This document shows, in pieces, positions 1 through 64,000 of a stretch of DNA of 64,000 nt (within the stretch, counting starts at the first letter, position 1; each line of letters begins with the position of its first letter). Source of the DNA: Carcharhinus longimanus (taxonomy: Eukaryota); the NCBI GenBank assembly GCA_030264375.1, contig JASCQW010000119.1:24027606-24091605 (forward strand), in the 5' to 3' direction. Made by a program: the position numbers and the translations under genes. The notes beneath the pieces were generated by a model. It saw only the letters and a program-made list of their open reading frames with translations. It ran no database searches and had not been told where the DNA came from.

Positions 1-116
1 GCACCGACCCCTGGGGCACTCCACTAGTCACCAACTGCCAATCCGAATAGCACCCATTGACCCCCACTCTCTGCCTCTTGAAAATCTAAAAACACCACAT
101 CCACCGGCTCCCCTCT
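1..116 (-). mobile_element. CR1/HER1-type LINE RT fragment
   Basis: Minus-strand GEPVDVVFLDFQ motif joined to the VTSGVPQGSV segment (reverse complement of GACCCCTGGGGCACTCCACTAGTCAC). Confidence 0.85.
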
Positions 117-731
117 GGATGCCATCAGTGCGATGGTGATGGAATGCAGCTCCAGCAGCAACACCAGCCTTTTATCCTGGATCAAGATCTCCATAGTGGT
201 TGTCATCCTACTAGTGTTGACCTCAGTGTACTAGTATGCTGACACAATGACCTCAGAGTGAACACGGGGGAACTCTTCCATCGTATGTTGCAATCTGTGG
301 GATACATTTGAAAATGATGCCTGATATTCCTGTGTCTGTCACTGCAGTTCCAACACCTGAATTGATAGTAAGCCCGTATGCTTGTCATCTGGCAGAGACT
401 CAGCAGAATCCTTGCCTCCAGCAGTCTTCCGAGAATGAAGACCATTCTCAGTAACCAGATTGTTAACATTCCTCACAGCGTTGTTGTGACTTTGAAAGGT
501 TACACAGTCATTGTAAAGGGACCTTGAGGAATATTGTGCAGAGAACTTAACCACATTAACCTGGAACTCGGCTTTCTTGGCAGCAAGGAAAAGAAGTTAA
601 GTTAACAAATGGTGGGGCAACTGAAAAGAGTTGGCCACTGTGTGGACAATCTGCAGTCACGTACAGAACATGATCAAGGGTGTCACTGTAGGTTTCCATT
701 ACAAGATGAAATCAGCGTGTGCTCATTTTCC

Positions 732-1268
732 TGTTCTCGACTTGGGTACAAACAACACTAGGCACTAAGACTACTCAGGCTTTCAAGCTTTAATTACTTG
801 ATCACAAGTGAGAACATAATGCAGCGCAAAGCATTGCAAGGTGTCCTGTTGATTCACACAGAAAATGTAGCAGTTATAGTTCGTTATATCTTGCTCTTTG
901 GAATCTTGACATTGAGAGGGTCTTATTTTCATCCTGTGACCAAGGCTGGGAGCACAGTGTTTTTGAAACTAACACAAGGTTTAGATTAGTTGTTTATCCT
1001 GAATACAGAAGCATTGACCTCACCGAAGGCCTCGTTTGCTAATAAGCAATTTCTATTACTTGACAGAGTTGTTTTTCATAACTTAATTTCCACAATTGTT
1101 GTAACTTAATTTTCCATACCAGCATCTGCAGTTTTGATCTGCTTTTAGCTATAGTTTCACAAGGTCCAGCAACCCCATGGTGCTTTATTTGAAATGAGCA
1201 TTCTTAATCTTGCAAAACGAAGTGAATTAAATATTTGGCCGTAGCTGAAATTCAGCTTAATTTCCAAA
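732..1268 (-). mobile_element. Solo-LTR-like insertion (probably Gypsy) in the RPL9 retrocopy
   Basis: 537 bp non-coding insert that starts TGTTCTC and ends TTTCCAAA (an internal sub-repeat at 1081-1094 ends TTTCCACA). Flanks TTCC/TCCC form a 4-bp TSD with one mismatch. It has no GT-AG ends. Strand is inferred. Confidence 0.65.
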
Positions 1269-1567
1269 TCCCCATTTATGTGGTTGTTTAGGAAACAGGA
1301 TTTCTGGTAGAAATCCATAACTTCCTGGAAGAAAAGTATATTTGTAGAGTCCGTATGAAGCCAGGTGTTTCATGTATAGTTTCCCAGGCCCAGAAAGATG
1401 AGCTTGTCCTTGAGGGAAACAAGATTGAATTTGTGTCAACTTCTGCTGCCCTGATTCAACAGGCAACAACAGTCAAAAACAAAGATATCTGAAAATTTCT
1501 GGAAGGTATTTAGGTCTCTGAGAAGGGTGCAGTTGTTGACACCACAGCATAGACATGATGGATTAAA

Positions 1568-1678
1568 GCTGCTCTCATTCAACAAGCAACAACAGTGAAA
1601 GAAAAGGATTCTCGTAATTTCCTGGATAGCACCTATGTGAGCGAAAAGACCACTGTGGTTCCACAGTTTGCTGAATAG
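1568..1678 (+). pseudogene. RPL9: Second, paralogous copy of the RPL9 C-terminal coding segment inside the retrocopy 3' UTR
   Basis: Translates [36 protein letters not shown]. It starts 16 nt after the first stop and lies before the poly(A) signal. Confidence 0.93.
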
Positions 1679-1868
1679 CTCTGCTCTCTCAGATAGAAAT
1701 CATTGAATAAATTTTATGGGCTGAAAAAAAATGCAGTCCTCTGAGTGTTGGTGACCATGGATTGGCCTGCCTCTGCCGATTGTGACTCAAAATCCATGTT
1801 ATGCTCTGTAGATTGTGACAGTAAGCCTGTGACAAAAAAGTAATCCAGTAAAACATAGCTAAACTTTG

Positions 1869-2147
1869 GGGCTGGAATTTTCTTCCCTTGAGGGCCTTCT
1901 CTCTGTTGCAGCCATCCTGCAGACATTGAGAAGGCAATGCATGGGTATTGTTTAAATATGGTGGCTGCTGTGATAATTTGCTTGGATCATGGCGGGACTG
2001 CTGAATCACAGGCTACCTGACTGCAATGCAATATTGTTCCTGTTGATGCATTTGATGATATGAAAAGTATAAAATTGGGTGTGAAAACCTGCCATTGCGG
2101 CTGGCTGGAAAAAGCCACTTTTCCCACCACAGAGTAGAAAATCCCAC
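1869..2147. mobile_element. PIF/Harbinger-type MITE
   Basis: Imperfect TIRs GGGCTGGAATTTT ... AAAATCCCACC. Confidence 0.6.
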
Positions 2148-2225
2148 CATGGTCTCATGGATAAGATGAGCTCTGGACAGCATGAGGGCAGATATAACAG
2201 AAACTAAACATAGTTGGAAATTATA

Positions 2226-2413
2226 GGCGGGATTTTCAGGCCCTTCCTGCTGGTGGGATCTCCAAATCTCACTGAAGATAACCCCCTGAGAGGTTCCCCA
2301 AAAATGGGGCAGGCAAAATGCTTTGGACTGCAGTAGGACTGGAAAATCCCGCCAGTAGTAAACTGCCTCCGTTGCCTGAAAACAATGTGGGGGGCTGCTG
2401 GAAAATCCCAGCT
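2226..2413. mobile_element. PIF/Harbinger-type MITE
   Basis: TIRs GGCGGGATTTTC ... GAAAATCCCAGC, with an internal copy GGAAAATCCCGCC at 2341. Confidence 0.7.
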
Positions 2414-3499
2414 AATATATTTTATAGGGATGAGGGTGGATGTGAGCAAGTGATTGAGTCCAACAGTAGCTGCAGAAATGTCACACTGCATGGAGGGATG
2501 AAGCTCGGTAGTGGAAGTTTGAAATTACAGTTTTAAATGGCTTAGGGGAGAGATTTTCCCAAGGGTGGAAAAATACTTAGGAGCAGCAGGGGTGGGGGAA
2601 GTTAGTGAAATAAGGAAGCATTCAGTGCTGGTCTTATCTGTAATTGACACACTGAGAGTGGCAAGGTCACGGAGATGGGAAGGTCAAGGGGGTGATTGTG
2701 AGTATGTGTATGGAGGGGGAGGTTTGGTAGGTGGGAAGTAAGCTCAGAGGAGAAACAGTCTGATGAGTCAAGGAGGAGATTGAAAAAGGTCCATTACATT
2801 GTGAAATATATGCTCTCCACACTACCAGAACATGTAGAATTAACAAAGAAACAACATATGTTTTATACACATCTGCACTTTTCGGATAATAGCCAAAGTA
2901 GCCTAGGGGGAGGTAAGAAGAACTTCTGTTTTACTCAGTGAGATATGATTTTGAATATATTCTGCAAGCAAATTCAATTTTAACTTACAAAAAGGAGGTG
3001 GAAATACACTCAAGGAAATGTAGGGCATCCGTGATTGAACAGCTGACACAGGCATGATGGACTGAATGGCCTCCTTCTGTGATTGTACATGGGTACTAAA
3101 CTGATGAGGAGATTGTCCACTCCTTATAGAACCCATCCACTTTTCATACCCATTATAATGCAGTGATCTCCCCCATAAACCTGCTGCCAAGATAGTGAAA
3201 AGTGAAAATTACTCCTGTGGAGTCTGAACAGAGGTTGACTTGTCATAACAACAATCTTCCCTTTGCTTTATCAGCACTGACAGTTTAAACCATACATAGC
3301 CCTCAAACTGCTGGCTCAAAGATTGGCATTGTCGCTGAAATGCTGGCTGTGGACCGACTAAATAATTCTTTAAGAGGGAGGCTGTGATTACTGAGTTATA
3401 AATCAATGAAGCTTCAGGCAACCAGCAATTTAATAAGCAGCCACCAATCAATGTCGCGACCTCAGGCGGGGGCCTGTCCTTGACCTGGACCAGCGCTAT

Positions 3500-3931
3500 C
3501 TATTTATTTTAAGTTTATTTATTAGTGTTACAAGTAAGCTTACATTAAGGGTGGAATTCTCCAGTCTAAAAGCCAGAAATTCCCATTCGACTGTCAATGA
3601 GGTTTCATGTTGTTCAGATCCCTTCAGCTAAAATTCCAGTGGTAGGTGGGATGGGAGAATTCTGACCTAACACTGCAATGAAGTTACTGTGAAAATCCCC
3701 AGTCGCCAACTCTAGCACTTGTTCGGGTACATTGAGGGAGAATATAACATGGCATAACTAGCATGTCTTTCAGACTATGGGAGGAAACAAATCGGAGCAC
3801 CTGAAGGAAACCCACACAGACACGGGGAGAACATGCAGATTCTGCACAGACAGTGACCAAAGCCAGGAATTGAACTTGGGTTCCTGGCACTGTGAGGCAG
3901 CAGTGCTAACCACTGTGCCACTGTGTTGCCC
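3500..3931 (-). mobile_element. V-SINE variant (HE1 head and core, alternative tail ...TTCACAGTAACTTCATTGCAGTGTTAATGTAAGC...AATAAATAAAC)
   Basis: tRNA-like head GGCACAGTGGTTAGCACTGCTGCCTCAC on the minus strand plus V core. The same tail occurs at 7490-7640, 13945-14255, 28790-28977 and 50325-50680. Confidence 0.9.
3549..3667. mobile_element. PIF/Harbinger (Tourist-like) MITE nested in a SINE
   Basis: TIRs GGGTGGAATTCTCC / GGAGAATTCTGACC and an exact TAA TSD (3546-3548, 3668-3670). Removing it restores the SINE sequence CATTAACACTGCAATG. Confidence 0.88.
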
Positions 3932-4073
3932 ATATATGGTTGTTTCCATTACATGGTCACAGATAGCTCTGACACAAAAATAAGACAAATATCTTTTGCA
4001 AATATATTGGATCACTTTTTTTATTGGAACAAGAACATTTTTGGGGATGGTGAGGAAGTTTGGCTTCTTGACG

Positions 4074-4678
4074 TAGAACATAGAAAATAACTGCAGGAGT
4101 AGGCCATTCGGCCCTTTGAGACTGCACCACTGTTCAATACGATCATAGCTGATCATGCACTCTCAGTATCCCACTTCCGCTTTCTCTCAATACCCCTTGA
4201 TCCCTTTAGCTGCAAGGGCCAAATCCAGCTCCCTCTTGAACATATCTAATGAACTGACCCTAACAGCTTTCTGCGGTAGAAGTTCCAGAGGATCACAACT
4301 CTAAGTAAAGAAGTTCTTCCTCATCTCAGTCCTCAATTCTTAGACTGTGACCCCGAGTTCTGGACTTCCCCAACATCGGAAACATTCTTCCCACTTGTCC
4401 AGTCCCATCAGAATTTTATATGTTTCTATGAGATCCACCCTCATTCTTCTAAATTCCAGTCAGTTCAGGCCCAGTCGATCCAGTCTTTCTTCATATATCA
4501 GTCCTGACATTCCGGGAATCAATCTGGTGAACCTTTGCTGGACTCCCTCAATAGCAGGAATTTCCTTCCTCAACTAGGAGACCAAAACTGCACACACCAC
4601 TCAAGGTGTGGCCTCACAAATGCCTTGTATAATTGCAATAAGACATCTTTATTCCTATACATAAATCCTCTTGCTAAG
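4074..4678 (-). mobile_element. CR1/HER1-type LINE 3' fragment
   Basis: TAGAACATAGAA tail repeat, GGAGTAGGCCATTCGGCCC tail, and C-terminal ORF2 sequence (GAGACCAAAACTGCACACA). Confidence 0.9.
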
Positions 4679-5730
4679 AAGGGCAGCACGCTTTCTGATG
4701 TAAGATTACTCAAATGAGTTAATATTCTGTATGCCAGTGACAGGAAGAGACTTCAGCCATTTAAATATGTAGGCCTCGCAAGCTTGCTTTTGGTCATCTG
4801 TAAGGCCAAAATGGGTGGGGACGGGGAATGGGGAGACCACTGAACACCAATGATGCCGTAACCACAAGGATGGCCATCGCAATGGAATGCCCAGAAAACA
4901 GGTAATCCCTCCAGAACCTGCTGGCTGCTTGCTGGGGTTCACTTAGGGGTCTCACCAGGTATTGACTAGCACTCACAACAGAGGCAAAATGTCCAGAGAG
5001 GTAGGAAGTACCACTTAATTGTCCACTCCAATGGCTCAAGTGGCCTCATAGTGGGCATCCAGGCAGCCAACATTCCTGCTGCTGATTAAATGACATTGTG
5101 ACAGGAGGACGTTTGGCACCCCAACACATTACTGCACCATTTTCTCCAGCCTTCCTGCTTCCCAGCTCACTCCCAAAGGACCTAGAAAATGCCAGTCTTT
5201 ATCTTTCCCATATAATCAATGCTGTTCTTGAGATACATTCAAAATGGACAATACTGGATTGGCTTTGATCTAACATACCAAAAATAAAATGGTCCTTGAC
5301 TCCCTGTATGGAAAATGCCAGATTGGATTCAAAGCATTAATGTGAGACTGTACTATGTGAATACATTCCATACCGTGACAGCTAAACATTACCTGAGTCT
5401 TCCTAATATTAGAGCACAAAAACTTACTATGTGCATCCTCAGCATTCCAGTGCAATATGCTTTCGACCAAAGCATGTTGCACTGGAATACTTAGGCTGCA
5501 CATAATAGACTTAAGAACGCAAGTCTTCCGAAATATGTCCCAGGGGTCCCTGAGATCATTAATGACTCACATCTTGCGATCTAACAGGCTATGTAATTCC
5601 CATTGGTCAATCTCTTACTTTAGTGAAACAGTTTGTTGCTAGTTGAATCTGAGAAGTCTGTCTTCCCAGCCATTCATTGTATTTGCACCTGTAGAAGTTT
5701 GTGTAAGGCTAGCTTCTGCTGATCCTTCAC

Positions 5731-5946
5731 AGGCGGCACAGTAGCATACTGGTTTGCACTGCTGCTTCACAGCTCCAGGGACCTGGGTTCAATTCCTGGC
5801 TTGGGTCACTGTCTGTATGGAGTTTGCACATTTTCCACGTGTCTGCATGGGTTTCCTCCGGGTGCTCCAATTTCCTCCCACAGTCCAAAGATGTGCGGGT
5901 TAGGTTGATTGGCCATGCTAAAATTGCCCCTTAGTGTCCTGAGATG
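5731..5946 (+). mobile_element. HE1-type V-SINE (ends in a gap)
   Basis: Head GGCGGCACAGTAG, B-box GGGTTCAATTCC, V core GGAGTTTGCACATT...GGTTTCCTCCGGGTGCTCC. Confidence 0.93.
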
Positions 5947-6046
5947 NNNNNNNNNNNNNNNNNNNNNNNNNNNNNNNNNNNNNNNNNNNNNNNNNNNNNN
6001 NNNNNNNNNNNNNNNNNNNNNNNNNNNNNNNNNNNNNNNNNNNNNN

Positions 6047-6786
6047 CCTTAAGAGTATTGATAGGCAAAGGGATCTGGGTGTACAGGTACACAGGGCACT
6101 GAAAGTGGCAATGCAGGTGGACAAGGTAGTCAAGAAGGCATACAGCATGCTTGCCTTCATTGGCTGAGGTATTGAGTTTAAAAATCAGGAAGTCATGTTC
6201 TAGCTTTATGGAACCTTAGTTAGGCCGCACTTGGAAACTGGTGTTCAGTTCTAGTCGCCACACTACCAGAAGGATGTGGAGGCTTTGGAGAGGGTACAGA
6301 AAAGATTGACCAGAATATTGCCTGATATGGAGGGCATTAGCTCTGAGGAGAGGTTGGAGAAATTTGGTTTGTTCTCACTGGAGCAATGGAGGTTGAGGGG
6401 GTGACCTGTTCGAAGTCTAAAAAATTATGAGAGGCATGGATAGAGTGGATAGTCAGAAGGTTTTTCCCAGGGTGGAAGAGTCAATTACTAGGGGGCATAG
6501 GTTTCAGGTGCAAGGGGCAAGGTTTAAATGAGATATTTGAGGCAGATTTTTTACACAGAGAGTAGTAGATGCTTGGAACTCATTGCTGGGGTAAGTAGTG
6601 GAAGTGGATACGGTAGTGACTTTTAAGGGGTGTCTTGACAAGTACATGAGTGAGATGGGAATAGAGGGATATGGTCCCTGGAAGGGTAGGGGGGTTTTAG
6701 TTAAGTTGGGAAGCATGGTCAGTGCGGGCTTGGAGGGCCGAAGGGCCTGTTCCTGTGCTGTAATTTTCTTTGTTCTTTGTTCTTTG
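6047..6786 (+). mobile_element. CR1/HER1-type LINE 3' fragment
   Basis: Decayed ORF2 C-terminus (LVRPHLE..VQF, LERVQKRLTR), tail GGGCCGAAGGGCCTGTTCCTGTGCTGTA and (TTCTTTG)n. Confidence 0.93.
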
Positions 6787-7675
6787 AAAGCATCTCAAAC
6801 CCCAAGTGCATTTTTATTGCAGATAAACAAGGTTACATTCCGTTGTCCAGACCCTCACTGACTTTCCTACATCTGAGATTTCAGAAATGTTTTCTGTGAG
6901 TTAATTCCTCATTTTGGTCACTCGTCAGACATCAAAGCAACAGCAAGAAGAAAGATAAGAATTCATCCTTTACAGAAGGTATACAGGCTAAGGACTAATT
7001 AAAGGGCCTTGACAGAGCAGCAAGGTGTGTGGTAATTCAGTCTCATGGCCCTTACCAGCATCTCCCACATGCTCATTAAACAGCTGGAATCCCCATTCTT
7101 CACAGCATTGAAGCTGCCTCAAACAATGGGTGAACTTTACTCTGATCTGTTGCCTCAGTTTATCGTCAGTGACAATCTAGTTTGGAGAAAATATTGTTTT
7201 GGTTCTGTAGCAAACATGTTTACCACTGACAGTTCCTTAACATCCCCACTCAAGATAATATACTTGAATTGTTAATGACAGCACGGAGTTATACTCAATG
7301 CCATACAACTTACAGCACAGGTACAGACTATTCAGCCTAACTCTTCTGTAAATATGTTGCCCTGGCTAAGCAGTTTGATGGGAATTTTTGAACTGTGGAA
7401 TTTGTGATTTCGTACATTTTGCTTGTTTGCATTAGGTTCTTTTTAATGAATATGGCTCTGCAAAGAAAATAAGCACTTTAAATAAGTTTTGAAGTTTATT
7501 TATTAGTGTCACAAGTCGGTTTACATTAACACTGCAGTGGAGTTACTGTGAAAATCCCCGAGTCACCACACTTGAGTGCCTGTTCGGATACACTGAGGGA
7601 GAATTTAGTTTACCCGAAGCACCTAACCAGCACATCTTTAACTGATGAGTCTAATCCAATACCGCAGATGCCATC

Positions 7676-8020
7676 TTTTTTTATTCATTTGTGGAACCTC
7701 GGGCGTTGCTGGCTGGTAAGGGTTTATTGCCCATCCCTCATTGTCCTTGGAGGGCAGTTGAGAGTCAACCACATTACTGTGGCACTGGAGTCACATGCAG
7801 GCCAGGATGCAGATGTCCTTCCTTAAAGGACATTAGTGAACCAGATGGATTTTTCCGACAATCAACAATGGTTTCATGGTTATCAGTAGATTCTTAATTT
7901 CTGATTTCTAATATCCATTTCAAATTCCACCGTCTGCCATGGCGGGATTCGAACCCGTGTCCCCAGAACATTAGCTGACTTTTTGGATTAATAACCTAAT
8001 GGTAATACCATCGCCTCGCC
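7676..8020 (-). mobile_element. tRNA-derived SINE with an L2-group-type tail
   Basis: Minus-strand B-box GGGTTCGAATCCC, body CCATCTGGTTCACTAATGTCCTT, tail AGGGATGGGCAATAAA. Homologous to 13822-14480, 52855-53570 and 60403-60890. Confidence 0.85.
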
Positions 8021-8271
8021 TTTTCAGGCATGCATTGAAATCCAGTTTCTAGCACTAAAGAAACATCTTCTTCTGGGTGTCCTTGGGACCTTAGGCATGT
8101 TTGTGTTGACTGACAACAATCTCTCAGAAGCCAATCAAAACCACTTCAACTCCGAGATCACTGCTCTCTCCCAAGTCCAATGTCATGGACATCTCTGATG
8201 ATCCACCATTGGATACTTTATCTTCAACAGCCTGAGGCTTTGGAATTTCTTCTCCAACTCTCTCCACCTTG

Positions 8272-8770
8272 CTTTTTTTTATTCTTCCACAGGATATGAA
8301 CATTGTTAGCAACACCAGCATCTGTTGCCCATTCTTATTTTTTTCTACGTATTTGCCCTTCAGAAGGTGGGTAGTGATTCCTCTTCTTGAACTGCTGCAG
8401 TCAATGCTGTGTAGGTACACCCACAGTGCTGTTAGGGAGAAAGTCCCAGGGTTCCGACCCAGTGCAGTGAGGAGCAGTGATACAGTTCGAAGTCAGGATG
8501 GTGCATGGTTTGGAGGGGAACTTCTAGAAGATGGTATTCCCATGCATCTGCTGCATTTGTCCTTTGAGGTAGTAGAGGACGTGGGTTTGGAAGATGCTGT
8601 TGAAGGAGTCTTAGTGAGTTGTCCTGAACATCTTGTAGATGGTACACGCTGATGTCATTATGCCTCGATGTTGGCGGGAGTGAATGGTTGAGGTAGTGGG
8701 TGCGATGCCACTCAAGTGGGTTGCTTTGTCCTGGATGGTACTGAACTTCTTGAGTGTTTTTGGAGCTGTG
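8272..8770 (-). mobile_element. L2-group (Crack/Daphne-like) LINE 3' fragment
   Basis: Homologous to 16200-16547 and 40040-40370 (ACACTCAAGAAG..CACCATCCAGGACAAAGCA; TGTACCATCTACAAGATG). Clade label is tentative. Confidence 0.7.
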
Positions 8771-8896
8771 ATGTGGTTTTAATTCTTCCAACTTTTTCTG
8801 AGTAACTATTGCAGTAAGACTGTCATAACTTTCTGATTCCTGCAATTTAAATCAGGTTCCTAATTGCGGGGAAAATACCCATCAAAAGTTTGAACT

Positions 8897-9250
8897 TAGA
8901 ATCTTTACAGTGCAGAGGAAGCCATTCGGCCCATCAAGACTAAACCAACTCTCTGACAAAGTATCTTAACCAGGCCCTGCCCCCTGGTCTATCTCCGTAA
9001 CTCCACACATTTTACCAGCGTTAATCCCGTCTAATTTACACATCCTGGGGCACGAAGGGGCAATTTAGCATGGCAAATCCACCCAACCTGCACATCTTTT
9101 AACCATGGGAGGAAACTGGAGCACCCGGAGGAAACACACGCAGACACGGGGAGAATGTGCAAACTCCACACAGTGACCCGAGGCTGGAATTGAACCTGGG
9201 TCCTCGGCGCTGTGAGGTAGCAGTGCTAACTACTGCGCCAACGTGCTGCG
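8897..9250 (-). mobile_element. HE1-type V-SINE, near full length
   Basis: Reverse complement of head, core and CTGCACTGTA tail. Confidence 0.92.
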
Positions 9251-9411
9251 AGGCATGTGCAAAATTTAATCTGGGAACCTTTGGTTTGGAAGCAGGATAT
9301 GGGGGAATTTTGGAGTGTCCCTCAGACACGTTGTTCAGAAGCTTGGAAGTGACAGCCTATCGATATTTCACTGTGTCCTCGCAGTTGTTTGTTGATGCCT
9401 TATTCTCATGG

Positions 9412-9857
9412 GGCGGCAAGGTGACATGGGACCTGGGTTCAATTCTGGCCTCGGGTCACTGCCTGTTTGGAGTTTGCACATTCTCAACGTATCCGCGTGG
9501 GTTGCCTCCAAGTGCTCCAGTTTCCTCCCACAGTCCAAAGATGGAGCGGCATGGTGGCACAGAGGTTAGCACTGCTACCTCACAGCACCAGGGAACCAGG
9601 TTCGATTCCGGCCTCGGGTCACTGTCTGTGTGGAGTTTGCACGTTCTCCCCGTATCTGCATGGTTTCCTCCAGGTGCTCCAGTTTCCTCCCACACTCCAA
9701 AGATGTGCGGGTTAGGCGGATTAGCCATGCTGAATTGCCTCTTAGTGTCAGGGGGACTACCATGGGGTTAAGTGGATAGGGCCTGGGTGGAATTGTTGCT
9801 GGTGCAGACTCGATGGGCCGAATGGCCTTCTTCTGCACTGTAGGACTGTATGATTCT
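9412..9857 (+). mobile_element. Two tandem HE1-type V-SINEs (partial 9412-9542, full 9545-9857)
   Basis: Head and core occur twice; the tail GATGGGCCGAATGGCCTTCTTCTGCACTGTAGG occurs once. Confidence 0.92.
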
Positions 9858-11071
9858 CTTCAAAAATCGCACTTTCCTAATGTTGTGAATTTTCTCCATA
9901 TCTTTTCTACTATCCTTCTCTGCCCAGTTGTTGCTATTCAGTTATTCATCCATCACTGAAGCCACTCACTTATTTATTTGGCACCAGAGTTATTGCTACT
10001 GATGTAACTTCTTTCGTACGCCCCCCCGCCCTGTATTCCCTTTCATCCAATCATCTACTTACTTCTGTGCTTTCCACCGCACCTCCCACTTCAAAGATCG
10101 CCGCTCCAGTTCCTGCAGCTTAATTCATTTCAACACAGTCTGTCGCCTTGCAAACCTGGACCACTCACCTCGTAACAGCAGCAAAGCATACGTGATAATA
10201 CCAGCTCGCAATAGAACGAGTCACTGGTTACTGAGAAAAATTCATAAAAAGCTGCGGTGCGCTTGTTCAGCATGGAAGTCGATACCCTCTTTATTGGAAT
10301 AAGTTTCTAAGTTCTACTTGGGAATATTTCTCAGAGGAAGATCGAAGTAGCGGGAGGCCATTCAGCCCCTCAGGCCTGCTCCAGCATTCAATTAGATCAC
10401 AGTTGATCATCTTAACTTTGTCAACATGTCTTCCCGCCCATAACCTCAAATACTCTTACCTAAAACAAACCTATCAATGACAGTTTTCAATTGCTACCTC
10501 CCCGATGCCCTCTTTTAAGACAAACTTCCAGGTGCTCCGAATGAAGGGGTGCCTCTTGACATCTCCCCTGAATTAACCCGGGAGGGTGGAGTGGGTGAAT
10601 ATTCTTCAGAGTAGATTAAGGATCATTTAAGAAACATATTAAGTGCAGACTGCAATGTGAAGTAGCTCTGTGCTGGCTGCCTTTGAACATAAGAAAACTG
10701 TACCAGCAGCAGGAGAAATCTAATTGTATGTGAATCTGCACCCCACCCCTCCTCTCCCCCCATCAGTGAGATGAGACTGATCTTCTGGTTTAGATCCACT
10801 TTTCCACATGAACCTCCACTGATTCCTGGAGTATCCAAAAATCTACCTTTCCTAGTCTGAAGCACACTCAATGGCCAATATCTTGCGACCTCATTCGGGC
10901 GAGGTCAAGGCCAAAGGAGAACTCCATACTGCCAGCTGTGCCCGCCCCCAATTCTGGCACAGCGATAAAGTTCCGGCCAATGACTGAGACCCAACAGCCT
11001 GCCAGGGTAAACAATTCTAAAGATTCACAACCTTTTTTCCTCATCTTTAACCTAAACTGCTGACCCCTTCT

Positions 11072-11266
11072 CTCAGTCCAAAGATGTGCGGGTTAGGTTG
11101 ATTGGCCATGCTAAAATTGCCCCTTAGTGTCCTGAGATGCATAGGTTAGAGGGGTTAGCAGTTAAATTTGTAGGGATATGGGGAGTAGGGCCTGGGTGGG
11201 ATTGTGGTTGGTGCAGACTCAATGGGCCAAATAGCCTCTTTCTGCACTGTAGGATTTCTATGATTT
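11072..11266 (+). mobile_element. 5'-truncated HE1-type V-SINE adjoining decayed CR1 tails (10345-10570, 10685-11070, minus strand)
   Basis: CAGTCCAAAGATGTGCGGGTTAGG...CTGCACTGTAGGATTTCTATGA. Confidence 0.88.
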
Positions 11267-13279
11267 CTTTCACATTGCCTTGAAACAACTTCTAAAAACT
11301 GAGCTTTTATGACTAACTCAGTCAGCTGATCAGCACGCAATGCATTTCTCCTTGCCGTGTTTCTCAATTTCTGTCCTACTGGCTCTTTATACTTTCAATC
11401 AAATGATCCATGCAGCATTTTTTGACTTACATCAGTACAGTTCACGTGAGATTAAAATGAATATGGATTGTCGTATCAGCACATTGGAATCTATAACTAA
11501 ATTAGTTTACCCCAGGAAATGCAATGTTTGCATTATTGCTGACCAACAGGAGCAGCTTTTCTGCCTGTACTACTTTGGCACACTTTTTAAAGGACCCTCT
11601 AACAATTCAAATACCCCAAGGAATCAAAAAGGACAGCCTCATACTTATTTGGACCACAGGTAGATTTAATAATTTCAATTGGAATCAAATTTTGTTTCAA
11701 AATACTGTTGTGAAATATTTGTCACTTTACTATGTTAAAGGCTCTTTATAAATGTAAGGTGTTATGTTCATTATTATTGCTGATACGATCCTGGGTGGGA
11801 TCCAATGGATCACCATCTATAGAATCTGTTCTTTTAACTCTTTCTCCCATTTGTCATCATTCTTCTGCTTTGCCTTATGCTTCTCGGATGTTAATTCAAG
11901 CTTGTGCCCGTGGCTTATATCTGCACATCTCCTCTCCAGCTGTCCTTTCCAAAATTCATGTCAATGCCCCTTCCCCATCTCTTGCATGTACTGGAATATT
12001 TATCTGTCACTCAGCACTGCAACTTGTTCTCCACTGCAATCCAGAACAAGGAGACACAATCATGAAGTACAGGATTAACATCAGAAGCATACATGATGCT
12101 GATGTAACAGTGATCTCAGATTACATGACTGAGAAAATCTGGAAAGAGGAGGAACTCCGATCTCGTAAGGGACCAAATGTTTAAATACTTACTGTAAATA
12201 AAGAGTAAGAAACTACAGATTCAAGCAGACTCTCAGGGAATAGACAATCCCCAAATCCATAGAATTCCTACAGTGCAGAAGGAGGCCAATCTATACCAAT
12301 TCTCTGAAAGAGCATCTCACCAGGCCCCTGCCCTCCTTCCACACACTATCTCCATAAACCCATGCATTTACCCTAGCTAATCTTCTAAGAGTCTTTGCTG
12401 ACTTACTAGTCTTCAATGAGAGAATAGTCAAACCAAGTGCAATTCAGCTTGACATTCTTTAAAGACTTCAAGGCCATCTAGGAATATAAAAATGTCGTGG
12501 GAGAGTTCAACAATCAGGCCAGTGGCCATGCATTATTCATTGTATCAAAGAACCAATTTTTAATTTGTCTTACTTGTGCCATAAACAGTCATGAAAATAA
12601 AGAACACTGTTACCTTCTACTTGTCTATCAAGGCCATGGGAGCACCTGCGAATGCACTCATCTGGGGGATCTTATTATCATAATACTCAGAGTGGATTCA
12701 AATAAACAGATTGCACTGAATTACAGCAGAAACAGTTATCAGTCACTTAAAGAGAATTTATGCAACACACCCTGGACATCAAAGAGTCGGATAACGGGTG
12801 CAATTTGCTAGTGAGTTATTCAACAATTTTACAAATGAACATGGTTTTGTTCATATAACCAATTCATCTCACTATCATCAAACGAATGGAAAAGCTGAGA
12901 GAAAGGTACGAGCCAGCAAAGATTTATAGATGGAAACAAAGACATTAATTAGCTCTTCTGAGTTATTGAAGCTGGCCATTACAAAATGGTTTCTCAGCAG
13001 TAGAGTTACTCATGGTTAGGGGTTTGAGATCATGGGTGGAATTTTACGATCGTTTTATGCCCGTTTTGTAGCGGGAAAATGTCGTAAAATTGGGCATAAA
13101 ACAGCTAGTGCAAATGGTGGCCATTTTTATGACACCCAGATTTCTGACATGGTCAGCCTTTCACTGGAAATGGGCAAGAAGCTGATTAATTTATTTAAAT
13201 TTGTTAAAATAGTATTTAGCATATGTTTAGTGAGCCCTGCGCTCAATTACTGCACCTAAAACAGCTCTATAACCCTGAT

Positions 13280-13585
13280 GATATGGTGGCACAATAGTTA
13301 GCACTGTTGCCTCCCAGCATTAGAGATTCAGGATCAATTCTGGCCTTGAGTCACTATCTGCATGGGGTTTGTACATTTTCCCCATGTCTGCATGTGTTTC
13401 CTCCAGATTTCTCCCACAATCCAAAGATGCACTGCTTAGGTTGATTGGCCATGCTAAATTGACCCACGAGTCAAAGGGATTAGCAGGGTAAATATATGGG
13501 GTTACGAGAATTGGGCCTGGTGGGATTGTGGTTGGTGCAGACTCAATAGGCCAAATGGCTTCCTTCAGCACTGTAGGGATTCTAA
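13280..13585 (+). mobile_element. HE1-type V-SINE nested in the Gypsy remnant
   Basis: Head, core and tail all present. Confidence 0.9.
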
Positions 13586-13821
13586 TATCACCTTGAATGA
13601 CCAAAAGAGTATAAAATTGCATGATGAAAAACAGAGAAGTAACCAGGCTTGGAAATTTAATCACAGACATAAAGTTACCAGTGTTGAAGATTAGAGAGAG
13701 ACAATGGATTCAAGACCAACAGAAGGAAGGCACAATCATTAAAACATCCTACTAACCAAGATGGTACATCTTTGAGACAGACTATGGTATCGTAAGGCGA
13801 AACCATCACGCCTCAAACAAA

Positions 13822-14480
13822 TGGCATAATGATATTATCACTGGACCAGCAGTGACCCAAGTTCTGTGTTGGAATCCCACCATGGTGAAATTTGAATTCA
13901 ATAAAATTCAGGAATTAAGAGATTAGCAATGGCTATGGTGCAGGCAGCATTGTGGCACAGTGGTTACCACTGCTGCTTCACAGCACCAGGGACACAGCTT
14001 TGATTCCAGGCTTAGGTCACTGTTTGTGCAGAGTCTGCATGTTCTTCCCGTATCTGTGTGAGTTTCATCTGGGTGCGTCAGTTTCTCCCACAATCCAAAA
14101 GACGTGCTGGTTAGGTGCACAGGCCATGCTACATTCTCCCTCAGTGCATCTGAACAGGTGCCGGAGTGTGGCAACAAGGGTATTTTCACAGTAACTTCAT
14201 TGCAGTGTTAATGTAAGCCTTTTTGTAACACTAACAAACAAACTTAAAACTTAAAACTATGAAACCATTGTCAATTATCTTAAAACCCACCTGGTCCACT
14301 TTTAGGGAAGGAAATCTACTGTCCTTACCTGGCTTGGTGTACATGAGACTCCAGATCACACAGCAATATTGTTGACTCTTACCTGCCCTCTGAAATGACC
14401 GAGCAAGCCCTTCAGTTCAAGGGGTATTAGGGATGGATATTAAATGCTGTCCCAGCTAATGATGCCCAGATCCCACAAAT
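13822..14480 (+). mobile_element. tRNA-derived SINE split by a V-SINE variant (13945-14255)
   Basis: Head ATTATCACTGGACCAG..AATCCCACCATGG; the body resumes at CTATGAAACCATTGTC; tail GGGGTATTAGGGATGGATATTAAATGCTG. Confidence 0.85.
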
Positions 14481-16199
14481 AAGTTTTTAAAAACTCCTCA
14501 GAGAGAACACCAATAGAAAGCTGGGCTTGCTACTTAGATACTGATAAAGAAGAAGGAAGATTTTCTTCACCTAGGAGAAGAACACTCATATGGTTAGAAG
14601 GGAGAGTACAGAATGTGCTCAACCTCAAAATGAGATCAAGGCGATTGACCAAGGATGCATCTCAGAGGCTAACTTGTTAAAGTTAAGACTTTGGGCAGGG
14701 AGGGGGTGGGGGAGTTGATATGGGAAGATGTAACTTTGATAAGGATAAAGACTTGGGGGTGAAATGTCAAGTAAAGGGTTAACATCAGAAGCATATGTGG
14801 TGCTGATGTAATAAAGATGTCAGATCACCTGACTGAGAGGTAAGCGAGATCTGGAAGAAGGAAAAGTTCCAACCTCGTGTAAAGGTCCAAATGTATAAAT
14901 ACTTGCTTTGAATAAAGAATAATGCTTTTAAGAAACTATAGACTTGAGCAGTTCCTTTGGGAGAATAGACAATCCTCAAAACCTCCAGCTAGACATTAGC
15001 CACACTATTCAACAAAAATATAAAATTTGATAATGGGAACATTTCTTCAAACATTGCCCCTTTAAAAGCCATGAGGACAAAGCATCTGGAAATGTAACGA
15101 GAGGTGAATAGGCAAAGTGTCACAGAACATTGGTGGGGAGGAGAGGCGATGATGGTGGCAGATGGTAGATGAAGTGAGATACATATCAGCCATGATCAAG
15201 TTAAATGGTCCAACAGGCTAAACAACTTGCTGCTTTTCCAATGTTCATACGGTTTTGCAGCCAGTTCCACCATGTTTTTTGGCATTCTATTTTGAATGTT
15301 GGCTTTTGCTTTGGTTGGACTAAATGTCACCTTTTAACAGTGTCTGCAATGTGTATGATATATGTGACTGTGTTGCCAACAACTGTTACAGCATTGGACA
15401 TTTTTCAATTGCTTTTGCTCCCAACAGTGAACAGCAGTTCCTGTAAGTGGTCTCACTCACTCCAATCTGAAAGCTAAATGTCTTCCATTCTCTGTTACCG
15501 CAGGATGAAGAATTATCCTATTACCCAGTCAGGTCAACTTGTCCCAGATTCCTGTTGAAATGAATGTTAAAGCACATACCACAAGTTCAATGGGCAAATG
15601 AAGCAATATCTTCATTTTATAACCTCTTTCATTTTCTTCTAAACTTTTAGCCCAGGTTGTCCCTTCAAGTAAGAGCAGATTTGATTTGATTTATTATTGA
15701 GACATGTATTAGAATACAATGAAAAGTATTGTTTCTTATGCACTATACAGACAACATATATTGTACATAGGGAAAAAGGAAAGAAGGTACAGAATATGGC
15801 ATGGGAGTTATAGATACATATTGGACTGTCAAAAGGATTCCTGCGTTTAATCTAACTCTCAGGCCAGGACTTAACATCCACCGTCCTCTACCTCATGGTG
15901 GGTGTCCCAGTGGTGGAGGAGACTCACTATTGGCTGCTGACAGGACCTGCCAGTCCCACCAATGGTCAATTACGTTGCTTGCCATTCAATGATGACTTGC
16001 CTCTGCTGCTGGAAATCCCACTGTGGGGGAGAATCCTGGCCTCAATTTTTAAACCTTTTAGATGTCACAAGAAAGATTCTTGCTATTGTTTTTGCAAGGT
16101 ATTATTGAGTAGCAGTTGTCAAAAAAATACAAGGGGTATCCCAGATTCAAATTGTAATGTATGTGTTAATCCTGCCCACATGCAGTAAGACCAGACAAT

Positions 16200-16547
16200 G
16201 TTCAACTTAATCCGATAAGTGGGAAGCAATACTTGCACCATGTAAATGCCAGCAATAGCAGGAGATGATCTAACCATCTCCCAATGCAATTCAATGGTAT
16301 TACCATCAATGCATGTCCCACCATTAACAAGTCATTGTTGACAAGAAACAGAACTGGCCCAGATATATAAATACTCCAACACTAAGAGTAGGTCAGAGGC
16401 TGGGAACCCACCTTCTGACTCCCCAAAGACTTTCCACAATCTACAAGGCACAAGTCAGGAGTATGATGGAATACTGTCTACTTGCTTGACTGAGTGCAAC
16501 TCCAACAACACTCAAGGAGCTAGACACCATCCAGGACAAAGCAATCA
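16200..16547 (+). mobile_element. L2-group LINE fragment
   Basis: Reads TIYKAQVRSMMEYCLLA*LSATPTTLKELDTIQDKA. Confidence 0.8.
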
Positions 16548-18124
16548 ATAGGTTCTAGAGGGATGCCTTCATCTATGGGCATGCTGTAGCAATACCAGGA
16601 ACATAGATCAGGAATAAGTTACTATCCAGATAGCAAGGATAAACAAACAGACTAATGGAAAATTGGCCTTTTTTATCTTAAGAGATTTGAAATACAAAGG
16701 GTATGACGTTGTATAGTACATTGGTCAGACCCCAGCTTTTGCATTCACTTCTTTACAAAGGTATCAAGGAGTATGGATCCAAGGTATATAAATGGAATAG
16801 ATCAGTCATGATCAAACTGAATGGCAGAACATGCTTGAAGGGCTCCCCCTGTTCCTATCCTGACATTACTCAACAAACGAACTCATCTGCAGTCACGCTA
16901 GAAGTTTAAGGGCCTTCCCAGGTTCTTAGCTCCTAACTATAACAGTAGGGATAATGTTAAGAGGTTCCTCTTCTGATATGGAACTTGCTAGGAGGAAGTT
17001 TTGCAGCAAAGATGGGACTACACTGTAGTTTTAATTTGCAATCTGTGCTTGCTACAAATGTTCCCTTGACAGGAACGGAGCCTCAGTAGTAAAGCACTCT
17101 CCTGGTATGTAGGCGGGAAACATTTAGTAATAAGTCCATACTAATTTAGAGAAGACAGAAATACTGAACACTCCTCCAATCTCTGTTGTTAATGATTATC
17201 CTCCTTTCTTCGAGACAGGGACATAGGGTCTACTTAACTGGGAGCTGGCACTCTACTCACTAATAGCAACATGCATCCTGAACTATGACATTACACTGTT
17301 TAGTACTGGCTAAAATACACAGAAAACTCCAAATATACATGTAGCAAAAGCTGCTTAAAAAGGAGATCTGATTAAAAACTAGATTCTCAAAAGTGATTAA
17401 ACAGAAAGCAACTTGTTGGGTTATAATGGCTATCCTGAACCATGATGAAAGAATGAATAAGACAGATAGAATTCAGTGACTCTGAATTCTTCCTTTATCT
17501 TTATGGTGCTGGAGGTGTGATGGGTATGTCAGTTTGCAAGGTAGTTGACTACACTAGTTTTCATCACATTTGTGTTGCAACATGAAATGTTAATTTCCAT
17601 TTCATTTCAGCCTCGGGACATGACCTCCTCGTCAGGGGACAAAAGTTCACAAACAATTTCTCCGCTGCAATCAGTGGCTGAGCTCAGTAAATGGAAAATC
17701 TACTTTGAAACCTGATCTCAGTGAATGATGAAATGACATAAGTGCATTAAGCTAGAAGCTAGATTGGAAGAGATTTACAGGGATTAAGCACAAGGTAAGA
17801 AGAAAGAAAATGATTGCATTTATATACTGCCTTTCATAACCTCAGGATATCCTAAAATGCTTTACAGCCAATTAAACACGTTCCTTTTCAAAATGGGGCT
17901 ACTGTAAAAATATGGGGAAGCAAATCAGTAAATTTCTACACAGAAAGATCTCAGAATATGCATGAAGCAATGACTAGAGAAGAATTTGCTAGCTTTGTTG
18001 GCTCAGCTACGTCTTCAGAATGGTCATATAGCCAAGGGGCAGAACTTTCCCACCCAAGGGATTTTTGTATGCTGACATAACCAAAGCCAGTGGAATGGCC
18101 AAATCTCTGCTTCAATGATGTTTA

Positions 18125-19100
18125 CAAAGAACAAAGAAAATTACAACACAGGAATGCTCTTTGGCCCTCCAAGCCTGCACCAATGATGCTGCTCATCTGA
18201 ATTAACACCTCCTACCGTTCCAGGGCCGATATTCCTCTATTCCTATCCTATTTATGCATTTGTCAAGCCACTCCTTAAAAGTCACTATTGTATCTGCTTC
18301 AACTGCCTCTGCCAGAAGCAAGTACCAGGCAAACACCTCCCTCTCTGTAAAAAAACTTGCCTCTTACATCTCCTTTCAACCTTGCCCCTCGCATCTTAAA
18401 CCCATGCTCTTAGTAATTGACTCCTCCACCCTGCGGAAAGCTTCTGACGATCCACTGTGTTCATGTCCCTCATTATCTTGTAGATAATCTTGTTGCCCCC
18501 TCAACCTCTGTCGTTCCAGTGAGAATAAACCAAGTTTTTCCAACCTCTCCTCATAGCTAATGCCCTCCGTGCCAGGCAACATCCTGTTGAATCTTTTCTA
18601 TACCCTCTCCAAAGCCTCCACATCCTTCTGGTAGTGTGGTGACCAGAATTGGACACTATATTCCAANNNNNNNNNNNNNNNNNNNNNNNNNNNNNNNNNN
18701 NNNNNNNNNNNNNNNNNNNNNNNNNNNNNNNNNNNNNNNNNNNNNNNNNNNNNNNNNNNNNNNNNNGTATCCACCTTGCCAGCTCACCTCTGATCCCATG
18801 TGACTTCACCTTCTGCACCAGTCTGCCATGAGGGACCTTGTCATAGGCCTTACTGAAGTCCATGTAGACAACATCCACTGCCCTACTCTCATCAATCATC
18901 TTTGGCACTTCCTCAAAAAACTAGATCACGCTAATGAGACACGATCTCCCCTTCACAAAACCTTGTTGCCTCTCACTAATACATCCACTATTTCCAAGTG
19001 GGAGTAAATCCCACTTGAAGAATTCTCTCAAATATTTTCCCTACCACTGATGTAAGGCTCACCATCCTGTAATTACCTGGAATATCCTTGCTACTCTTTT
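18125..19100 (-). mobile_element. CR1/HER1-type LINE fragment (contains a gap)
   Basis: ORF track: IDESRAVDVVYMDFSKAYDKVPHGRLVQKVKSHGIRGELARWI and MLPGTEGISYEERLEKLGLFSLERQRLRG; (ACAAAGA)n tail. Confidence 0.95.
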
Positions 19101-19689
19101 ACCATGATTGCCCTTGCTATATGACTAAAAGGCACTGAACCCTAATTACCACAACCACAGTCACTAGCTGATGTCAGAGAAAAATGGGGGCAGTTCCTGT
19201 GGACTAATGCACTACAATGATGACTAGTTGCTTCAGAGGCTTGGCAACAAGCAACACAGCACAAACAACAACCCGCACCAACACCTGGTAGCTTCATGTG
19301 GGGCACGGGTGCTAGAACCCTCCTTTTAAGAATTTGCTTTTTCAGTCGTCAGCTAAAGTGCATCATATGCAGTCACCCCATGTGAAATAGGCTGCTTGCT
19401 ACATGTCCATCATCTTTGATAGATGGAAAGGTGCTGGTGGAAAGACAAGGTTGATCCTCTTTGAGTGGTGCCATGGAATTTTACAGCCACCTGGGAAAGC
19501 AGAAGGGGTTGTAACACAGCCAATGAGAACATATTCACCTGATTGATGATCATTTACAACTCTCCGCAGAGCAAAAAGCTATTTGAATCAATTGGTTTAT
19601 GCTGATATTCATGCTCCACACAAGTTTCCTTTCACTCTACTTCACAAAATCCTATCCACATAATCTTTTGTCATTTCCTTTTCCTAATG

Positions 19690-20955
19690 TACACATCCAG
19701 TCATCCATTAAATGCATATATGCCATTTGTCACACCAACTCATCCAGCTAATGTGCCTGGGCACATCATGTGGTAGAAAATTCTATATTCTAACTGCCCT
19801 CCGGATAAAGAAGTTTATTATGAATTCCTTATTATATATTTGTGAGCACATCCTTTGAATTCCCCTCTAGTGGAAACATTTTCTCTACAACTATCCTATC
19901 GAACGTGATCATAATTTTAAAGATTTCTTTTAGGTCACCCCTTAGCTTTCTTTTTCCTAGAAAAATTGGGGGTGGCACTGTGGTTAGCACTGCTGTCCCA
20001 CAGTGCCAGGGACCCAGGTTCAGTTCCTGATTTGGGTCACTGTGTCTGTGATGAGTTTGCACATTCTTCCTGTGTCTGCGTGGGTTTCCTCTGCGCGCTC
20101 TAGTTTCCTCCCACAGTTCAAAGACGTGCGCCTCAGGTTGATTGGCCATGCTAAACTGACCTGAGTAGCTAGGGTAAATGCCTGGGGTTATGGGGTTAGG
20201 ATATGGATGAGATTGTGGTCGGTGTAGACTCGATGGACCAAATGGCCTCCTTGTGTGCTGTAGCGATTCTATGAAAAGAGTTTCAGTGTGTTCAGTTAAT
20301 TATAATCAATCAGTTCTAGTCTCATCTTTGTAAATCTTGTTGCACCTTCTTCAGACTCTCAATATTGTTTTTTTAACATGGAGACCAGGAATTTGATCAG
20401 TTCTATATAATTTTTTCATAATCTCTCTGCTTTTCAATTCTATTTCTCTCAGAATAAATTCAGAGCTTTGTGTATATTTGTTGTACCTTCAACAAGTTGT
20501 GTGTAGCATCCTTAGATTTCTTTGCTTCTCTTATTTTCCAAGAGGTTTTTGACTTCCTTATTCTTTTTCTGCCAAAATGCGCCGTCAAATTCATCACGCT
20601 TATTCATACTGAAATCAGTTTTCCATTTTCATGCCCATGCTGCAAGATTCTGAATATCTTTTATTTTGTTGCTGTCTTCCTCGTTATGAACCATATCCCC
20701 TGATTTGGTATCACCCAAAGATTTGTAAACTATACTCCTCATTCCAAGTCCAATTCATCCACGTAAATGGCAAACAACAGTGGTCCCAGTACTGTTTCCT
20801 CTTGAACATTACTTCCCATTCTTTGCCATTCTCAATTAATACTTTTAACCCCTAATCTCTCTTTTTATTTTGCAACCAGCTTGCTATCTATTCTGGTCTT
20901 TAATCCGTTGACTCCACATCCCCTGATATTAGTCCTAAGTCTACAAACAAAGGCT
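19690..20955 (-). mobile_element. Old CR1-type LINE fragment with a nested plus-strand HE1 SINE (19970-20273)
   Basis: KRKLRGDLKEIFKIMITFDRIVVEKMFPL motif; SINE head, core and tail on the plus strand. Confidence 0.85.
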
Positions 20956-23037
20956 TTTTGAAAATAGGCAGTGCCACGGTGGACCCCCTCTGGAGCTTCA
21001 TTGGGAGTGAGGTTGTGTTATTCTGTTGGGGGAAGGGGAGAGCCGCAATGCTGATACGTATGGGTGGGGGGTGGGAGGTGGGGAGAGGAGATTGGGAAGC
21101 CATTTTAAAAGTGTACTCTAATCTGTCTGAAGCCAGCCGAACCAACTCTATCAGTTCCCTTCCCGCTATAGTGATGGTGTAAACTATGCTCACCAATTTC
21201 TTTATTTGAGTGGATCAAGATCTTGCCTAAAATCTTGGCTGTGCAGTGGATTCTTACTGGTGAGACTTCACTTCCTGATTTTCCCCATCTCTTGCCAGCG
21301 GCTGCAAGTCGGTTTTTAGTCAGAGCCTGACACTCTGAAAAAAATTGGGAAATTTCATCCTCTGAGTCACTACTGAATGAAGGTTATGTCCAAGAGGAGG
21401 ATTTTTATTTGGATAATAACAAGTGGGATCAAAATCCTATCTTTCCAGCATACCCACAATGCCCTCTGGTCTGGGCAGGCCTGACAAGATGAAAATATCA
21501 TCTGCAACTGACTTCACTAGTACCAGACAGGCAGTCAGACAATCTATTTCTCTCTACACCTTTGTTATTTGCAGCAGGAATCACTGGAGCGCCATTCCAC
21601 CAGCGAGTAAATGGGTTTTGTAAGATCCATGATGGAATGGAAAGAATTGAACTTGACAGGCCATTGCAGGCTTCCTTTGATTGTGTTCTAAACCAAGATC
21701 TGTCCATCACCCAAGACCAGAAAACTGTCCGGATTTGAAAAGTTTAAGCTTTAATATTTACTTTAAAGGAACTGCAATCTTCGTAACTTTACTGATAATT
21801 TCACTGAATATATAGGTCAAGGAAGCCAAGTGGAAAATAACATACCTGCAAAATGCACAAAATCATTACCAGTTAATTACAATTGTGTGCAATGGACCAC
21901 TGGACAAATAACCAAAGTGAACCTATCTAAAGCGACATCTTTTGAAAATGATTGAAGATACTTGAAGCAATGTTCAGATCCAGAAGATTTACAACCAAGA
22001 AATCACTAAAATGGAGCTTGAAAATGAATTGGACAGACATTACAAATTAATTTTTATCAATTATTTAAATCAAATTTTAATTTGTATAATATCCAAGCTA
22101 TTAGGCTTATTAACTAAACTTAGAAGTTGATTCATTATGTGGGATGATGCTAGTTTCTAGCTATCAGGAGGGACACAATATGCGTAGGAGTGAAGGACAG
22201 GGTTTTACATATCCATTGAACTAATCCAGGCAGAACCAGTTTCAATTTAAAATCTAACTAAAATTAAAAGTAATGCATTTATCCACAGATTTGGAGCGGG
22301 TGTGTGCAATTACTTCCAGTCCCTGCCGATAGTTTGCTAAATAAAGCCTGGCTAACAGCCGAGTACAATCACACCATTTGTAAGAGCATTTGTTTCACAG
22401 TACAGAGGTCCCACTCTGCCCGATATCACAATCTGTTAGCCTCATCCAAAATGAGCTTTGTCAGCCCTGGCTCGATTCAAGATGGAAAAGCTTCTGCTGA
22501 AGGAATACTTCATCTTCAGAAAAGGAGAAAATGACCTTACACACTGGGTTTGACCACTTATAATATGAAAAATCTGTGCACTGAAAATCAAAGCTAAAAG
22601 CTTGATTTCAATAACTCAGGTTGATGCCTAAGCTTCTCTAGACTGACATGAATTAGAATATATTTTCTCTCTCATTTGCTCATTATTAATGGAACATAAG
22701 TTATTGCAGTTGGCAAACAAATAATGCCTGGCATTCCTTTGATTTGCCCTTGTCTGGTTAAATTGTATGTGTTTTTGTGCTGTTGCTGTTAGTGGGAGAT
22801 CACTCTACTTGAATCTGCATCTAGCTGAACAGAACAAAGGAAGATAGGGAACATAGGAACAGGAGGAGGCCATTCAGCCCATCGAGCCTGTTCCAGCATT
22901 TAATATAATCATGGCTGATGGGACACTTCAATGCCTTTTGCACCCACTATCCCACATGGGCAACTATGTATCTCTTTAACCTGTCAGATTGAAGAATTAA
23001 GGATTGAACATTACAGTGTGTACCAGAAAGTGTCAGT

Positions 23038-23453
23038 TAGGCATGGTGGCACAGTGGTTAGTACTGCTGCCTCATAGTGCCAGGGACCTGGGTTCANNNN
23101 NNNNNNNNNNNNNNNNNNNNNNNNNNNNNNNNNNNNNNNNNNNNNNNNNNNNNNNNNNNNNNNNNNNNNNNNNNNNNNNNNNNNNNNNNNNNNNNNACCT
23201 GGGTTCAATTCCCACCTTGGGTCACTGTCCGTGTGGAGTTTGCACATTCTCCCCAAGTCTGCTACGGATACTCCATTCTCCTCCCACAGTCTAAAGGTGT
23301 GGGGTTAGGTGGATTGGCCATGCTAAATTGCCCCTTAGTATCAGGGAGATTAGCTAAGGTGCATGGGATTATGAGGATAGGACCTGGATGGGAGTGGGGT
23401 CGGTGTAAACTCAACGGGGCAAATGGCCTCCTTCTGCACTGCAGGATTCTATA
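23038..23453 (+). mobile_element. HE1-type V-SINE spanning a gap
   Basis: GGCATGGTGGCACAGTGGTTAG head; tail CTTCTGCACTGCAGGATTCTAT. Confidence 0.9.
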
Positions 23454-24066
23454 AGTTCAATGTCATAAAATGTACAGAATTCGAAATAAAAAGAGAGAAA
23501 GAAGGACTGATAAAAAGAGAAGAAAGTGGTGGAACTTTTTAAATATATTTTTTAAAGCAATTAAAAACTGAATAAATGAAACACCACACTTGTAAAAATT
23601 AATTTTCAGCGCCAGAGAGATTGCTTGAAATACTACATAGGCTTTTCAGAAGTAAACTTAAGTTGACAAAGACAAGCCTTAACTTTTTGTGACAAATTTA
23701 ATATATATCTACCAATTCAGTCTGAAAACTCCATGCCGTTCAACATATTTGAATGGGGAAGCTGATATTTTCAAGCTGCTTAGAGGGGGCAATGCATCTC
23801 CATCCCAGAATTTTGTGTTTGCTGCACTGATCTGAAGTTGCTGTCTGATTTATGCATAAATAACTATCAGAACCATCAGCATCACCATTCTATTTTAAAC
23901 AAATTCTAACCTTATCTTATTCCTCCACAAATGGGCACACATTTCCCACTAAAGTCCAAGAAATCAAAATTGATGTTTCAAAACTTATTCCTGCCTGGCA
24001 ACAAAACTTGAAAAACTCCTGCAAACATTACATTCTTTGCAAACATCATTTTGGACATATATCCAG

Positions 24067-24959
24067 TGTGATAGCCAATGTGCTTTGGGAACATATATTT
24101 TCTTTTTCTATTATGTTTCTTTAAAACCAAAGTGGATTGGGAAGTATTCTGAAAGAGGGTTAATTGATTTCCTGATTATAACATCATAAGTTCTAAGAAA
24201 TGTACATGTGACCTGAGGTTGCCATAGAGATGAAGAGCTAAGAAGCAAATGTAAATGGAAAGCTAATTGCAGTGGAGTTGGGTCAGTCAGAGTTTTTGGT
24301 TTTGTAGTTCAGAGCACACTAAATGTGGTTTAGTGTCACAGTACTGAGAATCAGGCAATGAAGCAACAAGGACAGTTCTCTCCGACCTTTTTGTTTGGCA
24401 GTCTTCAAACAGTTTCAAACGGTTTTGAAACAGTTATCTGAGAATAGAGACTCTGTGTGTTATATATTTGTAAAAAGCAGAGGATTGAAGATAGGAAGAG
24501 CAATAGATTGTGGATTGGACAAGATCCATTGCTGCTGCTTCAGCTTTGCCAAATCCAACCAGAAGAATTGAAGGAGTCCGAGAAGGGAGGTTCTGAGATT
24601 CTGAGCCATCAGAACTGTCATGATTCAGATGAGAATTCATAGACTTTTGTCTTTTCAGTGGTACCTCTGTCCGGCCATGATGGGTTGAATATGGTTTCTG
24701 GTAAATGCGACTCAAGGGTCAGAACAATTGGATGGAAAGTGAGATATTCCACAAAATGAAAATTAAGTTACAAGGATTGGGAATTTAAGTGGCCCAACAT
24801 TTGTGCAAATGCTTATAACAACATGAGGTGTACCTTTGTTGTATTGATTTTTTCTTTACAGTAGAAGTATTAAGAAGTGAAACTTATTCATTGCCTTTCT
24901 ACCCACTGGCTTTATCAGATTTGATTTAGAAGCTATTGGTCTCGATGTGGATCACAACA
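24067..24959 (+). mobile_element. Solo LTR (Gypsy-type)
   Basis: TG...CA termini (TGTGAT...ATCACAACA), an exact 4-bp TSD CCAG (24063-24066, 24960-24963), and a non-coding interior. Confidence 0.75.
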
Positions 24960-25339
24960 CCAGGTAAAGGAATGGGAAATCTGTTGTTGAAGAGCAAGAG
25001 GGGCAGTTAATAGGGTTGAGAAGAGTTGCAGTGAGCCACAGGAGAAACCAGGCGCATTGAGAAATCAGGACAATGAAGGATTAAAGATGGACAAGAAACA
25101 CACCAGTGTTATTTGCAATTTGGGGTACTGTTCAGCAAATTCACTATTGACATTCACAAAATGCCATGATAATCAAATTTTATCAATAAAAATGTTATTC
25201 TATAAGTAGTTACCATATACCATGAATTTATGACTTTACGTATGCTGTTTATTTTTAAGTGACAAATAGGTTGGAAGTGATGGATCTGAATGGGGATTAA
25301 ACTAAATTGCTCAAGGGAGCTTCCTAGCAAGTCAATAAC

Positions 25340-27480
25340 ACAGGAACTAGCTGCAGGAGATGGCCATTCAGCCCCTTGAGTCTGCTCTATCATTTAATAT
25401 GATCATGGCAGATGCTCTATCTTAATGCCATATTCCTGCTCTCTTACCACACTCCGTGACTCCCTTATCTATTCACAGTATTTCCTTTTTAAATATATGC
25501 AATGGATTGGCCTCTGTGGTGGAGAATTCCATAGGTTCATCACCCTCTGAGCGAAGAAATTTCTCCTCATCTCAGTCCTGAGTCATCTTTCCCATATTCT
25601 GAGGCTGTGACCACCCCCACCCGGCCTTGTTTTAGATCCCCACCCAGGGGAAACATCATCCCTGCATTTAGCCTGTCAGAATTTTAATGAGATTTTAATG
25701 CACATTTTCAGATTAGCCTCCTGAATCATTTTTACAGCCTGTAATAGGTCCTAACATTTGAGACGACCAACTGTCCTACTTTANNNNNNNNNNNNNNNNN
25801 NNNNNNNNNNNNNNNNNNNNNNNNNNNNNNNNNNNNNNNNNNNNNNNNNNNNNNNNNNNNNNNNNNNNNNNNNNNNNNNNNNNCGACCAACTGTCCTACT
25901 TTAGAATGCTCTTAAAATTAAAATTAATTTACGTTTCAATGAGATCCCCTCTCAATCTTCTAGATTCTAATGAATACAGGCCCAGTTGGAGGTGGCACGA
26001 TGGCACAGTAGTTAGCACTGCTGCCTCACACCATCAGGGACCCAGGTTCAACTCTGACTTTGGGTGACTGTCTATGTGGAATTTGCACATTTTCCCCATT
26101 TCTGTGTATGTTTCTTCCAGGAGGTCCAGTTTCCTCCCATGGGTTAGGTGGATTGCCTATGGTAAACACACAAGAAAGGATAGAGAGGAGAACCTGGGTG
26201 GGATGCTCTTTGGGACAGTCAGTGTGAACTTGATGGGCTGAATGGCTTCTTATGACCTGTAGGAATTTTATGGTTTAGTCAACCCAATTTCTCCTCATCT
26301 GACAATCCTGCCTCCCAGCAATCAGTCTGATGAACCTTTGCTACACTTCCTCTGTGGTAAGTATATCATTTCTTAGGTAAGGAGACCAAAATAGCACACA
26401 ATATTCCAGGCGTGGTCTCACCAAAACCCTGTACAGCAGTGGTAAGACTTTCTTGCTCATGTACTTGTCTTCTTGCAAAGAAGGTCAACATTATATTTGC
26501 CTTAATTGCTTGCTGCACCTGCATGCTCAATTTCAATAACTTGTGTACAAGGACATCCAGATCCTTTTGTACGTCAAAGTTTCCAATCTATCACCATTAT
26601 ACAATATTCTACCCTTCTGTTTTTCTGCCCAAAGTGGATTGACATCACACTTATCCACATTATATTGCATCTGCCATGTATTTACCCATTCATGCAACTT
26701 GTCTAAATTGCCTTGAATCCTCTTTACATCCTCCTCACCACTCTCACATTTACATCTAGTTTTGTGTCATCAGCAAATTTGGAAATATTACATTTTGTTC
26801 CTTCATCTAAATCACTGATTTACAATGTGAATAGCTGGGTTCCAAGCACTGATCCATGTTGTATCCCACTAGTCATTGTGGCATGCAAAAAGCTACCTCA
26901 CTAGTCATTGTCCGCCATTGCAGAAAGACCCATTTATTCCTATTCTCTGTTTTCCTGTCTGTTAACGAATTCTCACTCCATGCCAATGTGTTACCTCCTA
27001 ATTTCATGTGCCTCAATTTTATACATTATCCTCTTACCTGGGAATTCATCGAAAGTTTTCGGAAAATTCAAATACACCACATCCACTGGTTTGCCCTTAT
27101 CTACTAGTTGTGTCTTCAGAAAACCCCAATATGTTTGTCAAACATGATTTTCTTGTTATAATCTATACTGCTTTGTCTAATTCCATTAATATTTTCTAAG
27201 TGTACTTCCTTTATAATAGATCTAGAATTTTACTGATTAGACAGTTAGACCTGTTGCTGATGTTAGGCTAACAATTCTGATTTCCCCTTCCCTCCTTTTT
27301 TAAATACTGGGGTCATATTTGTCATCTTCCAATTGGCCAGGATTTTGGAAGATGCCAACCAACAAGATCCACTATTTCCATAGCCACCTCTTTTCCTATC
27401 CTGGGATGTAGAAGAGCAAGCCCTGGGGATTTATTGACTTTCAAACCCATTAATTTCTGCAGCACAATTTCTTTTACTCC
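25340..27480 (-). mobile_element. Old CR1-type LINE, ~2 kb, with a nested HE1 SINE (25990-26273, plus strand)
   Basis: Tail GGAGATGGCCATTCAGCCC. RT motifs on the minus strand include the reverse complement of GTGTCATCAGCAAATTTGGA (SKFADDT) and PVDVVYLNF. Confidence 0.9.
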
Positions 27481-28249
27481 AGTACTGTGACATTCGATCA
27501 CTGGTCTCTCCTCAGTTATCTTATTTCAGTTATGGTGATGAGGGCACCTTATGATTTATGGCGAAACATGTCTGCTCTTAACCTCAATCCTGTCAAAACC
27601 ACAACACACAAATTCATTGTTCAATTATATAACTGTGGAAATTGGGCATACAATTGGACATCACTGTAGTCTTCATGGGGACCTCAATCTAATGACTAAA
27701 AGGTTGGCATGTAGCTCACAACTAGGGCCCCATGTTATCAAGCTTCCTCTGTTAGACTATTAGTTAATGGAAGCACTGACCTTTAATGTAAAAAAGGCCT
27801 ACATTTATAGACAGAAAGTTTCTTCTTTTATGTGAATTTGCTGGCAAAGGCCTGAGTCCAGTAATCACACAGTCACACCCCTGAACCGGACCTCAGCCAT
27901 TTTCATGCTGAGGTTGGGGGAAGCAGGTGGGATGGGGTGGGAGATTTAAGGACCACATTCATGGTTCATGGAGGCAGCTGCCCTTATAAGTCAACAGCTG
28001 CCTCCTCTCAGGTGATTTGAGTCAGGTAGGTGTCTGAAACCCAAAGTGTGCAGATCAGACCTGATAGGGGCAGGACTAGACCTTGTGAATTTGTTCGGAA
28101 AGGCAGGATATTCTTTTGGTGAGGCAAAGTACCTCTTCAGATATGATCCTGGGATCTTCTAGAGAGGTAAAGCACTGTTTGTGATAGGTCAGTTGCTCTT
28201 TGGGATTGTTAAAATAGATGTGATTGTGCAATAAAAGCGGGTAAATGTA

Positions 28250-28352
28250 TTGGAACTGTCCAAACAGCCAAAGAACTGTCCAAGCTGTTAAAGAACTGTC
28301 AAAACTCAATGGAATTGTCAAAGCTCATTAGGACTGTCAAAACTGTCAATTG
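28250..28352. repeat. Degenerate tandem array of the ~9-11 bp motif (A)ACTGTCAAA
   Basis: GAACTGTCCAAA, GAACTGTCCAAG, GAACTGTCAAAA, GAATTGTCAAAG, GACTGTCAAAACTGTCAA. Confidence 0.7.
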
Positions 28353-29439
28353 ATTTAACACTGCTGGTCTTTAAATTTTGAGAACATCAGGGAAAACAGT
28401 GTTTGATACTTTATTCAATCTGTTTCTATCGTCTTGGGAGTTGTTACTGTAGAATTTCTGTTACATTACTGATTTTACAACCATACATTATCAAAAAGGG
28501 ATAACTGTTAAATGAATAGGTTCAGTGAAATATGCAAATGGTAATAGAAAGGAAACCTGTATTTTCATAAGAGGTTATTTAAAAGAATTTCAATGTATTG
28601 AATGTATTTTTTTATCAATGAGAGCTTTTTTTAAATTAGTGACATCATTAACAGACATATAATTTTACTTTATGTTACCATGGCTCCTGAGGTTTGCCCA
28701 TTATTGGGTACTAGGTGATTTGGCATGGGTGGAGTAAAGGCAAAAGGAGGTGGGTGATACCTGGGTTGGCATGGAAGATTTCAGGGACCATGGGAAAAAT
28801 TCCCTAGTCAGCACAGTCTGCCACCAGTTCAGATATACTTGGGGAGAATTTAGCATGGTCAATCCACCTTACCAGATCATCCATCAGACCATGGGAGCGA
28901 ACTGGAGCACCCAGAGAAAATACACTCAGCCACAGGGAGAACGTGCAGATTTTGCACAGACAGTGACCCTAGCCAGGNNNNNNNNNNCATTGAGGGTTGT
29001 GGGCTGGAGGGCAGTTGTTTTGTTTTAATAATTTTTAAATAACATAGAAGTGCCAATGCACAGAGGTAGGCTTTCTAGCCAGTCCACCTCTAAATGCGGC
29101 TGTCTCCGTACTCATCTCAGGAACTTCTAATCCAGCCCCAACTCCCCACCCTAGAATTAAAAATCTGACTTTCCTGGGTCACGGAGTTTGCCCTCCTGAT
29201 CCAATAATGGAAATCAAGGCCTAAATATATTTTTAAAATATCTTTGGATGTATTAGCTTGCAATGTTAACATGATGGGTTGGGCTGCTTTTACATTCCAA
29301 TACATCCAAATACTAGTTTAATATAGGCAGACTAGAGTAGGGCTTTGGCTGAAAAGACTGGGAATTTTAATCTAGATGAATGCAATGTTTGTTGGTGTTC
29401 TAACTTTGAGCATTTTAGTGAATTCTTACCATGCAACCA

Positions 29440-30392
29440 AACAGAGATGAATTAGGAGCATAAGTACGCTATTAAGCCCCTCGAGCTTGGTCCACAATTC
29501 AATAAGATCATGGCTGATCTAACTGTAACTTCAATCTCACATTTTTGCCTATCCCCAATACCCTTTCACCCATTTGTTAATCAAGAATCTATCTCAAAAG
29601 GTAGTGGAAGTAGAATCATGAATATTTTTAAGGCAGAGATTTCCAGAGGCTCACAACCCCCTTAGATAAAAAAATCTCATCTCTGTCTTAAAAAAGTGAC
29701 TCCTTATTTTTAAACAGTAACCTACTTGGTCTAGATTCTCTGACAATAGAAGCATCTGCTCCACATCCACTCTGTCAATATCGCTCAGGATTTTAAATGT
29801 TTCGATCAAGTCATCTCTTTCTCTTCTAAACCCTATTGGCTACAAACCTAACATCTCCAACCTTTTCTCATTAGAGCACCCACCCACCCTGGTATTGGTC
29901 TAGTAAACCTCTTTTAAACTGCTTGCTATGCATTTACATCGCTCCTAGGATAAGGAGATCATTATCATACACAATACTCCAGATGTGGTCTCATAAATGC
30001 CCTGTACAACTGAAACCTTGCCTCTCGACTTTTGTAATCAATTCCCTTCACTATAAGCAATAACATTTGATTAACTTTCCTAATTACTTGCTGTTATGTG
30101 ATTCATGCACTATCATATCCAGATCCCTCTGCATCTCAGAGTTCTGCAATCTCTCACCATTTAGATCCTTCCTACCAAAATTTAATAGGATTGAGAGTTA
30201 CAGATAGTTCTATGGCCTGGTAGGTATGGATATGATCGGCACAACTTGTAGGCCGAAGGGCCTGTTTATGCTGTAGTGTTCTGTGTTCTATGTTCCTAAA
30301 TGGACATTTGCCCACATTATACTCTGCCAGATTTTTTTGCCCATTCACTTAATCTATCAAAGTCTTTTTGTAGCCTCCTTATGTCCTCTTCA
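29440..30392 (-). mobile_element. CR1-type LINE 3' fragment with a small inverted CR1 tail (30185-30296)
   Basis: TTCAATAAGATCATGGCTGATCT tail and ACAATACTCCAGATGTGGTCT (RPHLEYC). Confidence 0.88.
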
Positions 30393-30711
30393 ATCTATCA
30401 CTGCTTTACTTTTCCAGGTGTGACTAAACAACTCTACTTAAATTATTTGGACTTTGCCTTTTTCCTTCAGTGAAAACATTCAGATTTGTTGAATAACAAA
30501 TAAGATGTACAACACATCTCAAAGCAAATTTAACAAGTGGAAGCAAAGAAGGCAAAAGTATAACAGCATAAAAAAGTCATGTGAGGGGAAATAATATTTG
30601 TCAATATTTGTTCAGTATTGCTGACATATATTGTGAAGTACTTGTGGAAAGGATGGGTGTGATTATTTTAATTAAAATGAAGACAGTTATTCTGCAATGG
30701 TGAAAACATAA

Positions 30712-31043
30712 ATAGAATCATAGAATCCCTACAGTGCAGAAGGAGGCCATTGGACAATTGAGTCTGCACCAACTTTCTGACGGAGTATCCCACTTGACCC
30801 CATCCCGTAACCCTACATATTGACCTCACTAATCTCCTAATCCACACACCTTGAGCCAATAAGGGGTAATTTGGAATGGCCAATTCACTAACATCTTTGG
30901 GCTGTGGGAAGAAACTGGAGGAAACCCATACAGACACGGGGAGACCATGCAAACTCCACACAGAGAGTCACTCAACACTGGAATTGAACCCAGGTTCCTG
31001 GTGTCATGAAGCAGCAGTGTTAGCCCTAGTGCCACCATGCCAC
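30712..31043 (-). mobile_element. HE1-type V-SINE
   Basis: Runs from the ATAGAATCATAGAATCCCTACAGTGCAG tail to the GTGCCACCATGCC head. Confidence 0.92.
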
Positions 31044-31045
31044 AA

Positions 31046-31946
31046 TGTATGTAATATGTAGATGAAGTAGAAACGTTCAGGATGTTGGGGAATTGGGGGT
31101 GGGGAGAACAGCTTCGATAGTACTTTACATTAGGCAGATAAGGAGTGTTATTTAAAGTTAACTGTTGTATTTCAAAAGAAATATATACAACTGGGAGATT
31201 GTAAATGAATGATACAAAGTAGTAAGTTTTCTTTGATAAATACAGTAGTTATAAGGTAATGTGAAAGATTGGTGAAGTCTGGGAAAGAGACTGTAGAAAC
31301 AATACTTGGTGGAAGGTCATAGTAGAAAAACATATTTAAACAGCAATCAAAGACGGTTAGAGTGTGGTTATGAGATCTTGACAAAGACAATGTGAGNNNN
31401 NNNNNNNNNNNNNNNNNNNNNNNNNNNNNNNNNNNNNNNNNNNNNNNNNNNNNNNNNNNNNNNNNNNNNNNNNNNNNNNNNNNNNNNNNNNNNNNNAATG
31501 TGAGCTGCAACCAAACCTGGGAACATTAGCTGACACTACCTATAGAGAGGAGAAACCAGAGTAATATTTCCTATTGAGCAACAGGATATTGTGTCGTAAT
31601 ATTACTGGAGGTTATAATGAAGTAAAATCCTACGAGGACTGCTGCTATCAACAGAAGCTTAAACTCTAAGTTTACTTAAACCAAAATCATTGAGGAAATG
31701 CTTTTAGAATTACTGTTAGCAGTGTAAAGGTGTTTTTGATTCTTCACGTGTCATTTTCTTTTTTATCTTTATTTCAATAAATATCTAAATTTAGTATTTA
31801 GAATGTTTGCATGTGGTCTGAAATTTACTTATCTTGACTTTAGATACTTCCAACTTAATGTACAAAATGCAAACTGTTGTGGCAGACTGTTTCAAGTTTC
31901 CTTTTGGGGCTTGGCAGCTTGACACATCATCTGCTATGCCATAACA
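31046..31946 (+). mobile_element. Probable LTR remnant (contains a gap)
   Basis: AATAAA near 31776 followed by a U5-like end ...TGCCATAACA. The 5' end and TSD are not resolved. Confidence 0.4.
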
Positions 31947-32417
31947 GCCACCAAACCAAGAACCACATAGCTTTAAGACTTGACCCCTTTTGACTGTGCT
32001 CCTAATTATATAGCAAGGACATTGCACTAAATGTACAAACAAATAGAAAACCCCTCCTACTTGCAATGGTTTTAGTCCTTTCATGGGATGGTTGAGTGGA
32101 ATAAGCCTCTATCTCTGGCAGCACACTGAGGATGGCAAATATCATGTAGCTGCCATTGGCACAATGTGACAACAATGTGGCTTCTTCTCTCAATTTTCTA
32201 AATCAAAATACATCTCTCTGCTCCTCAATATGCTCTGTGAAATTCATAACACTTAGTAACCCAAAAAAACTTTAACTAAGTACCATTATTCAGACAAGAG
32301 CACCCTAATATAAGTCCAACCTGCACACTAATTCCCGATTACCCAATTTTGTTTCTCAAAGTGAATTCCTATTGTCAAATGCTAATGTTTTATATGTCAA
32401 AGCCAACAGAAAAATAT

Positions 32418-32643
32418 GAAACAAAAGCAAAATACTGTGGACATTAGAAATTTCAAATAAAAACAGAAACAGTCAGAACTTTTCATCAGGTCAGACAGCA
32501 CCTGTGGAGGAAAAAACAAGAGTTAATATTTCCGGTTGATGGCTTCATGTGTCCTGATGAAAAGCCATTGACTCAAAGTATTAAATCTTGCTTTCTCTTC
32601 AAAGATGCTGCCTGACCTGTTGGCAGTATTTTCTGTTTTTAAT
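32418..32643. mobile_element. Penelope-derived palindromic element
   Basis: Inverted halves AAAATACTG..AAAAACAGAAA and CAGTATTTTCTGTTTTT, with TTTCATCAGG/CCTGATGAAA at the centre. Related pieces lie at 38900-38980 and 47400-47556. Confidence 0.65.
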
Positions 32644-34271
32644 TGTAGAAAAATATGGGGCAGGTGCAATGATTGCAGTTAGGCCATTGAGGTTGGCCTA
32701 TTGGAGTATGAATTCTCTGATTAAGTATCTGCCAGTCTTTTACCAGGACCTTCACACAGTCTGGAACATGGTCACCTTGTGATGCAGCTCTCCCCCTTAA
32801 GGAGTAGTGGCTCTCGTGCAAGAGCCGCTGTTCAGGAATCTGCTCCTCCAGCCGTATAACTTCAGGTGGCTGGTGGAGAGGAGGGCCATGGATGCTGGGT
32901 GACCAGGAGGGGGGGGGAACGTGCTGGATGACAGGGGAGTAGGCTGGATGAGCCCCCACGTGCTGGCTGAGCACATGGGGGTGGCTGTTTGGCGTGCGGC
33001 CAAAGCCATCTGAGATCTTAGGATGGTTGTGCTTGGCCCTGAGTGCACAAGTGGTCTCAAGGCGGCGCAGGCACGCGGAGAAATCCCACCCGAGTATTAC
33101 GCTGCTCTGAACAAAATTTCACCTTGGCCCAAGCCTAGAACCCCCTCCCTACCTCTGGGTTCAGGTGCCCCACGCATGATCTGCCTCATGGGAATGCCTT
33201 CCGTGCCCTTTTTCACCACAAAGGCATTTCCTATATGGGCTGCAGCTGCTGCAGTCCTTCCACTTCCGCGTCCTCGCCTGTCCCCTATATACACCTTGGC
33301 AGGCCTTGTTGCTGCCAGGCGGCAGGAGTCCCCAATGAAGGTCCCACTACAGAGGGATTTTTCCCCCCGTTATCTTGGGGACCCGGGGTGGAGGGTGCTG
33401 CACGCAGCAGTCCCATGCAACCGTATGTTCTTTCGGTTCACGGGCTCCCAAACTTGCCCCTTCTGTGACCTTGTGGAGTCCATGGACCATGTATACGTTT
33501 TGTGTCTTAGGTTGCGCTCCCTTTTTGTTTACCTGAAAAACCTTTTACTGATGTTTTGTTTGCCATGCTCCTAATCTAAGGGCACCTGGTGCGGAAAGGG
33601 GCAGGTCGGGATGGTGATCTCCTTGTGAACCTGCTCCTGGGCCTGGCGAGGCGAGCCATCAACAGGTCCAGGCAGCGGGCNNNNNNNNNNNNNNNNNNNN
33701 NNNNNNNNNNNNNNNNNNNNNNNNNNNNNNNNNNNNNNNNNNNNNNNNNNNNNNNNNNNNNNNNNNNNNNNNNNNNNNNNGGGCGATCGACGGGGTCGTC
33801 CATCCTGACTGTCTGCCCCTCTACCATGGCTACATTCGCACCAGGTGTACCTGGAGAGAGAGCATGCGGTGTCCACGAATGCAGTTGACACCTTCCGTGC
33901 CCACTGGGCACTGCAGGGGTTGGGGTGTATCATAAACCCCAATAATCACATTATGATTTAATGTTTTAAGTTTCCTTTTGACTTTGTTTTTTGTTCTGGC
34001 TGTTCCCCCTCCTTTTGGGGAGCTCCCCTTTTACTTTGTCCTTGAGTTAATTTGAGTTCATTTATTTGGTTGGTATTGAAAGATATCCCTTGATTAAGGA
34101 TCCAATCAATGGGCCAATCAGGGAATGTTTGCCTTGTGATTAACTGGGAGTGTCAGTTCCTCTGATACCCCTGGACAAAGACTACTGACTGATAGCACTC
34201 TGTACTGCTGCTGGAGTTGTAAATCAAAAAGGATTTGGTGAAGGAACTTCTGCTGCTGCAGACTTATTACA
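32644..34271 (+). mobile_element. Probable short solo LTR hosting the Tx1 insertion (32644-32725 plus 34091-34271)
   Basis: TGTAG...TTACA ends, tandem CCAATCA boxes and a decayed poly(A)-signal region. No TSD was found. Confidence 0.45.
32726..34085 (+). mobile_element. 5'-truncated Tx1-clade (L1 group) non-LTR retrotransposon
   Basis: Reads YLPVFYQDLHTVWNMV and EPLFRN, then the zf-RVT-like C-terminus LGDPGWRVLHAAVPCNRMFFRFTGSQTCPFCDLVESMDHVYVLCLRL and DLLVNLLLGLARRAINRSRQR. The 3' UTR is T-rich and the TSD core is TGATTAAG (32718-32725, 34091-34098). Confidence 0.9.
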
Positions 34272-34495
34272 GCAAGATTCTCCGATCTTGTCCATTCCCA
34301 CCCTGCCACCTGTGAGAATGGATAATTTGGTGCTCAACCAAAACTTCATTCATTACAGCAGCACTGGAGAATCCCAGCTGCCAATGAGTTGGGAAGTTTT
34401 TGGAGATGAAATTTGGACACAAATCCAAACTAGACATCAACTGTTTTTTTTTTCAGATGGGTTCTTGTACCAGCCAAGAGGAGCCTGGGCTGATG

Positions 34496-35478
34496 AATTT
34501 GATTTGATTTATTATTGTCACATGTATTAACATACAGTGAAAAGTATAATTTCTCGCACGCTATACAGACAAAGCATACCATTCATAGAGAAGGAAATGA
34601 GTCAGTGCAGAAGGTATTGTTACAGTCATAGCTAGGGTGTAGAGAAAAATCAACTTAATGCTTGATTTAAGTTGAGATAAGTCTACTCAAAAGTCTGCCA
34701 GCAGCAGGGAAGACGTTATTCTTGAGTCAGTTGGTCCGTGACCCCAGATTTTTGTATTATTTTCCGGATGGAAGAAGGTGGAAGAGTGAGTTTCTGGGAT
34801 GCGTGGTGTTGTTAATTATACTGGTTGCTTTGCCAAGGCAGCAGGAAGTGTAGACAGAGTCAGTGGATGGGAGGCTGGTTTGCGTGATGGATTGGGCTAC
34901 CTTCACGATTTTTTGTAGTTTCTTGTGGTCTTGGACTGAGCAGGAGCCAGACCAAACTGTAATACAACCAGCAAGAATGCTTTCTATGGTGCATCTGTAA
35001 AAGTTGGTGAGAGTCGTAGCTAACGTGCCAAATTTCCTTAGTCTTTGGAGAAAGTAGAGGGGTTGGTGGACTTTCTTAACATAGTGTCGGCATGAGGGGA
35101 CCAGGACAGATTGTTGGTGACCTGGCCACCTAAAAACTTGAAGCTCTCGACCCTTTCTTCTTCATCCCTATTGATGTGGACAGCGGCATGTTCTCCTTTA
35201 CACTTCCTGAAGTCGATGACAATCTCTTTTGTTTGTTGACATTGAGGGAGAGATTATTGTTGCCACACCAGTTCACCAGATTCTCTATCTCATTCCTGGA
35301 CTCTCTCGTCATTGTTTGAGATCCAACCCACTGCGACGGTGTCATCAGCAAACTTGAAAGCTGAATTGGAGGGGAATTTGGCTGCACAGTCATAGGTGGA
35401 TATGGAATATGCTAGGGGGCTGCGAACACAGCCTTGTGGGGCACCATTGTTGAGGACGATTGTAGAGGAGGTGTTCAA
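34496..35478 (-). mobile_element. Rex1/Babar-type LINE 3' fragment
   Basis: GAPQGCVRSPLAYSISTYDCAAKFPSNSAFKFADDTVAVGWISNNDE and EIENLVNWCGNNNLSLNVNK; (ATTTG)n tail. A short copy of the same tail is at 15678-15810. Confidence 0.92.
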
Positions 35479-36496
35479 TAATTCAATTAATTCTCCCAAC
35501 TACTATTTCACCAGATAAATAATAAATGCACTTATTCATATTTTGACAATACTTAAAAATCCCAGTTTTGAGTTGAGTTTACTTGATTAAAGGAAGCCTC
35601 CTGAAGTATACTTAGGTTCAGCAGTTGTTTTTAAAACTGCTGAGGATCTAGAAACTGGATAATTCATGACCCCTACAGGAGCCTTTACACATTTCCTGCC
35701 AAAGTATTGTTTAATTTAGATAATGCGCTGTGTTTAATCAGTAAAAGATGACACGCTGGCAGGGATGCAAAATGAGAAGCTCCACAAGTGTGAGAACTTG
35801 AAACCTTCTCTGATTAAGACAAAGTGGAATTGTATGTTACAATTCCCATTTTTCATTAAAATGAACTGTCACGGGGAAAAAAGGTCACTATCTTTTGAAG
35901 AATGGAGTAGAATGAGTTCTGACAGTCTCAATTGTCAGATATGAAGGTTAAAAAAAACCAGAATGAAAGAATTATTTGGTTTATCAATCTTTCCTTCATT
36001 GTTCCCTTCAAGATCTCACTGACAACTGGTGAATGCTTGAGTTATCTTCCATCCTGTCTCAGTACATCCCTTCCTCTCTCTTTGTTGTTTCAATTTTCTC
36101 CTGACAAATATTTTTCTCCCCTTCTCCTCTCATGAAGATTTTGGCTCCTACTCACAGATGCCAATCAGTCAAAGCCCAACTGGTTACTTTGTTGAACTCT
36201 CACCATTACTGTTGGCTAACTACTTGACTCCATAACATCCCGATGATGTGAAACACTGATACTGCCAGCAGGGGTTAGAAACTTTGACTGATTTTATTTT
36301 CTTTAAACTCGGAGCACTGAGGCCAATTTCGGCACCTATTGAGATCAGCTGCGTATTGCAGCTGGAATTATATTCCTAGTACTGTTACTGAGGGGATGTT
36401 AAGACACATGAGGCAGATGTTGGGAATTACTATTATCAATGAACCAGATTTAAGAGAAGCGTTTAGTTGGTCCAGTCATAGCTCAAGAACTGAGTC

Positions 36497-37925
36497 ATAG
36501 AATCAAAGAGTTCAGAAGAGGTCCTTCAGCCCATCGTGTCTGCACCGACACACAAGAAACACCTGAACTTCCATCCAATTCCATCTACTAGCACTTGGCC
36601 CATAGCCTTGACTCTTATGACATGCCAAGTGCTTATCCAGGTACTTTTTAAAGGATGTGAAGCAATGTACCTTTACCACCCTCTCAGGCAGCACATTCCA
36701 CCATCACCACTCTCTGGGTAAAAATGTTTATCCTCACATCATTTCTAAACCTCCTGCCCCTCACCTTGAACCTATACCCCCTCATGACTGATCCTTCAAC
36801 TAAGGGAACAGTTTCTCCTTATTCACTCCATTCATGTCCCTCATAATCTTGTTCACCTTGATCAGGTTGCCCCCTCAGTCTTCCCTATGCCAAGGAAAAC
36901 TATCCAAGCCTATGCAACCACTCTTCATAAGTTAAATGTTCCATCCCAGGCAGCATCCTGGTAAATCTCCTCCGCATCCCCTCCAGTGCAATCACATCCT
37001 TCCTATAATGTGGCGCCTAGAACTGCATACTGTGGCCTCACCAAAGTTCTGTGCAAGTCCAACATGACTTCCCTGCTTTTATAATCTATACCTTGATTAA
37101 GATATGTGTCCCAAACGTCTTTTTCACCACTCTACTAACATGCACTTCTGCCTTCATGCAGAAAGACATGCCAAAGTCCCTTTGTTCCACAGAACTTCCT
37201 AGTGTCATTGCAATCATTGCATACTTCCTTGTCAAGTTACTCCTTCCAAATTGTGTCAGCTCACATTTTTCAGGGTTAAATGCTATTTGCCACTTTCTGC
37301 CCATTTGACAATTCCATCTATATCTTCTTGTAGCCCAAGACACTCAACCTCATTGTTAACCACCCAGTCTATCTTTATGTCATCTGCAAACTTACTTATC
37401 CTATTCCCCATAGTCATCAATATCGTTTATATAAATCATGAATAATAGGGGCCCTAACACCCTGTGGTACGCCACTGGTCACTGGCTTCCGGTCACTATA
37501 GCAGACTTCTGTGTTCACCGTTTGTCTCTTGAGATAGATGCTTTACTTCAGAATTTTCTCCAACAGTTTTCCAACCACTGATGTGAGACTTGCCGCTCTG
37601 TATCTCTACACCCCCTTCTTAAATAGTGGAACCACATTTGCTGCTCTCCAGTCATCTGGCAACTTCCCCGTGGCCAGAGTGGAATTGAAAATGTGGGTCA
37701 AAACCCCTGCAATCTCCTCCACTGCCTGCCATGGTAGCCTAGAGTACAATTCATTTAGACCTGGAGATTAATCCCCTTTTAAGGCCAATAGCTCCAATGC
37801 CTTGTCCTTCCCTACGTCAGTTTGCTCAAGAACCTCACGGTCTCTCTCTCTCTCTCTCTCCCTGAATTCCATACCTTCATCCTCTTTCTCTTGAGTGAAG
37901 ATAGATGTGAAGTATTCATTCAACA
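36497..37925 (-). mobile_element. CR1/HER1-type LINE fragment with internal deletions
   Basis: KWQIAFNPEKCELTQFGRSN and LPERVVKVHCFTSFKKYLDKHL. Confidence 0.92.
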
Positions 37926-37984
37926 TATGTGAACTGGAAGAAGGATTGTTACCGAAGAGTCATTAGTTTTAGCTAATGCATATA

Positions 37985-38265
37985 AAAAGCATGTAAGAAA
38001 GCTTGCAATTATGTAGCTTTCTTATGACCTCAGAACATAGGTAGTAAGGCTCTAAACAATGAAATCCTTCTCAAGTGCAGTTAATGTGGTAGCCAACTTA
38101 CGCTCGGGAAGGGCCCACAAACAGCAATGTGATAAATGCTCAGATAATCTGTGTTTTTCAGTGATGTTGATTAATGGAATAATATTGCCAGCATGATAGA
38201 AAGAACTCCCTTACCCTTTTTTGGATTAAGGTCGTAGAGTTTACATTCACTAGAGTGGACAGATA
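37985..38265 (-). mobile_element. Deu-domain SINE (SacSINE1/AmnSINE1-like) remnant
   Basis: CCCACAAACAGCAATGTGATAAATGCTCAGATAATCTG..GATGTTGATT..AATATTGCCAG..AGAACTCCC. Related remnants lie at 17810-17985, 47585-47655, 48250-48385 (minus) and 49600-49745 (plus). Confidence 0.75.
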
Positions 38266-38269
38266 GGAA

Positions 38270-38735
38270 TGTTATGGACAAAAGAGAGAGGCAAATTGAA
38301 TTTCTTTATCCTCTCACCATCAGTCCATAAGCAGAGATTTTTTGAATTATTTTTAGTCTAGTGTATTTCACCAAAACTTTAATTTATGTAGTCCAAATTT
38401 ATAAGTAACACACAGCAAACTCTCTTTAGGATTAAATCAGGAGGTGAGTTTCTTTCACATTCACATCTGGGGGAAGGGGGATATTCACGACTTCACACTC
38501 ACACGCACAAACACATGCATATTATAAGGGTGATAGAGAAGAGAGAGTTTTTACAACTATATATAACCATAGCACAGGAACCACAGAAATGAATATCTTT
38601 TCACATGATTTCAAGAGACCGCAAAGTCAAAGTCCAGGGAGTGGGTCTTTCAGGGTAGAATTTGGTTCAGATGAGTTCCTGATTAGAGACAGCAGCATGA
38701 GAATCCGTGAAAAGGAACAAGGATGTAACACAATG
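38270..38735 (-). mobile_element. Probable LTR fragment
   Basis: Begins TGTTATGG abruptly after the Deu-SINE, is non-coding, and is truncated by a CR1 piece at ~38735. Confidence 0.4.
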
Positions 38736-39199
38736 AGGTTTCTGTAGGGATGTGGGAAAGTGGGAAATTATCTAATTTGGCTGGAAGGATAAAAGAGAAG
38801 CATATTTTCTAAATGGTGAGATTGTAGACCGAAGGGATACAGAGGGATCTGGATGTCTTAGTGCATGAATCGCAAGAACAAGTAATTAGGAAAGCTGACA
38901 GAAACATTAACTCCTTTTGCTCTACACAGATGCTGTCAGACCTGCTGAAGTTTTCTGGCATTTTTGCTTCAGATACCAGCACCCACAGTAATTTAGTACT
39001 ACCATTCCATCCACCAAATCCACTAGATGTGCCTTCTAAATCACATTTATTTTCCTCAACATATCCCTAAAACAGCTATCGGAGAAAATGGCGAAAGAGT
39101 CATGATGATTCATCAATTAATATAGGAACTGCCAGGTTACTATGCAACAGTCAATTAAATTCAGGCCACATGTTATCAAGAAATGGCTTTAGTCACAGG

Positions 39200-40372
39200 A
39201 TACTGCAAAGACTATTGGTCCTGACAACATTCTGGTAATGGTACTAAATGCTTCTGCTCCGAACAAGCCAGGACCCTAACCAAGCTGTTCCAGTATACTT
39301 ATAACGTCGGAGTCTGCCGGGCAAAGTGGAAATTGCCCATGTTGTCTTGTCCACAATAGGCAGGACAAATACAACTGAGCAAATTGTTATTGACAGTGCT
39401 AACGAGTGAAATTTAAACAGCAATATCCAGCTCAATAACACTCAGTTGGATTCTGCCAAGGCCAGTCAGCTCCAAATCTCATTACAGCCTTTCTCAAAAC
39501 ATGGACAACAGACCTGAAATCATGAGGTATGATGAGAATGACTATCTTTGGATATCAAGGCAGCAATTGATGAAGTGTTGCAAGATTGAAATTGGGTGAT
39601 GGGGGGAGGCGTGGGAAGTGGGGGAGGTGTGGAAAGTGTGGGGNNNGGGGCTCCACACTGGTTGGAGTCATTCCCAGCACAACGGAAAAATGGTTGTAGT
39701 TATTGGAGGCCAATCATTTCAGTCTCCGGTACTCCTCTTGGAACTAGGGCATAGGCTCAACCATATTCAGTTGCCTTATCAATGACCTTCTCACCAACAT
39801 TAGGTCAAAAGTGATGTTCGATGATGAACAAACAGTGTTCAGAACCATTCCGACTCCTCAGATACAAAAGCAGTCTGTACTCACATGCAATAGGGTCTAA
39901 AAAACATTCTTGTTTATGCTGCTACACAGCAAGTAACATTCATGTCACATCAGGCAGTGACCATCTCCAACAAGAAAATCAAACAATGCCCCCCTGACAT
40001 CCACCACCTTCAACATTCACTCAGGCCACCACTGACGCACCATTCGTGTGTACCATCTTCAGAATGCATTGCACGAACTCACCAAGGCTTCTTTGGCAGC
40101 ACCTTCTAAATCCATGACCTCTACCATCTAGAAAGATAAGGGCAAAACCACCTGCAAGTTCCCCTCCAAGTGACATCCCATTCTGACTTGGAAATATATC
40201 ACCATTTCTTCACTGCAGTTGGGTCAGGATCCTGGAACTCTGTCACTAACAGCAGTGTGGATGTACATACACCACATGGAATGAAACAGTTCACCACCAT
40301 CTTCTTGAAGGACAATTAGGAATGGGCAGTAAATGCTAGTTCTGCCAATGATACCCACATTCAGTGAAATAA
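39200..40372 (+). mobile_element. L2-group LINE, decayed RT and 3' end
   Basis: LGHRLNHIQLPYQ region with the TIFSCLINDL and MFDD motifs near 39760-39825; 3' end GACAATTAGGAATGGGCAGTAAATGC..CCCACAT. Confidence 0.8.
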
Positions 40373-41636
40373 TTTTAGAAAGTGTACCCCAATCTGAATA
40401 CAGCTAATTTGAAATAATATGTTTCTTCCCCTACTATTGCTCTTCCTCTTCATGTCCATTTCTGGCATGTTCTTGTGAGATGAGGAGTTCCTTGTAGATA
40501 TTCCCCAAAGTAATAGAAAAATAGAAACTGTAATTCCAATTGATCTTTGGGTTTAAAATGAAAGGTTCAAACTGTGACTTTAGCAATATTAAAACTTGTG
40601 ATATATTTGGCTAAAATTTGGCTGAACACTGGATCCATTTGAGCAATTTCTCACTGAGTGTTTTGCTCAACACAATAATTTAGCAGACAGCCTATTTTCA
40701 CCTGGGAGTGGGTTATAAGGCTGTTACAGACACAAAGCAGTAAATGTTCCTTGAACTGTAAAACAATCTGACTTATGTACAAAGGCTAAATCACAAAGCC
40801 AACACCAGGACCTTGTGAAATAGGTAAATGGAAAACAAAGCTACAAGGCTGGATTCTCTGATCTCACCCATGGCTCGGATTCCCCAGTCCTACTGTAGTG
40901 AAAGGAGATTTGACTGAGTGCCAAATACTCCATTTTTGCTGTCAGCAATGGCAGGGTGTGAATGGTGGCGAATTCTACTCAGCCACCAGTCAGCTGTCTT
41001 TATATACATTGCTCTTCATGCTTGAATGCATCTCAAGTACCCCTATTGTTCCTAACTGCAATGTTTACAAAGTTTCTAAATCTGATTGACAACTGTGGTT
41101 TCTTCAAGAGTGTTAAGTGGTTGCACTTCCTCTTTTGCAGATCAGTTATTTGGTGGGGCGGGGCCTAATAGAGCAGCAGGGCCAACTCCATAGAGATCGA
41201 GGTACCATCTTTAAAGGATGCAGTGATCAGTACTGGGGTTGAACACCCCCATCCTCACCCTCACCCCGGAGGTATCAGGCTCTCTTGGTTTTACATCCAC
41301 ATAAATTTTCCACCAGACCTCCCATTGGTGCTTGTCATGGTGGATGAGGAAATCGACTGGAGGCCGGCATGAAGTTGATTTGCATTCGGCCAATGGAATA
41401 GAACATAGAACACTACAGCACAAACAGGCCCTTCGGCCCACGAGTTGCGCCGAACACATCAACACCTACCAATCTATAGACCTATCTATGACCCCCAATC
41501 CCATTAAACTTGATTAACAATACTTGATTAACAAGAGGCGAAAAGTTATCGGGGGTAGGCAGGATTGTGAGGTTGAGGTTACAATCAGATCAGCACGATC
41601 TTATTGAATGGTAGAAGAAACTCGAAGGGCCAAGTG

Positions 41637-41677
41637 GCCCTTAATTCCTTCTCTTAATTCCTTCTCTTAATTCCTTT
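41637..41677. repeat. 13-bp tandem repeat CTTAATTCCTTCT x3, inside a CR1 tail
   Basis: Read directly from the sequence. Confidence 0.85.
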
Positions 41678-43619
41678 GTTCATATGGCCTTCCTGCTCAT
41701 TGCTCCCCTACCTCACCCTCCCAGTCACTGCTTCCCTGCCATCCCTGCTGCTCACCACGTTCTTGCTTGAGTCTTTCAGTTGCCACTTCCTCTCTTGAAT
41801 ATTTGCTGTGAACCAGGGATCAGGAAGGTGCCAGTGACAAGGATATTCAGGCAGGGTAACTCGAATGATGGGGAGTCGGGCAGGGAAGTGGTGAACAGGA
41901 AGATCAGGGAAGGAGGATTGGGAGGTTGGCCATGAGAGTCAGGTTGGGGAGTGGCGAGGGTCGTGGGTTGGGGAGGGAAACGGCGAGAGTTGGGGAGAGG
42001 AGCAGCGAGGGCTGTGAAGAGGAGCAGCGAGAGTCGGATAGGGGAGTTGGGAGAAAGTCTCAAGAATGGGAGGGACCATTCTAAAGTGACTCCAATCAAT
42101 GTGCATTGTCAGCCCAGGGTGAAACAACACTAAATCCAAAGTCCAGATGCTAAGTGCATATATCGATCTGATTATGTCCACGATTCTAATGTGAAACACC
42201 TCTGAATGAGGCAACATAAATCATAAATTCTCAATCTGCATTCATTGGCTGTTACATTGAAGGAATGGTTAGCAAAATATTGGGCACTTAATTCATACAT
42301 GAATTTATCTTTTCAATTTGAGGGGCAACATGATCCAGATTTTTAAAGTAAGGTGAATGCATTTATACAAATTCAAACATCTTAAATTTCCTGCAAATAA
42401 AAAACTTGAGCTGGAAGATATTTCCACTCCTCCCTAGATTCCCCTGAACCTGTAGACAGTGGTGGATATGAAATTCCTCGATGGAACACCTGCTTCTTGA
42501 ACTCTGGTTAAGAATGTGCTTAAGGGCTGTGAGAAGAAGTATAGACAAAGATAACTGAATGCTGTCGGAACCTGAAGATTTCTTAACTGTTGGACCAATG
42601 GCCTGACATTTGTTGTGTAGAGTGTAAGGACATGGAAATTTGTTCCACTAACTGCTCTTGACTACTGATTTGAAAGCTAAGCACAAGTAGCAAGCTTCGT
42701 AAGAGAGATGCTTCAACAAGGGCTCTCATTGAGCAAACTGTTGGCCTCGATCTCTGGTCAGATGGGGATCTTTCAGTACAGATTGGACCACTTTTAAGAT
42801 TCATCATTGTTGTTGTTAGCTTTTCAGAGAGGTGTTGCCTTGGAGACCCCTGTTGCCCCTGGAGATCACACTCTGAAATGTGCCGGGGCCGAGCTAGGAT
42901 CTGCAGTTGTAAGATCAAGTGATGCTTTCAGTTCAACTGCATGCCCTCAACTTAATTTTCTCCTGAACCTGAAATTTAAAAAAAAGGGATGTTAGCATTT
43001 AGTGACAAAGGTAAGTAGAGATAGATGAGGGGCCTCCAGAAACATCAGAAGCAGTCATGCATCATCTCTACAGCAAGAATTAAATGAAGCGGGTTCTTGG
43101 GTAAGCTGGCTTCAAACTGTAGCAGAACTTGTTTTTCCAACTTCCCAGGTGCCACTTCTCTGACGTGTTTTCTGCTAATTCTTCCCTTGATCTGCTGGGC
43201 AACAGCAAGTTGATGTAACAAGTAGCGTTGGTCACGCCTCTTGTTTTATTTTACATTATGATCTACATAAATGTTGGGGTTCTCCTTGAAGCAAAGCATT
43301 TGAGTGTGTTACGATGTTGATATTTTGTGCATAAAAGTGCTTCTAATTAAATAGATTTACTAATGGATAGGATGAGCACACATCCCTGCTTTGCTTAACA
43401 TCCGATAACGATGTTAGACATTCTGGTGTAGGAATACCACATGTCACTTTTCTAACAATTTGTCTTAATTCCAGTTTCAAATAAACACTCTCTGCTGCAT
43501 TTCTGTTACATGTAATTAATATAATTAAGAGAACACCACAATAAATAGGCTGAATTGAAAAATATGGAAGCTGTATTGAGCCAACTGGTGGACATGCAAC
43601 CAGCTGAATCTTTATCAAA

Positions 43620-44100
43620 TGTCAGGCAATATGGAACACACTTGTTCGACTAATTGAGCGGGATTTTGATCCAATGAACAATTGTGGATTTTTTTTTGCT
43701 CAAAGTAGGTATGAGGAAAATTCTTCAAAACATTTTAGTTTACCTCCAAGTAACCCTGTTACTTTACAGTAGGTTAATGAGCTCTGTCAAGGAATATTGC
43801 TATCTATGGCAATCTGCACAACTCAATGTACCACAGTCACACTTGTCCTGAAGCCTTGAGCTCATTGCGTGCTCCTGTAACACTCGGTTTGTCCTCTGTG
43901 CAGCAGGATCTAGTGAAAGAGATGCAAATATTCAGAACCAGAAGGAATAGTTTCATTGGAAGTAAGTGGATGCCTTTGCTCAAGTTCAGTGCCCACCAGA
44001 ACAGGCAATGAACAGGACACATTTATCAAGAATTGTGTGTCAAATTGTGAAGGAGTTTTTGAATGAGATTTCAGAAGTGTGCTGTGTTACTTATTCTGCT
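43620..44100 (+). mobile_element. Highly decayed PIF/Harbinger transposase remnant
   Basis: Collinear degenerate motifs: AIWNTLV (~AIDCTHV), LNV, IGSKWMPL (~LGDKGYPL), NRTHLSRIV and GV..MRF (~NRAH..TR..IE..FG.LK.RF). Confidence 0.4.
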
Positions 44101-45480
44101 GACAGTGGTAATATTGGGCACAGGGAGAAGGGAGAAAGCAGGAAGAGAATGTCAGGCATGTTTTAGCATTACTGTTGCTCAGAGCAAATGAAAAAATAAC
44201 TTCTTATTTTCTCAAGTTGGCCAAAACCACCTGGGACAAACATTTTCTGATGCCAAGAGATCAGCATGCCTGCGCTAACTCCCAGCATTTTCAAACTCGT
44301 CATGGTTATGGCAGGCTTGTAAAGCTAGAAGAAGCTGCATGCATCCTTCCTGGGAACAGGAAGTTGGATTCAGCGATGTAAACAGTCATAGGAATCTCAG
44401 AGGTGCTAGTGCCCCATTACAAATTAGAATAGTCCCTTCTGTAAATCAAGACAACCCAGTTTTTGCACTCCAAAATTCATATATTTTGCATATAATTGGC
44501 ATACAAGTCTACCCTTCTCCTCTTCAGCCATGACATTCTAATCATGATTCACAGTTAGCCTCAATTTTTCACCCCACCAAGGGCATGTTTTAATTACTGA
44601 TGTAACTNNNNNNNNNNCCGGGTTGGAGTCGCACCCCAGTAACATGATGGCCAAGGAAGGTGCATTCATAACAGATTGAGTATCAATCTGCAAAAGCCCT
44701 CTAACACAGCAATGGCAGGCGGTAAGAGTGGGAGGCTCGTGATCTATTCCAGAAGAAAACTCACTATGGGAACAGGTGAAAGTTTGTCTGTGCACCACTA
44801 GGTGAAGGAAGATAAACAACAATAACCTTTATAACTGCCACAAGAAATCAAACAGGAGATAGGGGCTGTATGGTGAAGATGTGTAGAAGTGTAAAACATG
44901 CGCACACTTTGTTGGATGCTGATGACATTTGAAAATAGCAATCCCGGTTCCCTTTAATACATGGGATGTGAGTTGACCCACTATTTTTGGAGGAATGGTT
45001 TGAGGCTTCAAAGCTCGACTTAGACACAGACATCTACGATATATGAACTCACCTCGGGAGTGTTCCATGTTCAAGGTGCAGAAAATGTGGAGACATACAA
45101 ACAGGAGTGGGCCATAAGGCCCTTCAAGCCNNNNNNNNNNNNNNNNNNNNNNNNNNNNNNNNNNNNNNNNNNNNNNNNNNNNNNNNNNNNNNNNNNNNNN
45201 NNNNNNNNNNNNNNNNNNNNNNNNNNNNNNTCTGAAACACCAGTGGGAAAACACGCTGGTCCAAACCATCTCTGGAACAATGTGGCACGTAGATGACAGA
45301 ACTTTCCTAAACAATGCTTTGGGCAGCTTCCAGGCTCCTGGATGGAGGCTGTCAACAACCCTGGATCCCAGAACACCACAGCAGTGGGTCAGGGAGTACC
45401 TACAGGTGGAGCTTCCAAACTCAGTGTCCTGGATGGTGTGCATCTTCTGGTCTCAGAATCTTCCTGGCGATATATCTTCA

Positions 45481-45750
45481 TGAGGCCATTTGGCCCATTG
45501 AGCCTGCACTGAAAACAATCCCACTCAGGTCCTATCCCCATAACTTCACATATTTATCCTGCTAATATATCTTGACATTAAGGGACAACTTAGCATGGCC
45601 AATCAACCTAACCCACACATCTTTGGACTGCGGGAGGAAACTGGAGCACCCAGACGAAACCAACGCAGGCATGAGGGGAATGTGTAAACTCCACACAAAT
45701 AGTCACTCAAGGCTAGAATTGAACCCAGGTCCTGGCGCTGTGAGGTAGCG
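45481..45750 (-). mobile_element. HE1-type V-SINE
   Basis: Reverse-complement core and tail. Confidence 0.9.
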
Positions 45751-45769
45751 AGTTTCCTTTCTTCAACAA

Positions 45770-45895
45770 TGGTGATGTGGAGATGCTGGTGTTGGCCTGG
45801 GGTAGGCACAGTTAGAAGTTTCACAACACCAGGTTAAAGTTCAACAGGCTTATTGGATAGCATGAGCTTTCGAAGCGCTGCCCCTTCATCAGGTA
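45770..45895 (-). mobile_element. Penelope-like element terminal fragment
   Basis: Minus strand reads CCTGATGAAGGGGCAGCGCTTCGAAAGCTC..AATAAGCCTGTTGAACTTTAACCTGGTGTTGTG..CAACACCAGCATCTCCACATCA. Confidence 0.75.
45861..45895 (-). ncRNA. Minimal type I hammerhead ribozyme motif (Penelope-associated, slightly decayed)
   Basis: UAC-CUGAUGA-A-GGGGC-AGC-GCUUC-GAA-AGCU-C-AUG: core boxes, a 5-bp stem II, a palindromic AGCU stem III and a CUC cleavage triplet. Confidence 0.65.
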
Positions 45896-46399
45896 TCTTC
45901 AATAATGGGTCAGTGATGTTGGGTATCTTTTCAATATAGCGCCCAGAACTACACACCATCAGACCTGCCCTGCCACAGAACACTGCGCAAAACCTGACTA
46001 CATGATTAATGAGACTGGAGCTGGAAGATTTAGTGTGTTTTCCCATCAGTTTCAGCAGCAGGAAACACTCCATGTTCCCACTCTCACCACAAGACATAGT
46101 TTCAGATGGGAGAATTCTGTCCATTGTATCTCTTTTCACCAAAGACGGGGATGAAACAGACGTTAAAATCAGAGAGAGTATGAAAAAATAGATGAAATCA
46201 ACACATATCCAAGTACTTCTTTAATATTTTGAGGGTTTCTGCCTCTCCCATCCTTTCAGGCAGCAAGTTCTAGATCCCCACTCCATTCTGGGTGAAAGGA
46301 ATCCCCAATAAACTTACCGTCTCTTAACCTAAATCATTGCTGCCCCTGGTAGCAATAGACTTTAAGAGGACACATAGGGGCTGGTGGGATGGGTGGGCA

Positions 46400-47130
46400 C
46401 GTGGCAGATGAAATTCAATGCAACAAAGCCTGAGTTTTGTTTGCACGGATAAGGAGGGGCAATACAAGCTAAGTGGCACAACTTTCAAATGGATGCAAAT
46501 TTAGAAGTTTGCATGTGAAGCTGTGATGGCAGTAAGGTAGATTAACAGGTAATAAAACACAGTTTATAATTAAGAGGTAGAAAGTACAAAAGTCAATAAA
46601 TTATCCTAGACCTATAAAAGTTGGAATATTATGTCTAATTGAAGGCTGTGGAGAGGTTAATGAAGACATGTCCTGGGTGTCTCCAGAGATAATGGATTAG
46701 AGCTATGTGGACAGACTGGAGAAGCTGGGGCTGTACTCCTTAGATACGAAAAGGCTGTGCAGAGATTTGATTGAGGTGTTTAAAAGCATAAAGGATTTAT
46801 GTTGAACAATCAAAAAAAAAATTTTCTGATGGTTGAAGGGTCAACAACCAATAGCCACAGACTTAAGGTCATTGGCAAGAGAACTTAAAAGAAACATGAG
46901 AAAACAAAACATCTTGTTAACACAAGTGGTTAGTGTTTGGAATGAGTTGCATGATAGGATGGTTTATCCATATTCATTAATACCTTTCAAAAGGTAAGTG
47001 GATAAATGCTTGAAGGATAAAACATTGCAGACATATGGGGAAAGAACAGCAAGGGGAGTGGGACAAACTAAAATAATACAACACAGAGAAAGACTATTCA
47101 ACTCATTTCGCGTTTACCAGCTCTTTTTAT
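46400..47130 (+). mobile_element. Old CR1-type LINE 3' fragment
   Basis: TWQMKFNATK and DRLEKLGLYSLDTKRLCRDLIEVFKSIKG. Confidence 0.85.
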
Positions 47131-47655
47131 GATTCTATACAGCATTTTGTATGACCGTGAAATGTTACAAGCAGTTTTATGACTTTTCAAGTATTATTTT
47201 GAAGCATAATTGCTGTTCTAAGACAGGAAAGCAAAAATTGAAGAAGACCCAAGAAGGCTGTCCCCTGGGACTCAGACTTTCAATGGCACCATTAACACTC
47301 CCTTCCCTTATGTCCATGACACCTCTATCAATTTTTCCTTAGCTCTGTCCTATCTCTGGTCTTTCATTCTGGCCCAACTCCCTCATGCACTAGAGAATCC
47401 ATTTACATTTCTGTCGCACTTCAATTCTATAGAAAAGTCATGCGGACTTGAAACATTCCTCTCTCCACAGATGCTGCAAGAGCTGCTGATCTTTTCCAGC
47501 ATTTTCTATTTTTAGTTTCACATTTCCAGCATCCGAAATATTTTGCTTTTATTTCAGGACTTTTCAGGTTCAGTCATTTTGGCAATATAGGAAATACAGC
47601 AGGTAATGTGAACAAAGCTAGATCCCACAAACAACAATATGACAATGAACAGATT

Positions 47656-48160
47656 GGGGGCAATCTTACTGGTGCGCCATGCTGGTTGAACAGTGTGCCA
47701 AGCTGTTAAGAACATGAAAAAGGCACAAAACTGGTTTGCAACTGGTTTCTCACTTCTTGCAATCTTACCGGCNNNNNNNNNNNNNNNNNNNCCTTACGGC
47801 CAGGAAGGGCCAGGAGTGAGGTGGTGGGTTGTCGGTAATATCTATGGGAGTGTGGGTGTGGGGGGGTGGGTAGTGCAATTGGCTTAGAGAGGCCAGTGAT
47901 CATGTGGTATTGGCCTGCGATATCTGGGGGTAGCGAGGTGGTGGTGGTGGTGGTGGTGGGGTGGGGGGGTGTACCAGGAGGTGGCAGTGATAGATCTCTC
48001 AGTCTGTTGCACAGAAAACTAAGAGATCTGTGCATGCCTGATAGTGCGTGCTAGTTGAGCAGTCGGTTTTCTAGCAAGAATAGACTCTATCCACTCCCCC
48101 CTACTAGCATGAATCATACTGTGTCTCTTTTTTTGCAGTAAGTGCCATAAGATTGTGTCT
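47656..48160. mobile_element. Non-autonomous TIR element (Harbinger-like)
   Basis: GGGGCAATCTTA ... TAAGATTGTGTC ends and a G-rich interior. Similar elements lie at ~4745-5195, 20955-21361, 59818-60290 and 63000-63750. Confidence 0.5.
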
Positions 48161-50324
48161 GAAAGCTTGCTGGAAAAATGGGTGCAATTCTCTCCTTCAC
48201 ACTCATTCAGGCACTTGGAATTTGTTTGGTAATATCACCCCACTGTCTTTTTTTGAGGGATAAATATTGGCCAGGGCTCGGGAGAAGTCCTTTGAGGCCG
48301 TTCTTCAGATTAATGCTGTTGGACCATTACCACCTCCTGGGGAAGAAATTTGATTTAACGCATTGTACGAAAGGTAGAACCTGCCCTGGGGAGTCAGTCA
48401 AGAATTTATTGCTCAAGGCTCCCAACCATCACACCCAGAGGTGGGAGGGCTGCAACGCCGCCAGGCCTGATGGGATGTAGCTGCCTATAACAACGGGAAG
48501 CAGGGGAAGGAAAACTGGCTGGGAAAATTGGAAAGAGAAAGGAGAAAAATCGCAGCGCTTGGATTGCACGACAGGGCTCATCGCGTTGCAGCAGGGCAGC
48601 CAGCAGAATGTTATCTGTTGGAAACACACGACTATCTGAGTATTGTGTTTCAGGCCCCAGGTCATTTCCAATCTATGGCAGAGTGGGAGACACACAGAAA
48701 AATGCTTCAACTCATGAATCATTCATCATTCTAGGTGCAGAACCTTAAATAGATATTTTCAAAAGGAGGGATAAAAATGAAGTGAAGTCTTTCTGCAGGG
48801 CTCTGCAGAGAGTCCTTATAATTGCGTGATTTAACAGCAAGGAATAATGCTCTTTTTTTCCCCCAAATCTCCCTAAGTACTTACTAGCAAGAAATTTAAA
48901 TCTTTTTACTGTCTGAATTGTAAACAAATTCTTAATTCCAAATGATTTATAAGAACAATTCCAGCTCTGCTTTAAAAGGATGATAATGAAAATTGAACCT
49001 TCCAAGCAGGTTTGAGCAGAGAGTCCTCATCATTCACAATTATTATTGCCAGGGAGCACACAAATTTTGTTCTTGAAGAAAACGAAAACCTTGCTTTACC
49101 CTCAGAGTTACTGCTTTTTGTAATAAATATGTTAAGTTTAGTCACGTTAGATTTGTACGAATGTCTAAACACTTTCAAGGTCCAGGACCAAATCTTCTTT
49201 GATCGTTTAATCTTAAAATGACCGACTGATGCTTGCAGAGCCAGAAAGTTCTGTTCGACGCAGAATGTGACTGGGGACTGTGTGCTTGAAATGCAAATGA
49301 AGCTTGGACATAGTCAGCCACAGTCCTTGTTCACAGGGACAGCCAGTGATTTTGAAGCGTGCTCAGGGATTAAAGCTATGGAGCACAAATCCTGGCACGA
49401 GCTCCATCTTGTTTGATGTGGCTCTGGGAACAGAACCCCACCATGGGCACAAATTCTTGAGCCAGTTTTTGCAACATCAAACGATAATTAAAGGCAGTGC
49501 AGAAAAGAAATGGGAGCGCAGATCAGCAAGGCTCTTGAACCACCAACTCACATCTTTCAAACAATTTCCCTATTCCCTGCATTAAAAGATTAAACGACCA
49601 AATCGGGAGAGTTCTCCTGGGGTCCTGCCAATGCTCATCTCTGAACCAGCATCATGACAAAAAACGGAATACTTAGTCCTTCATTTCATTCCTGCATATG
49701 TGATCTTGTGGTGTACAAATTTGTTGCTGCATTTCCTTCATTAACTCAACTGTGTGGCACATAATAGGATCTAAAAGTGGATGTCTTTTTATATTTGAGT
49801 GCTAAGACCCAAACAAAAGACAATATTATTAGAGTTATGCTTTACCACAAATGTGTTCTTACCACAAGTGTGCATATTCATCCCTTTTGCAAAAAGTTAC
49901 ATAATGAAATCATATACCGTCATTTTACCAGTGTATCTTATTCCTGCATATGCACACAAATATGGAATCTTAACATAATAGGCCCACCTCCAGCAAGAAG
50001 ACCAGTGGCAGGTGACTAACCCATTTGTAATTGAAGTTGACTTTTCCATCATCCTTTAACTCAACCACAGCATCAACGACTTTCTTTTTGACTTCTTTTA
50101 GTCACAGAGGACAAGCCTTTGTCAAAGGAAGAAGGATTTCAAATGAAAGCAATCCAAATAAGGGTCAGATTATACTGAATGAATCAATTCCAAAGGCTTC
50201 AGCAGCCACAGGAATGGAGAGATGGCCTAAGAAGGCTGTCCCCAGGTCTCAGACTCTTCACTACTAGGCGTGCTATGGATCTGAGGTGAAGTGCTGTTTC
50301 CAACAGGTAGGAGGAAGATAGTTT

Positions 50325-50680
50325 TTTTTATTTATTAATCACAAGTATGCTTACATTAGCATTGCAATGAAGTTACATTCCCAGTGGAGCTGTGGGGTAA
50401 GTAATTCAAATATCCTGTTAATTTAGGAGTTAACCCAATATCCTGGTGTCAGCAGCCAACGTGCAGGTTTCCTAAGCTGTGAAAATCCCCTAGTTTCCAC
50501 ATTCTGGCGCCTGTTCAGATATACTGAGGGAGAAATTAGCATGGTCACTGCATCTAACCAGCATGTCCTTCAGACTGTGGGAGGAAACCGGAGCAACAGT
50601 CAGTGACCCAAGCCTGGAATCGAACCTGGGTCCCTTCCGCTATAAGGCAGCAATGCTAACCACTCTGCCACTGTATCGCC
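50325..50680 (-). mobile_element. V-SINE variant interrupted by a ~100 bp insert (50377-50476)
   Basis: The SINE sequence GCAATGAAGTTAC|TGTGAAAATCCCC is split by the insert. Confidence 0.88.
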
Positions 50681-51084
50681 CAGGTCCAGAATCTAGCATC
50701 TCAAAGCAAGTGATCAAGGAAGCGAGCAAAAAGGATTGTGGACCCTGAAACCCAGAATCAGTGCCTCAAGAGGTCCTGACAAAGGAAGGAAAGATGAATG
50801 ATATTAAACTTCCAGCTGCCAAACACCACTCTCTGACTTCTCCAGAATTCTCTGTGCACCATTCCTCAGACCAACATGTCTTGCAAGTTTAATCATTCCT
50901 TTCTGTCCAGACACTTTTTCATATCCCCATCTGAGAAACAACCACCCTTCCCTATTATCACCTTCCACTCATCCCCCATAATCACCCTTCATAAATGTAG
51001 TCATTCTCTCCTCTCCATGCAATCCATTCCTCACACTCATAACTCTGCTTTCTTGGCAAGAGAAGAGAGCACAAAACCCCATGA

Positions 51085-51330
51085 AGAGGTAGAGAATTAA
51101 ATGTGGCGATCTTCCAGTGATAACTATTTTGACCTATTTGGCAATGCCTGCCCAGTGGGCCCACTGAGAAGGAGGTGTTGATCCAGGAGGCTGGAGATGT
51201 CAGTAAAATGCTGATGCAAATGCCTGAGTCTCCTGAGGCACAGGTGGTCTGACACACAATGACCATTAATCCTCTGTCATAAAACTCTGTGCAGAGGGGG
51301 GATCTTCTGCTCCCAGCTGGGTATCAATGC
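51085..51330 (-). mobile_element. PIF/Harbinger transposase N-terminal remnant
   Basis: Minus strand reads HRVL*QRINGHCVSDHLCLRRLRHLHQHFTDISSLLDQHLLLSGPTGQALP. This matches the HARBI1-type N-terminal pattern RVYR.R...SE.QCLRRLR....DICSLL..DL...G..GHALP. Confidence 0.65.
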
Positions 51331-52049
51331 CCATCCTCTCTGTTCTGAGGACCAGCAGTGATTAAGGGGAAGGCAGCTGGTGCCCTTGCTGGCGATACGG
51401 ATATTGCTGCTTCTCTTGTTCTTTATCACAGGTCCAAGGTAGAGCTGCAGAAATGGTTCCCATGCCACAGTGAAGGCTGACTGCAGGGAAATTCAGATCA
51501 AGGCACAAAATCCAAAGCAGATGAACTGACTCCCAGGAAGTTGGAAATCACCTGTCAAGCAACATCAGAACAAGTTGAGAACCAGCTTCTCACTCACATA
51601 TGGCGCAACTTCTTTGAAGGTTTCTCTTTTTGAAGGTTTCCCTGCCTGTCAGTTTCACTGGAGAAGCACTCCTCACTCTCATTGCCCCTAGCAAGTATTA
51701 CACAGCTTAGGAAACCTGTACGTTGGCTGCTGACATCAGAATATTGGGTTAACTCTTAAGTTAATGTGATATTTAAGTATTTGAATTACTTACCCCACAG
51801 CTCCACTGGGAATCCCTGTTCACCTGAAGGTCTATCAGGTTAAACCTGCAACTGGATGGGATATATTTGGCTTTCTGATACAATGCCACTTTTTGGACCT
51901 TTAGTCCTCATGCCAGCACTTGAATCCGATTCCCCTTGGCACTTACAATTCTGCCCAAAGAGAGCATTCCAAACCAGCCGCAGGATATCAATGAACTTAT
52001 GCTCAATTCTGTTCCAATTTTTACCCATAGAGAAATTCAGGCCGGGATA

Positions 52050-52400
52050 GGGTGGCATGGTAGCACGGTGGTAAGCACTGCTGCTTCACAGCTTCAGGGA
52101 CCTGGGTTCGATTCCCAGCTTGGGTCACTGACTGTATGGAGTTTGCACGTTCTCCTTGTGTCTGCGTGGGTTTCCTCCGGGTGCTCCGGTTTCCTCCAAC
52201 AGTCCAAAGATGTGTGGGTTAGGTAGATTGGTCTTGCTAAAAATTGCCCCTCGGTGTCCTGGGATGCTTAGGTTCGAGGGATTAGTGGGTAAAGTATGTA
52301 GGGATAAGGGGATAGGGTCTGGGTGGGACTGTGGTCAGTGCAGACTCAATGGGCCGAAGGGCCTCTTTCTGCACTGTAGGGTTCTATGAAATTCTATGAT
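52050..52400 (+). mobile_element. HE1-type V-SINE, full length and relatively young
   Basis: Complete head, core and tail ending TTCTATGAAATTCTATGA. Confidence 0.95.
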
Positions 52401-52854
52401 ATTCTGCTCAGAGTGCAGTGAGTGCTGCCACAAAGGATGTAGCAAGCCAGCCAAAGTCCAGCGAGTTTGACAGGACAGGAAAATCCCACCCTCAGTCTTT
52501 ACAATTCTATATATTACCTTTCCACATGACCTTTCTTAGCCATTCCATAAGGCAACCAATAAAATTAAAGCATTACAACTTTTTGCATTAAAAAAAGAGT
52601 TCTATAAGCTGCAGAGGATTCCGCCATTGGGCTAATGTTGCTGTAGTGCTTACGTGACTGGAATAGTGATCCAGAAGTCAGAATTAAAAGTATTTAATGG
52701 AGATAACTGGAGTCTCGCCCACCTGCTAGACACCCAGCACAAAAAAACCCATGCCACCTCTTTTCAGGGAAGCTGCTGCATTAAATGCCAGTCAGGCACT
52801 TAACTGGGCAGCACAAGGGCTTTTGCATTACCCAGGGTCAGAAGTCTCATACTT

Positions 52855-53571
52855 TGTTTTATTGATTCATAGGTCATGAGAGTCACTGGCTGGCCAACAT
52901 TTATTGTCCATCCCTAGTTGCTCAAGGGCAGTTGAGAGTGGTTGCTGTGGCTCTGGAATCACATGTAGGCCAGATCAGGTAAGGACTGCAGATTTCCCTC
53001 CCTAAAGGACATTAGTGAACCAAGAGCTTCTNNNNNNNNNNNNNNNNNNNNNNNNNNNNNNNNNNNNNNNNNNNNNNNNNNNNNNNNNNNNNNNNNNNNN
53101 NNNNNNNNNNNNNNNNNNNNNNNNNNNNNNNAGATTTCCTTCCCTAAAGGACATTAGTGAACCAAGAGCTTCTGGTTCACCATTGCTTGATAGTGCCATT
53201 GAAGAAATAGTGGCTGCTGCTAATACTACACTCCTTATAGGCCCAGGATCACTAATAGGCCTGAGTACACACGAGTGATGGTAGAGGGAATTGTGGGGAG
53301 GGTGTCAGCTTCTAGTGCAGCAAGATGGCTCAACTCCCACCTCCTGGGAAGCCTGTAAGCAATCGTGACAATATTTAACATGTAAAAAAAAATTAGTGAA
53401 CCAGGTGGATTTTTATGACAAATCAATAATATTTCTCATCATTATTCCAGATTTTACCAAATTCAAAGTTCACCATCTGCTGTGGTGAGGTTTGAACCCG
53501 GATCCCCAAAGATTTAACCTGGGTCTCTGGATTACTTGCCCGGTGACAATACCACTTCACAACCACCTCCC
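52855..53571 (-). mobile_element. tRNA-derived SINE in two halves (52855-53164 and 53392-53571)
   Basis: The halves overlap in ATTAGTGAACCA; B-box GGGTTCAAACC on the minus strand. Confidence 0.8.
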
Positions 53572-54612
53572 TATAGATTAATGGTCTATCATGCCTCAGA
53601 TATGGATAACAGAGGTCTCTTTTTTGGCCTTTACCAACGTGGCATCCAGCATGGCAATGCATAAATTGTGTGAACATGACATTGATGCCATTTTGAATGT
53701 AAACCAGAGCATCTCGTGTCAACAAGAAACAGGTGTTCTGGAGCTGACTTTTGAGCTCTGATTTTATTAAACCATTAATGTAGAGATATCTATATTGGTG
53801 ATAATAATGGCTAAACAAAGAATGCAGCCATATGGCATGCTGTTATTTTAATACAAATGCTAACTCATTGAAAATAAGTGGGTTACCGTTACTCCGAAAA
53901 TAACAAACATGTTAATCTTTCAGCTGCCGATATTATGGTATCATCACTTGCAGTTTCTAGCCTTTTTTTTTAACTTTACGCAATATCACAGTTTCTCTAT
54001 TGATAGATCCTATATCCATCTTCATGCAATTTAAGCTGGAGAAGTCAATAGATGGAATAAGATTAGCTTTTAATTAGTCTTTTCAAGACTATTTACATTG
54101 GGCTGGTGCATGTGCCATTGCTCCAGTGTATTTTGGGGAAGTTGTTTTGAGAAAACATAAGACAGCCTTTGGGAAATCTAGGCTGTAACTGCTGCTGCTT
54201 TCTTGTGCTGACAAGATTGTCACATGTTGGGTCGCATGAATAGTGAAGACAAACCCTAAAGAATTATCAGTCCATGTGTGAAACTTAGTGTGTTGCTTAT
54301 TGCACATGCTCTGGCACCCTTGTTAACACAATATAAATAATACACATTTTTGTTTGCTTTCAGTAATAATCTCACCGAGGCCAGTCTTCCATCACCAACA
54401 CCCTTCATTTATACAGTGAATAAAGCATGGATTCTGCGGCAACAGTACACAAGTCAAAGCCCCGAGACAACAGCCCCCAGGTCCAGGGAGAGACAGCTTG
54501 TTTTAAACTCCTGCTGCACCTTTCCTATTGGCCAAGCCTCCAGGGAAGCCCATGGGGAGATCTGTTGATGATCCTCCATATCCTCTGTGGTTATCAGGGG
54601 CGGGCTGTTAAC

Positions 54613-54848
54613 GCGCAAATAAGTGCGGCGTGCAGGAATGGGACGGCCGTAGTTATGGGGGATTTCAATCTACNNNNNNNNNNNNNNNNNNNNNNNNNNN
54701 NNNNNNNNNNNNNNNNNNNNNNNNNNNNNNNNNNNNNNNNNNNNNNNNNNNNNNNNNNNNNNNNNNNNNNNNNATGGCGGGGCAGGCTCGAAGGGCTAGA
54801 TGGCCTACTCCTGCTCCTATTTCTTATGTTCTTATGTTCTTATGTTCA
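54613..54848 (+). mobile_element. Young CR1-type LINE collapsed across a gap
   Basis: Endonuclease motif AVVMGDFNL precedes the gap and a tail with (TTATGTTC)n follows it; CpGs are retained. Confidence 0.88.
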
Positions 54849-55515
54849 TCCCACACCGCCCCCGCACAGCCCCTCCCCGCCCTCCGCCCCTGCACACACA
54901 CCCCCCGCCCCCCCCACCCCAAGTCTGCTTCCACCACCCCCTAAAACCCCTGCCATGGGAAGATCCTTTCTGCCGATTGGTGATCAGCCTGGGGTCAGAC
55001 AAAGGTAGGACCAGATCTTGTGGTGTGAACTGAGTTGGAGACCTTCATTTTCAGAGGGAATGTCATCGTAAAGCCACTGATGTACATTCTTCCTGGGGTT
55101 CTTCTTCAATTTGGGCACCAGCTTCTACCACTTCCATCTCAGAATCCCTGATCTCATCATCCAGGGTCAGGGATTGGATTGCCATCAGGTTGTGCCTCGA
55201 TGCTGGCAGCGGCTGTCTCCATGGCTGGTAAAAGGCTTGCCCTAATCTGGTCTCTATGGATGCTGCGGATTGTTTCTTCATACCGAGCTTGAAAGTCTGC
55301 ACTGCCTGTTCAGCCAACCCATTTGATGATGGCTGATAGGATGAGTTCTAATGTGTTTAATTCTATTGGAAAGCATAAAGTTCTGGAACTTCATGCAGGA
55401 AAAGGCAGTGCCATTGTCAGAGATCAGGGCTTCGGGTATCCTGTGTGTACAGAAACTCTCTTGTAGTTTCTCAGTTGTGGCATTGGAGACGGTGGAGCTC
55501 ATGCAATGTATCTCC

Positions 55516-56040
55516 ATAAGACCATAAGATATCGAAGCAGAATTAAGCCATTCGATCCATCAGGTTTGCTCCACCATTCAATCAAAGCTGATATGATTCT
55601 CATCCCCATTCTCCTACCTTCTCCCTGTAACCCTTGATCCCCTTATTGATCAAGAACAAATCTATCTCTATCATGAAGACACTTAATGACCTGGCCTCCA
55701 CAGATTCACCACCCTCTGGCTGAAGAAATTCCTCCTCATTTCAGTTTCAAAGGAGTGTCCCTGCACTCTGAGGTTGTGCCCTTGAGTTCTAGTCTCTCCC
55801 ACTCATCAAAACATCCTCTCCACATCCACTCTACCCAGGCCTCTGAGTATTCCGTAAGTTTCAATTAGATTCCCCCCCATCCTTCTAAACTCCATCAAGT
55901 ACAGACCCAAACTCCTCAACCACTCTTCATATGACAAACCCCTCATTACTAGGATCATTCTTGTGAACCTCCTCTGGACACCCTCCAAGTCCAGCACATC
56001 CTTTCTCACAATATTCCAAATGGTGCTCACAATATTCCAA
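55516..56040 (-). mobile_element. CR1-type LINE 3' fragment inserted in the Gypsy integrase
   Basis: RKDVLDLEGVQRRFTRMILVMRGLSYEEWLRSLGLYLMEFRRMGGNLIETYGILRGL; (CCATAAGA)n tail. Confidence 0.93.
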
Positions 56041-57740
56041 TACTCCAACCATTTGGAATGCAAGTCCACCATGACCAAAAAACATGGAACCCACAAAAGG
56101 CTCGGCAAAGTCACATGCACTCGCACCCAAGGTCTACCAGGCTTCTGTAGGATGTAGGAAGGCTGAGGGCATGTTTTGATTCTCTTGGAATGTTGTCATG
56201 TTGACAAATCTATGATGTCTGCATCAAGGCCGGGCAATCATATAAAGGTCCTGGATATCATTTTCAGTTTCCATATTCCAATGCGGCAGTGATATAATTC
56301 TGTGAGTAGTAGATGCTACCCTGGGCGAGGGACAGCTATGTGGGACCCCCAGAGAATGATAACATTGTCGACACTGAGCTAGCCTTTGTACATCAGATAG
56401 GGTTTAATTTCATCTGAGGGCTGTCCTCTGAGGCTGCCATTTAGAATGATGTATTTTAATTTACACAGGATTGGGTCTTTTTGTGTCCAGGCCTTGATTT
56501 GCAATGCAGACACGGGCAGGATCATCAAAAAATAATGGGTCATCATGACCTCTTCTAATGCTGGTAAAGAAGCCAGGCTTGTGGGCAATAGCAGACGACT
56601 CAGTTCCTCGGTTTTAGCTATCCAGGTCTCAGGACGGGGCTCTAGGAGATATTCATAAGCTGCCAGTAACAAAGCCCAATGCTGTATCCAGGCAGAGACA
56701 ACGGGGAGTATTGCCTTAGTTTCTTTAAAAAGTCCTAACAAGGGTTTGTGCTGGGTTACTATAATGAAGCATCTAGAATAGATGTATTGATGGAACTTTT
56801 TAACGCTGAATACAACTGTCAACCCCTCTTTCTCGATCTGGGAATACCTCCATTCAGTGTCCAAAAGGGTCCTGGATACATCTGCGATAAGCTTTTGCAT
56901 TCCACCTTTCCAATGGTGTACCAGTATCTGCCCAACTCCATAGGGGAAGCATTGCATGTCAGGACAAGTTCCTTTTTGGGGTTAAAATAGGCCAATAAGT
57001 CAGATGACATAAGTTGTTATTTAATGTTATTGAAAGCATTCACCTGCAAAGCCTCCAAGACCATCTTTGGTATTTCTGTAGCAGGGCATGCAAGGGGGCC
57101 AACAGGAAGCCAAATTTGGAATGATGTTTCCCATAATAGTTTACTAACCCCAGGATGGATTTCAACTCCATGGTGTTCTTGGAGTTGGTGCTTTCTTAAT
57201 GGCCCTTACCTTGTCCTCCACCAGGACAAGTAAGCCCTTACTATCCACCCGAAAGCCTTAGTAGGTCACAGCATTTGTTTGGAAGAAACACTTTTCCCTC
57301 TTCAGTTGTATTCCAACTTCTGAGAGTTTCCACAAGACCTCTTGTAGGTTTNNNNNNNNNNNNAGAAGCTTTACGACCATGGACAGAAACTGCATCGGTC
57401 AAGTGTGCAGGATTAAATACCCAAGCATTCTTTGATGCCACCTCTATGGAATGAGCAATCTTACACGCTATTTCAAATGTAAGATTTGGGGATAGATTTT
57501 CGTCGAGGAGACAGATGTCAGGAGCTGAGAATTCTCTCCATCTGGAAGAGTCTGTCCTCCTTGTTTTTGTGTTGACGAGGCAGCCCTGAGGTGGCAACAG
57601 AGGTGGATGGCTGGTGAGGCCTGCAGACTAGAGTGTTCACCTCAGTTTACTAAGACATCAGCCCAGATATATTCATGGCGGTCACACCCTCTAGCACTTA
57701 CCTCTCACACCCCTTTGTGTACTACATACCTCCATTTACC

Positions 57741-57813
57741 TTCTATGCCCCCTCATGTCTCCAATGTCCTTCTATGCCCACTCATGTCTCCAATGTCCCT
57801 CTATGCCCCCTCA
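57741..57813. repeat. 29-bp minisatellite, ~2.5 copies
   Basis: Unit TTCTATGCCCCCTCATGTCTCCAATGTCC. Confidence 0.85.
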
Positions 57814-58999
57814 AATCTACCACTCTCCCTCATGGCTTACATGCTCCTTCCATTTCCCTCTCATCACTCCCATGCTCTTCTTTCCGCTCAATGAATCCAC
57901 CAAACCTACTTTTCAGTATCAACTATATTCAGAACCAATGACTCTTTGATCTGTCTGACACGTCTTTGAAATGCTCGCTAAAAAGCTGTTTATCCTACAA
58001 CCCCATAAAAGTGTCAATCACACAGAAATACACTATATCAATGGCAAAAAGTTGTAATCCATTTAGCACCTTTAAATATTATATAAATACATATATTAAA
58101 TAAGCTTTGAAAATATTCTTTAAATAATGATCATGTTATTACAATGCAATAAAGATGCCAACCAAAAAAAGTTAACACTCCCCTAGAGACTGTACTTAGA
58201 TTGCCTACAGGACTGAGAGTGTTCTCCATTCTTGGAACAATCAAGCAATCATCATGGGGTCATCTGGAAAAAAAAATTGCCTGGCCATCTGTTCAACCTG
58301 TTATGTTGATATAGTTACCAGATGGTCTTATTATGAATGTTTAGTTGAGTTCCAAGAATGTCTAATGGGCTCAACTCAGCAAGGGTTTGGTAACTCATCT
58401 TGAAGAGGAAGGCTAGTTTGACATATTTATCATCTGATCTTTCTTTCAAGATTTTTTCAATACCTATGTGTTTATTTACACAAGATTAAGAGTGTAACGT
58501 GGATTAAGGATTTTTGTCATTGTTATTATGAATGGGTATGATTGATTGACAATCTATGAGAAGGTAAAGTTAGCAATGTAATTCAAAAGGAAATGTTAAA
58601 TTTTTGTTTTTTCCTTGGTCCCCAATTGCAAACAAATATTTCCCCATGGATCACATCTTCTCTAAACTGCCATAAATCATGTCTACCTAATAAATAAGTC
58701 CCGCTCCAACAAGATTATAGGCTAGTCCTAAATTCCCTCTGCAATGGAGCCAGCAAGCGCTGCAGGCTGTCTACCCTCATCCTTATCCCATGCCTGTAAA
58801 ATTTACCAGAAATAGCAATATGGATTTACTGGAAATAGAAACCGGGATCAGAATCCCAGAATTAACTCCCATCCACTATTTTTAAAGGCCTTCTGACTCA
58901 GTTCAATTCCACAAAATTTAATCCTTTCATGCACTAATTCACACACAAATCAATCTCACAATGCATAGTCTATGAAATTGCAGTATAGTGATAAGTTCT

Positions 59000-59330
59000 T
59001 CAATACCACAATGTACTCACTGAATGCTTGACGACTTTTCTTGTTCCAAGTTTGTAGCTTTCTGCTAGTGGCTTAGAGTTGAAATGTTCTTTCAACTTGG
59101 CGATAATTGCTTTGATTTGCACATCTTTTGTCTTTTTGGGAGTAAAAGAGATTTGTTGATATGCCACGCACTTCCAGGCCAATTTCCACAGAGACAATTG
59201 CTTTCTTGCCTTATGTTGAGTCGTGACCTCTTTACTTTCACATTCCAAAGTATTATTAGCTCTGAAGTACATGTACGTATTTTCAATATAAGAACTAAAA
59301 GGTTCTGAAGCACTTTCATATATTCTGAGC
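59000..59330 (-). mobile_element. Gypsy gag N-terminal remnant
   Basis: YESASEPFSSYIENTYMYFRANN ... IIAKLKEHFNSKPLAESYKLGTRK fits the W..Y.ER...YF.AN / L..HF.PK...ERY.F..R pattern. Confidence 0.7.
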
Positions 59331-60402
59331 TTATGATACATCCTGTGGGTGAAGCCATGCTGTTTTTCCAAATACAATGGCAACACAGTAAATACTTCAC
59401 TTTGACTGTCCATAAGTGATGCAGCATATCAATCCACTGTAGGTGTGAGGCAGATGGAAATCAACATGAGTGTTCACAATAAAACATCTTGATAATCAGC
59501 TGAGGTAGAACAAATTCACCGAAAACTAGTTTAGTCACTGGTTGAAATGTCCTGCAGCAATCCAAAGGGAAAAATATCGCTTGAGTTGCATTATTCCCGA
59601 CTGCGCATGCTCTGAATCTTATCTCATTTGTACAATGCATGAAGATATCACAGTTGCCCTATATAATTTATTACATTTATCCATGACTTTATTTCAAGGT
59701 TGGTTATCATGATGAGATTCCATTTCCAATGATCTAAAGGGAAGAGGACTGAAGCAAAATAGACATGCAATCTCTGTACAAGCAGGACAGACAACACTTA
59801 GCTGCAGCTAAGCAATGGGAGCAATTCTCCGACCAGTTCAAGGGCCAGCGCTCGTCCTGGCCACCTTCTAATGGTGTCATCTGCATCTCACTTAGAAAGG
59901 GTGCAAGGCCAATTAGCATATTTAAAGTAGTTTTTAAATATGCATCACCCATTCGACACAGTGCATGGAATTCTCCAGCTTTTAGGGGTCAGGCATGGAG
60001 ACCCATCAGGATGACCCTGATGCCCAATGCTGGTGACCCATGTCAGGGAATGGGCGGGGAACAGGCTACCAATGATGGGTCACAATGTCGGCGGGGGGGG
60101 GGGGGGGGGCGGCGCCCCATGCGCTGTTAGAGCAGGACACTATTATGGAATGGCACCTGAATGCTCTGAAGCTATGCTCACCGGTGTGTTTAGGCCCTGC
60201 CCTTCCCCCATTCCAAATGCCCCCCCCCCCTCCACCTGACCACCAGTACTAGCACAAAACTCCCAACTCCCCCCAAAAAAAGTGACAGTGTGGGTGGATT
60301 GCAGTGAGGAGCACTCTTCAGAGACCAGTACAGATTGCTCCTGTTTTCTGTTATGACACTTAGTCATTTTTTGAGAAACTTCTGCGCAATTGTACAATTT
60401 AG

Positions 60403-60890
60403 GGGAGCCAGTAGCATAGTAGTATTATCACTGGGCTAGTAACCCAGAGGTAATGTCCTGAGAATCCAGGTTCAAATCCCAGCATTACAGATGGTGAAAT
60501 TTGAATTGAATGAAACCAGTCTGGATTTAAAAGTCACCATGAAATCACTGCTGATTGTCATCTGGTTCCCTAATGTCCAAAGATATGCAGGTTGGGTGGA
60601 TTGGCCATGCTAAAATGCTCCTTAGTGTCCCAAGATGTATGGGATTAGGGGGATAGAATGGGGGAGAGAGTCTGGGGGATAAGCACTCTTTCAGAGCATC
60701 AGTGAAGATTCAATGAGCCGAATGGCCACTTTTGCACTTTAATAATTCTATGAAAGGAAATCTGCCATCCTTACCTGGTCTGGCCTATATGTGACTCCAA
60801 ATCCACAGCAATGCGGATGACTCCTCAAGGGCAATTAGGAACAGGCAATAAATGCAGGCCCAGCCAACGATGCCCACATCCAATGCAAAA
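60403..60890 (+). mobile_element. tRNA-derived SINE with a nested truncated HE1 SINE (60575-60753)
   Basis: Head GTATTATCACTGGGCTAGTAACCCAGAG, B-box GGTTCAAATCCC, tail AAGGGCAATTAGG..AATAAATGC..CCCACATCC. Confidence 0.87.
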
Positions 60891-62169
60891 GCTCAAACAA
60901 AAACATTGGGCAGAATTTTCCCTTCCCAAACACCCCAGGAATCATAGTGGGAGGGACAAGATTATGTAAAGCTCGCATGGACAAGTTGGGCTGAAGGGCC
61001 TGTTTCCATGCTGTAAACCTCTATGACTCTATCCATTGATGAAATTTTCCAGTCTTGGGGCGAGTGTGGCCAAAAATCAACCCAATGTGTTAATTCATTG
61101 ATGTTTAGCATAGAACAAATGAAATGTGAGAGTTAATTGTTCTCTCGTTTACAGACAGAAGACAGGTTATAAATGCTGGAAGATGTCAATTTTGAGATNN
61201 NCTACTGACAATGGATACCAGGTCTTAAATCTAGCCCTACTCTGACTGAAGAATCCACATGGGGCCTGAGTACTGACCGTTTACCCAGGAGAACATCAAC
61301 TTCTGTTTCAGGTGCGGTAAGACAACAGGCAATAATAAACAGGCAATGATTGTTGACCTTTTAACTGCACTTCCAGATGCAAGGCCTTGTTATGGGGTTG
61401 GGCCTGCCAATGAGGAAATGTCTGGCCTTTCTGAATGACCTGAACCCAGAAGTATAGTGGAGTTCCAGTCACGGCCAGTGAATCCAAAGTGGGAATAGTA
61501 AAATTTGCCTCTTGTATTTAGTCCTTCTGTTAGTTTCTGAAAGGGACACACTAATCTTTAAACTGGTGCTCTGACTTATATCCAGTCCATGTCTTATATC
61601 CGTAGTAAAATATTATTACAGAGAGCTCCCAGATGGTGTGCTGAGTTTTTTTTTAATGTTTGGATGCAGTTATAACTCATCAATTTTTCAGATGTGTTGA
61701 GGGCTATTCTTCTTGTTCCTCTAGATTAATAGTGGTTTTGTCATCGCAAGAATGAGCCAGCGTTTGTGGTTCAAGAGTCCCAAAGGTGGTCTTATGGCTT
61801 CTCAAAATACACTGGATCAATAGCAGATAGAGCAGCAATCCACCTCAATGTAAATAAAGAACATAAAAGACTAATTAAAAGCTTGACAGCGTTTGGCCTT
61901 TTGGCATCTATAATCATGCAGCTTAAATTACATAAAGCTGGACGAAGGGCCGGTCGATAGAGAAATTGTAACATTGCATCGAGTCAATAAGGATAGGTTG
62001 AAGGGTAGAAATTTCTAGTGGTGTTTAGGCAGCAACATGAGATGAGGACTTAACATGTTTGTTATTTTAGGAGGGCTGGTAAACCACTGAATCACAGAAT
62101 GCCTGGCGTGCAGAAAGAGGCCAACCAACCCATCTAAGTCTGCACTGGTTCTTTAAAAGAGCATCCCAC

Positions 62170-62320
62170 TGGAGAAGACAGCAGATAACTGCAGGGAAAG
62201 GCAGAGAACTAAATTGGCTCTGCAGCCATAGCCATCCTGACCACAGTAGAGAAGGGCTTCTTGGAGATCGGCAGGGTGGCACGCACATTGGTTATTGGTC
62301 AAGAGAGGTGCAGGTGGTCC
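62170..62320 (+). mobile_element. Harbinger Myb/SANT-like accessory ORF remnant
   Basis: EKTADNCRERQRTK, then after a frameshift IAILTTVEKGFLEIGRVARTLVIG. This resembles the K.AHN.RER..TGGG...LT..EE..LEI.G motif of NAIF1/MSANTD-like proteins. Confidence 0.5.
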
Positions 62321-62624
62321 ACAGGCCTGGTGACAGCATTCAATGTCACTCTGCCACTTGGCACTGAACCATCAATCAAGCTGAGTTGTTCTTGCCATTA
62401 ACTGTTATGTCATAACAGACACCATGCTGAGTTTACACACTTTGCCCCATGTCAGCACTAATTCATGTCTTTGATTTGTCACCGATCCTTCAAAGGTGAC
62501 AGAGTAACTGCTGCAGGAGTTGGCTGATGGTCTTCAGAGGAGAGCAAAGTCTCTGATAGTGCACTGTCACATGACTCGTACTCCCTCCCACTGACAGAGA
62601 AACTCATTTTACACCCAGACTATT

Positions 62625-62957
62625 CGGGTGAAAGAAGCCATCCGGCCCACTGTGTCTGCACTGATTCTCCGAAAGAGAATCCCACTCACGCCCTCCCCTC
62701 TATCGTTATCCTATAACCACACTCATTTACCATGACTAATCCATAACCTATACATCTTGGGATACTAAGGGGGAATTTATTCTGGCCTAAACTGCACATC
62801 TTTGAAATGTGAGAGAAAACTGGAGCACCCAGAGGAAACCACGCAGACACGGGGAGAACATGCAAACTTCACTCTGACAGTCATCCAAGGCCGGAATGGA
62901 ACCTAAGTCGCTGGCTCTGTGAGGCAGCTGTGCTAACCACTGTACCACCATGCCACT
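62625..62957 (-). mobile_element. HE1-type V-SINE
   Basis: Reverse complement of head, core and tail. Confidence 0.9.
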
Positions 62958-64000
62958 CTACTGTCCCAATCAGTAGCCAATGTAATTGCTCCCCATGCAT
63001 CCTGCACTCACCTCCTCCCCAGAAGTTTGAAGTCAAAATTGAACATGGTACTCCATCATCTGCATTAAATCTTGCCAGTTAGAGAGCCAATGAGAGCTCC
63101 ATGCCACCTCCTTGAAACACTCTGCCACATGAAGTGCCAATCAAGCACCTAACTGGGCAGTGGTTTTCCTTCTGCAGGATCAAGGAATCTGGGCAGAAGT
63201 CTAATTCCCTTGAGTGCAGCTAGCTAATCAGAGGCTGACAGACCTTTGTTGCTTTGCAGTGCCACCAGGAAGTAGTGGTTGCTTTTGGTAATGCACCCAT
63301 CCAAAGGCCCAGGATTGCCAAGGGACCCAGGCTAAGGATGAATGATGGAGATGGGGATTGCGAGTTAGGAAACATTGAAGTCGAATCAACAGCAATAGTA
63401 TGGTAAGGGGGGAGTGTGGCTCTCACCTTCCCAATCCTGGTCTCTCAGCACTGTGTACCTTTGGTAAAGAATACCCCACATTCTATCCTTAAAGCCCACA
63501 AATAACCATAACAGGGTTTGCTCTTTTGGCTTCCCACGTGACGAGTCCCTGCCCAGCAACAGTGCCTTAAGCAGGCGTTAATTGCCTGCTGAGGGCCTTA
63601 ATTGACAGCAGGGCAAGTAGGCTGTCCATGAAACCTTCCTGCCATGGGATAAATTGGGGCAGAGGTGAGAAGGTGAATGGGGTCATTTCCTACCCTTCCA
63701 CAAAATTAAATCCCAAAATTTGCCAAAGGGTGAGCATTAAATTCTGCCCTGCATGTACATTTTCATTCTTCCATTGAGGCCAATGGGAAAGGGAGTGATA
63801 TTCTCCTGTGTAAATTGCCTCCTCACATTGGAAATATAATAAAAGATTCTGCCAGAATTTCTCCACAATCAATTCATTTAGGAGACAAGGCAGTCATTAG
63901 AAAGGCAGCAGAATTGGAGGAATGCAAATTCTCCCACCTACACAGATTATGTCGCCTGCGATTATGAATATAAATGAACAATGTAATGATGATCTCTCAC

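Follow-up and report, generated by a model that had tools for sequence, protein, structure and literature searches.

It has long been asked whether ribosomes that differ in composition also differ in function, and most vertebrate cases of ribosome heterogeneity involve separate paralogous genes, such as RPL3/RPL3L and RPL22/RPL22L1, whose effects are mixed with dose. RPS24 yields alternative C-termini, and tissue-biased variants are known. Alternatively spliced homologous exons that arose by tandem duplication have been described, for example in CDC42, CALU and FYN, from a list that starts with human genes and in a main text that contains neither 'rpl9' nor 'ribosomal' (PMC4494069). For RPL9, the gene of uL6, one sentence of a zebrafish preprint states that alternative isoforms are evident on purified ribosomes, and the same preprint reports that one variant dominates by more than 10-fold for all ribosomal proteins in embryos and larvae (PMC11383705). 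These isoforms are likely the two described below; the accessible part of the preprint does not say what differs between them, and its heat maps may already contain tissue patterns. In the PDB, the zebrafish ribosome entry has the N169 form of the protein, as do all of the best 5 of 52 matches, which were aligned. Peptide evidence for isoform B was not encountered. Here we analyzed a shark RPL9 gene whose last coding exon is duplicated in tandem, with two modes of splicing that are likely controlled by cell type, and which gave rise to a retrocopy elsewhere in the genome; our confidence in this reading as a whole is high.

The window, a 64,000-nucleotide stretch of Carcharhinus longimanus DNA, contains at about 434-1731 a decayed, intronless retrocopy of an RPL9 (uL6) mRNA, an ordinary processed pseudogene (Table 1). 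Blastn and spliced-model alignment showed that the introns of the parent gene are missing and that exons 2-6, A and B follow one another directly, interrupted only by an inserted repeat. The upstream frame of the retrocopy matches Pfam Ribosomal_L6, and its disabling changes comprise a 2-nt deletion with a frameshift, in-frame stops and the 537-bp insertion. This insert had 42 genome matches at E<=0.001 (40 scored of 600 candidates; 76-86% identity excluding self), and no terminal inverted repeats were found in it. Many genome copies of this dispersed repeat of about 530 bp are near full length. The window copy of exon A encodes residues 158-192 of the N169 isoform and ends in a stop at 1550-1552 followed by a 16-nt UTR, with decay stops at 1490-1492 and 1511-1513. 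The copy of exon B is 3' UTR here and corresponds to residues 158-193 of the K169 isoform made when A is skipped, with its stop at 1676-1678. A 6-nt flanking repeat (421-426 and 1733-1738) is a possible, weak target-site duplication, being one of four such 6-nt repeats, none of them longer. The only tandem repeat detected in window positions 1-5000 was a single unrelated 17-mer.

Table 1. Features of the RPL9 retrocopy in the window.
Feature	Position	Strand	Basis or remark
5' part: parent exons 2, 3, 4 and start of exon 5, intronless	434..731	+	blastn to parent exons, spliced-model alignment
Retrocopy ATG	435-437	+	5' part also carries frameshift and stop
537-bp dispersed repeat, within the exon 5 part	732..1268	.	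gap in parent alignment
Remainder of exon 5 and exon 6, ending in G of split codon (phase 1)	1269..1445	+	parent alignment
Cassette exon A copy (parent G000:C1:81687546-81687668)	1446..1568	+	115/123 bases identical to parent exon A
Terminal exon B copy (parent G000:C1:81688461-81688613)	1569..1723	+	coding part 101/110 bases identical to parent exon B
AATAAA poly(A) signal	1706-1711	+	also in parent exon B
8-A run, poly(A) tail remnant	1724-1731	+	four of the A's also in parent

A genome search with the copies returned 18 matches, with four exon-sized blocks on C1 near 81.685-81.689 Mb, and seven parent exons with canonical AG/GT ends were mapped at this locus. No non-coding first exon was found at the locus; the tilapia gene, for which the available part of the source lists 8 exons, fits a first exon plus the seven mapped here (PMC7072992). 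Downstream of exon 6, an intron of 1,828 nt leads to exon A, and one of 792 nt separates A from exon B. Exon A, 123 nt long, has a stop codon 16 nt before its own GT donor, and exon B, the sole terminal exon, has its own stop and AATAAA. The two exons are identical at 64 of their first 80 bases and share the same phase-1 junction, each with an AG acceptor, and are thus tandem-duplicated homologous exons of one phase. Inclusion of A yields a 192-aa uL6 with N169, and skipping of A yields a 193-aa uL6 with K169 and a different tail. As for other arrangements, separate poly(A) sites typical of alternative last exons were not seen, in that no AATAAA lies within exon A, which has a GT donor, and exon B alone has one. 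Strict mutual exclusion does not hold either, as an A-to-B joint occurs in three sequencing runs (X1, X2, X6) and in retrocopies. An Rfam search of the locus gave 0 matches and no known snoRNA. The tails of the parent proteins are closest to shark sequences (P0156, P0005). The whale shark entry P0005 is named WD repeat-containing protein 19-like and has the RPL9 exon B peptide at its end, probably because the model was wrongly joined to a neighbouring gene.

We compared parent exons A and B over residues 159-184. The results showed 13 synonymous and 3 non-synonymous steps (pS 0.76, pN 0.049, binomial p 7e-7), a contrast between two exons of one gene rather than a cross-species codon dN/dS. Two of the three non-synonymous steps are a TCT/AGC serine switch, and the sole core residue change is N169 in A versus K169 in B; the tails diverge from residue 185. 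The frame of exon B is intact and its divergence is biased to silent sites. An earlier note, made from the window alone, had described two similar peptides with a 15-nt gap after the first stop, which translation of 1445-1731 reproduced, and the AATAAA and A-run that it placed 3' of the second copy are both present. Its phase-1 exon junction at the start of similarity was recovered in the parent, where both exons begin after an identical phase-1 junction with AG. The agreement in amino acids that it saw between the copies is true of the standard core of parent exon B, whereas E for K, S for I, N for K and ST for GI in the window copy are decay. Likewise, its list of silent differences is supported by the synonymous steps in the parent core, except that TTT/TTC is retrocopy decay, the parent exons being identical there. 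Its old duplicated last exon exists as two homologous last coding exons, but copy A, which has a GT donor of its own and is spliced onto B, is a cassette and not terminal. The parent holds two AG-flanked segments a 792-nt intron apart and no single terminal segment, and both window copies map to separate parent exons, in line with the proposal that their divergence predates retroposition.

Public sequencing runs were then used for the splice joints. We found 23 runs, none on record as RNA, so that RNA type is a guess; eight were analyzed, namely seven likely RNA runs and one large DNA-like run (X15). Joints from exon 6 to B were found in four of the seven likely RNA runs (contig depth in brackets: X1 (1294), X2 (2124), X10 (2673), X14 (3006)), and joints from exon 6 to A also in four of seven (X1 (448), X6 (5820), X10 (131), X12 (46)), although part of the joints have a short side of only 19-30 letters. 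The joints have GT..AG ends, and each of the two exons is therefore spliced to the common upstream exon 6. In X14, one 873-nt contig runs through exons 4-5-6-B, the shorter side of the joint comprising 83 letters, and exon A is uncovered. No exon 6-to-B joint is listed for X12, and X4 collapsed into an intron-holding contig. In the DNA-like X15, intron contigs had a depth of 8-9, and exon 6-to-A and A-to-B joints were seen at that depth, as predicted from retrocopies; exon 6-to-B was not seen. Two runs under organism label C, from different studies, differ: X6 shows only exon 6-to-A and X14 only exon 6-to-B. This contrast suggests a strongly regulated switch between A and B, but it is only a hint because contigs show presence rather than absence or level, contig depth is not expression and rare variants are dropped. 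An extra acceptor in intron 6 (L014:3627, G000:C1:81686626) is joined to exon 6 in X1 only and leads to a stop after three in-frame codons; its product is possibly an NMD or feedback isoform. In six of the seven likely RNA runs, contigs cover one or both introns flanking exon A (L014:2719-5461), while intron 4 is barely covered, and the introns around A are possibly detained introns.

At least eight further RPL9 retrocopies (L015-L022) are present in the genome, several broken by later insertions. Among the nine examined, including that of the window, exon A is present in seven and reduced to its last 6 nt in one, a further one is cut at the start of B, and the exon 6-to-B form is clearly captured in 0 of the 9. 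L015 was considered as an exon 6-to-B retrocopy and left unclassed, its upstream match being no better than shuffles (p 0.36). The germline form is likely A because seven of nine retrocopies include this exon.

Protein searches and cluster look-ups gave at least 367 proteins among those listed, of which 94 vertebrate ones, chosen by name, were classed at residue 169. Cartilaginous fishes were divided between K169 (6/13) and N169 (7/13), as were ray-finned fishes (K169 10/24, N169 12/24, motif missing 2/24). N169 was found in 20/22 amphibian, 31/33 amniote and 2/2 lamprey proteins, and K169 in 0/22, 0/33 and 0/2, respectively. Since classing by residue 169 alone is circular, same-species pairs were checked. 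In Callorhinchus, Salarias, Neoarius and Gadus the two proteins are identical to residue 165, and isoform X1 is always 193 aa with K169 and its partner 192 aa with N169; in the present genome K169 goes with the downstream and N169 with the upstream exon. In fused teleost models (P0001, P0002, P0172) the N-type copy precedes the K-type copy, as it does here. Full-length cDNA accessions of the B form number at least five in Callorhinchus, many teleost models encode this form as well, and a metagenome pattern scan recovered one teleost contig with exon B, its AG acceptor, stop and AATAAA, which does not reach exon A. These observations show that the feature is real, old and conserved, and from the sequences sampled we infer that the duplication is older than the divergence of cartilaginous from bony fishes. 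The age and purifying selection proposed in the earlier note thus agree with the isoform pairs of chimaera and teleosts and with pN far below pS between the parent exons; its reading of the splicing, in which inclusion of A turns B into 3' UTR and skipping of A gives a second L9, matches the three kinds of joint, including the exon 6-to-B junction in four of seven likely RNA runs.

Type B was found in 0 of 55 sampled tetrapod proteins (22 amphibian, 33 amniote) among the members listed, and from this absence we infer that exon B ceased to be used as coding sequence in tetrapods. In lamprey proteins N169 occurs together with the T185 of type B, a combination that an unduplicated ancestor might have had. 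The four ray and skate uL6 proteins seen (P0009, P0018, P0023, P0123) all have K169 with D at 183, two of them labelled isoform X1 or X2; judging by these, batoids may have lost or homogenised exon A. K at position 169 also occurs in some invertebrate uL6 (e.g. P0036, P0110), and K169 may for this reason be tolerated rather than special. Several teleost models (P0001, P0002, P0006-P0008, P0019, P0024, P0025, P0039, P0172) are mis-joined A+B or RPL9 fused to a neighbouring gene; the mis-joined ones are an annotation artefact caused by the duplicated exon.

A loop of uL6 contacts helix 95 of the sarcin-ricin loop, with the residues unnamed in the available part of the source, and a human uL6 variant alters stop-codon readthrough (PMC6954397). 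AlphaFold2 modelling of the chimaera B form (mean pLDDT 83) places residues 168-169 in a loop that connects helices 151-164 and 172-176 and leaves the tail after 185 without secondary structure, with pLDDT 46 in its last block. Our literature search found no paper naming the uL6 residues that touch the sarcin-ricin loop; we take the contacting loop to be that which holds residues 168-169. Altering the charge of this loop could modulate factor binding or fidelity. The effect we favour, at rather less than even odds, is that the added positive charge in loop 165-171 together with the changed tail would tune the factor-binding side of the 60S subunit.

The proposed switch would act on exon A. With A included, a 192-aa N169 uL6 is made from an mRNA in which exon B is 3' UTR; with A left out, a 193-aa K169 uL6 with the other tail results. 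Under the NMD 50-55 nt rule, the distance of just 16 nt from stop to last junction would let the A-including mRNA escape decay. TGCATG, an Rbfox-type motif, has only two occurrences in the 6,896-nt gene, both upstream of exon A at distances of 53 and 23 nt (Poisson p 2e-4 to 8e-4, computed after the motifs had been spotted), forming a cluster near the acceptor in the upstream intron as in Rbfox-repressed cassettes. Upstream Rbfox sites usually repress the exon. Judging from motif position, Rbfox-type binding at these two sites could repress A; it is the most likely switch, though our assignment is tentative, and Rbfox-rich cells would then make isoform B. The teleost contig without exon A has a TGCATG 44 nt upstream of exon B, which counts against an Rbfox switch at A. 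In Callorhinchus, the assignment of cDNA clones to tissues by accession order fits each of the 10 labelled accessions in the non-redundant set; in the redundant set (accessions listed, block start assumed) it assigns B to gill/intestine and spleen and A to kidney, liver and testis (runs test p 0.17). This tissue assignment is a weak lead and favours neither a muscle nor a nerve pattern. In the broadest and rather unlikely version, jawed fishes would build two cell-type-specific classes of ribosome through one Rbfox-controlled uL6 splice switch, in place since before the split of sharks and bony fishes and lost in tetrapods, in which exon B would persist solely as a non-coding last exon. In this version, skipping of A would exchange the tail and also the loop that faces the sarcin-ricin region (N169 to K, often with K168 to R).

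The most serious competing explanation, to which we assign a little less than an even chance, is that the two proteins are interchangeable and the exon pair is kept for control at the RNA level, through 3' UTR length, a junction just after the stop, intron retention or feedback on uL6 dose, exon B coding only as a fallback when A is skipped. The proteins themselves are compatible with this, their cores differing at one or two residues and their tails varying freely between species, in keeping with the unstructured, low-confidence model tail beyond 185 (pLDDT 46 in the last block). So are the transcripts, given the covered introns around A in six of seven likely RNA runs and the one run in which an acceptor leads to a stop after three codons, and so is the restriction of sampled tetrapods to type A. 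What such control does not lead one to expect is the long retention of a fixed pairing, N with 192 aa and K with 193 aa, in four species pairs from chimaera to teleosts.

Two other explanations fare much worse. That exon B is just a 3' UTR exon, and the exon 6-to-B joint splicing noise without a kept protein, would sit well with the lack of a clear exon 6-to-B form among nine retrocopies and with the N169 sequence of the zebrafish ribosome entry; yet it is very improbable in the face of an intact, silently diverging frame, of a run (X14) in which exon 6-to-B is the only form listed, and of the Callorhinchus full-length cDNAs, at least five, and many teleost models that encode B. An origin of the second copy during or after retroposition, by a template switch to a paralogous mRNA or by local duplication, has next to no probability, and we found nothing in its favour: in the parent the two exons stand in the same order, separated by an intron, and the identical A-B junction recurs in other retrocopies and in likely RNA contigs. 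This origin is refuted by the two-exon parent locus and the joints in the RNA runs.

A tandem-duplicated, alternatively spliced exon in parent RPL9 means that one gene with one promoter gives two uL6 forms, so that a one-gene test of ribosome specialization would be possible in zebrafish. Gene-level expression studies would miss a switch between A and B. An unusual gene structure, with the stop codon in the second-last exon, would also be accounted for as what remains of an exon duplication; human RPL9 has a non-coding last exon. In the full-text literature, with subscription journals mostly outside its scope, no account of the RPL9 exon duplication, its age, regulation or loss was found, and the accessible parts of five papers (PMC8647923, PMC4321881, PMC10156603, PMC6579518, PMC9932298) contain nothing on it. 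The earlier note had left existing annotation as a question, which is answered by automated RefSeq models that, for several fishes, include the two forms under the labels isoform X1 and X2. The exon pair is already in automated annotation and apparently not described as such.

Compared with known systems, these RefSeq models (Callorhinchus, Salarias, Neoarius, Gadus and others) contain the same two proteins, 193 aa with K169 and 192 aa with N169, but as automated entries only, silent on origin, conservation, regulation and loss. RPS24 varies by microexons at a short tail, and RPL3/RPL3L and RPL22/RPL22L1 are separate genes, whereas in RPL9 a whole 35-residue structural exon is duplicated within the gene. 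As far as the available text of PMC4494069 describes them, the homologous exons of that study resemble exons A and B in being tandem coding duplicates of the same phase, with one used per protein, an old jawed-vertebrate origin and purifying selection on both. Unlike those cases, exons A and B are exclusive in the protein and not in the mRNA, since inclusion of A keeps B as 3' UTR, and the gene that carries them encodes a core ribosomal protein.
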